A DNA stretch of 64,000 nt from Prorocentrum cordatum (lineage: Eukaryota), in contig CAUYUJ010000314.1 of the NCBI GenBank assembly GCA_963575745.1, positions 1 through 64,000 of the forward strand, given 5' to 3'. Positions 1 through 64,000 of this stretch are shown here, in pieces. Under the pieces are notes generated by a model. That model did no database searches. It worked only from the letters and a program-made list of their open reading frames with translations, and was not told the DNA's origin. A program made the position numbers and the translations under genes. Each line of letters opens with the position of its first letter. Position 1 is the stretch's first letter.

Positions 1-512
1 CCGAGTGGCCCCGTCTGTGGGCCTGGCAGCGGGCCCAGTGGCCGCGGGCCCGTCGGGACTGGGCTGGTCGGTTGAGCTCGCGGTCAAGTCGGGTCTCTGC
101 GATCTGGGATGGATCGGACTGGCTGGTTCCCTGGTCCATGATCGGCATCGCGATCGCTCGTGGGCGCCGGAATGTCGGCTGGCCTCCACCTTCACTTGGA
201 TGCTGGGGTCGATGCTTTCTGATTTAGGAGAGCATGAGGGTGGGTCCAGAAGCCATACACGCCAGTCGTTAGAAGTAGGTATTTTTCGACTTTGGGTGCC
301 TTCTTACTTCAAGAGTGGAGTGGTCTTCCCTCCGCCCTCGTCCTTAGGGGTGGGCGGAAACCCAATCTACTGTCAACCCACATAGAGCGGATGGGCAACT
401 ATTCAAGATTACCCTTGCATCCTTCCCCTTCGGCCCATCCTTGGCCGCTGTCGCTGGCCGCGCCCCGCCCGCAGAAAGTCGACGTGGCCATGCAAGGCCC
501 TTGCATCCATCT

Positions 513-672
513 TGTTGAAGATCACTGCTGCCACATCCAATAACCTCCCTTCCCGACGCCGTTTTCTGGTGCAAACCCTCCGGACGCAAGGGCGGAGGGA
601 GGGCTTAGCCACTTGACGCGCCACTTTTGCGTGGCACGGCCGCTTGTGGTGAACAAACTCATCACATCGACA
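513..672 (+). repeat. 5' LTR (TGTTG...TCGACA)
   Basis: Starts TGTTGAAGATCACTGCTGCCACATCC and ends CTCATCACATCGACA; colinear with 10830-10976. Confidence 0.85.
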
Positions 673-673
673 T

Positions 674-685
674 TGGTAGCGGAGC
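674..685 (+). promoter_or_regulatory. Primer binding site, initiator tRNA-Met type
   Basis: TGGTAGCGGAGC lies 1 nt after the LTR end and resembles the iMet PBS (TGGTAGCAGAG / TGGTATCAGAGC). Confidence 0.75.
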
Positions 686-2830
686 TACTGTCGAGCGGGT
701 TCGATCCGCGGCACGGAGTGCCGTCGCGAATGTCGCGGCGGAAGAGCATCAGTCAGCCCGACCCCAGTGGGGAACCAGCAGTATGTCCACGGAGAGGGGC
801 ATGGACGCTTGGGCGGCAGCAGCTCGAGCCCTGGCACAGCGTGCCGAAGCAGGGGACAGTCCCCGGGGCGGTGGCCCAGAAGAGGATGACGGCTTCCGAA
901 CGGCCGACGACGGAGTGTGGGCCGACCGCGGCACGAGGCAGTCGCGGAACGCGCCAGGCCCGCAGCCGAGGCGTGGAGTCGCTATTGCGGATGGGGTTCG
1001 TGGAGTGATTGGGGCACTCACGGATTGCGTTGGCCTGTGTGGGGGAGTTCCTGGTCCGAGGAGCAAGGGCGCTGGGGCCGGAACGTGGCGTGACATCCGC
1101 CTGGCGCGGGTGGGCGACGGAGGCCAGGTCCGACCTGGGTCGGGCTCGGACCGCCGAGTCCAGCGAACGGTCAGATACTTGGACCTGGAACGGCTGGCGG
1201 GGCTGCCGAGCCGTCGGCGGAGCCGCGGGAGACGGCGACAGGCGCGACAGGGAAGACGAGAAGTATGTCTCCGAGTGGGATGGGAAGTCTGTGCCACTCC
1301 ACACCCCCGAGCGACGGGTGAATATCTTCGAGCTGGGCACCGCGATCCCGCCGCGGCGGCGGAGCGGCCGGCTGCTCTCCAGGCTCAAGGGGGATGCCGA
1401 GACGAAGACGGAGAATCTCGACGAGGATTTGTGCCCGACGGCGTCCAGATGCACCTGCGCTAGTTACCTGCGCTGCAAGTACGTCCAGCAGGAGACGCTG
1501 AAGGTCGGCGCCCTGGTGGGCGAGTTCGTGCAGAAGCTCGCGCGCAATGTCGGCGAACAGGTGCTGGGCATCGAGACGCGCTACGAGACGAAGACTCGCA
1601 AGCTGGAGGAGGCCATGGACGAGTCTCTGAGCATGCACCTGAAGGCCCACTAGTTCTTGAAGAAGTTGCGCGTGGGAGGCAACGAGGAGAGCCAGATCAT
1701 CGCGGGTGCTGGCAACGAGCATGTCTACGAGAAGCTAGGGGACTCCGCCAAGGCATGCCTGCCCCGCGTCTCGATGCCGCGGAAGACGCCGGCCCTGCCC
1801 GCGGGCGCGGGCGAGGGGGGCGGCGCGCGCCGAGAGTGCCTGAACCGGGGCCGTCGAAGGCCTGGATGGTCCACTGGTCGCGGCGGCCGTCGCCCCGTGC
1901 ACGCAGTGCATGGTGCCCTGGAGGACTACCTTGGCGATGCCGCCGACGACGACGGCGAGTGGCCCGAGGATGCGCAGTTCGACGAGGAGATGGGTTCCGA
2001 GGGCGATCCGGGGGCGGAGGAAGCGACCGAGCGCGGGCGCATTCCCGAGGAGCTGCTGGCCTTCCCGACGGACAACACAGCGATTATGACCCGGGCGAAG
2101 AAGGCCCGTGCGGAGGCGGAGAAGGCGCGAGACTTTACCGCGGCGGCGCGAGGAGCGGCAGCGGCGTGAGCGCCGAGCGGATCAAGAAGCTCAAGCAGAC
2201 GCTTCCGTGCCAGCGCCGCGGGCGGCTGGGCCGCCACCCGGAGTGTCCGAGGGCCCCGTGGCCAGGGTTTGGGCAGGCCGGTGGCCGCGGTGAGCCGCCC
2301 CGTCGGCGAGGGGGGGCCGACGCCAGAGGAAGCGCTCGCGTTCGCGCGGGTCGCCGGGGCTGAGGGCGAGCTTTAGCTGATCGTGGTGAACGCGGCGCAA
2401 GTCCGCGGCGGGGCTCTCGTGGCACGGGCGACTGTCGACGTATGTCAAGAGGACGCGGGGGTGCGAGCTCGCGGTTGTGAAGGGGCGCGAGCCCTATCGG
2501 TTCGGTCCGCCCTGGCAGCGCGATCTATGACCAGAGAGCGGTGCTGGCGCCCACGGAATTGGTTGTGGTGGTGGTCACTGCATAAGGGAAACAGAATCCC
2601 GAGCAGAGCAACACGCACCACGACCACGACGACGCCGACGACGACGACGACGGAGACGAGGCGCGCTTACGATCCGCACCGAAGCACGGATTTGGGAAAG
2701 GGCCCACCCTGCAGGTTCGGTTAAACAGCACATCGTTGAGCGGTGCTGCAGCCTCCCCTGAGCACAGGCCCCCCCAGAGCATCAGCCAGACAAGTCGGGT
2801 TTGCACCCTCATGCCTTGCTGGGCTCTGGG

Positions 2831-2902
2831 CGCGTTTCGGCACCCTCTCCCCCAACCTCGTCAGGGCCACCGACAAAAGAGAGGGCGGCGGTGGCCGACG
2901 CG
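2831..2902 (-). ncRNA. Type III hammerhead ribozyme, copy 1
   Basis: Minus strand reads CGCGUC^GGCCACCG-loop-CGGUGGCC CUGACGA GG-loop-CC GAAA CGCG. The CUGANGA/GAAA core is intact, with a GUC cleavage triplet (cut between 2897 and 2896), stems I and II closed and stem III open. Confidence 0.9.
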
Positions 2903-3272
2903 TCCCCGAGCTAAGAAGCTCACAGCGCCGCGGCTCAGAGAGCCGGGAAGACAGACAGACAGAAGGGCGGACGGACAGCCAGGCGGCGTGCAATCCCTGG
3001 CAAGCCAAGTGGGTGGTCACTGCATAAGGGAAACAGAATCCCGAGCAGAGCAACACGCACCACGACCACGACGACGCCGACGACGACGACGACGGAGACG
3101 AGGCGCGCTTGCGATCCACACCGAAGCACGGATTTGGGACGGGGCCCACCCTGCAGGTTCGATTAAACAGCACATGGTTGAGCGGTGCTGCAGCCTCCCC
3201 TGAGCACAGGCCCCCCCGGAGCATCAGCCAGACAAGTCGGGTTTGCACCCTCATGCCTTGCTGGGCTCTGGG

Positions 3273-3344
3273 CGCGTTTCGGCACCCTCTCCCCCAACCT
3301 CGTCAGGGCCACCGACATGGGAGAGGGCGGCGGTGGCCGACGCG
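3273..3344 (-). ncRNA. Type III hammerhead ribozyme, copy 2
   Basis: Same core 442 bp away (cut between 3339 and 3338). Stem III extends to GGGCGCGU/ACGCGCCC, and loop I CCCUCUCCC is complementary to loop II GGGAGAGGG. Confidence 0.92.
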
Positions 3345-4897
3345 CCCCCGAGCTAAGAAGCTCAAAGCACCGCGGCTCAGAGAGCCGGGAAGACAGACAG
3401 ACAGAAGGACGGACGGACAGCCAGGCGGCGTGCAATGCCTGGCAAGCCAAGTGGGTGGTCACTGCATAAGGGAAACATAATCCCGAGCAGAGCAACGCGC
3501 ACCACGGCCACAACGCCGACGACGACGACGACGACGGAGACGAGGCGCGCTTACGATCCGCACCGAAGCGCGGATTTGGGAAAAGGGCCCACCCTGCAGG
3601 TTCGGTTAAACAGCACATCGTTGAGCGGTGCTGCAGCCTCCCCTGAGCACAGGCCCCCCCAGAGCATCAGCCACGGAATTGGACGGAAAAGGAGTCGCGG
3701 TCCGATTCAGCCTCGCGGACGAGGGCGAGCCGCTCAAGGAGTTGAGTTCGGGGCGCGTGGCGATGTCTGTCCTCGCCGCTGGCGCGGAAGCTGCAGCGGC
3801 CGCGAGCCTGTGCCGCGGCGGTGCCGAGGTCGCTCTCTACGGGCGCGGCCTGTCACAGGAGGGCGCGCGCTGTGCGCTGCAAACAGGCGGGCGGCCGAAC
3901 GACGACGAGCGAAACGAGGCGATGGGGGGCGAGCGAGGCGAGGCCGCGGCGGCGGCGCGACCGCGGCCCCTCCTGGTTCAGGACTCCCGCGGCAGCGAGC
4001 CGGTGAGATCCTGGGTTGCAAGGGCGCCTGGGCGCGAGCGGATGCCGACGTGGCGCCCGACGGTCGCGCAATGTCGCGCCAGGGCGGTGCGAGGGGCGTT
4101 GGCTCTGCAAATGGCATTCCTGGTCTGGATGGCCTGGTTGCAGGAGCTCCTGGTGGGGTTGCTGGAGAAGGAGGTGGAGGCCTTCCGGCAGAGGGCGGGC
4201 CGCCCTCGGAGCATCGAGAAGACGCCAGTTAGTGGCGCCAGCCATGCAGGAGCTGGGGTTGCGTCGGGGTTGAGCGGAAGTGGAGACTCCTGGTCAACCG
4301 CGGCTTGCGCCCCGGGAAAAGACGGGCGCCTCCCGGGAGCGGGGGGCTTCGGAGGGCGACCCGAGGACTGCCCTGCTGAAGCGGTTGACGAAGATGGTGC
4401 TGGCGGAGTTGCCGGAAGAAGCTTCGGTCAGGGACATCGGGTGGGCGCGAGCGGACCGACGCAGCGAAACAGGGGGAGAGCTCATCCGAGACGTCAGGCA
4501 GCACGCGGGCGACGTGCAGGCGGAGACCGAGTGGTTCCCGGTCCAGGGCCCGCGGCCGACGGGCCTGACTTCCAATGGGGAGTCCACTGAAATCGAGACG
4601 GAAGAAACCATTGACTTAAGCGGGCTCCAGGGGTGGGCCCGCGGTGTCGCGGGGCGCCGCGGCGGAGAACCGCGCGGCGCGACCGGCGCTGGCCGCCGCG
4701 AGGGCGAGTCGGGCCGGAAAGGGGGCAGCGCCCCCCGGGGCCGGCGCCGGGCGAGACAGGGCGCCAAGCAGGTCAGGAAGAGGTGCCAGGTGCTGCCCGC
4801 GAACGTCGTTCGCCGCGTGTGTGCTCGGAGGCTGGGTGCACCAGACCAGCGGGGGTCAGTGGGCCCGACAGCTTTGGGGCGCTGATCGAGTAGCGCG

Positions 4898-5233
4898 GTG
4901 GAGCTCTCCAGTGGGCTGAGCGAGGTCGGCCGCGTAGGGTCGAGGAACGTCTGGTGGCGCCTGCAGCCGTGGGATGCGACGCGCTGCGGGGACCTCAATC
5001 GGGGAGAAAACTGGGCTGCAGTTCTGGCGATGCTGACGCAGGTCAGGCCCAGGTTGGTGGTGGTTACGATCCCGAGCAGTGGCCCGATGGCGACGCGGTC
5101 TCCGCTGGCGGAGAGCAACGCGGACCGACGGAAACAACGGGCCAGCCGAGAGCGCCGGCGAGCATTCGAGGGTTTCGCGTTGAGAGTTGTCGAGGTCCTG
5201 GAGGCTCGGAGGCTGTGCGCTGGTCCGGAATGA
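4898..5233 (+). pseudogene. Possible decayed C5 cytosine-methyltransferase-like segment of the copia polyprotein
   Basis: ELSSG...QPWDATRCGDL...RPRLVVVTIPSS has the spacing of MTase motif I (ELFSG), a D-x-x-x-G-x-D-L segment and motif IV (PPC, here degenerate). Confidence 0.4.
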
Positions 5234-5674
5234 CAGCCCCATCAAGGTAGTGTCCGAAAAAGCGTCGGTGAAAACAATGCGCGGTGGCCTATGTGTCCCG
5301 CCGGGGCTCGGGCGAGAGCGCCGCCCGGAGTCCGAGTGCGTGGGCGTCCATATGCGCGGACGTCGCCGCCGAGGTCCGGAAGGAGTGCGCTGTCGCCATG
5401 GCCAGGGATGGTCCTGCCAGCTGGTTGCAGGCGCGACGGCGCCCGATGGCTCTCTGGATCTTGCGCGGTTTGAAGCAATTCCCACAGGGGACAGAGCCGG
5501 AGAGAGTCAGTCGAATCGGGCGCGCTCCCGTGGAGGGACGTGCCAGCGCGGGCCCAGGAGTGGGCGGGTCGCCAGTTGCCTGTCGCCCTGCGGCCGCGGC
5601 GGAATAAGATTGTGGAAAGGCCGTGCCGGACGGCGTCGCGTCCCAGTTCCCTGACGCGACGGCGGGAAAGGCGA

Positions 5675-6250
5675 TGAGAAAGTGCGCGGTGCCCGAGCTC
5701 CGGCGGGCCCTGAGGAGGCTGCGCATCAACGCGGGGCGCGCCAGTCTGGGCGACCTGGCTCGCCTGGTGGCAGAAGCGGGCGGGCCCGAGGTGGCCGTCG
5801 CCGGTGTGGAGGCGCCGCGGTGCTCGAGCTGAGCTGGGCGCCCGCGGGCGCGACCCCCGCGCCCAGCCCGCCTGCGCGAGGGCGGTCTGATGTTCGACGA
5901 GGTGGCGCAGGCGGACCCGTTCAAGATCGGCGATCGGGCCGGCGAGGGCTGGTGGTTCATGCTGGTGCAGGACGTGGCCGCGGGGCACTGCGCCGTCGGG
6001 CTCGCGCAGACGCGCGGCAGTGTTGAAGAGCTGCGGGGGCGCCATGAAAGACGGCGGCTTTCCTGGGCCGGTCCGCCCGACCAGCTTGCGTCCGACAGTG
6101 AGCGGGTGCTTGTGAGTGGGAGCTTCGTGGGGGCCCTGTCGCGCATCGGAAGCGCCCGCGTCCCGACCGCGGCGTGCGCCCCTGGCAGAAGGGCAAGGTG
6201 GGGCGCAATATTCAGCAGGCACAAGGTGGAATGAAGACGAGTATGCGACA
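5675..6250 (+). pseudogene. Copia integrase remnant (HHCC-like region and core)
   Basis: LRRLRINAGRAS...LARLVAEAGG...RCSS resembles a decayed HHCC finger. WWFMLVQDVA...WAGPPDQLASDSE resembles the DDE core. Confidence 0.7.
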
Positions 6251-7679
6251 CGGGGCCTGCGGCGGCCTCGGCGACATGGGGGCCCTTGCCTGGGAGACGG
6301 CTTCCGCTCTGAATCATTTCCGGGGCCAGTGTGGCAGGGGCCCATCTCCGATCGGGTTCGGGGCAGAGAATGAAGCTGGTGGGCGAATGCTGGTGTGGAG
6401 GAAAGGCGGTGAGTTACCGTCCCTGCGTTGCCGAAGAAGGCGACTCGCTGGCCAGGCCGCTCAAGATTCGCGAACACTGTCAAAGTCACTGACCAAGACA
6501 AGGGGCCAGGATCTGGCCTGGCGAGCCGTGGCCGCGCGGGGCCGCGGCAACCTCCCGGACTGGAGTGAAGGGGGGCGCGCGTTCTCTCTCAGGCCCTTCT
6601 GCGCGGAAATGGGTCGCAGGGTGAACGAGCCAGAATGGTGCTGGCCAGCTGCAGTGTTCGGGCGGAAGATCGACAGCGCGTGGATGCAATGTGGTGGAAG
6701 GCCGCTCCGGGTCGCCCCAGAAAACTTGAGGGCGCTCAGTCCCGGGGAGGAACATCTGGCAGACGACGGTGAGCTGTGCAGGTCGCTTGGTGAAATCCGC
6801 CAGGCGATGAGCCTCGAGGAGTTCGAGGACCTGGCGGGGCTGAATCCCGTGCCGGAGGGCCTGGAGGCGGCGCCGACGGTCTGGTGCCGGGTGGGAATCC
6901 GTCGATAAAGCCCCCCCCCTCGGTTAGAGGGGGCGCTCCGGCTATGCCAGATGTTTGGGGCGAATGCGGCGCGGGCGATGCTGCCGCGCCCCCGGGGGCC
7001 GCGCGGGGGGGCGGACTGCCCTCGGGCCTCCCTCCCGAGTTGGAACGGGGCACGAACGCCCCGGGCTGGGCCGTGGCCGAGCAGGGACAACCAGTGAGGA
7101 GCCTGTATGACGCTTGGGCTCGGGTGACCCCTGAGGGGCGGTGTCCCTCGGAGAAGTGGCCGTTGCGCGCCGCCTAGGAGAAGCGCCGCGGGACGTGGCG
7201 CTGTAACGAACGCCAGGTCCGGTGGGCTCAAGTGATCAATCCCAGGGAGGTTCTCCGACCCCCCGCCGACCGCGTGCTCGAGCTGTTCGAGGAAGAGGAG
7301 AAGCGGATGCGCGAGCCGACGCTCGCCAGTGGAAGCGCCTGCGACGGCTAGGCGGCTGGGCGGGTGCGAGCGGGCCAGTCCTCGACCCGCGCGCGAAGTG
7401 AGGTCGGCGCGCCGCGGGGGAGCAGGGTCGTCCATGTTGGGCCGTAAGACCTAAGATCGAGCGTTGAAGTGTAAGGAAATCGCGCCGATGCATCGCGGGG
7501 ACTTCCGCGCAGCGATCGAGAAGGAGCGGGGCTGATGGCTGCGGTTTAAGGGTGACAGTGCTGGAGCCCGATAAGTCGGAGGAGGTGCTGCGAACAGTGG
7601 GCCGTCGGCGAATCCTCGGGGGCGACATGACATTGTAAGACAAGAGCGCGGCTCTGCGCAGGGCCGGGGCCCCGCTCCC

Positions 7680-7877
7680 GGCGCAAGCAAAGGCCCGTTT
7701 GCGTGTGCAGGGCCAGCGCGACCCCGACGCCAAGTTTGGGGCGGTCAAGACCAACGCCCCTGCGGTGCAGCTGTCGGGCTTCGGCTTTCCCGCAGCTGTC
7801 CGCGAGTCTCGGTTGGTTCTCCAAGCTGTCGACCGGGGACATCTCCAGCGCGCTCCTCCACATGGGGCCAGGAAGCG

Positions 7878-7928
<51 letters not shown>

Positions 7929-9106
7929 CGCCAGCCGCGGGGCTGTCTGCCCGGGTTAGAGCCGGGCCAGCTGCTCACATCGAGAAAAGGATACGCGGGC
8001 TGCCTGACGCCCCGCGCGCCCGGTTTAACGCCTTCCGCAAGGCCTTGGTCGACGAGATGGGCTGGAAGCAGTTGCAGCTGGACGCGGCTTTCGTCTGCTT
8101 CTACCGAGGCGACCGCCTTGCTGGCGCGTTGACCGTCCACGTGGGCGACTGCGTGATCGCTCGCGACGGGAGTGCGGAGATGCCAGGCAAGGAGGCCAAG
8201 CTCAGAGAAAGGCCCCCTTTCGGGTCCTGGACGGTGGTGTCTGGACAGGCCAACTGTGACTTGTGCATTGGCCGCCGGGTGACCGTGGACGGGGACTTCG
8301 TGGAGGTGGGCGTGCCGGAGTTCATCGACCGGCGTCTGGAGGAAGTCAATTGTGGCTGGACAGAGAAGGGGGGGACGCCACTCACCCCACTCGGCAGGGC
8401 AGAGTTTCGATCGGCGGTGGGCTTCCTGCACTGGCTGGCCGGACAGTGCCAGAATGACAAGGCCTTCGAGACGAGCCGATTCCACAGGCTGCAGCAGGAG
8501 CTCACCCTTGCGGACGCCCGGGAGCTGAACAAATGCATCAGGGACGTCAAAGCCAGCCGCGGCCCCTGCCTGAAGATCGTGCCTATCAAGGGGCGCATGT
8601 TGGTGGGCTGCTGGCACGACTCCTCGCTTGATGACAACGTTCGCGAACTCATCGAGGACGGCGAGGATCTCAATCTATACGGCCGTCGCAAGATCAGGTG
8701 GCAGACAGGGGCGGTGGTGGCTGCCGTTGATCTGAATTGCATCGGGCAGGAAGAGCCGCCGATATCCATCCTAGATTGGGGCAATCGGGCGAGCCGCCGC
8801 GTGGTGACGTCAACCGTATCCGCCGAGACGGCGGCGTGCCTAGTGGGCCATGGTATGGCCCACTCCATGCCGACGCTCCCATGCGAAGCCTTGCGTGGAT
8901 GGAGCAACGCGCTGGTGGTGGAGTACGGCGAGGCGCAGATGCCGCTTGCACTGTTCATTGACTGTCGGAGCCTGCGCGATCGTGTGAAGGTCGAGGACAA
9001 TATCCCCGATGATCGGCGCGACCCAGCGGGGCTCTCCGCGCTGAGTTCTCACGTGTCGCGCGGCCCGCGACGAGATGAGAACAAAGGGGTTGAGGTGGTC
9101 ACCTAG
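7680..9106 (+). pseudogene. Copia reverse transcriptase and RNase H remnant
   Basis: KARLRVQGQRDPD, GDISSALL, GLPDAPRARF and LTVHVGD (decayed HVDD) are RT motifs. LDWGNRASRRVVTSTVSAETAA and LFIDCRSL are Ty1 RNase H motifs. Interrupted by (GT)n at ~7879-7923. Confidence 0.9.
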
Positions 9107-10357
9107 CCTTCGGATGAAAACATATGGGTTGACAAAAAGGAGGTCTGAGCGATAGGGTACGGAAGTTCATGGGGAAAAGTCTTGCGCGTGCACATGAAAT
9201 GAGTGCTCAGGATTTCAAGCGGAGCAAGGCGGCAGGTGGCGGGAAGCAGCGAGGCACTCCGTCCTACCTTGTCCTTTCCCCTTCCTGCGTGAGTGCCTGC
9301 CGCGCAGCCGCTGAGGCCCAAGCGTGCGCTTGCGCGCGCAAGCCGACGGCCGTTTTCCCCAGCGCCGCTGCTGGCCGAGACGACGTGAGGGCGTCGTCCC
9401 CGTCGGATGGCGACGCGGAGCGGCGGGGCCGCAGTCGGGCCCAGTCTCGCGCGGAGCGCGTTGCGGTCAAGGTCCAAACGGCCCGTGCTCACCAGGTCCT
9501 GCTGCCCAAGACCAAGAAGGGCGGTGGAACTCCGGCCCGGGAGGGGCGCGTCGAGGACATGAGCGCGAGGAGGGCGCCTCGCCTCCGGCCGGGGTCGGGG
9601 CCCGCGTGCAGGGCCCACCGCGAGCGCGAGGGCGACGGCGCAGTGGGGGGGGGGGCGTGGCGGACGAGGCGGAAGTCGTGGAGGTGGAAGACCAGTGGCT
9701 TAGGTTCGATCGAGCGACGATCCAGGACCTGGACGACAGCCGCTGGCTCTTCTGGCTCGGGCAAATTTTCCGACTGGCGTGCCCTGGCCAACTGGTGCGT
9801 CCTGTCCCGTGCTCCTCGGGAGATCTGGCTGGTGCGGGGCGGAAAGTCTTTCTCGCGGTGGAGTCTGTTGACTGCGCTGCATGGGAGGTTCCCGGCCGCC
9901 GCGGCACGCTGGATGCTCGCGATCGGCAGGCAGGCCCCCCGCCGCGCGGATCGCGCCGAGGAAGGGGGGCGCGCCGAGGCCTTCCGGGCGAGGGCGCAGG
10001 AGGTGGCAGCTGAGGCGATCGTGCGTCCTCACAAGGATGCCTCGAGCAGCGATGAAGATTCGGCCTCGTCTGAGCGCGGCGGCGCGGACATGGGGGCAGA
10101 GGCGGCTGCTTTGGAAGAGTCCGAGGCGCCAGTGCGCGGTCGCTGCAGGCGAGAGGAGTTCGGGGCCGAGCTGCCCCGCCGCGGGCCACGGCGCCAGGAG
10201 CAAGAGAGGTGCCGAGTGAAAGGGGCCCAAGGGTGAGGGCAAGAAGGGTGGACCTGTCAGCGAGAAGCTCCAAAAGGGGCGCAGGGGCTGCGCCTCCGCG
10301 GCGGAGAGCAAGTTCGCTCCAAGGAGCGTCCCTTCGGGGCTGCTGGCGCCGGGCGTG

Positions 10358-10399
10358 TGCTGCCCGTGCTTCCAGTCCGGCCACTGGGACAACCGGTGC
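10358..10399 (+). pseudogene. CCHC zinc knuckle downstream of RNase H
   Basis: CCPCFQSGHWDNRC matches C-x2-C-x4-H-x4-C. Confidence 0.65.
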
Positions 10400-10797
10400 C
10401 CCCGCTTCCTCGCTGATGGCACCCCGCACGACGGGCGCCGAGGTGCTCGCGCGGACGAAGCCGCCAGTGGCGGCAGACCGGCAGCGCGAGAAACGTGGCG
10501 GTGTCCCCCGATCAGGCATGAGCGGAGCTCTCGACGTCACATGTGCTGCATCTTATCAGCATCATCCTCCAGTGGTGGGCGTTTTCGGGACGGAGATCCC
10601 GCGGAGTAACATTCTCCTCCGGTGGAGGGCAGTTCGGGGCGAAGATCCCCCAGGTGGCTGACTCGCGGCCTTCATCCTCCTCCAGCGGAGGACCTTTCGA
10701 GACGGAGATCCCGCAGTGAGCCCATCCGTGGTTCACATCAGGTTCCGGTGAAGGTCTACTTGTGCGCGTGTCCGCCCACCGTGTGGGCGGGCGGAGT

Positions 10798-10820
10798 ACA
10801 GGAAGGATGAAAAGGGGAAG
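10798..10820 (+). promoter_or_regulatory. Polypurine tract
   Basis: ACAGGAAGGATGAAAAGGGGAAG ends 9 nt before the 3' LTR. Confidence 0.65.
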
Positions 10821-10829
10821 TCATAGCAG

Positions 10830-10976
10830 TGTTGCGAATCACTGCTGCTACATCCTCCTACCTCCCTCCCCGACGCAAGCCCTCCCGACGCAAGGGCGGA
10901 AGGAGGTCGTGGCATCTTGACTCGCCCCATGTGCGGGGCACGACCGTTTGTGGTGAAAAAGCTCATCACACCGACG
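10830..10976 (+). repeat. 3' LTR
   Basis: TGTTGCGAATCACTGCTGCTACATCC...CTCATCACACCGACG, homologous to 513-672. Confidence 0.85.
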
Positions 10977-11946
10977 CTTATCGTGTGTCCTTCTTTGTGC
11001 GGGTTGGCTGTCCTTTCAACGCCGTTTGCTGCATGCGTCTATGTCGGATTCCATGATGCACTGAGGGCGGGGGTCGCGTTCGGGGGGGCTTGTCTGATTT
11101 GAGCACTCTTGGAGGGTTCCGCGGGCGTCTGGGCAAAAGGCCGCCTGTCCATGGCTCCTCTGGGGGGATCTAGCATTGCCCGTTTGGGAGGGCTCTGACC
11201 CCCTCCCTCTTCAGTAGGAGATCGGGAGACGTCTCGAGAGGCGGGAGGGCCCAGGCGTCCGACCATGCGTTTCTTCGATCCCCGGCCCAAGGCCCCCCGA
11301 TCTGTCCCTGGGGCATTTTTTAGAGGTCACGGCGGATTCCCGCAGTCTTACCGTGCGTCCTGATACGGGTCGACTGTGCTTTCAGCGCCTTCCCGCTTCA
11401 TGCTTCTACCCGCTTCTTCCGACAGACGGGTCGCGTTCCCTGCCCTCGCTCTTCCGAGCCCCGCCGGCGGTCCGACGCTTCGTGCTCTCGTGCGCACGTG
11501 TGGATCAGGCCGTTCCGATGGAGGGCGTTTGTCGGTCACGCGCAGAGGCGCAGAGGGGGGGCATTTTGGGAGGGGGAAGGCTTCTTAGCTTAGCTGCCTC
11601 GATACGCCCGTTTCGATACGCAGCACGTGCCGTGCTCAAAACGTCCGTGTCAATGCGCTGTGTGTTGGCGCAACGTATTGGCCCACGTTGTGGCGAAAGC
11701 ATCGCGTCCGACCTACGTTTTGAGGATCTGTGTTGAGCTCCGTATGAAAAAAAAGGCTACGTGTCGCGTGTTGCGTATCGAGCCAGCCAGCTTCTTAGAA
11801 GCACCCCTGCTTCTTAGAAGGCGCGGGCCTTGTCTACAGATGTAGGGCAGGCGCCTTCTGAGAAACGGCCTCCTTGTAAGAAGCCTTCACCACTTCCCCT
11901 AGCCCCTTTGTGCGCGTCGCCACTCTCGCGCGCACATGTTGATCAG

Positions 11947-12525
11947 GCTGCTCCGAGGGGGGCTTCTGAGGAGCAGATTGTGGGCGACGGCACCCAGACC
12001 ATCGTCGCGGCGGCGGAGGTGAGTCCGTACCCGCAGGACCTCGGCTGGTGGTACAGCAAGTCGAATTTTACGGAGACCATGCGGTCGCAGGCGCTTTCGT
12101 CGCTTGGGGTTCCCAGCGACTGGATCACCAAGTACGCCCACTGTGACAACAGCACCGTGAACAGCATGTGTGGGAGCCCGCCGAAGTATCAGTACGCGAG
12201 CTCTGGGTTCCTTATGGGCCCGGCCTTGGATCTTTTCACGATGCTCAGCGGTCTCGAGTCCTATGAGGGCCCGGAGAACCGATTCATCAACGAGTATTTT
12301 CTTGCGAATCCTGCAAAGATGACTCTAGACTACTCGGGATCATTGTCGATGACCTTGCACAACCTTGTCAAGCCGGACGGCAGCATTCCTGTGGAAATCT
12401 CGGGGTCTGGCGACAGCAAGAAGCTCGTGTCCAAGGATACCAACACGACCATATGTTTCGTCCACGGCAACGGCAACTCCTTCGAGGCCCTGAGATTACT
12501 GGCACAGGAGCTGAAGGATGCGTGA
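11947..12525 (+). CDS. 3'-terminal exon of a PLOD/lysyl-hydroxylase N-terminal glycosyltransferase-like protein (5' boundary approximate)
   Basis: IVAAAEVSPYP, YQYASSGFLMG, MTLDYSGSLSMTL and FVHGNG match PLOD-GT family motifs (FSAE, YLNSG.FIG, LD....FQ.L, HGNG). Clean protein-like composition ending in TGA. Confidence 0.7.
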   Translation, partial: AAPRGASEEQIVGDGTQTIVAAAEVSPYPQDLGWWYSKSNFTETMRSQALSSLGVPSDWITKYAHCDNSTVNSMCGSPPKYQYASSGFLMGPALDLFTMLSGLESYEGPENRFINEYFLANPAKMTLDYSGSLSMTLHNLVKPDGSIPVEISGSGDSKKLVSKDTNTTICFVHGNGNSFEALRLLAQELKDA

Positions 12526-14049
12526 GGCACTGCCAGAGGATCGAGTGCCGGGCCTGCGCCAAGAAAGTCCACTTCTGGTCTACTGGTTTGGAGCGCCCGC
12601 CGCCCAGGCAGTTCGCTCGGCTGGCCTGCTCTTCCTCTCCTTTATCCAGCCTCTCGTCTTCTCCCTCCATCCTGCACGTCATCGGACTCCCGGACGGCGC
12701 GTCTCTGGATTCTACACGCTGCGCGTTTCCCCACCAGTTTTCCCGACCGCGACCGCCCGCCGCCAGCGCTTCCGCCTGCGGCTGTAAAAAAATAAAAATA
12801 AAAAACAAGTTTCCCCACCAGTTTTCGGCGAATTGTCCTGCAAATTAGCCCCGTACCGTGACCCGGACGCCGCTTCCGCTCCCTGTCCGTTGCTTCGGAG
12901 CCGCTGACCCAAAAAAAGTTTCCCCACCAGCTCGCGTAGCGCACACTCCAGAAACGATGCACGGGCCAGCTGTCATCTGGAAGGAAGCGGATTTTTCTTA
13001 TTTCAACGAGGAGGGGTATAGCAGCCAGAAACAGCGGGAATCATTTCAAGCTGGCCGTCGAGATAGTATTGCCACGTTTTTTTTGATGGAGGTCGAGGCT
13101 GAGGAGGAGGATTATCGTTTCGCGCAGCGAAGCGTTGCGTTGATTATCTCGCACTCGCTTAGCCGTGCTTCTTCTCACTTTGAATCAGCTCATCCTTCCT
13201 TCTAATCTTACTGGTGTCCCCCTTTTTGATTTGACCGCTGGCCTCTTCTGTTTTGACAGCGCCCCTTTTCACTAATTTTGAGTGGGACACCCGTCAAACC
13301 GACAGTCCAGGATGCCTCCAGGGAGGAGGGAGGAGGGAAGGTGAAGGCGGTATGGAACCACCCTCTCCCAATAGGGTAGACGCCCGTTGGGGGAGGGTGA
13401 AGAGAATGAGAGGAGGAGGAGAGGAGGAGGATGAGGAGGAGAAGGAGCAGGAGGAAGAGGGTGAGAAGGAAGAGGAGAAGGAACACAAGGATCAGTGGGA
13501 GTAGGAGGAGAAGAACTCCGAGGACCGCATCCCTCTGGCCACGCCGCAGGAGCAGGAGGAGCAGAAGCTGGAGCAGGAGGAAGACCATGATAGCAGCGTT
13601 CCTCATCACCGAGTCGGCCGGGTCAAGCGACTCGGCGGGCGCTGCCCTATCTCTCACGCCCGCCCTCCCACGACGAACGTCAACGGTGGCCCCACTTCGT
13701 GCGGGGCCGGAGCGCCTCCCCGCCCCAATGAGCGGAGGGCGCTCGCCCGCGGCCTGGCTCCCCGCGAGCTGGCGAGGGGGGTGAGCGTGGGCCGCGGGCG
13801 ACGGGGAGGATCGGGCGGAGGAGGAGGTTGAGGAGGAGGAGGAGGAGGGAGCAGCGCTCGGGGATCGGCAGCGGTCCTCCCTCTGGAAGTCTTGAGGCCA
13901 GCGTAGCCGAGGATCTGATCCTACTGTCAGTTTCAGCCGTGGCCTGGACCGTCTTGGACCGGCGTGGCGTAGGGTTGGGTATCGTTGCAGTCTTTGTTTA
14001 TCATCGTGTTGCTCGTTGCTGTCGAACCGAGAGAAATGGGATGTGCGTG

Positions 14050-14850
14050 GTGCGTCTTGGGTGCCTCTAAGAGCCCTCCTGGGGGTCTCCTGGGGTCCTT
14101 CAGGGCGCTCTTGCGCCCAGACCATGGGCACTTCAAAAGAAGGGGTCCTGAATTACCCTCGCCGCTTTGGAATCTGCTTCGTGGCCAATTTGATTCCTCC
14201 CGGCCCTATTGGCAGCCTTTCAGGGTTGGCCAGCTGGGCGTTCTTGGCCCGTCTGACGCCGTCGGATTCCGTATTGCGGGCCTCTCTGGTCCGAATTGGG
14301 GCTCCCTTGGAGCGCTGAAGGGCCGTCTTGGAGACCATCTTGGGCGTGTTGGAGGTCTCTCTGGCCGTCTTAAGGCCCTCTTGGAGCCGTCTTGGGGCCT
14401 CCTCGGCCGTCAGGGGGTCATTTCGAAGGCCTCTTGGGTGCTCTTGGGGCCATCTTGATGGCCTCTGGGGCCTTCTTGGAGGCCTCTTTGGCCGTCTTAG
14501 GCGTTCTTGAGGCCATCTTGGGCCATCTTGGGGGCATCTCGGCCCGTCTTGGAAACATCTGGGGGCCGTCTTGGGCCCCCTTGGGGCCATGGTAGCCGTC
14601 TTGGGGACCACCTTGGCCGTATTGGAGGCCATCTTGGTGCCGTCTGGAGCGGAAATACCGACGACCTGGGAAGTTTATGGGTTCGCACGGGGCGGACAGC
14701 CGAGAGGATGAACATTTTACACGCCCTTTCGGGTGGCCAGTGCGTTAGGCCGAAGTCACCGGGGATTTGCAAAAGATACAGGCAAACCTAACAGTGGCAT
14801 GCTGTGAACTCCTGTGGCAAGCCACAGGGGGCGGTGGATCGAGGACGCTT
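14050..14850. repeat. Dispersed 'CTTGG/GGCC-rich' repeat family copy
   Basis: Recurrent GGCC(A/G)TCTTGG motifs. The block at 14620-14845 is homologous to 19960-20200. Related copies at ~16385-16740, 19415-20350, 26460-27060, 27420-28260, 34120-35000 and 37370-37660. Confidence 0.7.
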
Positions 14851-15030
14851 ACGGCGAATCAGCGTCGCTCCCTGCCTTGTGGAAGCGGCAGTGTGGCCGA
14901 ACGTTGCGGTCAGAGCTTGGCCAAGCTATCGGGCTATGTGTTCCCCCAGCTGCTGTGGAAACCCTTGGAGGAACACATGGGGAAGAAAGAAGAGGAGGAG
15001 AGGGATGAGAGGGAGGAGGAGGATGAGGAG

Positions 15031-17099
15031 GAGGACCACTCTAAACTCAAGACGCATCAACGATGTTGCAATAACCCTCACGAAGTTCCTTCTTCATATG
15101 ACCCTACAAAGAACTGGTATTCATTGCACGAAATGGGGAAGGCCCCATTGGAAGACAAGCGTTCGAGAAGCCTCAATCTTGCCAGAACACCATTGCTGGG
15201 ACGTCAGCGTTGCGGATCAGCGCGATTTTAACGTCCTGGCATTCCTAAATCGTGCCAGAACATCGTTCCTGGGACTTCAACACCGCGAATCGACGTGATT
15301 GCTGCGTCCTGACATGGCCAAACCGTGCCAGAGCATTGTTCATGGGACTTCAACAGTGAACTAACGTGATTGTTGCGTTCTGACAGTCCAGAATTTAATC
15401 AGAACCGAGCTTCTGGGATTTCGACAATGCAAGTCCTTGACATGCTACACACTTTCGGAACGAATGTACGTGGTGCTAAGGCGCGAACCACGTTTTGAAA
15501 CAGAACTGGTCCTCATTTGTGAAACTGTTCAAACTTTTGAAACGAATGTGCGCGTTGTTACGGCAAAAGTCACCCATTTTGCAAGCCACCCGCCTTCCAC
15601 CCGTGAAACTATTGCAAACTTTAAAGACGAATGCGCGCGGCGCTGCGGCGAGAGTCAAAGCAACCCGCCCTCAGTCCGTGGAGCTGCTGCATTGAATGAA
15701 TCTGGCGCGACCCCCATTCGAGGAAAGCCTATTGCATGGGCGCATCGCTGGGCGCAATGCTTGGCATTACTTGGCATTGCTTGGAATTGCCTGGCATGGG
15801 TTGGCATTGTTTTTCATTGCTTGGCATTGCTTCGCGTGGGATGGCGTTGCTTGGCATTGCTTGGCATGTATTGATATGTATTGGCATTACTTGGCATTGT
15901 TTGGGAACCCTGGGAACCCGAGGAACCTCCGAGGAACGGGCAACGGAGCAGTATGAGGCACCCGGTGCGGGGAACCTGAGGAATCCGGGGAACCCGAGGA
16001 ACCTCTGGGAAACGGGCAACGAATCAATAGGAGGAGGCACCAGGGGCGGGGAACCCGAGGAACCTTGGAGCAATGGGCAAAATAACATTAGCAGGCACCA
16101 ACCTCTAACCAAGTAAGAACTCCTTGGCCAAGCCAAATTTGAGAAAACGGAAGCAAATATTTGCGGCGCTTTGACGCGAGCCACAGTTTCAAAATCCATC
16201 CGCCCTCCATCCGTGAAACTGTCGCACATTCTGAGCTTCAGGGTCATACGTGGTGAGCAAATCTCATACGAAACGCACAGCCCGCCCTGCCGACACGACT
16301 GGGGGTGCGACGGGGAGGTGTTATTGATAAGAGAACGGGATGGAGGAGGATGAGGAGAAGGAGGAGGAGGAGGAGGAGGAGGCGTCTTGGGCTCTTGGGC
16401 CTCTTGGGAGCCTCTTGAGGCACTCTTGGGGCCTCCATCTTGGGGGCTTCCTTGGGCTCCTCGGGAGGCTTTTTGGCCGTTAGAGGGGTTTCTTGGTCCC
16501 TCTAGCACCGTCGGACGCCGTCTTAGGGGCCTCTCTGGGCCGACTTGGGGCACTCGTGGGGTGCTTCAGTGTCGTCATGGAGGCCACATTGGGCATTTTG
16601 GAGGTCTCTTGGGCCGTCTTGAAGCCATCTTGGGGCCGTCTTCGGGGCCTGGGCCGTCAGGGGACCGTCTCGGAGGCCTCTTGGTCTTGGGCTCCCAGAG
16701 GCGCTCTTGGAGCCGTCTTGGGCCACCTTGGACGCTCCAACCCCTCGCGGACCGCGGACCCCCTCCCCGAAGGGGAATAAGGGGGTTGGAAGAGGAGCCT
16801 CCCTAGACCGCCTGCGCCCTGAGGGCTGGTCGGACTGATGCCTACCAGTCTCTTTATGCCCATGGCTTCCGTGTGGTTGTAGTAGCACATGCGCATGTTG
16901 TCTCGCTATCGCTGCGTCGGTCCTGTGGCCATGGTCGGTCCCCTGGTCCCCTACCCCTGGAGCCTGAGGTGCTGTGTGCAAAATCGTTGGTGCACAGTTG
17001 TGCGTGAGGTACGGCCAGTCCGCAGATTTAAACCTCAAACAGCGAGTAGCATGATGATGATGCTGCTGCTGCTGATGATGATGATGCTGATGTTGCTGC

Positions 17100-17141
<42 letters not shown>

Positions 17142-19275
17142 GGACCAGTATAATCCCACGACTCATCAACGATGTTGGGATAAACCCTCCATCCAAGTTC
17201 CCTCTTCATGGGCTCCTACACGAATTCGTTTGCACTGCGAGGAAACGCCCCGTTGGAAGACAGCCGTTTGAAAGTCCTGAATTGTGCCAGAGGCCCATTC
17301 CCGAGACTTCACTTGACGACCCCGACTCGTGCCAGAGCACCGTTGATGGGACTCCAACGCCGCGAATCACTGTAATTGTTGCGCCAATGCGCAATTTCTG
17401 GGACGCTTATCGTGGGAGCCCGTGGAACCCATGCAAATGCTTAAGAGGAGTGTGTGGCGCGCTCAGGTGAGAGCCACATTTTGAAAAGGAGCCGCCTTTA
17501 ATCACTGAAGCTCTTGCACATTTGGAAGACGAGCGTGCGCGACGCTAAGGCCAGAGCCACATGTTGAAAACGACCCGCCTTCAGTCCGTGAAGCTTTTGC
17601 AATATTTGCAAGGAATATGCGCGGCGCCAAGGCGAGAGCCACATTTTGAAAGCCACCCGCCCTCAAGCCTGACATTTCTTGCAGATTTTCACAACGAATG
17701 TGCGCAGCGCGGGGGCGAGCGCCACATTTTGAAAACGACCCGACCTCAGTCTTCGAAACTCTTGCACATGTTTTAAGCGACTGTGGGAGGCGCTATGGCG
17801 AGAGCCACATTTTGAAGACCACCCGCCCTCAAGCCGTGAATTTGTTGCACATAATAAACGAATGTGCGCAGCGGGGAGGCGAAAACCACATTTGAAAAGG
17901 CCCCGACCTCAGCGTTCGAAACTCTTGCAAATGCTTTGAACGAATGTGCGCGGCGTTGAGGCGAGAGCCACATTTTGAAAACCGCCCGCCCTCAAGCCGT
18001 GAATCTCTTGCAGATTTTCAAAGCGAATGTGCACAGCGCGGAGGCGAGTTCCACATTTTGAAAACGACACGACCTCAGTCTTCGAGAAACTCTTGACCTG
18101 TTTTTATGCGAATGTGGGAGGCGCTAAGGCGAGAGCCACATTTTGAAGACCACCCGCCGTCACGCCGTGAATCTCTGGCTAATTTGAAAACGAATGTACT
18201 CAGTGTGCAGGTGAGAGCCACATTTTGAAAACAACCCGCCCTCAAGCCGTGAAATCCTTGCAGATTTTTGCACCGAATGTGCGCGGCGCCAAGGCCCGAG
18301 CCACATTTTGCAAACGACCCGCCCTCCTTCATCGAAATTCCTGCAAAAGTTCAGAACGAGTGTGAAAGGTGCTAAGGCGAGAACCGCATTTCGAAAACCA
18401 CCCCCCGTCCATCTGCAAAGCTGTTGCCAATACCCAAGCCTCAGGGTCGCAAATGGTGGGGAAGTTCAAGGCGAAACGCCCAGCCCGCCCTGGGACCCGC
18501 CTCGGGGTGCGACAGGGAGGATGTGTTGATATGGAGAAGGAGTGGAGGAGGAGGAGGAGGATGACGGAGGAAGAGGACCAGCGTAAACCCAAGACGCATC
18601 AACGATGTTGGAATGAACCCTCCCCCCAAGCTCTCTCTTCGTAGGCCCGGACAAGCGTTCATCTCCACTGAAGGAAGCTCCCCGTCTGACGACAACCGTT
18701 TGGATATCCTGAGGCGTGATAAAGCAGCATTCTTGGAACTGCAACGCCGGCAATGCACCTGTCTTTTGCGTCTTGACGATCTTGAATCGTGCCAGAACAC
18801 CGTTCCTGGGACTTCAAGACCGCGAATCGGCGTAGCTGTTGCGCCCTGGCAATCCTGAGTCCTTCCAGAACAGAAGTTTTGGTACGCTGATCATGGGAAC
18901 CCGTGGAACTCGTGCAAATGCTTAAGACGAGTGTGGCGCGCTCAGGTGAGAGCCACATTTTGAAAAGGAACTGCCTTCAATCAATGAAGCTCTTGCGTAT
19001 TCTTGCAACGAGTATGGGCGGGGCTGAGGCCAGAGCCACATGTTGAAAACGACCCGCCTTCAATCCGTGAAGCTTTTGCAATTTTGTAAGACGAATGTGC
19101 GCGGCGCTGAGGCGAGAGCCACACTTTGAAAACAACCCGCCTGTAGTGCTTGAAGCTGTTGCCAATGTTTAAGCTTCATGGCCGCAAGTGGTAAGGAAGT
19201 CTCAGGTGAAACGCCCGGCCCGCCCTTTCGACCTGCCTCGGGGTGCGACAGGGAGGAGTTGTTTATAAGGAGAAG
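15031..19275 (+). repeat. Three copies of a composite non-coding element containing ~82-bp satellite units
   Basis: Shared head AGGACCA...(A)CGCATCAACGATGTTG at ~15031, 17141 and 18573. Internal GAGAGCCACATTTTGAAAA units with period 82-83 (e.g. 17471, 17554, 17636). Shared tail GAAACGC..CCCGCCC...GGGGTGCGAC.GGGAGG at ~16270, 18473 and 19208. Confidence 0.75.
15748..15900. repeat. Pentamer-based microsatellite (TTGGC/ATTGC)
   Basis: Degenerate TTGGCATTGC tandem array. Confidence 0.8.
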
Positions 19276-22200
19276 GAATGAAGGAGGAGGAGGAGGAGGA
19301 GGAGGAGGAGGAGGAGGAGGAGGAGGAGGAGGAGGAGGAGGAGGAGGAGGAGGAGGAGGAGGAGGAGGAGTTGATGGAGGAGGAGGAGGAGAAGGAGGAG
19401 GAGGAGGAGGAGGAGGCCTCTTAGGAGCCTCTTGGGGCACTCTTGGGGCCTCCTGGGAGCTTCCTGGGGGCTTCTTGGAGGCATCCTTTCTTTGGAGGCT
19501 CCTTTGGATGCTCTTTGGCCGTCTGAGTGCATTCTTGGCCAGTCTGACGCCGTGGAACGCCGTCTTGGGGGCCTCTCTGGGCCGATTTGGGGCCCTCGTG
19601 GGGCGCTGCAAGGCAGTTTTGGAGGCCACCTTGGGCATCTTGGGGGTCTCTTGGGCGCTCTTGGGACCAGCTTGGTGGCCTCTGGGGCCGTCTTGGGCCG
19701 TCGGAGAGCCGGAAACCCGAACATGAGCAAATGCCCGAGTCCATCTAACACCTAAAGGAAAACACAACATCTTGGCCTCTTCGGCCTTGCTGAAGGTCCT
19801 CCTTGGTGCCTCCTGGGCCGTCTTGGAGGGCTCTTGGGGGATCTTGATGTCAACTTGGGCCATCTTGGGGGAATCTCCGCCCGTCTTAGAGACATCCTGG
19901 GGCCATCTTGGGCTCTCTTGGGGCCGTCGTAGCGGTCTTGGAGACCATCTTGGCTGTCTTGGAGGCCATCTTGGGGCCGTCTGGAGCGGGAAGACCGATG
20001 ACCTCGGAAGTTCACGGGTCCTTGTGGAGGTGTCTTTTCTGTGAGACATTGATGTCTTTCCGCGCCTTTCCGCGTCCTTCCGTGTGGCGGGCGGATTGGG
20101 CCGAAGGCCCCTGGAATCTTTGAAAACGAACCCAGAAGTACCTGACGTCTGGCACGCCATGCACCCCTGTGGCAAGCCAACGTGGGGCGGCGGATCTAGT
20201 GGCCTTGGGCCCATCCCGCCACTGTGTCTGGGTTGTCGGGGCCTCCCTCGGGGGGGATCTTGGGGCGGTCTTGGGGCGGAGGGCTCAACATGACAGTTCG
20301 TGCTCCCCCTCTTGGGCCACTCTTGGGGCTGTCTTGGGGGCTTGTTGGGCTCCCTACATCCCCAGGGCGAAAGTTTTTTCTTTTGGGCCCGGAACGACGG
20401 CTTCAAATCTTGAACAAACGCGTAGGAGATCACCACCGTCGGATCCTATGAAGCTCGTGCGGACCCACTTGTGGCACGCGGGTGTTCGTGTCGATGGATC
20501 CGATATCCGTTCGCGCGGATCCGATTTCGGATTTTTGTGGATCCGTGTTCGTTTTTTTGTTACGGCGGATCCGATTTTTTCCCCATCTTCGATTTCATAG
20601 TATTACGATTACAACGGGAAGCTGGACGAAATCGGATCCGAGGACCCCAGAACCCACCCGTGTTGAGATTCTACGGGGGACGGGGGTTCGGTTATTATCA
20701 GGAGGAGAAAAAAACATACAGACACAATTATTCGTCGAATCCCAGAAAATATGCGAAAATATGGGAAGTGGGGGGGAAGACAGAAACCCAGAAAATATGG
20801 GAAAATATGGGGAATCTTTTTATTTGTGTGTATTTATTTGTGTGTCCCAGGGCCCCTTCATATTAATTTTCCAAGATGGATCCTCAACTCCACTGTCTCG
20901 CGCGCTCCCTTTACCTTTCCGCGCGCTCGGGTCCCACTCGACGTGAATGCATATCTCTCCCTGTGGATGCTGCACGCAGCTCGTCCAGACGCCGTTCGTT
21001 CGGCGGCGCCGACGTTAGCTGTCTTACTCATCATCGCCAGTCGCACCTCGAGAGGAAGACCTTTCGTCCCGCGTGAGCATTGGGAGCTCTTGGGCCGTTT
21101 TTTGGGCGACCTTGGGCGCCTCCTTGGGCCGTCTGGGACGCTCCGAACCTGAAGACTAAAGACGGTAAGGCTAAAACCACACCACAGCCAATTTGCTTTG
21201 ACGACTTCGGCCTTCCTGGGCCGCCCCTCCGGGGCCTCCAGGACGGCCCAGGGGTTCGCCCAAGAGGGCTCCAGCACAGTCCCCGGGGTCATCAAGGAAG
21301 ACCCACGAGTTGCAAAGCAGAAAATCTAAAGAGGCCTAAGCACCCATCGTCAAGGCCAGAAGCGCGACGACACGCAGCGAAAAAGTCACGAAAAAGTCAC
21401 GCAGTACTGCATCAGAGCTGTGGAAGATGTTGGGCGTTTGCGGTCTGCTATGAAAAAAAGGAGAAAATCTGAAGAGGGGAGAAGAAGGAGGGGGAGGAGG
21501 AGGAGGAGGAGGAGGAGGAGGAGAGGAGGAGGAGGAGGAGGAGGAGGAGGAGGAGAGGAGGGGGAGGAGGAGGAGGAGGAGGGGAGGGGAGGGGGAGGAG
21601 GAGGGGGGAGGAGGAGGGGAGGAGGAGGAGGAGGAGGGGGAGGAGGATCCAACTCGTGCCCCAGGGCACGGTGGCAGAGATCTTGGGGCCTGCAGGGCTG
21701 ATCGGCAGGCGACGGAGCGAGGGGCCGACAGCCATCGAGCAATCTTTTGTTTTCGGTGCAACGGAGGAGGAGGACGAGGAGGAGGAGGACGAGGAGGAGG
21801 AGGAGGAGGCGGATGAGGAGGAGGAGGGGGAATAACAAAAATAACCATACTAATATCAATAATACGAATAATAATAGGAACAAGCAGACTAATTAGGATA
21901 CTATGAATAAGTATACTAATGCGAAGAAGAGAAAGGGATACTATCGGTTTGCTGAGCGGGAGGCTCCGTTGCCATCTGGAGCCGTCCTGGGGTCTCCTCG
22001 GGACCTTGGCGGTCATGCTGGAGGCAATCTTTGCCCCAAAACAGGCGGTATCCTGCCATCTTGGAGGGCATCTTGGCCAACTTGGATGCAATTATGACAG
22101 TGTTTCGCCATCTTCGAGGCCATCTGGAATTCTGTTGAGCTGCTTTTGGAGCCATCTTGAGCCATGTCGGACGCTCCAGCGCCTCGGAAAACTCCAACTC

Positions 22201-25200
22201 AGACCCCAAGTGGCGTACCACCACACCTACGCCCAGAGAGCTTGTGGGATTTATGATCTGCCGCTTAGATTTGCCTGGAGCGTCGATCCGATGCCCACAT
22301 TCCGACGGTTGTCTTGAACTGTCGGATGACTGTTGTAATACCGAGCGCCTACTTGGAAAACGTCTTCGTCCTGATCCTCGTCCACCCTCTCATCCGCTCG
22401 TCCTCCTTTCCAGCCTCTTGCAGTCATCTTACTTGTTTAGCGTGCTGTGCTTCAGTTGAGCTGTTCAACCCCTCGCTCCCCTCGCTCTTCTTCTCGCCTC
22501 CTTCTTCCCTTCTCTTGTGGCCTTCGCCCCCTGCGCGAGACGCCGAGACCTTCTTCTCATCATTCACAGCCGCGCCGGTTTTGACCGGCCATGCCCTGTG
22601 CTCTTTTACGCTCCTTGTTCGGAGGTCGATAGACCTCCTGCCCTGACGCGTCGATCAGCGAGTTGGCCGTTTTCGGTTCGCGAGCCGGCGTCGCGGCCGT
22701 CACTTTTGCGGGTCCAGGTCCGTCGGTTTCGGTCCCAGGCCGTTGTCACTAATGGGTGGTTTACTACAGGGAGGTTTATCCACCGCCGGCTGATCTCCAC
22801 CGCTGCGCGCTCTCTCTTCGCTCCCTCTTTGTCGCCCGGCCGCTCTGCAGATCTCCTCCGTGGCTGCGCGCCCGCGGCTTGCGCGCGGGCCGGCCCGTGT
22901 GCCTCCGAGAAGAAGGCTGCTGGTTTGATCGTGTGATATCCCAGGAGATTTGGTGGTCTGCCAGAGGTCCCCACCGCCTCCCTCGGGCCAGTTCGTTGTC
23001 TGGATCCGTTTTTGATGGCTCCCCCCGACCTCGGATCCGCCGCATTTTGGGCGATCGTCAAGCAAGGCGGAAATTTCCGCCCCACTTGTCGAGTTCGTTG
23101 GATGTAGATTTCCGCTCCACTTTGCCGTCGCTGTTTCCGCCATTTTGTCGTGGAATTTTCCGCCCTATTTTCCTGCGGCGCGAGTTTCTGCCTATGGATT
23201 GGCTTGCGCCGCACCGCTGGCCCCTCGGGAGCCTGGGATGTCTCGCTGGCTGGTCCAAGATGTCACGTGCCACACTCCAAGTCGTCTGGTGTCGCAGAAA
23301 GTGTGTTTGCTGAGAACACCAATCCTGGGAAAACTTGCTCGTCTCTCGCCGAAAGGGGCCCGAGTTCCCAAGAACGATTCAGAACCTCGGGCCCCCGGCT
23401 GGATCCCCTTTGAACTCTCTTCCAGTCCAGAGCTGCCTGTCCAGTACTCGCCGCCCTTGTGGAAACGACTGGTCCCACCCCATCCAGCCGCCAGTTTTGA
23501 ACGACTTTCGTGCGCTGGCGTCGAGCCCCTTTCGCACACTCGGAGCGCACCGGGGGCGGCGCCAACGGGGCCGCCAGTGGTGTGGGGAGGGGGCCCAGCG
23601 CCAGCGCACCAAAGTCGTTTCAAACTTTCTGGGGATCCGGGTGGGCTCTCCCAGTCGGTGGGTTATTTGGTCGGGCCTCTTCGTAGGAAATATCGAAAAA
23701 CAGAAAAAGACGCGGGCTTTCTCGAAATATCCTTCCTTTCAAGCCAGCCATTCTAATTCCCATGTGCCCCCTGAACTGTCGGTCGCTCGCCTGCCCTTGG
23801 TTCGGCGGCGAAATCCGAGACCTACCCTCACCGATCAACGATTCAAGCAACTCGATGGGCGGCGGGGTTAAGGTTCGGAGTTCGTCGAGCACGTGACGAA
23901 ACCTGAACCCAGGCTCTACCCGCGCCTCCCATCGATTCAGGAGAATCGATGGTTGGTGGGGGTAGGTTCGGATGTCGCCCCCTGTTGGTCGGGCCAGGAC
24001 GCGATGGTCGCTGCTTCAGTCGACGCTGCTCTGGTAATAGGGCCCCGCACCCCCCAAACGCCCTGAGCTTCTGCGGGGGCCGCAAGGACGCGGGCTCTTC
24101 TTGTTCAGTGCAGCAGTGTCGATTGGAGCAACGTCCATCTGAGGCGTTCCAGAAAGGGCCCCGCTTTCGAGGATCGAAGGAGTTGTTATCTCTTCCTCGG
24201 GGGAAGGCAGCGGAAGGGCGGCGGAGCCCGCGGAAGTAAAGCGAGGCCGCCTCCGCCAGCGAAAGGCTGGCGGAAGCCGGCGGAAGTAAAACATGCGTCC
24301 CCAGCACACACACATACATATATATATATATACAAGACTGCATTGGCGCTTCGCGCCATGCACCTTGTTCCTTGAAGCTCTGGATCAGCTGGCATTCGTG
24401 CTATCCTGGGAGTCCTTTGAGGGGCCCTCGCGGTTATGCATCACGAAGTTGGGCAGGTTGCGGATGGAGGGGGTTGTTACACTGAGACGGCAGAGTGAGA
24501 TGGTTTTGTCTTCATGCGCGGTTGTCTCTGAGGCTTGGCAAGCGGTTCTTGGGGACTGTCTTGGGCATCTCTTGGGCCTGGGTGGTGCTGTCTTCAGGAT
24601 TATGGGAGTTCGCTTTCAAGCCTCTGGGGTCGTTTTGGAAGGGGTTGGCGGGCTTCAACGGCCGCTTGCAACGTCGGACGGTCGAGCAAGAGAGAAAAAA
24701 CAAATCCTTCAAACGCTATGGGGAAATCGATCAATTGTGACTTTCAGTGCTTTCTTCGGAGGATTCCTGAGGTTTTTTGGAGGCCTTTCGGCGCTTGTTG
24801 GAAGTCGTCGATGCTTTTGGGCGCTCTTCTTCGGGCCGCGTGATTTGTGAATAGCCTGTTGGAGCGGAGAGCTCTTACTTTCGCGCCTGGATGCCACGAT
24901 TCTTGTGAGGGGAGCGGTTCCCAAAGGAAAACCTTTCGAATCCCGGCTTCGCAACCAAATTTGTGTTCAAACGGTTGCGAACCCAGGATTCTGGCCAGAA
25001 TGTGGCGCGTCAGACGGGGGGTGTGCCAGGCGGCGTGCTGATGCGACTTCGGGGAAAGCGGCCTTGCAGAACGTCGGCGTGGGCTTTGCGCGGGGGGCTC
25101 GTCGAGACGTTCGCTCTTGGACGTCGTTGGGCTTTCCGAGCCGTAGCACTCCTACAGGGATCTGGGACGTCTCTTGGATCCCCGATGGGAGGAAGCAGGA

Positions 25201-25339
25201 AGAGGAGGAGCAGGGTTAGGGAGGCAGGGGCACTTGGGGGAGGGAGGAAGGGCCACTCGGGGGAGCCCGCCGGCTGTCCTCCCAAGGGCCCAGTTGCCTT
25301 CGGCGTGGTTCGGACCTCGCTTCTACTTCTTCTTCTAGG

Positions 25340-26083
25340 AGGTTGAGGGGGAGGGAGGAGACGACGCGGGGGCGAGAGAGGAGGGGGAGGAGGAGGAGGA
25401 GGAGGAGAAGGAGGAGGAAGAGGAGTTCGAGGAGGAGGAGCAGCAGGACAACGACGAGGAGGAGGAGGAGCAGGAGGAGGAGGAAAAGGAAGGAGAAGAG
25501 AAGGAAAAAGAGGAAGACGAGGAGGACTTGCAGAGAGAGCGGGAGGAGGAGGAGGAAGAGGAGGAGGAGGAGGAGGAGGAGGAAGAAGGGGGGGGAGAGG
25601 AAGTGGAGGGGAAGAGTAGCAGGAAGAGCAAGTGGAAGAGAAGGAAATAGAGGAGAAGGAAAGAAGAGGAGGAATACGAGGAGGAGCAGGAGGAGGAGGA
25701 GCAGCAGCAAAGGGAGGAGGAGGAGGAGGAAGGAGAAGAGAAGAGAAAGGAGGAAAACGAAGAGGTCTTGCAGGGGGAGCAGGAGGAGGATGAGGAGGAG
25801 GAGGAGGAGGATGGGGGGGGGCAGGAGGAGGAGGAGGAGGAGGAAGAGGAGGACGGGAGGGAGGAGGAGGAGGAGAGGAGGAGGGAGGAGGAGGAGGAGA
25901 AGGAGGAGGAGGTAGAGGAGGACGACGAGGAGGACGAGGAGGAGGGGGAGGGGGAAGAGAAGAAGGAAAAGGAGGAGGAGGAGGAGGAAGAGGAGGAGGA
26001 GGAGGAGGAGGAGGAGGAGGGGGAGAGGCAGAGGAGGAAGAGGAGGGATAGGAGGAGGAGGAGGAGGAGGAGGAGGAGGAGGA
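25340..26083. repeat. Long degenerate (GGA)n purine tract
   Basis: Directly visible. Similar tracts at 19283-19415, 21480-21645, 43805-44010, 44205-44390, 60430-60484 and 61019-61173. Confidence 0.9.
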
Positions 26084-26401
26084 GCATTCAGCGCATGAAG
26101 CGCACACGAATGTATCTGAAGTAATAAGAGCGACGGCGGAGTCCGTCCGACAGGTCGCGCACATTCGAGTGGTCCGGCGCAATGCATATGATAAGTCATC
26201 CGCTCTCGGTTTCAGATTTCCACAGCAAGAGCAAAGTAGGACGTGAGCTGGCTGGTTCGCTGATGCGTGCGCGTTGGCGGCGCAACTCTTGCAAGCCCGA
26301 ATGGTCGGAGGTTTGTCCAATTGGGTGTTGGAGAATGCACGTCGCGGTAAGCATCGAGAACATGAAGCGCACACGAATGTAACTGATTTATTCGGAGGCA
26401 T
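26084..26401 (-). pseudogene. Fragment with tandem Stc1-like C4 zinc-finger repeats, truncated by microsatellite
   Basis: FVCASCSRCLPRRAFSNTQLDKPPTIRACKSC, LLCSCCG...MCATC and FVCASCAEC follow the CxxC-x6-FS-x2-QL-...-CxxC pattern. Nucleotide-level repeat at 26094 and 26361. Confidence 0.45.
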
Positions 26402-28386
26402 CGCTGCAGTAAAAGAGCGCCAGCACTTGGCACGAACGGCTGTTCACAACAGGCGGAGACCACGCGGGAGGCTGGGCCACCCTAGGGGCCTCGTTGGGAC
26501 CAATGTGGCTGACTTCGGAACCTCGCGGGCCTCCTTCGGAATCTCGGAGCTGCGTGGGGCTTCGGAACTTCGTGGTGCCCTGTTATGCTCGTTTGCTGTC
26601 AAGTTGGGTCCTTCTGGGGAGGTCATCAGCCTTGCTTGGGCCATCTTGGAGGCTCGATTGGGGCCCGCAAGCCCTCTCGGGGAGTCCCTCGGATCGGGTG
26701 GGCCGTCTTCGAACGATCTTGGAGGCCTCTTGGCCCCGCGGGGACGTCTGAAAACCGTTTTCAACGCCTTGTGGGCCGTCGGGAAGCTGATTTCGCGATC
26801 GGTTGGACCATGTTGGAGCGGCCTTGGGTGCCTCTGCGCTTTTTTTGGGGCCGTCATGCGGCTGTCGTGGGCCATCTTGGACGCCTCTCGGGGCTCGCTT
26901 TCGGCCGCTTGTTAGGCCGTCGTGGAGCGGTCTTAGGTGCCTTTTCGTGTGTCTTTGAGTTTGGCAGGACGAGAGGCGAGAAAGCCAACATCGTTCCTAA
27001 ACATTAGAAAATTCTAGTTTTGGGTTTCTTCGGCGCTTCTTGGTGGCTCTCTGGGCGGCCTTGTGAGCGGGTGGGGACTTTTTTTTGTAGGAATTGTTAA
27101 AGTTCCTTGGCTGTCAATGTCAAGCTTCCCGGGGCCGTCTTCGGGCGGCGTGGCCGTATCTGGGGGCTGTCCAAGGCGACTCCACGCCGCCGGTCAGCGC
27201 CGGGGAGAGCCAGGGAGAGCGCCCCGGCAGGATGGAAAATCCGAAATTCGTTCGGGGGGGGGGGGGTGGGGCGCTCCGAATTAGGTGTATATATATATAT
27301 ATATACATATACATACAAACATACATACACACATATATTCCCCCCCGGCCCCGGGTCCCACACCTACCCGGAACATTTCGGGGGCGCTCCTGGTACCACT
27401 CCCCCGGCCTTCCCGGGGGGCCTCCACAGCGCCCCAGGAGGGCCCAAGACGCCTCCCAGGAGCCCCCAGAATGCGAAAGGATGGTCCAATACGCTCCCAA
27501 GCAGCACAAGTTGGCCTTCCGACGGCTCTCGAGGCTCCCAGGTGGCCTTCAAGAGACCCCAAGAGAGGTCCGAGAGCGCCCGGGGCGGCCCGAATATGCC
27601 CAAATCGTCGATTCTCAGTAGTTTTCGATGTTTTTGGCTTCTCGCGTTTTCGAGCTTCCAATGGTCCAAGGGCGCCGAAGAGGCTCCCAAAACCGCCCCA
27701 AGACCACCCCAGAGACCCTCAGGACGGCCGCAAGACGGGCCAAGAAGGCTCCAAGACTGCCGAAGAGGCGCCCAGGACAACCCCCCAGGCCACCCCAGAA
27801 CAGGCCCAAGATGGGCCCAAGAGCGGGAGCAGGAGGCTTCCAGAGACCTCCGAGAGTCCTCTGGGACCACCGAGAGTCCCCCAACACACACCCGAGTCTT
27901 GAGAGGCCCCCCAAAGACCCTGACGAGGATCCAAGAACAGCCCAAGAGAGCTGCGAGGGTAAAATCGTTGATTTCCTATGTTTTTTTGTTTCAAATCTTT
28001 TGCCCCTTCTCACGTTTTCCCGCTTCCAACCCTCAAAGATCGAGGATTTTGAAACATGGAATTCCCAGGATTCTTTTTTTGTTCAAAGTGGGACTCCTAT
28101 TCGGGGGTCCTACACATCCCCTGACATCTGGCCGGTACCGCGCCTCCCGGCTTCTTGGCGAGACCCCAAGACGCCGAAGGACAGCCCATGACGACCCCAA
28201 GAAGCTCCCAGAACGTGAAGAACGGTCCAAGACGCTCCCAAGCATTCCAAAAACAACCTTCCGTGGGACTCCCGTGGGCCACTCTCTTGGCCAAATTTCA
28301 TGGCGCCTCTCCCCCTCCCTCTCTCTCTCTCTCTCGTTCTCTCTGTATATCTTTCTCTCTCTTCTATTCCGTGCTCCGTATATCCA

Positions 28387-28423
<37 letters not shown>

Positions 28424-28540
28424 GGCCGCTGACGATTATTTTTTATCCGCGGTCCTCGCCAGACAGGTTCCCCCCCCCTGTCCTCTCGGCCGATGGCGAT
28501 TATTTACACATGCGGCCCCCTCTAGCGCACAGGCAGGTTC

Positions 28541-29782
28541 TCACCAGACGTGGCCCTTCAACCTGGCCATGGCGACGGCCGAGCCGAGCTCGAGAAACAT
28601 ATCTGGACAGCTGGCGCGCCTGTAGCGCCACGCCCAGAAGTGCACCCAGTTCTCGAGCTGCGCCTGCGACTCCTTGCTGTACGTGTTCATCGTGGTTGGG
28701 ACGACGTTCTTCACGTGCGACCACAGCCCGTCCTGGAGCTGCGTCCCGCCGTAGCAGCACAGGACGTCGCCCCCGCTCAGGGTCAGCGTCTTGACAGTCG
28801 CCCAGATGCGCTTGGCGTGCTTGACCTTCGTGTGGTTCTCGAGGCGGCGGTAGCACCGCGCTCCGTCTGTGTGCCAGATCAGCACGTCGGCCCCCGTGTG
28901 AGCTGAGATCAGCGGCGCGGTCTCATCCGTGCTCTCGGGGCGCGTCGGGCCGCCACGGACCGCATAGAAGGGCGGCAGCATGTGCACGACGGCGTGTTCG
29001 TGGTCTCCGCGCTTGCACATGCCGAACACGCGGATGTGCATGTTGCGCCCGTTCTTGAGCTGGACGACCCGCAGGGTCGTGGCGTCGGTCTCGCACTGGC
29101 CGCTCAGCACGATCGACTTCTGCTCTTCCCTCGAAGCAGCCGAGACGATCTCCAGCAAACTCTGCCTGACCGCCTCGCACTGCTTGTGGCCCATCTTGGC
29201 AATCAGCGCCATGTCGGCTGTACTCATGCGGGACGTCAGGGCGCCGCACGACAGGAAGGCGACGCCCGCCAGCTTCGGGAGAGGCACTTCCACATCCGCC
29301 CACGTGCCGCTCGTGACCTTCACCTGCACCGAGGACGACGAGCAGGCCTTGCGCTGACACCTCTGGACTGGATGCCGCTTCTCGCCCCTGTGAATCACCG
29401 AACCCAATGGCCATCCGCACCTGGGGCAAACGTTCTCGGAGGGGTCGCCGAGGTACCCCGCCTGGACCATCAAGTCGTAAGCATCCTTGGTCTTCAGAGC
29501 CCTGAGGTCCTCGTACGTGTAGATCTTGGCTAAGGAAGACCTGCCGCGCCGCACGCGGGACACCCGCTGGCGCTTGGGCGTGTAGAACACGCCCGTGGCT
29601 TCCAAGCGCTTGCGTTTGGCCTGGGCCGCCTTGCGCGCCTTCCGCGCCTTGGCCAAAATGTCGCGGCGGCGCGAGGCGGCCTGCACCGACCGCTTGTTGC
29701 GACGCTTCTGGGGGAAGCGCTGCCCTCGCGTGCGGCTTCGACCCCTGGCCTCGGAGGCGGCGGGGCGACGGTGGACGGTCAT
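28541..29782 (-). CDS. Merlin/IS1595-family DDE-type transposase (~413 aa from ATG 29782)
   Basis: Basic N-terminus, Zn ribbon CPRCG...RCQRKAC, and catalytic motifs CETDAT, IWHTDGARCY, HTKVKH and GGTQLQDGLWSHVK. Uninterrupted ORF. Confidence 0.85.
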   Translation of the reverse strand: MTVHRRPAASEARGRSRTRGQRFPQKRRNKRSVQAASRRRDILAKARKARKAAQAKRKRLEATGVFYTPKRQRVSRVRRGRSSLAKIYTYEDLRALKTKDAYDLMVQAGYLGDPSENVCPRCGWPLGSVIHRGEKRHPVQRCQRKACSSSSVQVKVTSGTWADVEVPLPKLAGVAFLSCGALTSRMSTADMALIAKMGHKQCEAVRQSLLEIVSAASREEQKSIVLSGQCETDATTLRVVQLKNGRNMHIRVFGMCKRGDHEHAVVHMLPPFYAVRGGPTRPESTDETAPLISAHTGADVLIWHTDGARCYRRLENHTKVKHAKRIWATVKTLTLSGGDVLCCYGGTQLQDGLWSHVKNVVPTTMNTYSKESQAQLENWVHFWAWRYRRASCPDMFLELGSAVAMARLKGHVW

Positions 29783-30182
29783 CCCTGGCTCCAGGCGCGA
29801 TAGCACGGGCGAGGCAGTGCGCGAGAGGCGCGGGCACCCGCGGCTCTGGCTGCCGATTCGGCCAAGAAACGGCTGCGGCGATGACAGCAACCATACCGGA
29901 TGGACGGCGATGGCGGCGGCGGCGGCGACGACGACGACGTCTGCGGGGGCGGCTGGATTTCTTAGAACGGCAAAAGAAAATGGCATGATAACGCGCGGTA
30001 CTTGTGGATAACCCTATCAAGACACAACATGTTGGCGGCGCGCGCCCCCAGCTCATCTGGGGCGCAGCGGCGCGCGCCACCTCGGCAGCGCGCGCGGCAT
30101 CAGCGCCCGAGCTGAGGGTGCCATCGCTGCCCGCGAAACCCGCGCGCCGCACCTGCCCGCCCGCGCTCTCGCGGCCGCCCGC

Positions 30183-32222
30183 TCACTCCTGACTCTGAGA
30201 ACCGAGGAAAGCGTGCGCCTCGTCCTCCTCCGCAGCCGAGGGCATCGCAGGCACAGCGGGCGCCCCCTCCTCGGCCAGCATCTGCGAGAGCTGGACCTCG
30301 AGATCGTCGCGGGGCGGGGCCGCGGGCCCAGATGCAGTGGACGACGCCGCGGCATGTTGCTTGGCGGGGGACGGGCTGTCGACATTGAGCGTCATCCCCG
30401 AGAGCAGGCGCTTCCGAAACGTCAGGCGCTCAGGGGACACGCGCTCTCGCTTCACCTGTCGGGAGGGGCTCAAAGATGATGTCCGCCAAGGCCGAGGCAG
30501 CGTTTCAGCGTTCAGAACGCGTTGAAGTGCTCCCTCAGCCCTAGGACCCCACCCCGCAGGGCCGCATCTTTGAACCCCCAAACCTGGACGAACGACGGGG
30601 CTGGCAAAGAACCGAGGGCCGCGTCTGAGGACTTCTTGCGGTTCTTCTCCACGGCGGAGTCCACGAGGAGCCGCTCCTTCTCCAAGAGCTGCTGGATATT
30701 GGCGGGCGGGGTCATGTCGCCGTCCTTCTGCAGTAGGTACAGGCGCTTCCCCTCGGCCGTCAGGAAGGTCTCGCCCTTGAAGTTAATGCGCGGAACATCT
30801 TTCTCCTCAGTGCCTGCTGGGCGCCAGTAGAGGTATTCCTGGGTATTCACCAGAAACGCAGAACGCTTGAAGAAAGCCAGCATGCATGCGCGGGTCGCCT
30901 TCTCGGAGAAGGCAGGGCGCACGAGCTCGAAGAATTCCTGGAACTTCACGGAGGGCCAGCGGTCCAGCTTCTCGGCATTCGGATCGTAAGTCTGGTCCGC
31001 CAAGCACCGAGGCTCCCCCTTCTTCCATTTCGTTGCGCCCCACCTGGCCCAGCACATGCTCTCGTACTGGCCGACGTCGAGCAAGGCCTTCACCATCTTG
31101 GGCGGGAGGAGATTCAAGCAGCCATCGTCCACAAAGTCCCCCATGAGAATGTCGCCGGGCTCGCCTCGCAAGAAATCGATCTCAGGCGTGACGCGGATGC
31201 AACAACCCGCGGGGTCCAATCCGTGGACCCGCGCGTTCCTGCGGCACATTGCCATCAGGAATGCGCGCCCGAGCGGCGTCTTGCCGATGTTGGGCTCCCC
31301 AATGAGGACAAGCGAATCGTTGCTGTTGATCAGCTCCTGCATGGCTTCGAGAACGCGAAGGTTGAAGTGGTCCTCGCAGAGGATCACGTTGTTTTCGAAC
31401 TCCTTCTTTGCAAGCGCGCCCTCCGCCGCGAGCCCGCTCAACGCCTTCGCCACCAGGGGGGCGGGCCAGCCGTAGAGGGGGGCGCCTTTGCGTAGCGCCT
31501 TCGTCTGCCATACCAGCTGCTTGAGCTCGGCCGTGGAGCGAGGCGCGTTCTTCAGGATGTATTCGAAGCCAGCGTTTATATCCTCGTCCGAGAGCTCGTA
31601 GAACTCGTTCACCTTGGTGGCCGTCTTGACGTCTGGCGATAAGAAGAAAGCCCGACACTGTTTGCCTCCGAACCGCTCGAAGGCGTATTGCCAGACCTTG
31701 ACCCCCACCTGGCGGCGCGATCGAAAAAACAAAATGGCGAGGGCGCCGCGCCCTCGCCACCCTTTTGTTTCCCCAATCGTGCACCTTGGGATGCTGGAAG
31801 CAGAGCTTCTTGACGCTCCCGAAAGCCATGCTGGCGAAGACGGCCGTCTTCGCCTTGTTGGGGATGACGCAGTGTTTGATTATGGTCTTCGTGCCGTCGG
31901 GGGCGTCAAGGATACAAATCTGCAGCGTCATGTGGTGTTGCGGCGCCGTCTTGAACCCGAACGGTGGCGGCAGATTGTGGTAGCTGTCGTCCTTCCAGGC
32001 CGCCTTGTATTGCTCGTCGAGCTCGGGGGGGACTGGGTCTCTATGCCCCGTGATGAAATCAATGTAGTGCACCAGTGGGTTCTCGTTGGCCCCGATGTCG
32101 TCCGTGAGTTCGAGAAAAGGCTCGATTTCTCCACGGGGCAGCACGCCCGTTACCATTGGTGCAGGAAGAGGGCGGCAATACCAGCCCTCGGTCGCCGATT
32201 TCAGGTCCTCGTAAGCGGCCAT
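30183..32222 (-). CDS. Three-exon gene (32222-31785, 31708-30584, 30455-30183; 611 aa) for an SF3 helicase-like / CRESS Rep-like protein
   Basis: Two GT-AG phase-0 introns join three ORF-track frames into one ORF. Walker A LVLIGEPNIGKT, Walker B GDFVDD, ARWGATKWKKGEP (like the geminivirus Rep KYG...GxP segment) and putative Arg finger AFFKR. Confidence 0.75.
30456..30583 (-). other. 128-nt intron with terminal inverted repeats
   Basis: CAG|GTTTGGGGGTTCAAAGATG...CATCTTTGAGCCCCTCCCGACAG|GTG; removal restores the frame. Confidence 0.75.
31709..31784 (-). other. 76-nt intron forming a long hairpin
   Basis: AAG|GTGCACGATTGGGGAAACAAAAGGGTGGCGAGGGCGCGGCGCCCTCGCCATTTTGTTTTTTCGATCGCGCCGCCAG|GTG; removal restores the frame. 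Confidence 0.8.
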
Positions 32223-32322
32223 GCCGCGGTCTTGAATGACGCTGAGGGTTTGCCAGAAGGCGCACGCTCGGCGTTGCGATTGGGCCCAAACAGCTACGAG
32301 CAGCGAGGGGGGTCAGGAAACG

Positions 32323-33005
32323 CTGGGTTCCTCCAAGATTCCTGGATTCCTGGATTACTCCTGTGTTCCTGGGTTTCTCCTGGGTTCCTGGGTTCCTGGG
32401 TTCCTCCTGGGTTCCTAGGTTCCTGGGTTCCTCGGTTCCTCCTGGGTTCCTGGATTCCTCCTGGGTTCCTGGGTTCCTCCTGGGTTCCTGGGTTCCTCCT
32501 GCGTTTCTCTTGGTTTCTTGGGTTCCTCCAAGGTTCCTGGATTCCTGGGTTCCTCCTGTGTTCCTGGATTTCTCCTGGGTTCCTGGGTTCCTCCTGGGTT
32601 CCTGGGTTCCTTGGTTCCTCCTGGGTTCCTGGGTTCCTCCTGGGTTCCTGGGTTCCTCCTGGGTTCCTGGGTTCCTCCTGGGTTTCTTTTGGTTTCCTGG
32701 GTTCCTCCAAGGTTCCTGGGTTCCTGGGTTCCTCCTGTGTTCCTGGATTTCTCCTGGGTTCCTGGGTTCCTCCTGGGTTCCTGGGTTCCTCGGTTCCTCC
32801 TGGGTTCCTAGGTTCCTCTTGGGATCCTGGGTTTCTCTTCCGCCTCCTCCCAAGCCCCTTGCTGGCTACCGAAAGGTACCCGAAGACGGCCGAAGAGCAC
32901 CCGAAGTGCTCCCGCACGGCTCCCGAAAAACACCCGGAAGGCACCCGCAAGGCACCCGAAAGGCACCCGAAGGGCACCCGCAAGGCACCCGAAAGGCACC
33001 CATCC
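32323..33005. repeat. (CCTGGGTT)-type minisatellite followed by GGCACCCG(C)AA repeats, inside the Merlin element
   Basis: Directly visible arrays at 32323-32835 and ~32875-33005; the second is repeated at 33244-33290. Confidence 0.85.
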
Positions 33006-33544
33006 TCAGAATTCGGGGGTCGACGCCGATAGTAAAAATGCACAACGTCATAATGATTATGATACTTCTTCAAATCTGATTTTTGCACTTAACGAGAAAT
33101 GCTTCGCTTTCCGTTCATATGCAACGGCAACAACAAAAAACCCCCCCCCAAAAAAAATTCTCGAGCGTTTCCCCCTTCTGAATGGTATATTTGGGGAGTT
33201 GCGCGGCACGTGTATACTCGCAATGCACTCCGCTAATTGCTAAGGCACCCGCAAGGCACCCGCAAGGCACCCGAAAGGCACCCATCCTCAGCAACCAGCT
33301 GGGCCTTGAGTCTGCTGCCGTCGCGGGAAGGGGATGGCGGGCACGAAAGAGAGGGTAACCAGAAAACTTGGTTGAGGGAGAGAGAGGTGAGGAGAGGGGA
33401 GGGGCATCGAAGGGACATTGAATTTGCGATGCCCCTGGGTTCCCTCCTGGGTCTCCTCCAGGGGTCTCCTGGGGCCTCTCTGGGGCCTCTCTGGGGCCTC
33501 CTGGGGCCTCCTGGAGCCGCCCGCTCCCCAGGGGGAGGGGTGGC

Positions 33545-33832
33545 GGAAGCGAAAAACCAAAAAAAACACAAGGAAAAACCAAAAAAACCAAAGAAACCAA
33601 ACACCAACAGCCGAAAAACCAAAAAAACACAAGGAAAAACCAAAAAAAACAAAAAAAACAAAGATTTCGATACTTCGTCCACCCCCACCGCCCTGACAGC
33701 GAAAGTGTTGTAAACTTTGGTTTTTTTGTTTTTTTTGGTTTTTCCTTGTGTTTTTTTGGTTTTTCGGCTGTTGGTGTTTGGTTTCTTTGGTTTTTTTGGT
33801 TTTTCCTTGTGTTTTTTTGGTTTTTCGCTTCC
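33545..33832. mobile_element. Foldback/MITE-like palindrome (~119-bp arms, ~50-bp spacer)
   Basis: GGAAGCGAAAAACCAAAAAAAACACAAGG... is reverse-complementary to ...CCTTGTGTTTTTTTGGTTTTTCGCTTCC. Confidence 0.75.
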
Positions 33833-34209
33833 CACATCCCTGTGTGGCGCTTTCCAATCGAATCCCTTTGTTGCGGTTTCCAAAGGATTCCTGCTGTGAG
33901 GCGTTCCACTGGAATCCCTTTGGAATGTTTTCCAAAGGGGTCCTGTTGCGAGGATGGGAGGGAAGAGTGCGATTGCAACGCTATGCGTCTGCAATGCAAT
34001 GCAATGCAAACAAAGAGGAGGACATGCATGCAGACAAACAGGAGGAGCAGGAGCAAGAGCAACCCACCATGAAATTTGGCCAAGAGAGTGGCCCACGGGA
34101 GTCCCATGCCACAACCTTCTGGACGGCTCTCCACGCTCCCAGGAGGCCTCCAAAAGGCCCCAAGAGCGGTCCGAGAGGCGTCCCGGGAAAGCCCGAAGAG
34201 GCCAACATC

Positions 34210-34259
<50 letters not shown>

Positions 34260-35454
34260 TTGTTTATTATTTTTTTTATTTTTTTTTTTTATTTAAAAAT
34301 ATATATATATATATATATATATATGTTTTTGACCTTCTCGTGTTTTCGAGCTTCCAACGCTCCAAGAACGCCGAAGAACCGCCCAAGACCGCCCCAAGAC
34401 CACCCAAGAGACCCTCAGGACGGCCCCGAGACGGGCCAAGAAGGCTGGCGCCCAGGACAGCCCCAGGCCACCCCAGAACAGGCCCAATATGGGCCCAAGA
34501 GCGGGAGCAGGAGGCTTCCAGAGACCTCCGAGAGTCCTCTGGTCCCCCCCAGAGGCCCCCACCACACCCCCGAGCCCTGAGAAGCCCCAAAGAGACCCCG
34601 ACGAGGCTCCAAGAACAGCCCCAGAGAGCTGCGAGAGCCGTCCCAAGAGAGCTCAAACAGGGTAAAATCGTTGATATCATTTTTTAATATCATATTTTTC
34701 GCCTTCACGTTTTCCCGCTTCCAACCCTCGAAGATCGAGGATTTTTGGAAAAATGGAATTCACAGATTTATGTTTGCTTTCAAAGTGGGACTCCTACTCG
34801 GAGATCTCCCCTGGGGGGCCCCCAAGACGCCCAAGGACAGCCCAAGACGACCCAACAAACCCCCAGAACGCAAAGAACGGCCCAACACGCTCCCGCGCAG
34901 CCCGAGACACCCTTCCGACGGCGGCTCTCCAGGCCTCCAGGAGGCTTCCAGAACCCCCGGGGGGTCAAGAAGATCCCACACCCCTGAGGGACCCGGCTAA
35001 CAAAACCCCCGAGGCACAAACAAAAAGCAACGCCGAACAGCGCCGAGGAATTGGAACAAACGTGGAAATCCCACATTTTTCCCAACCATCCTGTGGTGTT
35101 GGGTCCTCGTTTTGAAGAGACAGCGCCCCGCGTCTCCTCTCCTCTCCTCTCCTCTCCTCTCCTCTCCTCTCCTCTCCTCTCCTCCTCCTCCTCTCCCCCC
35201 TCCTCCCTCCTCCCATCGCCGTCATCATACTCATCGTCATCATCATCATCATCATCCTCATCTTCATCATCATCATTATCATCCTCGTCATCATCACCAC
35301 CAGTATTTTATCGTCATCATCATCGCCATCGCCATTAGTTCCCAACCATCCTGTCATCATCACCACCAGCATCATCATCGTCATCACCACCAGCATCATC
35401 ATCGTCATCATCATCATCATCATCATCATCGCCATCGCCATTAGTTCCCATGTC

Positions 35455-36755
35455 CGCACACCCCTCACACGTTTCGTGGCCCCATAGGGAGCTCCACCGA
35501 AGGCCCCAGTGGCAGGGTTCGCATGCCGCCCCCACCCCACTTTGGCACACCCCTCACACGTTTCGTGGCCCCATAGGTAGCTCCACCGAAGGCCCCAGTG
35601 GCAGGGTTCGCATGCCGCCCCCACCCCACTTTGGCACACCCCTCACACGTTTCGTGGCCCCATAGGTAGCTCCACCGAAGGCCCCAGTGGCAGGGTTCGC
35701 ATGCCGCCCCCACCTCACTTTGGCACACCCCTCACACGTTTCGTGGCCCCACAGGGAGCTCCACCGACGGCCCCAGTGGCAGGGTTCGCATGCCGCCCCC
35801 ACCCCACTTTGGCACACCCCTCACGCATTTCGTGGCCCCATAGGTAGCTCCACCGAAGGCCCCAGTGGCAGGGTTCGCATGCCGCCCCCACCTCACTTTG
35901 GCACACCCCTCACGCGTTTCGTGGCCCCATAGGTAGCTCCACCGAAGGCCCCAGTGGCAGGGTTCGCATGCCGCCCCCGCCCCACTTTGGCGTACCCCTC
36001 ACACGTTTCGTGGCCTCATAGGGAGCTCAACCGAAGGCCCCAGTGCCAGGGTTCGCATGCCGCCCCCATCTCACTTTGGCACACCCTTCACACGTTTCGT
36101 GGCCCCATAGGGAGCTCCACCGACGGCCCCAGTGGCAGGGTTCGCATGCCGCCCCCACCCCACTTTGGCACACCCCTCACGCATTTCGTGGCCCCATGGG
36201 GTGCTCTACCGAAGGCCCCCGTGGCAGGGTTCGCATGCGTCCGCGCCACCCATGTCGACACACCCTTGACACGTTTCGTGGCCCCATAATGAGCTCCACC
36301 GAAGGCACCAGTGGCAGACTTGGCATGCCGCCCCTCGCCCATTTCGGCCCACCCCTCACACGTTTCGTGGCCCCATAGGGAGCTCCACCGAAGGGGCCCC
36401 AGTGGTTGCGGTCGCATGCGTCCCCACCACCCATTTGGGCACACCCCTCATACGTTTCGTGGCCCCATAGGGAGCTCCACCGAAGGCCCCAGTGGCTCCC
36501 CACCACCGTTTTCGGCACACCCCTCACACGTTTCGTGGCCACATAGGGAGCTCCACCGAAGGCCCCAGTGGCTGCGTTCGCATGCCTCCCCACCACCCAT
36601 TTCGGCACACCCCTCACACGTTTCGTGGCCCCATAGGGAGCTCCACCGAGGGCCCCAGTGGCAGGGTCCGCATGCCTCCCCACCACCCATTTCGGCACAC
36701 CCTTCACACGTTTCGTGGCCCCATATGGGAGCTCCACCGAAGGCCCCAGTGGCGC
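35455..36755. repeat. 89-bp satellite array
   Basis: Unit CACACCCCTCACACGTTTCGTGGCCCCATAGGGAGCTCCACCGAAGGCCCCAGTGGCAGGG... with period 89. Further arrays at ~38985-40310, 41945-43445 and 54050-54200. Confidence 0.92.
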
Positions 36756-37159
36756 GGTGCTTATGAGAAGAGGGGCCTAGTTTGCATGCCCCCTCCTTCG
36801 TCTCATATCCGGGCGGTACTCGCAGCTGCATATGGTTGGGTCCTTCGCCAGGCTAATTTTTGAGTTTGGCCCCCGGTCTACTCTTGCACAATAGACCACA
36901 ATTCAGACCCCCCACACCTCCCAAAAAAGAACACAGGAAACCTTTTGAGGGCTACAAGCCGTTGAGTACCTAAAGGAAATTAATGACTTCTGCGTTTCCG
37001 CACTTCCCCTTCTTTGCGATTCCGAGGCTTGCACAAGGCCTCCAAAGATGTCCGTAGATGTAAGAAGCGACCAAACTGAGATTACATGAGTTAGCCGATC
37101 AAGCCTAGCTAGAACTTGATTGAGCGCGCGCGAAGCGCGCGATAGTTCTAGTATATTTA

Positions 37160-37263
<104 letters not shown>

Positions 37264-38470
37264 AATTGTGTGTATGTGTATATATATATATATATACACA
37301 CATACACATATATACACATAGATATATAACCCGCCTTCCAGGGCCTGGGATGGGCAGGCCCATTCCCCCATAGGGGCGCCGGGGCTTCCGGCGGCCTCGC
37401 GACGCCTCCCAAGAGCTCCCGGATGCTCTCAGGAGGCCCCCGAGACAACCAGACTTGTTCCAAGGCAGCCCCAAGAGGCAAACATCATTGAGTTTTCAAC
37501 GGTTTGTGTGTGTGTGTGTGTGTGTGTGTGTTTTTTTTCCGGATCTGATCTTGTCGGCTTCCCGACGCTCTGGGATGGCCCGAGAAGCTCCCCAAAACGT
37601 CCCCATATGGGGCAAAAGGCGTCCAAGACCGCCCCAATACAGCCAACGAGGCCCCGAACACAGCCCCTGTCAGTGACTGTTACCCAACAGTTGCTGAAAC
37701 TTGGCGGTAGGTTTACGTGATCAGAGATGATGAGTGGGGGGCCGTTTGAGACCCCAGTGGTTCGCCTTCGGGGAGATCCGTCGTCGCCGCGGCGGATGTA
37801 AGTCGAACAACGGTTGCATCTGGTGCGCTGGAATTCTGGGGACAGATTTTGAGCCGAATTCTCTCTTCGGGTGTCTCCACTCGCCTCCCCCGATAAGCGC
37901 GTCAAAGGAATTTCTTTCTCGTTGCAAGGGGCAGCGACACCAACGAATACCTCCTCCACTGAGCAGGTCCACGGTGTCTCTCCGAGCTGGGGGTAATTAA
38001 CAAGATGTCTCCAGCTAGAGGGGGAGGATGAGGAAGAGGAGGAGGAAGAAGAGGAGGAGGGGGAGGAGGAAGAGGACGCGGTGGAGGAGGCAGAGAAGGA
38101 GACCGAGGAGGAGGAGGGGGACGATGACGAGGACGACGGGACGAAGACGAGGACGAAATCGAAAAGGGAGAAAGAGGCTAGAAACAGGTGCGAAGCGCGC
38201 GCGAAGCGCGCGCGTGGTTCTAGTGACAATAGTGTTGCGTCAAGGATTTCCAGAATAGGCCATCCGTTTCGGCCCTGCTGATATTGTTTTTCTCTCCCGC
38301 TCCCTGTCATAGTCGCCCCAGCCTGATTGAGATTGGCGCCACGGTTCACTCTAGGTGTGAAATTTCGATGCACATGCCATGCAGTCGTTCGCGTCAGGCC
38401 TGGGGCGCCCACCGTCTCGAGGGACGTATTTTGTGAGGGAGGATGGGGAGGCGGAGGAGGAGGAGACGGC

Positions 38471-38502
<32 letters not shown>

Positions 38503-38675
38503 AGGAGGAAGAGGAGGAGGAGGAGGAGGAACGGAACGGAACGGAACGAAACTCGTGCTCTTTCCACCGCGGGGTGCTGGCGCCACTAGCCAACACACAT
38601 GTTGTTCGCCTGCTTTTGGCCGCGGCAGAGGGAGCCACCTCCCCCGACCAGGCGCCCCGAACACCTGGCTAAAGT

Positions 38676-41600
38676 ATGCAGTGGTGGAGCGCCCAGGCCC
38701 CCAGCCTCGAGGCCGGCTCGAGGTCTTCGCAGCAGAGGAAAGCGAATCAGGGCGGGAGGCGTGCGTGCGTAGCTCGTCTCGACGGGCTCAGCGAATGGGA
38801 TCACGTTTTCTTCTTTTCCGGGCCATCTTGTGGAGCTGGGTCCTCGTTTTGACGAGCCAGTGCCCCGCGCCCCCTCCTTTCCTCCTACCCCTCCTCCCCT
38901 CCCTTCTTCTCCTCTCCCTCCTGTCCTTTGCCTTCCGCATGAGTCTACCAGTTCGTTCGGTACACTCCCCGCGCGTTGCTTGACCCCATTCGGAGCTCCA
39001 CCGAAGGCCCCAGTGGCAAGGTACACGTGCGTCCGCACGACCCATTTCGGCACACCCCTCATACGTTTCGTGGCCCCATGGGGAGCACAGACGGCCACAG
39101 TAGCAGGGTCCACATGCGTCCGCACGACCCATGTCGGCACACTGCTTGCACGTTTCGTGGCCCCAGAGGGAGCTCCACCGAAGGCCCCAACGGCAGGATC
39201 CACATGCATCCGCTCGGAAGGCTCCAGTTGCATGGTCCACATGCGTCCGCACGACCCTTTTCAGCACACCCCTCACACGCTTCGTGGCCCCTCAGGAAGC
39301 TCCACCCAATCCCCCAGTGGCAGGGTCCACGTGCGTCCGCACGACTCATTTGGGCACACCTCTTACACGTTCTGTGGCCCCTTAGGGAGCTCCACCGAAG
39401 GTCCCAACGGCAGAATCCACATGCGTCCGCCCGACACATGTCGGCGCACTCCTCACGCGTTTCGTGGCCCCAAACGGAGCTCACCGACTGCCCCAATGGC
39501 AGGGTCCACATGCGTCCGCACGACCCTTTTCGGCACACCCGACACGCGTTCCGTAGCCCCACGGGGAGCTCCACCGACGGCCCCAGTGGCAACGTCCACG
39601 TGCGTCCGCACGACTCATTTGGGCACACCTCTTACACGTTCCGTGGCTCCATTGGGGAGCTTCACCAAGGGCCCTCATGGCAGGGTCCGCATGCGTCCGC
39701 CCGACACACCGACACATGTCTGCGCACCCCTCACACGTTTCGTGGCCCCATAGGGAGCTCCACTGAAGGCCTCAAGCGGTAGGGCCCAGATGCGTCTGCA
39801 CGACCAATCTTGGTACACCCCTTGCACTTTTCTTCGTGGCTCCATCGGGATTTCCACCGAAGGTCCCAGTGGCAGGGTCCACCTGCGTTCGCCTGGCCCA
39901 TGCCGACACACCCCTCACGCGTTTCTCACCACCCGCCAAACCACCCCAACCCAACCCGAAAGCCTCGATTTGCCCTCCATTTCTAGTGGGGGGGGTCGGG
40001 GAACATTGACAAAACACATGGAACACTAACCCCCCCCAAGCCGAAATTCGGGAGGGTCTACAAGGGCCCGCACGACGCATTTCGGCACACCCCTCACACG
40101 CTTCGTGGCCCCATAGGAAGTTCCACCGAAGATCCCGGTGGGAGGGTCCACATGCGTCCGCCTGACACATGTCGGCACACCCCTCGCACGCTTCGTGGCC
40201 CCAGAAGGGAGCTCCACCGAAGGCCCCCGTGGGAGAGCCCACCTGCGCCCGCCCGACCCATTTCGGTACACCCTTCGCGCGCTCCGTGGCCCCATAAAGG
40301 AGCTCCACCGACGACAGCTTTCACACCTGCGTTATATTCAAACATGCCCATGGTCGGGCCCTTCGCCAGGATATGATTCTCCAGAAGCTGCGCTCAGCGG
40401 ATGCCTCTTCTCCGCCCTCCCCCTCCTCCCCGCACCCTCTCTCTCCTGGTGGTGTCTTTTTTCTGCTGCTCCTCCTCCGGGCCGCGCTTCTGTGGCTCAC
40501 GTCCTGGCCGAAAAAACAAATCGACATCACTCTCTCCGTCCACCCGTTCTCCCACCACGGCAGCAGGATAGGGCAGGGCCGCCGTCACATGTTGCTGTTG
40601 CTCCTAGTGTTTTTCACTCCGTCGGGGCCTCTGGCCGCACCCTCGGCCAGCTGTCACCTCCTCCTTCTCCTCCTCCTGTTCTGTTTGTCAATCAACTCCT
40701 CCTCCTCATCCTCCTCCTCCTTCTCCATCTCCTCCTTCCATCTACCTCATCTCAAACTCGTATTTCATTGGCTGCTCAGGTGTACCTTGCATGGTGACGT
40801 GTAGCCGCTCCGGCCCAAGCCGGGACGGCGCCCACGGCTGCCATGCAACGAAGCGATGGATTGTGAGGCGGCCAGCAACCTCATCCGAAACGCCTCACGG
40901 CGCTCGGCCGCACGCCTGTGTCTTTCTCAGCCGACAGCCCTTGTGGGCGTTGTGACAGGTCGGGGGGGAGGAGGGAAGGGAAGGGGAGGCCACACATCGC
41001 ACTCTACTTCGCACTTCCCTCGAAGGGATTCGTGGATTACACAGGCGTTCGACTGGGTCATCAACAAGCTGTCCGATATTTTAAGCAGTATCCTACCACA
41101 GGACAAGTTGTTTCAGGATCAGATTCCAAACTATGCGTTTCACGTTTTTATCCTGCTGTTCAACGTTGCTCAGTCAACCCCGAACCTAATTCTATTCGCG
41201 CTGTCAGATTCAGATGCGCACGTCATATTTTGGCTTGGATTGATCCCAGGATACGTCAACATCAGTGTGCCATTCTTCTTGCTACTTCTGAATATCTCTT
41301 TTTGGGCGATGACGCTGAACAATGTGAGTTACAAGACCGTCAGCACATTCATTTACGTTGTCTTCTTGGTCGTGGGGCTAATGATGATCGGAGCGTCGTT
41401 GCTGGTCGGCATCCACAGCGCCTCTCGGCGCCACTCCGCTCTCTCCCTCGAGCAGAGGAGTGGCCGAGCAAGAGGTAGAGAGAGAGAGAGAGAAACAGAG
41501 AGAAAGAGAGAGCGAGAGAGAGCGAGAGAGAGAGAGAGAGAGCAGAGAGCGCATCCCTGCTCCCTCCCTACCGCTCCTTCCTTCCTCGCTCCTGCGGTGG

Positions 41601-44600
41601 CGTACGCATCCGCACTGAAACAGTCACACGCTCCATCGCGAGGCACCGCGACGCATCGACCTCGCTCCTCGCACCGAGAGCTTTCTTAAATCATGGCCAG
41701 AGGCGTGTGCGCAGACGAGGGGGGACCAGGTACGTGTTGAAAGAAGAAAGAGAAGAAGGGGCCGTGAACTCTGGGGAGATATCATTGCCCTGGCCATGAC
41801 GTCTACGTTGTTTATGAGTTTTGTTTCTTTGCTCAACCATCCTGTTGTGTTGGGTCCTTTGGAAGAGACAGCGTCTCGCGTCCTTCATCTCCTTCTCCTC
41901 GCCATCCTCCTCCTCTCCAGTGCCCTGCGCTCCGCATCTATCTGTTTCGTCGCGCCCATCACACGCTTCGTCCCCCAGCTAATTTCGGCACATCTCTCAC
42001 ACGTCTCGTGGCCCCATAGGAAGCTCCACCGAAGGCCCCAGCTGCAGCGCTCGCATACCGCCCCCGCATATTTCGGCACACCCATCACACGTTTCGTGGC
42101 CTCATAGGGAGCTCCGCCGAACGCTGCTGTGGCAGCGCTCGTATGTGTCCCCCGTGTCAATTTCGTCACACCGTTCACACGTTTCGTGGCCCCGCATGGG
42201 GGCTCTATCGAAGGCTCTTTGGCAGCGCTCGCATGGGTTTCCCAGCCCATTTCGGCACACCCCTCGCACGTTGCGTGGCCCCACAGGGAGCTTCGGTGAA
42301 GGCTCCTGTGGCAGCGCTCGCGTGCGTCTCCGCGTCCGTTTCGGCACTACTCACACGTTTCGTGGCCCCATGGGGAGCTCCACCGAAGGCCCCAGTGGCA
42401 ATGCTCGCACGCGTCCCTTGCACCCATTTCGGCACACCCCTCGCACGTTTCGTGGCTCCGTTGGGAGCTCCACAGAAGGTCCCACATCACTCGTCGAAAT
42501 TGAGCGCAAGTTTTAGCCGCGACCTGGCGGCGCCCCCCGACCCCCAATTTCAATGTTCACGCCGACGCCAGCGACTTCGAGATTTTCTTCGGACCCCGCC
42601 GGACGCGATGCGCCTGTCGATGAACATTGAAATTTGGGGGCGACGGGGGCGGGAAAAACTTGCGTTCAATTTCGACGAGGGTTGCAGTTGCATTGCTCGC
42701 ATGCGTCCCCCCGCCCATTTCGGCACACCCCTCAAACGTTTCGTGGCCCCATAGGAAGCTCCAACGAAGGCACCAGTGGCAGTGCTCGCATGCTTCCCTC
42801 GCATATATTTCGGCACGCCTCACGCGTTTCGTGGCCCCATATGGACTCCACCGAAGGCCCCAGTGGCATGAGTCCCCCCCGCCCATTTCGGCACACCCCT
42901 TACACGTTTCGTGGCCCCACAGGGAGCTCCGGCGAACCCTGTGGCAGTGCTCGCATGCTTCCCTCGCATACCTTGCGGCAGCACTCACACGTTTCGTAAC
43001 CCCATAGGGAGTTCCACCGAAGGCACGCATGGCAGTGCTGGCATGCGTCCTTCCCGCCCATTTCGGCACACCCGTTACACGTATCGTGGCCCCATAGGAA
43101 GTTCCAACGAACCCAGGGGCAGTGCTCGCATGGGTCCCTCGCATGTATTTGAGGCACACCACTCACACGTTTCGTGGCCCCATAGGGAGCTCCACCGAAG
43201 GTTCTGGTGGCAGCGCTCGCACGGGTCCCCCCCCGCGCCCATTTCGGCACACCCTTTGACATTTCGTGGCCCCATTCGGGAGCTCCACCGAGAAAGACCC
43301 AGTGGCGGTGTTCGCATGCGTCCCCCGTGTCAATTTCGTGGAGCTCCACCGAAGGCCCCAGTGGCGGTGTTCGCATGCGTTCCATTCGCGCCCATTTCGA
43401 CACACCCCTCACACGTTTCGTGGTCCCCATAGGGGGTTCCACGGAAGACGATGGCCACAACTGGTTTACCCACAATTTCAAATGGCTGGGTCCCTCGTCA
43501 GTTTTTTTTTCCTGTTTGGATTAGTTTGTCGCTTCCAGCGGTTCGCGGCAGCCCAGAACAGGCAACGAAGGAACGAGGACAGTGTTTCCCTGCGCGCGCT
43601 CGGCCCGAGCAAAGCCGCCATTCGAAGCGCCTGCGAGCACGGGTGGGGCGGTCGCGCCCTCGAGCCGAAGACTTATAGAGATTCCGCTTGGGCGGAGGAG
43701 GGGCAGCAGAAGACGTCAACACATTGGGGGACCATGTCGGTGAACTGCTCGGGGCTCTGGTGGGGCTCTTGAAGGTCACTGGCGGATGGTCGCCTGGTCG
43801 AGGGGGGGAGGGGGGGGAGGAGGAGGCGGAGGATGATAAGGAAGAGGAAGAGTCAGGACAAGGATGAGGAGGAGGAGGAGGAGAAAGATGAAGAGGTGGA
43901 TGAGGAGAAGAAGCAGGAGGAGGAGGAGGAGGAGAGGAGGAGGAGGAGGAGGAGGGAGGAGGAGGGTGGAGGAGGGTGGAGGAGGGTGGAGGGTGGAGGA
44001 GGGTGGAGGACATGCAGTACGCCCGCTGTCCCCCGCAAGCGGGGCGGACATGCAGTACGCCCGCTGCCCCCCGCAAGCGGGGCGGACAGATACAGACCTG
44101 GGTTGTCGCGGACAGCCTGTGGTACAGCTGCGGGCACGACCCGCTGACGGCCAAGATCCAGTCGGAATGGGACGTCCTGGCCAAATTCCAGGTTGAACGC
44201 GTGGAGGTGGAGGAGGAGGAGTAGGAGTAGGAGTAGGAGTAGTAGGAGGAGGAGGAGGAGGAGGAGGAGGAGGAGGAGGAGGAGGAGGAGGAGGAGGAGG
44301 AGGAGGAGGAGGAGGAGGAGGAGGATGAGGAGGAGGAGGAGGGAAAGCGGGGGGAGGCGGAGGAGGAGGAGGAAGAGGAGGACGGAGGAGAACGCATTGC
44401 TTGTGCGGAATTTTGGAAGAACGGGGGAGGAGATTGGAGGGAGGAGGCAGGACGAGAGAGAGAGGAAAGAGGATGGAGGAGGAGGCCGAGCGGCTGGAAA
44501 TGGACTGCCCTCCTGCCGCCCAGGCGTGATTTGGCCCCCCCCCCAACGTGGCACTGGCGGGAGGGTGGCGTGCGGGTCACCCCGGCGCCCCGAAAGGTGG

Positions 44601-47305
44601 AAAGGCACGGAAGGGGGGGCAGACAGGGGGGGAGGAGGAGTTGGCCATGCGCCAGGCCGAGTGCATAGAGGAGCACGGCGAGAAAGGATACTACATCCAG
44701 CAGTGCCCGGGCTTCGGCGAGCTGCGCAAAGGCAGAGAGACGTATGCCGACTATCTGAAGGCCTCTGGCGGCAGTCGTCTTCCCCCCCCCTTATCGACTG
44801 CGGGATGGAGCATGCCATATTTGCGTTATTTGGTTTTGTTGAACTTGCAGTATGTTCGAATAATCATTACTATTATTATTCATTGCCCCACCGGTGCCTA
44901 GGCTCGCACCTTGCATGGGAAGTCTTGATGCTCAAACTGCGTTGTTGGCTCTCGGAATACAACAACAGCTCCCGCCTGATACCTCACACTTATTCGAAGT
45001 CGCGTTCCCGCGCTGGACTTCCTTGCAATTGATCCAGGAATCACGCTTCTCGCTCAGGACTTCCCTGCACCTTGTGCAGGCGCCGCGCCCTCGACGCCCA
45101 TGAACCGCGCTCTCGCACGACAGTTTCTTGTAATTTGTTAAGGGGTCGTGTTCTCGCCTGAGGATTCTTCGAAGCTTCCGGCTTGCCAAACCCTGCCAGA
45201 GCCGAACTCTAATAATTCTGGCCCCCGCGAGGAACAGAAACCACAGGCCGGCTGCGAAAGGCAGCAGGTGCTGTATTGTTTGAGGAAAGGTCACACTGAA
45301 CCTTTTTGACCCTACCTGTCTTAGACTCCTCGCTCACATGACCCCCACCTCGCAGTCCAAGAACTCCTAGGCTCCACCTTAGCTCTCCATCTGTGCCTGC
45401 TTCGTCGGGGGGCACCTAATGCTGCTGTGGACCGCTTCCGCTTGCGAGGCTGCAGCTGCTGATGTACCGGCTGATGGTGCCGGTGTCGATGTGGCACAGG
45501 CCTGGCCTATCTTCTCGATCTCTCGCTCGACTTGTGATGCCGATAACTTCTCCTCTGTAGCCCTCTGGTGAAACAGTACGTGATGAGACGCCTGCGGGCG
45601 ACGAGTAACTGCAGGTGGCGCTCGCATCTGTAGGTATGGGGTCCTCTTTGGTCTGCGCCGGCTCGGTCGGGCCGATGGGCTCCACAGGAATCTTGATCGG
45701 CGGTGGCTTGACCATCAACGATTGTCTCGAGTGGTGTCGGCGATTCGTCTACTTCAGCCCTTGGCGTTCTCTTTGTGGCGTTCTTGCTGGTTCCGCCGGC
45801 GTACACGCAGGCGGGCGCTGGCCAGGCTGGATCATCGGTGAGACGGGCGGACCAGGAGTCGCTGTTCCTCCCAATGGTGTTACAGGCACTGGTAGTTACT
45901 GCTGCAGGTGTGACCGGCGCTGGTATTTGTCCACGTCCTCCCGCCCCTGCTGGCACACGAAACCCCACCACCGATGATGCTGTCGGCTGCGCATGCATCC
46001 AACTGACCACTGTGCCCATCATCTTGTCCTGGCGCGCCCCTGCTCGTTGCTCCTCGTCTTGAGGCAGGACGGCAACTCCGTCGGTGAGCCATTCTCCTGC
46101 TGCGGTTGTGCCCCTGTCGCACGCATCGCACTTCCAGCCCTGGTCGCGGGCCCTGCACTCATGGCCGCTGGCACAGGCTCCGCACTCATGGCCCCTGTCA
46201 CAGGCTGCACTCTCATGGCCCCTGTCACGAGCATCTGCTGTTCAGGATGTAGTCGTTGCGGTTGTGGGCGTTGCTGTCCCTGTTGTGGTGGTTGTGGCCT
46301 CCGTGTTGGGGCAGTGCCACCAGTGGTCTGAACGTTGGGCGAGACGAAGTTGGGTGCCGTCGAGCTTGACCTTGGATCGTACATCTGAAAATGCTGAGCA
46401 GCATCCGTTCCAAAGTATCTAACTGGCTGCCACTGATGCTGATGAGGCAGTCCATCCTGGTCGCGCTTCCATGGGTGCATCTTCTGGTTCTTCTGGCAGT
46501 TCGCTGCGTTCGTTCATGCAGCTCTCCAGCTGACCAATCTCCATCTCGATCACCTTTCGCTGTGTCGCCGTGTCCTTCATACGGTTCGATGTGTTCATGA
46601 GCCTGCCTTTCGCTTTGTCCAGTTTGAACGTCACGTCTCGCTTCTGATCTAGGACTGTGTGTATGCTGTGGATCTCCGCTTGCCTGTTTGCATCATCCTC
46701 CTTGTTGGCTTTCTTCGTCATGACGGCGAGGCTGGCAACCTGCTCCATATGACTGTGAACTTTCTTCTTGACATGCTGGACCTCCGACTGCCGCGTTGGT
46801 GGTGTACGAAACGCTGAGTGGATCCTTGCTTCCCTGAGCGGCATGGGGGCCAACCTATTGATGTACTTCTGAACCACGCTGTCTGGCTGTCGTCCTGAAC
46901 TCTGGCTTCTGGCTTGATCTCGCTGTGGTCGCTGCTGCTGAGCGTTGTAGTATTGACAACGCAGACGTCGTTTGTGACAATTCTTGACGTCTATGCTGCA
47001 TGCTTGACAACGCCAAGTGTTGACCATCGAGTTGTGATGTGACAGCTTTCTTCGCTGCTTCAAGTGATAAGAGCACCCGATCCTGATGCCGTTTGGCCCT
47101 TTTCCTGCGATGCCACGCTGGTTCCCTCCTGGCAGGCAAGAGCAAACGAGATGAATAGGAAATGACGATGTGTGAGATGCCGCGGTGCTCACGAGGATCA
47201 CGCGCCTTCGGTCTGGCCTCACAACTGAGAGGACAGTGTTGGGTGTGCCCTGCGGGGACCTCAGGCCAAGCCCTCTCTTCCTCCTCTTCCTCCTCCTCTT
47301 CTCCT

Positions 47306-47336
<31 letters not shown>

Positions 47337-50300
47337 TCTTTCTTCTTTTTCTCCTCCTCCTCCTTCTCCTCCTCCTCCTCCTTTATCTCCTCCTTCTCCT
47401 CCTCCTCCTCCTCCTCCTGCTCCTCCGAGATTCGGTCTCTTTACAACCAGAACAACCACTTTACAACCATATGGGTTACTTTACAACCAACATAGGATTG
47501 GAAAGTATGGTGTTTCATCGAGAACGTCCACTTTGCAACCAGAACGGCCCACTTTACAACCAGAACGGACCACTTTACAACCAGAACGGGCCACTTTACA
47601 ACCAGAACGGACCACTTTACAACCAGCTCAGAGTGGCCGCGCGTGTTTGGGCGTTCCGCAAAGTGCTCCAGAGCAAGTGGGCGCTCTGAAAAATGCCCCA
47701 GAGCAAGTGGGCGCTCTGAAAAATGCCCCAGAGCAAGTGGGCGCTCTCAAAAGTGCTCCAGGGCGCGCGGACGCTCTGAAAAGTGCTCCAGAGCACGTGG
47801 GCGCTCTGGAGCCCGAGCGCCTGAACTCTTTGCGCAGGCCCCAGCGATGCCTCTGAGCCCGAGCGCCTGAACGCCCTGCGCAGGCCCCAGCGATGCCTCT
47901 GAGCCCGAGGACCTGGGCGCTCTGCGCAGGCCCCAGCGATGCCTCGGAGCCCGAGGACCTGGACGCCCTGCGCAGGCCCCAGCGATGCCTCTGAGCCCGA
48001 GCGCCTGGACGCTCTGAGCAGGCCCCAGCGATGCCTCTGAGCCCGAGCGCCTGGACGCTCTGGCGCTCTGAGCCCAGCAGACTAAGACAGGGCTTGCTAG
48101 CAGGGACCAAGCGGCCTCAACAAGGGCCCCGTGCTCGCACGGGAATAAGGCGACAGCATACGTAGGAAGGCTCAGGGCGACGCGCTGCCCATTTTAGGGA
48201 CCACTCACAGGAAGCGAGCCCAGTGGCCTCCACAAGGGCCCAACGCTCCAGGGAACTAGGCCATTGGCACCGCGGGTCTCTTGCGCCACGTTGGCCCCTG
48301 AAGCCCCGCGGTGTTCTGCAAGGGGCTCAGTGCTCCAGCTCCAGTTGGCCCCTTGCTGCTCCTCTTCTTGGAAGATCGAGGTTCAACGTTCCGAATAAAT
48401 GCAACTATTTCGAAGATCGTTCCTTCCAGCGTCAGCCACAGCGCCAGCGCAGCAACCCAGGTATCCTGCCCGGGCAGCAGCCTCAGCCACCGTGCCAGCG
48501 CAGCAGCTTGAGCCACCGTGGCAGCGCATCGCCGCCACCTTTGTGCCTGCTACCACCAAACTTACCGCTGCAGCCCCGCTACCTCCACAATTCCGACTGA
48601 CCCCCCGCTGCCACCGCAAATCCCATTGCAGCCCAGCTACCACCACAGTTCCCACCGCTGCCTGGCGACCACCACAGTTGCCACCGCAGCTTCCCAACGC
48701 CATGCAGTTCCCATTGTAGCCCCCGCTACCACCACATCTCCCACTACAGCTTCCCACTGCCATGCAGCTCCAGTCTTGGACGGGATCATGGTCTATTCGT
48801 ACGCCCTGCGCGACTAGCCTTCGCCCGTCAGAAAAAAAGGCAGAGCAAGCAATGGCAGAACAGACCGACAGAGCTTAGAGAGCAGGTCGAAACCCTAATC
48901 CGCCCACCAGCACGCAACATACCATAGCGCACCAGGTCGCCGCATCGCCGACGCGTGCGCAGTGCTTCTTCGTGCGCGATGGGCAACTTTACAACCAACA
49001 TGCCTCAGAGAGCCCAAAGCCACCCTTGCGCTTGCCCGCGGAGATTCCAGGGAAAGACCCGCGCGCATTCAATATGTGTTTTTACTTGCCTGGTTGTAAA
49101 GTGCCCTTCCTGGTTGTAAAGTGCCCTTCTCGGATTTTGTAAGCTGGTTGTAAAGTGACCCATCTGGTTGTAAAGTGCGCTTCTGGTTGTAAAGTGACCC
49201 ACGCGCCTGCTCCTCCTCCTCCTCCTCCTCCTCCTCCTCCTCCTCCTCCTCTCTTTTTCTTCTTTTTCTTATTCCTCCTCCTCAACCTCCTCTGCCTTCT
49301 CCTCATCCTCGTCTTCTTCCTCCTCCTCCTCCTTCCCCTCCTCCCCCTCCTCCTTCCCCTCCTCAACCTCCTCCTCCTCCTCTTTCTCCTCGTCCTCTTC
49401 CTCCCCTTCCTGCAGCCTCCCCCTCCCTGCGGAGCTGGCGGACATTGAGGACATCGAGCTGGACTACAGCTGCCAGGGCTTCTGCACCACCTGGACCCGG
49501 CCGCTGTATGACCCGGACCTCGCTGGCGACTCGTGCGCCGCGGCCATCGGCAGCCACATGTTTAACTTCGGGGCCTGGGTCTCCAGGGGCCCAAGCCGTG
49601 CGGGCGCCAGTGGGCCCAGAACTCTGGCGCCGTGGTTTCTTCACGACGTCGATTCCCAGAGGTCCGGACTTTTTCCTTCGGCGGTTCAAAGATTGGGTCC
49701 TGAGGGATAGGGTCCTGGAGGCGAGGTGCCTCAAACAAAGGAATTCCACCCTGCGACCCCTACCTATCCTCAGGCTACCATCCGTCAAGAACCTATCTTT
49801 GAGCCACCGATTCTCCGGGGCCGATTTTTCGTCCTGGGCCGCCTGTTGACGGTACCAGCCCGTAGCCTTCGGCTCGAGCCGCTCTGGCGCAAGGTTGGCC
49901 TGCGCGGCCTGGGGGCCAGAGTCTTCCCTCGAGCCGGGTGGCGGCTCGAGGGAATACATGTGTGCGTCAGGCGTTTACGATGCGCCGTCGACGGCAACAC
50001 CACACCGCTCACCCTCCGGGTCTTCGCCTCCGGCTCCTGTCCAAGGCGCTCCTTTTTCTGTGCAAGCTCCTCGGCACCGCCTGCACCCCGGCCCGCCCTC
50101 CGGCCGCCTGAGGCCCCGCCAGCCTGTGCTCTGTCTCCCCAATTAGAGCTTTGCGTGGCCCGCCTAGCTTTTAACCGAAAGAAGTTCGCTCTCGACCCGC
50201 AGACCAAAAATGTGTGCGTCAGGCGTCATCCTGTGCAGGGGGCGCTGGCAGGCAGCGCGCGCCAGCGAGGACGGCGCGTGGCGGTCGCCACTCGGCAGGC

Positions 50301-53300
50301 CTTGCCGCCGCCGAGCCTCGGGGCGGGAGACCCGACGGGGGAGAGCGAGGCGCTGTGCCCGCGAGCCGGAGACAGTGCGCGCAGGGTCCAGGCCGAGGCC
50401 CAGGAAGTGCAACAGGGCTTGCCATCATACCGAGAGGCAGCGCGTTCCCAGCGTCGCAGGGGGTGAGTGTTACAGGCCAACGATTGTGGAGGTGCGCGTG
50501 CGGTCGCACTGGAGGTGATTGATGGGGGACGCTGCCCGCGTTGAACTCGCGCGGGCACAGGCGGAGAGAGTGTGCGAGCAAGGGTGGAGAGCCAGGGTGA
50601 CCCACGAGCTTGCCCAACCATTCGCCCAGATCGCCGCGGGTGTCCGCAGCGGGGAACCCGACGGGTGGCGGCCTCGGCAGGAACCTTAGGAGAGAGCGCC
50701 GCTGCGCTTCGGCGAGTGCCTCCTCCTAAGGGTCCTGCGCGCTGCGGGCTGAGCGGGGGGCGGCGTGGCGGAACCGTGGACGTCCGCCCAGGACAGCTCA
50801 GGAAGATAGGCTGTCTCTCCCGCGGCCGGGGCGGGCCTGCCCCGGCTCCCGCTGACCTTCGCGACGAGGCCTGCGTCGAAGGCCCAACTCTGGAGCTTCT
50901 GCAGGCCTGCCTCTCTGGCCGGCGTGGGCCACGGCGCCGCTGCGGATGGCGATGCGTCCGCGTCTGCCACGAGCAAGAGCGGCGCTGCAGCGACGAGGGC
51001 AGTCGGCGTGCCCGAGGATGTTGACGCGCTGGAGCGGGTGCAAGAGGACGGACCAGGTCCGCTTCGCCCCCTCGCATTGTGTTGTTCCAACCTACTTTAG
51101 CTTCGATCGCCAAAGAATTTCGAGCACCAGCGAAGTACCGAAACTCGAGGGTTTTCACGTGCCGGGCCCTGGGAAACACTCGTCCGACACTCTTTCGACA
51201 CCGTTTTGACACTTTCGACACTTTTTCGGGTGCTCGAAATTATTTCGGGGATGTGGCCCTCAAGCACGATGGGAGCAACATAGCCCTTGCATCTGGTCGA
51301 TGGTGTAGGCCCGACACTGGCGCCATCGCTTATCGATGCCACGGAAGGAGCCGAGGGCGCCGCGAGGGCGCGGCGGAGGGCCCTCGCGGACTGCGGGCGG
51401 CGCCGTCGGGGGCAGGCGGCAGCGGCCTCCCCTGGTGGAGGACTTCGACGGGCAGCTGCGGTGCAAGGGCCACCGCCTCTGCGTCCGGCCCCTCGAGGGG
51501 AGGCGTGGCCATCGCCAGGATCCGGCCTGCCTCGCGGGCTCCGCACGGGCTGCAGCAGCTCCGGCCGTGGGCGAACTCCCCCCCCCACAGGACGTGCGCA
51601 GTGAGGAAGCGGTCGCGGTGGCCGACGGGGGAGGCGTGGTGGCCGTCGAAGCGGAGCTGCGGCTGGAGCGGCGCAGCGGGCAACGGGGCGGGCCCCACGT
51701 TGGAAGTCGCAGGGGGTCCAGTCCGCCCCGCCGCCGGGCCCGCAGCGGCAGGAGCGGAGGGGCCACGGGGGGCAACGCCGGGCAACTCGGGCGGAGAGGC
51801 AGCCAGAGGAGTGCTGCGGAGAGCGGGCCAGGACCCGGCCGTGGATGCTGGTGGCATAGGCCAGCGACCAGCCAAACGCCCGCCGCCTCCGTGCAGAGTG
51901 GCGAAGACCGGGCACGGGACGGGACTGATGTCGCCCGGTTGGCCGAAGCAGCCCGCCCAGAGTGTCGGGGTACGGCTGGCCCTCCGCCGTTGGCCGTTGC
52001 AGCCCCGGCGCTCGGCAGGCGCGGGGTCGGCGGGCGCCCCGTTGGCCGGAGCAGCCTGCCAGGGGCGCGAGGGGGCGGCTGGCCCACTGCTGTTGGCCGC
52101 TGCAGCCCGCGCGCCCGCCCTGCCTGGACCTGGTGGTCCGCCTGTGGCCGCGACGGCACCCCCAGTTGGACCGGCACTGGCCTGGGCAGCAGCTGCGGCG
52201 GCTGCGGCCCGTGGGGCTGATGCCGCCGCCCATGGCCCCGCGCCCCAGGCCGCCGCGCAGTTGTCCCGCAAGGGGCCCGCGGCCGTGCTGCAGGAGCCGA
52301 GCAAGCTGGGGCGGAATGGATCCGCGCGCGTCAAACACAGCGAACCCAGACGCCTGGAGGCTCGACGCTGTCGGGGACAGGCGGTGGCCCGACGAAAGAG
52401 GTGACGCAGGCGAACGACCAGATGGCTGTCGCGCAGGAGCCAGAGGCCGCGGAAGGCACGATTGCCCCCACGAGCAGGTGCGCCTGGCCCAGCGTGCGCA
52501 CCGAGAGAGCCTGGCCGCGGCGAGGAGCGGCGCTGGCGCCCAGGCCTTGCTGGCGGGCGGAGGTGAGCCGACGCCGTGCGCCGAGCCTGCCGTTGCGGGC
52601 CAGGCGGATGCTGCGTCGGCGGCGAGTATCTACATGCCTCACCCTCCCTCCCCACTCGTGTTGCCTGCCGCCGCTGCTGCCGATGGGGGTGGGTGGAGGG
52701 CGGGGGCGGAGTTGGTCGCGTGTGACCGGGGCCGCGAGATGGTCACGCGAGTCCGGTGCATTCTGCGCCAGAAGTGCCGGATCTGCGTGCCAGCCACGCG
52801 CGGAGCGAAGAGCCTCGCGGCCGTGTGCGCTGGTCACCTCGCTCCTTGGAGCCAGCGCGCGCCTGCTCCGAAGGGCAGGCGCACTCGGCGTGAGAATCTG
52901 CTGAGTGATTTGCACCCCGCCTCGGGTGCGAGCTTAGGCGCCTGACTCTGGGGGCTCGGGACCTCGGTGGGCTAGCTTTGCGCTTGGGCCGTCCAGGGCC
53001 CTCGGGCTCCTGGGTTTTGGTTGTGGCGCGGGCTCGTGCCCGAGGTGCGCGCCGTCCCGAAGCGGCTCGGCCGCGACAGGCCCCGGTGGCCGCGCCCTGG
53101 GCCCTTCGAGCGGGGGCCCTGTGGAGTCGATCAGGCGCCGATTGGGGTGGGTGCTTCGTATTTTGGGCACCGCAGTTAGCGGCGTAGTCTAGGCTTGCTG
53201 CTGGGCGCGGCTCGCAGGGCGTCCGACGCACGCGCCCGCACATACGCGGCCACACACACATAGACACACGCACGCACGCACGCACACGCACACACACACA

Positions 53301-53359
53301 CACACACATTTATACGCACACACACACACATGCACGCACACATACACATACACATACGC

Positions 53360-53396
<37 letters not shown>

Positions 53397-53497
53397 TACG
53401 CATACGCATACACATACACATACACATACGCATACACATACACATACACACAGTCATATACATACACATACACATACACATGCACATGCACATGCAC

Positions 53498-53554
<57 letters not shown>

Positions 53555-53865
53555 TCCACATCCACATCCACATCCACATCCACATACACATACACATACA
53601 CATACGCATACACCTATTTCTACACCGACACCTACACCTACACCTACACCTACACCTACACCTACACCTACACCTACACCTACACCTACACCTACACCTA
53701 CACCTACACCTACACCTCCACCTCCACCTCCACCTCCACCTCCACCTCCACCTCCACCTCCACCTGCACCTGCACCTGCACCTGTACCTGTACCTGTACC
53801 TGCACCTGCACCTGCACCTGCACCTGCACCTGCACCTGCACCTACACCTACATCTACATCTACAC

Positions 53866-53896
<31 letters not shown>

Positions 53897-54404
53897 TGCA
53901 CATTCACATTCGCACTCACACTCACACTCACACACACTCAGACGCAGACACAGACACATACACACGTACACGTACACACATGCACATTCACATATACATG
54001 CACGTACGCATACACATACACATACATATACATATGTACACACGTTGCTAAATTTCGGCACACACCCCTCGCACGTTTCGTGGCCACACAGGGAGCTCCA
54101 CCGAAGGCACCAGCGGTTGGGTTCACATGGTGAACCGCCCCACTTCGGCAGACCCTTCATTCCTTTCGTGGCCCCATAGGGAGCTCCACCAAAGGCCCCA
54201 TTGCCCCGCCCCGTGCTTGCAGATGTTTCAGTGCGTTCCTGCGCATTGAGCGGTCCTGCACATAGTCGCCACGTGTAACACAGGGTCGGGTGCTTCGCCA
54301 GGGTACTTTGTTATTCGGGCCCGCAGGTAGCGGTTCCCACGTTCATCACGGGGATGATCACGATGAACTTCGGGCAGTGCTTGGCCCGTTACAAGCACGT
54401 GTGA
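38676..54404 (+). CDS. Multi-exon host gene for a four-TM, Cys-rich-loop (tetraspanin-like) membrane protein, ~291 aa. Exons 38676-38758 (tentative), 41026-41404, 44090-44191, 44656-44760, 49450-49578, 54327-54404
   Basis: The exons splice in frame with AG acceptors and GT/GC donors. Three hydrophobic helices, then IQTWVVADSLWYSCG...FQ|AECIEE...QCPG...YLK|DIELDYSCQGFC...SCAAAIG...FGAW|VAVPTFITGMITMNFGQCLARYKHV*. The first exon and exon-2 borders are less certain. Confidence 0.7.
42485..42684. mobile_element. 200-bp MITE inserted into the 89-bp satellite
   Basis: TIRs CATCACTCGTCGAAATTGAGCGCAAGTTTT / AAAACTTGCGTTCAATTTCGACGAGGGTTG plus an inner IR. The satellite unit resumes on both sides with an apparent 2-bp CA duplication. 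Confidence 0.75.
45200..47200 (-). pseudogene. Possible decayed retroelement ORF1-like region in an intron
   Basis: Minus-strand frame MVNTWRCQACSIDVKNCHK followed by coiled-coil-like and Q/P-rich segments, broken by stops. No RT or endonuclease motif recognised. Confidence 0.3.
47426..49205. mobile_element. Non-autonomous TIR element with subterminal CTTTACAACCAG repeats
   Basis: ~60-bp imperfect TIRs (47434-47491 vs 49143-49199) built of ACTTTACAACCAG units. Internal 30-bp and ~46-bp tandem repeats. CCTGCTCCTC on both flanks. Confidence 0.7.
53240..54040. repeat. Compound hexamer microsatellite (CATACA/CACCTA/CACCTC/CACCTG)
   Basis: Directly visible. Confidence 0.9.
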
Positions 54405-56817
54405 GGGCGGGACGATGCGCACCTGACTCGGTGCCGGCACGCTCGGCGGCAGTGGAGCGCGACCGAAAAAGATGCGACCAAGCGTCGCCTTTCGGCATGT
54501 CCTGTCGGCCTAGGGGGAAGAGGACGAGGAGAGGGAGGGGTAGGAGTAGGAGGACAAGGGAGGATGGGGGATGAGGAGGGATGGGAAACGATTGGCGACG
54601 ATGTAGAGGAGGAAGAGGAGGAGGAAGACGAGGAGGAGGGGGAGGAGGAACGAACGAACGAACGACTCTGCAGAGGCGTGTCAGCTGATCCTACCGTGAC
54701 GCTGGGACTTCGAGACAATCATAATCCAAAGCCCCGCTTCTAACTCGCTTCTGGAGGGCGCAGTGACGAGGAGGGTTCCCGCCACGCGTGGCACTAAGTG
54801 CACTCTTGCTCCCGCCCGCCCCCTGCCTCGGCTGGAGGGCCCACAGTTTCAAAGGCGGGGCACGACCGTAGGGTCGCGGCGAAACTGGGAGGTTAAAGAC
54901 AGCAGACTCAGGCTCCGACGCCTCGGGACCCCCGAGGAGGCGAGGCCGCGGCAGGCAGACGAGAGAGGAGGATGAGGCCCTCCAAGGGGCCCAAGAGAGC
55001 GGAGGGGAGGACACGCGAGGGCCCCAAGACGCGGAGGGGGACGGCCCTAAACCGGGCGAGCACTTTCCAACTAAGATAATGGCTACAGACCAGATGGAAG
55101 CTCAGGCCTGTACAAGCCCCAACATGGGCTCAAGTCAAAAAGTTAGAACTGATGTTCACCAATCATTTCTCCTAAGGCCGAGGAGCCCAAGGATGCTGCT
55201 GAGAGGGAGGGTGTTCGGAGGACCAGAAAATCACATTTTGAAAAGGAGCAGCCCTCCACTTGTGCAACTGCTGAATGCCGGAAGCACTCCTGCCGCTTGG
55301 AGGGCGCGGGCCTCGTCTGTGGACGTGAGGCCGGCGCCTTCTGAGCAGCAGCCTCCGTCCAAGAAGCCTTCCCCCGCTCCCCCCCCGACCCCCGTGCGCG
55401 CGCCGCCACGGCTGGCCGTGGCGCGCTCGGCCGGGCGCGGCTGGCCCGGCGCTGACCCGCCTGTGCGCTGGTGCGTCGCATGCCGCGGGCGTGGCCGCGT
55501 CGGCCTCCCCGCCCACGGCGTCGCCGCGCAGCGCGCTTCACAGTACCTCTCAGTGTCGCATTTCGCCTGCAGCTTCCTCGTCTCCCGCCCCCCCTGCTGC
55601 TGCGCGCTGCTCGCCGTGGCCTCCCTCCTGCCTGCCCGGCGGCCTCCTCTCTCGTTCGCGCCCTCCCGCTCCCCGTGCGGCTCTCGGGTCTCCCTCTCTC
55701 TCTCCTCCTCGCCGTCCGCTCCTCCTCCCCGCTCTTGCCGCTGCCGTCGACGCGTGGCGCCCGGTTTTCCCCATCCCCCGGCTGCGCGGGCCTGCGCCAC
55801 GGCGCCCAGGGGCTCGGGGCTGGCGCTGCGCACAATGGGTCGAAGACTACACAGCCTCTCCGAGGTCCCCTCGGAGGCTCGTGCCGCGCGACTAGAGCAG
55901 GTGCGTCGACCAGCTCGTGCTCCTCTTCGGCCTCTCCGTCCTTTCACCCTCGTGGGCAGCTGGCCCTGCTCGCGCGCCGAGCGACGAAGGCGATGCACTG
56001 GTGATAGTCAGGATCAGCCGGCATCGGACTCCATGCGATTCTCACTTGGCTCGCTTTGCCCGGCCAGCAGCCGGTCTGGGGGGGGGGTCTAGAAACTGCT
56101 CGCCAGGGAGGGTTGTGACCCCCTTTTTTATGGAAGTCGGAGCCGAATGACTTGCTGACGACCTATTGCAGTGATGTGACCCTCCTTTTACCATGAAAGT
56201 CGGAGCCGAACTACTTGCTGACAGCCTGCTGCAGTGATGCTGGCCGCCTGTGGCCTGGCTCTTCTGTCTCGGCAGGAGGCGCCGTGCAGGTGTAAAGCGC
56301 GGTTCCGCCCTCTCCCCCTCCCTCCTCGCCGGCTCTGCTTCTCTTCGTGCCCTGCTTCGCACGGTGACGTCTCCGGCAACGAGTCATTGAAGCGCGTTCC
56401 TCAGGGCGCGCTTCGGCGGCCCGCGGGCCGGATCTCCCAGCTGACATGCCAGGCTGTCGGTGTGCCTCTGTGGCCCCTGACCCTGGGGGCGCGTGAGGCG
56501 CCGGGGCCTCCCCCCTCCCCCCCCGGGCAGGCACACTTCGGACCCCCGCCCCTGCCCGGGAGCTCCAGCTCGGCAAGCGCAGCTGTCGCTGGCGGGGAGG
56601 GAGGAGAGGCACGGCTCATGCGTGACGTCGACCCTCGACCCTCGACCCTCGACCCTCGATCCTCGATCCTCGAAGCCTGGGGGCGCCGGGGGCGCCGCGG
56701 CCCCCCACCCCCCCCGAGTGCGGCCAAGAGAATGCTGTGGGGGCGCTTGGCGTCGGCTGGGGGAGGAGCCCCGAGGGCCTTCAAGTCCAGAGGAGGACGA
56801 CGACGACGACGTCGACG

Positions 56818-56856
<39 letters not shown>

Positions 56857-57496
56857 TAGACGACGCGGAGACGAGGACACTGGCTCCCTGCCCGACTCGG
56901 GGACGACGACGGGGCCGAGAATAGCTCGTGGGTGGGCAATGGACGTATCCAGAGGCGCCCATGGCCCACGTCTTCGGCGACGCTCCCCGGCGAAGACGTG
57001 TACAAGACCCGCCCCTGGACTATATTCGCCCCCCTCGTCACCCCCCTTGGAGGCCTGGAAAATGGGCACCAACACCAACACAAGGGGATTGCCTCCACAG
57101 GGGGAAGATGATCCTCGATTTCGGTGTTGGTGGTAATACGTCGGTCACCTTGGCAGCCAGAATACTACCACCACCTCCGAGATCGGGATTCCTCCTCCCT
57201 CGGTGGAGGCACACCGCCGACATTGGTGTTGGTGTCAACCTCTGGGCCTGTCGCCCCGCCCCTTCCCGAGGCCGCGACCCCTCGTCAAAAACCCCGGGAT
57301 CCGCGCCCCCGACGCTCCTGGGCGCTCCCCCCGCCCTCCGCGCTGCAGGGGCGCCCCTCCAGGCGCTCCGCGGGCCCCCCCCCCCCCGCGGGCCGCCCCC
57401 CGGGCGCTCCTCCCGGCGCTTCCAGGCCCCCGACGCGCTCGCAAGGCGCTGCCCGAAGGCTCCTTGCCCGATGCCCGCCGTCGTCGCCGTCGTCGT

Positions 57497-57568
<72 letters not shown>

Positions 57569-57831
57569 TGGAGCCGCGGCGCAAACCGCTCGGTACCTCC
57601 AGGGGCCGCGCGGCCCGCCGCGCGCTGCGCGCGGGCGGCCCCTCTCGCGCGCGCGCGCCCGTCCGCCCCCCCCCTCCTCCCCGCCGAGGGGCGCTCCGGC
57701 CCCGCGCGCGCGGTGGCCCCCCCTCGGCGGCGGGCCACCCGCCCAAGCGATGGCCCGCGTGACGATCGACCTCGTGGAGGGCATCACCGAGGCGCGGCTG
57801 TGCGCAGGAGTAAACCCTCCCGACAGGGGGC

Positions 57832-57971
57832 CAGACGCGAACCCTACCCCTACCCCCCCACGATTTCTGAGGGGGAGGGTGGGGTTCACTTCGCTCGGGA
57901 GCTCCCGAACGGAGTGAACCCCACCCTCCTCCCTAAGAAATCGTGGGGGGTAGGGGTAGGGTTCGCGTCTG
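57832..57971. repeat. 140-bp near-perfect loopless palindrome
   Basis: CAGACGCGAACCCTACCCCTACCCC...GGGAG|CTCCC...GGGGTAGGGGTAGGGTTCGCGTCTG, centred at 57901/57902. Confidence 0.9.
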
Positions 57972-60029
57972 TCCACCCATCCCGAGGACCCTCGGGACGC
58001 GCGTGGGCCCCAGCGTGTGTGCCGGTCACCCCCCGCTCAGCTCCGCCGGTGGCGCGCAGCTGGTGTTGGCCCTCGTGGCGCCGCGGGCGTCGCATGGAAG
58101 GGCTTCGGTGGGCAAGCACACCTTGGCGCTGACGCACGCTCTGAGGATCCTCGACCCTTTGCCGGAGTGACCTCTGGTGCGGGCCCTCTGGGGTCCCCGG
58201 AGTTCGCCGAACGCGACGCGACAGCAGTGGCGTCTTGCGCGCTCAGGTTTCTCGGCGGCGAGCGAGGGGGGGGACGTGAGAAGGGGGCGGGCCTTCTAAG
58301 CCTTCCTCGAAGGTGCGCAAAGCCTCTCAGAAGGCGCGAGGGCTTCTGAGAAGTCCGGCCGCCTTCTGAGAAGGCCTTTTATTTCTCACTTCCCCCCTCG
58401 CTCGCCGCCAAGTTTGCCCCCCCCTCTCCCATCCCCGCGCCCCCCGAAAGCCGCGCACCAGAGATCGCTCTTGCCCGGGGTCGCTCCTGCGTGCAGCCGA
58501 GAGGCGAGCAGCCGCATAGGCGCCCCCCCCGCGCGCGCGCCCTGCAGGGGCAGGCTCGGGGAGGGGGCCTCGGGCCCCCGTCGCCCAAGGATCACCGCTG
58601 TGGGGTCTGACAGCCCCACCCCGCCCAGGAGAGGGGCCTACCGCCGATCTGTCGGCGATGCATCGCCCATTCGAGGTCGATGTATTCCCCCCCCCCCCTC
58701 CCTGAGCCAGTCCCTGGGCCGATCCCCCCCTCTCGTTGGCCCTCAGCCCTGCACGCGCCTCCGACGCTGAAATCAGGACCGCCTCGGGCTCGTGGGCTCA
58801 GGAGGGGCTCTGTTTCTCGGGCCGTTCCTTAGATCTAGAGGGCGATGGCCCGCGTGACGATCGACCTCGTGGAGGGCATCACCGAGGCGAGCAGTCGCAT
58901 TGGCGCCCCCCCCCCCCAGGCGCGCGCCCTGCACTCCAGGCCTCCCATATGGGGTCCGAGCAGATGGGGTTGGAGGATCGCGCCGCATCGACGATGCATC
59001 GCCGATGCGGCTCGATGCGGGGCCCGACGTTCTCTACGCCGACGGCGCCAGCGTATCACCGATGCATCGGCGATGCATGCGGCGCGATCCTCGGACCCTC
59101 TGCTCCTCTGACCCCATGCGCGCGGCCCCGATGCCAACATGAAGACCGCCTTGGGCCAGGGTGGGCTCCGGTTTTCGGGCCGTCCGTGAGATCTGGAGGT
59201 CGGGCACTTTATAGCTCAGCGTTCCGCTCCGCCGGTTCTGGCCCGCCACGCTTCGGCGGGACCGCCGCCGCGACGCGCTATGCAAACATCACTGGCCGTA
59301 TTCGTGGCCGAGGCTCGCCGTGACCAGAAAAGGCCCATTCGTTCCTTCGTTCCCCCGTCAGTATTCCTCCTGGTAGCACGATGGCTGTGCCGCCCCCCCC
59401 CTCGCGCGTTCTGCATGCACTCTGGCCTCTCGTCTCCGCCCGTTGGTTCAGCCCTGCCCCAGGGGTTTCTGCCAATGGGGGCTAATTCGCGAACCCGACT
59501 GACAGTCCGTGCTAATCCTGCCCCATCTCCCCCTCTCGCCTCCCTCCTTGTCGCCCTCTCCCTCTACCCTCCCGCTCCTTCTGCCTCCGTCTCTGCCTGC
59601 GCCCCCTGTCTCCACATCTGCGCGTGCCTCTTCCTTGGCCCTTCACTCCCCCCCTGCTTTTGCCTCTGCCTCTGCCTGTCCCTCTGCCCCACTTCACTGC
59701 TGTCTCTGCCCTCTCCCTCCGCTTCTGCCTCAAGGTTTTCCACCTTCACTTCCACCTCCACTTCACCTTCAACTTCCCCCTGCACCTGTACACGTACCTG
59801 TACCTGGTTTCTGGTACCTGGTTTCCCTCCCCCCCGTACCTTCGGAGGAGGAAGAGGGAGCAGCTAAACGAGTAAATAGGGGATGGTGGTCGCGAATGTT
59901 AATGATGACGACGATGATCGCGATGGTCATGATAATGGTGGTGATGATGGTGATGATGACGATGACGATGACGGCGAAGTTGACAATGATGATAATGGCG
60001 ATTATGGTGATGATGACGGTTGTGTTGCG

Positions 60030-60267
<238 letters not shown>

Positions 60268-61329
60268 ATGAGGATGAGGATGAGGATGAGGATGATGAGG
60301 AGGCCGCTGGCGAAGATGACCTGGGTGATGCTGCTGCTGATGGTTGTGATGTCCACGACGACGATGATGGTGGTGGTGGCGATGGTCAAGGTGGTGATGG
60401 TGGTGGTGGTGGTGGTGGTGGTAGTGGTGAGGAGGAGGAGGAGGAGGAGGAGGAGGAGGAGGAGGAGGAGGAGGAGGAGGAGGAGTGCGGGGAGGAACAG
60501 GACGGGAATACGGAGGAGAGGAGGAGGACGAGGGGCAGCGGCGCGGGCTGTGCTCCGGCTCAACCGCGTGCTCGAGGCAGTACGCAGAGCGCCGCCTCGC
60601 CCGCAAAGAAAGCGTGCACCCGCCGCCCCGCCAGCGCCGCGCGCGCCGATGACGAAGGCGCGCCTGCTCGCCATGGGCGGCGGCGGGTCCCGAGGGAAGC
60701 AGGTCCTGAGGTTTCTCGCCGGTCTCGGGCGCTCGGGGCCCTCCACGGGCCCCTGGGGCTGTCAGAAAGCGCCTCGGGATGAAGAGTCCTCCTGGGGGAA
60801 GCCCCCAGGGTCCAGGACCCGTTTCCCCTCAGGACCCGTTTCCCCCTATGCTAATTGTATCCCCATCGGCGGTCCAGGGGTGGTGCCCCGAGGGATGGGG
60901 ACCTGAGGATCGGAGGGCATCCAAAGGCGGATCTGCGCTGTTTGAGGCGCTTCGTCCTCAGGACCCCCTGCCTCAGGGCCCCATCTCTGAGCCACCGATC
61001 CCCCGCTCCTCGCGGCGCCCTCCTCCTCCTCCTCCTCCTCCTCCTCCTCCTCCTCCTTCGTCCCTCCTCCTCCTCCTCCTCCTCCTCCTCCTCCTCCTCC
61101 CTCCTCGCTCCTCCTCCTCCTCCTCCTCCTCCTCCTCCTCCTCCTCCTCCTCCTCCTCCCTCCCTCCTCCTCCCGGGCGCAGGCCCTCGGAGCTCCGCGC
61201 CGAGTGGTCCGAGCGGCGCACGGGCCCCGCGGGCGGCGCCTTTCGAGGTGCCGCCTCCCGGGAGCGCGGAGCGCGCCAGCGGGGCGGTGCAGCCCAGAGC
61301 CAACTCGGCGCAGAGGTCGGAGCATCTGC

Positions 61330-61494
61330 TGCTGGGCCTGTTTTCCACCACCACTACCATAAGTTGGATGGGGGGAAGGAAGAGGAGGCCGAGGAGGAGG
61401 AGGAGGAGGAGGGGGAGGAGGAGGAGGAGGAGGAGGACGAGGATCCCCCTCCCCCTCCAACTTATGGTGGTGGTGGTGGAAAACAGGCCCATCA
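61330..61494. mobile_element. 165-bp MITE with ~45-bp TIRs around a (GGA)n core
   Basis: TGCTGGGCCTGTTTTCCACCACCACTACCATAAGTTGGA / TCCAACTTATGGTGGTGGTGGTGGAAAACAGGCCCATCA, with TCTGC duplicated on both sides. Confidence 0.75.
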
Positions 61495-62599
61495 TCTGCA
61501 GTCCACGCGCCGAGTGAGGTCGCGCGCCAGCATCTGGGGTGCGCTTGCGTCCCTGCCTCTGCGGCCTGTCCTTTGCCGTTCTCTCTGGTCGCGCGCCGCC
61601 CCAGAAAGATCCCAACTTCGGCCCTCAAGGGACTTGCGTCCTTACCACCCGTCCGTGATACACGCTTGACCGTGCGTTTATGCAATTCTTTCCTCTCCTA
61701 GCTCCCTGGACCTTTTCGTCGTCCTCGTGTCGTCGTCGTCATCGTCGTCGTGCTCCTCCTTCGGCATCCCTCCCTCCTCCCTCCCTCCCTCCCTCTTCCT
61801 GCTGCTGCTTCTGCTGCCTCCGTCCCAGTTTCGGCTCAGGCTTTGCGAGTGCCAGGCTGGGGGGGCAGCCACACCACTCGTGCCTGCCAGGGCGGGGACC
61901 ATCGCGCCTTCCGAGGAGGCATGGCATCGGCGGGCGCGCCGCCAGCGTGCCAGCGCGCGCTGTCTGCGTCGCGCCTGGAGAGGGGTGCCTCCAGCAAAGT
62001 GGCGGACGCGGCTGCTCCGGGCAGCCGGTTTTCTGGACACCGATCACGGGGTCCAAGGCTGGGAGGATGGCGCCCGAGGCTCCGGATGGCGTCGAGCCCG
62101 ATGGGTTGTGCAACGGGTGTGTGGTCAGGAGCTCCCCGTTCCGCAACCACGGCAGGAGGGTGGAGTGCGCGGGGGGACACGGCCGCCCCGAGGGCAAGTG
62201 CGGGGCACGCCCTGTCGAGGCGCCGGCCGCGCCAGCCCGCGCATGCGCGCGCGCGCAGCGGCCAGGTGGTTTGGCGCGACCGACGAGGCCGCGGTGGTGC
62301 TGACGGCTCGGCACATCCCAGCGGGCACTTGAGTGCGAGCTGGCGGCTTGGGCAGGCGCGGTATCATGGCAACGTCGACACGTGTAGACACGACGACGAT
62401 GATAGTGACGATGTTGGTGACGAGAACTGTAGACACGGTGACGATCATAGTGTGATGACGGCGCCGATGCCGATCACGCCGACGACGATGACGGCGTCTT
62501 CGCGTCGGTGATGAAGGTTTTGGGAGGAATTCTCAATTCGCGCGCGACAGACGCGCGAGAGTGGCTCGCATGGTGTTATTTGACACGGATCGTGCCACC

Positions 62600-62946
62600 C
62601 CAGCACGCGCGCAAGGACGTTCGAACGATTTCGACATGCGCGCGCGCGAAGCCCGCTTGGTATTGAACAACTTACGGTTTTTCTAAGAGTTCGCAGGAGC
62701 GCGCGAGCACGCTTTTGTTGAACATCCGTGTTGCGAAAAAAACCTTGTGTGTTTCGTATGTTGTTTGGACACTCGATTTTGTAACCCTTTCCGAACCCGA
62801 TGGTTTTGTTTTGAAGGATTTAGGCATGCGCGCGCGACGACGCGCGCGTGTGCACTTCGTCCCGTTTTTTGCAAGGGATTCTCGCGACGGCACGCGCGCA
62901 AGGGCGTTCGGACGATTTCGACATGCGCGCGCGCGAAGCCCGTTTG

Positions 62947-63011
<65 letters not shown>

Positions 63012-63290
63012 ATAGAAATATGTTTTTGCGGAAGAGCTGAAACACTTAATGTTTCGTCAAGAACTCGCAAGAGCGCGCGCACGCTTTTGTTGAACATCCG
63101 TGTTGCGAAACTCGTACATACATACATATATATATATATATATCTGTTGGACACTCGAGTTTTAAATCCTTCCGAAACCGAGAATGTGAAGGATTTCGGC
63201 ATGCGCGCGACGACGCGCGCGTGTGCACTCATTTGTTGCAAAGAATGGTTGAAAATATTTGGATAAATGAGTGCGCGCGCACAGTTTTCT
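62600..63290. repeat. Diverged tandem duplication of a CGCG-rich non-coding unit
   Basis: GCACGCTTTTGTTGAACATCCGTGTTGCGAAA at ~62707 and ~63079. CGATTTCGACATGCGCGCGCGCGAAGCCCG at ~62626 and ~62913. Confidence 0.75.
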
Positions 63291-63930
63291 TGTGCAAGAG
63301 AACCGAGGGGGGTCGATACCGGCCTGGCTGGGATAGTCTGAACTCACAGGTAGGATGGACCTTGGGTCAGAATCGTATCTGTTTTGCATCGTCTCCTGGT
63401 GAGTGGATAAGGCCGGGGGGGGGAGGGCGGTAGAACATTTTTCTTCTTTAGAAAAGAGAATTATTGGATTTCCCAGTAGGGGCTCCACTAGTGGAACCCT
63501 TGCTAAGGGTTATACTGGTGGAGTCCATAGTAGGGGCTCCATTAATGGAGCCGGTGCTAAGGACTCGACTCGAGGAACCCGTAATAGGCGCTCCACTTCC
63601 TAGTAGGGACTCCAGTAGTGCTTACAAGGAATTCCAGTTGTGGGGGCTCTACTACTTGTAGCTTCCGCAGTGGATTCCCGCGCAAGGATTCGCGTGGATT
63701 CCTCGCTGCGCCTGTGCGCACATGCTTTTCCTTTGCAGGGATCCGTCGGGGTGAGGAAGGAGGCCGCAGGAGCTTGGAGGAGCGAAGTGGAACGGCCTTG
63801 TTGTGTATGCTGTGGGGATGTTGTGGGGTGGGGTGGGGCGGGGTGTTGTGGTTTTCCGGGGGGGGGGGGTCCGACGAATCGGCGCTGGCCGCCCTTACTT
63901 TGTTGTTGTTGTTGTTGCTGTTGCTGTTGC

Positions 63931-63978
<48 letters not shown>

Positions 63979-64000
63979 CGTTTCTGTTTCTGTTGCTGTC

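Follow-up and report, generated by a model that had tools for sequence, protein, structure and literature searches.

A tandem 442-bp repeat inserted with a target-site duplication in a Prorocentrum-type dinoflagellate: a candidate non-LTR retrozyme with atypical type III hammerhead motifs

How did a 1.1-kb block of non-coding tandem repeats come to interrupt an ORF-like sequence of a dinoflagellate, and what part might the hammerhead-like motifs on its minus strand have played? We analyzed these questions in a stretch of 64,000 nucleotides (64 kb, hereafter the window). Tandem Repeats Finder placed the array at positions 2570-3673, with a period of 442, 2.5 copies, 95% matches and no indels, and its structure was also followed by self-BLAST and by the register of its units. 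This bears out the preliminary description of the locus, which had proposed 2.5 head-to-tail, non-coding monomers of 442 bp; indeed, no internal ORF, LTR or reverse transcriptase (RT) was found within the array. The GC content is 65%, and copies 1 and 2 are identical at 427 of their 442 positions. Read in the ribozyme sense, i.e. on the minus strand, the array runs through monomer positions 108-442, then 1-442 and finally 1-327, counted from the predicted cleavage site described below, and its ends (positions 108 and 327) fall mid-monomer, as had been claimed. A single unit, at 2897-3338, is complete between two predicted cleavage sites (H17 at 3339 and 2897), the remaining two being incomplete, and the earlier count of two complete monomers is reduced to one. 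No autonomous partner, RT or second insertion site was seen in the 64-kb window, and none of its 103 ORFs (16 + 72 + 15, some of them scanned twice) had a Pfam RT or endonuclease domain. Two other identities were ruled out: a DNA transposon, since the ends lack terminal inverted repeats, and the pseudo-LTRs of a Penelope-like element, since the units follow one another with no intervening sequence and the window yielded no RT.

The array splits a host sequence that we could follow on the plus strand by tblastn with P0013, P0014 and 11 further relatives of the interrupted ORF. The left part (1078-2558) belongs, in degenerate form, to a multi-copy ORF family of Prorocentrum, and alignment to P0013 and P0014 resumes in the right part (3676-3918). 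Both P0013 and P0014 are continuous across the site, with a single copy of the target, and are equivalent to an empty site. In the alignment of P0013, residues 408-422 correspond to window positions 2514-2558 and residues 422-470 to 3676-3849, the two flanks meeting at the same Glu codon, within both copies of the target-site duplication (TSD). For P0014, tblastn matched residues 84-502 to 1078-2430 and residues 578-645 to 3730-3918. The TSD itself, CCACGGAATTGG, can be read directly on either side, at 2551-2562, inside the host frame (..APTEL..), and at 3671-3682, where its first three nucleotides (CCA) overlap the end of the repeat. Because this CCA may just as well be the end of the repeat unit (microhomology), the TSD measures 9-12 bp; the duplication reported in the preliminary description is real, but its length of 12 bp is ambiguous by these three nucleotides. 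As a chance control, an exact shared word of at least 12 nt was found in 55 of 20,000 random pairs of sites 1104 nt apart (0.275%) in this repeat-rich window. Since the relatives cross the site with one target copy, we consider the array to be a true insertion; on this comparison, it is a 1.1-kb en-bloc insertion into a pre-existing ORF-like sequence, flanked by a 9-12 bp TSD. The flanks are unique inside the 64-kb window, which holds no paralogous empty site. Seven extra bases (TTGTGGT, 2563-2569), unlike both the monomer and the target, separate the left TSD copy from the array. The 3-nt microhomology at one junction and the seven untemplated nucleotides at the other fit target-primed reverse transcription.

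Named matches of the host ORF family came from Prorocentrum cordatum only, in agreement with the dinoflagellate host proposed earlier, which we can narrow to Prorocentrum or a close relative. A haptophyte source, which GC content and the marine runs had at first suggested, was discarded in the light of these matches. The family has no Pfam domain. A search for a dinoflagellate spliced-leader motif gave no matches with up to 3 mismatches and is uninformative; no tRNA genes were found. A Copia-like reading of the host region was set aside, as it came down to an Atlas lead at 8099-9106; Pfam detected nothing even at E<=1, and a homolog search with 8099-9106 returned no matches.

What do the repeated units encode at the RNA level? 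A loose type III hammerhead descriptor matched the 64 kb only twice on both strands, in each case within the array. Candidate A (3265-3352, minus strand) is predicted to be cleaved after C3339, and candidate B (2823-2910, minus strand), which repeats this motif one period further downstream, after C2897; the predicted sites are exactly 442 nt apart. Both the positions on the minus strand and the type III topology of the preliminary description were thus recovered. Hammerheads of this type leave helix III open and close helices I and II by loops; motifs of type I or type II were found neither in the array nor in the window. In candidate A, helix III is formed by 3347-3340 and 3277-3270 (8 bp) and helix I by 3338-3331 and 3314-3307 (8 bp, GGCCACCG/CGGUGGCC), closed by a loop 1 of 16 nt (3330-3315). 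The CUGACGA box follows at 3306-3300, then helix II, with 3 bp (G-C, G-C and U-G; 3299-3297 and 3283-3281) under a loop 2 of 13 nt (3296-3284), and the GAA at 3280-3278. The core is complete in both copies (CUGACGA, GAA, A15.1-U16.1, G10.1-C11.1 and the GUC triplet), and the family consensus has no change there. The two copies of the 88-nt motif differ at three sites in loop 1 and one in outer helix III, whereas their core and helices I and II are identical. An A-C mismatch, shared with the family consensus, reduces helix III of candidate B to 5 bp, and loop 1 of this candidate has UUU where candidate A has CCA; the C to U changes in loop 1 retain G-U pairing with loop 2. The read-derived consensus states within the motif are 3345 C>T and 3318 T>A. 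Judged from its sequence, the array has a complete type III hammerhead core at each junction between units, for which cleavage is predicted.

Simulated sequence (150 simulations under each of two composition models) gave 0.14 loose matches per 64 kb, and 0.000-0.007 of the quality of the two candidates. A search with the Rfam hammerhead model had been suggested as a check and gave a negative answer: no hammerhead family matched at the gathering score in the window, nor at E<=10 in the region 2400-3800 (1401 nt) or in the 94-nt motif by itself, for which only hairpin-like miRNA models scored. Rfam also detected no second ribozyme in the array region at E<=10. The preliminary description had called the hammerheads canonical. 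This holds for the core, but not for a helix II of 3 bp under a 13-nt loop or a loop 1 of 16 nt, and the candidate is probably an atypical type III hammerhead with a short helix II.

Loops 1 and 2 are complementary over 10-12 bp, and a duplex between those of candidate A has a predicted energy of -21.8 kcal/mol. The same complementarity is the basis of a rod hairpin, which is both the minimum-energy fold of the motif (-52.0 kcal/mol) and its centroid (-47.3 kcal/mol), compared to -31.3 kcal/mol for the hammerhead fold computed without the pseudoknot. The 8 bp of helix I are a further complementarity, which plays no part in the rod. We dropped an argument from co-transcriptional folding, as the folds of nascent-chain prefixes were ambiguous and did not cleanly favor helix I. 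A viroid-like global structure was likewise unsupported: compared to shuffled sequences, folding of the 442-nt circle was not unusual on either the ribozyme strand (z = -0.94) or the other strand (z = -0.16).

To what extent does the unit exist beyond this locus? About one monomer's worth of its sequence words was present in 20 of the 24 marine runs listed, from 14 studies, and the flanks were present in none. In two runs, whose DNA or RNA nature is a guess, the assembly of the unit closed on itself at 442 nt (a 472-nt contig whose ends overlap by 30 nt). It should be noted that closed 442-nt contigs are also expected from a DNA tandem array. The unit accounted for roughly 0.02-0.03% of the letters in runs X1 and X2, a share by summed contig depth that is not a copy number. 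No intermediate-frequency variants were seen in the most deeply covered run. Compared to the family consensus, copy 1 has five private changes and copy 2 has ten, with one shared, a pattern that fits copies without differences at the time of their insertion. Taken from these sequence data, the 442-bp unit is a homogeneous multi-copy family. The RNA signal consisted of a single contig, 270 nt long and of depth 2, from one metatranscriptome, and carry-over of DNA may account for it. RNA runs X16-X20 held 6-8% of the unit words, to which we give no evidential weight. Neither an exact 24-nt core word (searched in metagenome, viral and genome contig collections) nor an exact 22-nt word from 3237-3258 (searched in metagenome and viral contig collections) was found, and exact matching of this kind says little about absence.

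The explanation that we lean towards is that the array is a retrozyme-like retroelement of the non-LTR kind, which is non-autonomous, resides in a Prorocentrum-type dinoflagellate and bears an atypical type III hammerhead with predicted cleavage. We propose that arrays of this kind would be transcribed on the window minus strand, and that the hammerhead would fold with 8 bp in helix I, 5-8 bp in helix III and few in helix II, with the pairing of loop 1 with loop 2 as a brace. Two self-cleavages would release the complete 442-nt unit from the transcript of this locus, and such monomers would be ligated into circles. The RT of an autonomous non-LTR or Penelope-like element would copy a circle about 2.5 times round, and the multimeric cDNA would enter the genome at a staggered nick through target-primed reverse transcription. 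As the array ends lie away from the cleavage site, the template would have exceeded one monomer in length. The stable rod formed by the hammerhead region would represent an inactive conformer. We put forward a bolder version only tentatively, and hold it to be rather doubtful as it stands: the family may be an active circular-RNA family of hundreds to thousands of units, with a new hammerhead variant in which the 10-12 bp between loops 1 and 2 would both brace a ribozyme nearly devoid of helix II and form the inactive rod.

It is unlikely, though a serious consideration, that the array is instead a mobile or retroposed piece of a satellite, its hammerhead-like motif being the chance by-product of a GC-rich inverted repeat and its RNA a rod that does not cleave. 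The folding data point in this direction, the rod being the minimum-energy and centroid fold, as do the recognition by Rfam of hairpin-like families only and the marginal helix II; helix III and the loop-loop pairing could simply be parts of the hairpin, and with very many windows scanned, rare chance motifs are expected somewhere. However, motifs of such quality are expected at most 0.007 times per 64 kb, and yet these lie in a TSD-flanked tandem unit; in addition, the rod leaves the complementarity of helix I unused, and the core, with its G10.1-C11.1 and A15.1-U16.1 pairs and GUC triplet, is intact in both copies and in the consensus. Hammerheads are known to trim tandem-repeat RNA in the satellite transcripts of newts and schistosomes. 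An active hammerhead might do just this here, the array deriving from a retroposed, uncleaved linear multimer that never passed through a circle. The 2.5 copies, the mid-monomer ends, the TSD and the microhomology would be explained equally well, and the read assemblies hold no evidence for a circle. The one observation that speaks against this reading is the ratio of one shared to 15 private changes, which fits repeated copying of one monomer, although in so homogeneous a family the units of a genomic array would show the same. We judge the linear route to be quite improbable.

We would give little credence to the idea that the array is a DNA copy of an independently replicating, viroid-like circular RNA living in or with the dinoflagellate, in the manner of a retroviroid (cf. 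the carnation CarSV RNA/DNA). Its 442 nt and 65% GC are within the range of hammerhead viroid-like RNAs in the available text of PMC5680766, and unit words occur in six RNA libraries from six studies, with one assembled. Against this, the ribozyme is found in one polarity only, the global fold is neither rod-like nor exceptional, and the RNA signal is trivial beside the DNA signal. Just as remote is a capture at the DNA level, in which a staggered double-strand break would have trapped a piece of a satellite array or of an extrachromosomal circular DNA. Ends within a monomer and filler bases at one junction do arise in end-joining repair, but the clean 9-12 bp TSD in an otherwise intact host frame is the mark of a staggered cut by an endonuclease rather than of random break repair.

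How would the proposed retroelement relate to known ones? To our knowledge, retrozymes have so far been of two kinds, those with LTRs and type III hammerheads in plants, reportedly described by Cervera et al. in 2016, and tandem ones with type I hammerheads in animals, linked to Penelope-like elements. The metazoan non-LTR retrozymes, as presented in the accessible part of Cervera and de la Pena 2020 (PMC7229834), are tandem units of 150-450 bp with one hammerhead each and no LTR, PBS, PPT or ORF, have a TSD of >4 bp when one is present, and are proposed to spread via circular RNA and a non-LTR or Penelope-like RT. Our array resembles them in its head-to-tail non-coding units, the hammerhead at each unit junction and a TSD above 4 bp (here 9-12 bp). 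It differs in that theirs are of type I with a GC content below 50% in the same text (PMC7229834), whereas the units here are of type III, have 65% GC and reside in a dinoflagellate; nor is a Penelope-like element seen in the window. Plant LTR retrozymes, according to excerpts of two sources (PMC7761336; 10.64898/2026.07.22.740005), have two LTRs of about 350 bp, a central region, a tRNA-Met PBS, a PPT and a 4-bp TSD. They share with our unit the type III hammerhead, a GC content above 55%, the lack of coding capacity and a length of several hundred nucleotides, but the array consists of plain head-to-tail units without a central region, and its TSD is 9-12 bp long.

The closest parallels to the motif itself are atypical type III hammerheads with Watson-Crick pseudoknots that join loop 1 to loop 2, which part of PMC7936874 describes from HDV-like circular RNAs, termites and dipterans and reports to cleave in vitro; the typical hammerhead in that text has helices of 6 bp and 4 bp and small loops. 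Type III topology, long loops and a paired loop-loop contact are common to both, and those hammerheads were also missed by standard models and needed custom descriptors. They differ, within the portion available, in pairing 4 nt (GCCR/YGGC) and having a 6-bp helix II, compared to 10-12 nt and 3 bp here, and they have no sequence similarity to our predicted hammerheads. Penelope-like elements, in the parts of PMC4209133 and PMC8557442 on which we draw, carry hammerheads in their pseudo-LTRs and insert as incomplete tandems that have additional bases at one of their ends, and protist versions have a long helix III and are active as monomers. The hammerhead in a direct repeat, the partial tandem insertion and the extra bases at one end are all found here; in contrast, theirs is of type I, and their repeats flank an RT (and GIY-YIG) ORF, whereas nothing lies between the repeats of our array. 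The preliminary description knew of no tandem non-LTR element with type III hammerheads in an alveolate. This claim of novelty has to be tempered, as tandem hammerhead repeats were already mentioned for an alga and oomycetes in the section of PMC5680766 at hand.

Should the motif not cleave, the locus would still provide a clean block of tandem repeats inserted with a TSD. The motif may be of interest in its own right, as a 3-bp helix II that would be compensated by a long loop-loop helix and is invisible to Rfam models. A tandem, TSD-flanked type III element in a dinoflagellate would break the pairing of LTRs with type III and of tandem units with type I hammerheads, would count alveolates among the hosts of retroelements that carry ribozymes, and might account for some of the repeats that burden the very large genomes of dinoflagellates. 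If the tentative picture of an active circular-RNA family were true, the same RNA would switch between cutting and a stable circle, retrozymes would extend to alveolates, here in the 4.75-Gb genome of a bloom-forming dinoflagellate, and the tandem non-LTR life style would not be tied to type I hammerheads or to animal Penelope-like elements.

A single array at 2570-3673 holds 2.5 head-to-tail copies of a 442-bp unit (period 442, 95% matches, no indels by Tandem Repeats Finder), and its limits and period were also given by self-BLAST and a repeat finder, bearing out the tandem arrangement read earlier from the sequence alone. Copies 1 and 2 are identical at 427/442 positions; the third is partial, and differs by microsatellite changes of its own and by a shift of one base. 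LTRs, an internal region and any sizeable ORF are absent from the array; its open frames are as expected at 65% GC, and the unit length of 442 is not divisible by three. A scan of 103 window ORFs gave no reverse transcriptase, integrase or GIY-YIG domain.

The 12-mer CCACGGAATTGG is present on either side of the array, at 2551-2562 and 3671-3682. The three leading bases of the right copy could equally be the final bases of the repeat, and the duplication is therefore 9 to 12 bp long. Seven bases between the left copy and the array (2563-2569) match neither unit nor target. The flanks are unique within the window, and an exact shared word of at least 12 nt in the same geometry occurred in 55 of 20000 random position pairs (0.275%), taken 1104 nt apart within this repeat-rich window. 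As an empty-site test, relatives of the upstream ORF-like sequence at 1009-1650 (plus strand) were sought. A word-indexed search gave only two proteins, both named Prorocentrum cordatum (54-60% identity), and an exhaustive search gave 67 representatives, of which 13 (the two best and eleven others of 448-1341 aa) were compared with the window by tblastn. One relative, P0014, spans the array, with residues 84-502 at 1078-2430 and residues 578-645 at 3730-3918. When the flanks were aligned separately to a second relative, P0013, the left flank (2514-2558) corresponded to residues 408-422 and the right flank (3676-3849) to residues 422-470, the two alignments joining at one glutamate whose codon lies inside both 12-mer copies. 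P0013 is uninterrupted and has the target once, whereas the window has it twice, around a 1.1-kb foreign block. P0013 thereby takes the place of an empty site, and the repeat on either side of the array is established as a target-site duplication. A tandem block longer than one unit was thus shown to have inserted en bloc with a 9-12 bp duplication, with microhomology at one junction and filler at the other, and with ends at monomer positions 108 and 327, away from the predicted cleavage site. The preliminary description was right to see a true target duplication, but the length of 12 bp that it gave is not firm.

The host copy of the interrupted ORF is degenerate, with an in-frame stop at 1651-1653 and three different frames in 2377-2562 compared to its relatives, and before the insertion it probably was a pseudogene or the decayed copy of a mobile element. 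Pfam domains were absent from the host sequence and from twelve relatives, of which eleven represent the host family and one (P0001) is a relative of the ORF at 28544-30013. Further along the same strand, a 491-aa open frame (7631-9106, plus) has Atlas neighbours that include Ty5/RVT_2-type clusters; it has no Pfam match and no homolog by word-indexed search, and may be the decayed tail of a copia-type polyprotein, in the orientation of the interrupted ORF family. Both are enclosed by a 159-nt direct repeat (513-671 and 10830-10975, 75% identity, 10.3 kb apart), which could represent LTR remnants of an old element that received the array.

On the minus strand, the unit junction reads, in order, helix III 5′ strand, GUC, helix I, CUGACGA, helix II, GAA and helix III 3′ strand, with cleavage predicted after C3339 in copy A (3265-3352) or C2897 in copy B (2823-2910). 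Helix I (GGCCACCG/CGGUGGCC) has 8 bp and a 16-nt loop, and helix II (GGU/GCC) has 3 bp and a 13-nt loop. Helix III is 8 bp long in copy A; in copy B it is shortened to 5 bp by an A-C mismatch, which is the family consensus state. The conserved core matches that of active hammerheads throughout, G10.1-C11.1 and A15.1-U16.1 included. The loop 1 variants CCA, CCU and UUU, found between the copies and the consensus, all preserve G-C or G-U pairs with loop 2; the only other variable place in the motif is the outer pair of helix III. Hammerhead motifs of type I or type II were found neither in the array nor in the window. The motif had been called a canonical type III hammerhead: core and type III topology agree with this, but a helix II of only 3 bp is not the canonical form.

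Several results speak against the hammerhead candidate. The Rfam search proposed as a check in the preliminary description came back negative, with no hammerhead model matching the window at gathering score, or 1401 nt around the array even at E<=10; for the 94-nt motif alone at E<=10, only hairpin-shaped miRNA families scored. Helix II is far below the usual length, the usual form being 4 bp with a 4-nt loop in the data cited from PMC7936874. The minimum-energy fold is a rod hairpin (-52.0 kcal/mol in copy A, -47.3 in copy B; z-scores of -3.0 and -2.5, respectively) and not a hammerhead, which alone reaches -31.3 and -21.0 kcal/mol, respectively. The rod is built on complementarity between loops 1 and 2, whose duplex is worth -21.8 kcal/mol in copy A and -17.7 kcal/mol in copy B. 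As part of a hammerhead, this pairing would form a loop-loop pseudoknot, and by our estimate, rather than by computation, rod and hammerhead would then be similarly stable. Type III hammerheads with Watson-Crick pairing between these loops are known, cleave in vitro and needed custom descriptors for their detection, according to PMC7936874; those described there have a loop pairing of 4 bp and a helix II of 6 bp, compared to 3 bp here.

In public sequencing data, between 6 and 31% of the sampled words were present in 20 of the 24 runs listed, from 14 studies, and in 14 of those runs the share was about a quarter to a third, equivalent to about one consensus monomer; the array flanks were absent from all runs listed. 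Run labels comprise three coded organisms and marine metagenomes. Four runs were aligned to one monomer. In one (X1) the unit was covered by thousands of short contigs. At 11 places all runs with cover read a letter other than that of the window at nearly full depth, and no intermediate-frequency variant was seen at any place; this makes the family very homogeneous. Decay of the window copies is slight: copy 1 has 5 private changes and copy 2 has 10, and 1 change is shared, a pattern that fits copies identical at insertion. In run X2, three contigs share with the unit only 3219-3276, a module of 43-52 nt that directly follows the hammerhead in the ribozyme sense; the sequence on either side of it is dissimilar, and one contig is deeper than the unit itself. 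The module may be common to another repeat or to an autonomous partner.

By analogy with retrozymes (PMC7229834, PMC7761336, PMC4209133), we somewhat favour a retrozyme-like origin through minus-strand RNA, self-cleavage, a circle, reverse transcription and insertion. Transcription of the minus strand would be followed by predicted self-cleavage after GUC, giving 442-nt monomers that would be ligated into circles. A borrowed non-LTR or Penelope-like reverse transcriptase would copy the circle for more than one round, and the cDNA would integrate by target-primed reverse transcription. A contig of 472 nt with a 30-nt overlap of its ends, obtained for the unit from two runs (X2 and X6), closes into a 442-nt cycle, as expected equally of a tandem array or a circle. 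The sole RNA trace, a 270-nt contig of depth 2 in one metatranscriptome (X15), was treated as no evidence of expression.

The main alternative, which we consider possible though unlikely, is a mobile piece of satellite DNA that holds the hammerhead motif by chance. With a loose type III descriptor (minimum helix lengths of 4, 2 and 3 bp), exactly two sites were found on both strands of the 64 kb, copies A and B, compared to 0.14 matches per 64 kb in simulated sequence, or 0.000-0.007 when the helices had to reach 6, 3 and 5 bp (two composition models, each with 150 sequences of 64 kb). The core, helix I and helix II are free of the 15 differences between copies 1 and 2; the 88-nt motif holds 4 of the 15 vs. 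3 expected, and core sparing is therefore no statistical argument. Exact-word scans of three sequence collections gave no relatives of the unit for covariation. Still less probable is an active ribozyme with a linear multimer as the template. We give very little weight to DNA copies of an independent viroid-like RNA, and the 442-nt circle showed no excess structure over dinucleotide shuffles (z = -0.94 for the ribozyme strand, -0.16 for the other). Capture of DNA at a break seems just as improbable.

The ORF at 28544-30013 (minus strand) encodes 490 aa with high third-position GC; over 79% of its length it shows 91% identity to a protein of Prorocentrum cordatum. Both window ORFs with named relatives, this one and the flanking ORF family, point to that species, and the window GC of 61.6% compares with 59.7% for P. 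cordatum (4.75 Gb) in a review table (PMC11453091). The earlier attribution to a probable dinoflagellate is thus supported, as Prorocentrum or a close relative. A search for a dinoflagellate spliced-leader relic found none, which says little. By language-model features only, the 28544-30013 ORF resembles IS1595/ISXO2-type DDE transposases; neither it nor P0001 has a Pfam match, and it may be a Merlin-like DNA transposon. Large satellite arrays of 88-91-bp units, also scored as 178 and 267 bp, lie at 35456-36753, 38999-40315 and 41981-43324, together several kb; descriptors found no hammerhead-like motif in them.

The element resembles animal non-LTR retrozymes in its tandem units, long duplication, lack of LTR and apparent lack of PBS and PPT, but these have a type I hammerhead and a GC content below 50%, neither of which applies here. 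Plant LTR retrozymes have a high GC content too, and a hammerhead of type III, the form of the candidate here; their LTR architecture and 4-bp duplication are absent from this element. In the collection of papers searched, nothing paired a retrozyme with a dinoflagellate, or a hammerhead ribozyme with Symbiodinium; papers pairing hammerhead ribozyme and dinoflagellate concerned other subjects by title and abstract. Among the matches listed, no retrozyme paper was on protists by title, although supplements may name further taxa, and neither 'ribozyme' nor 'Penelope' occurs in the text of a 2024 review on the genomics of dinoflagellates. Hammerheads in protist Penelope-like elements have already been described, as noted in PMC4209133. 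The claim of novelty agrees with these searches, but is narrowed by tandem hammerhead copies of Chlamydomonas and oomycetes that a 2017 review (PMC5680766) mentions as putatively retrozyme-like. Provided that the ribozyme is real, the candidate element would be novel within these bounds.
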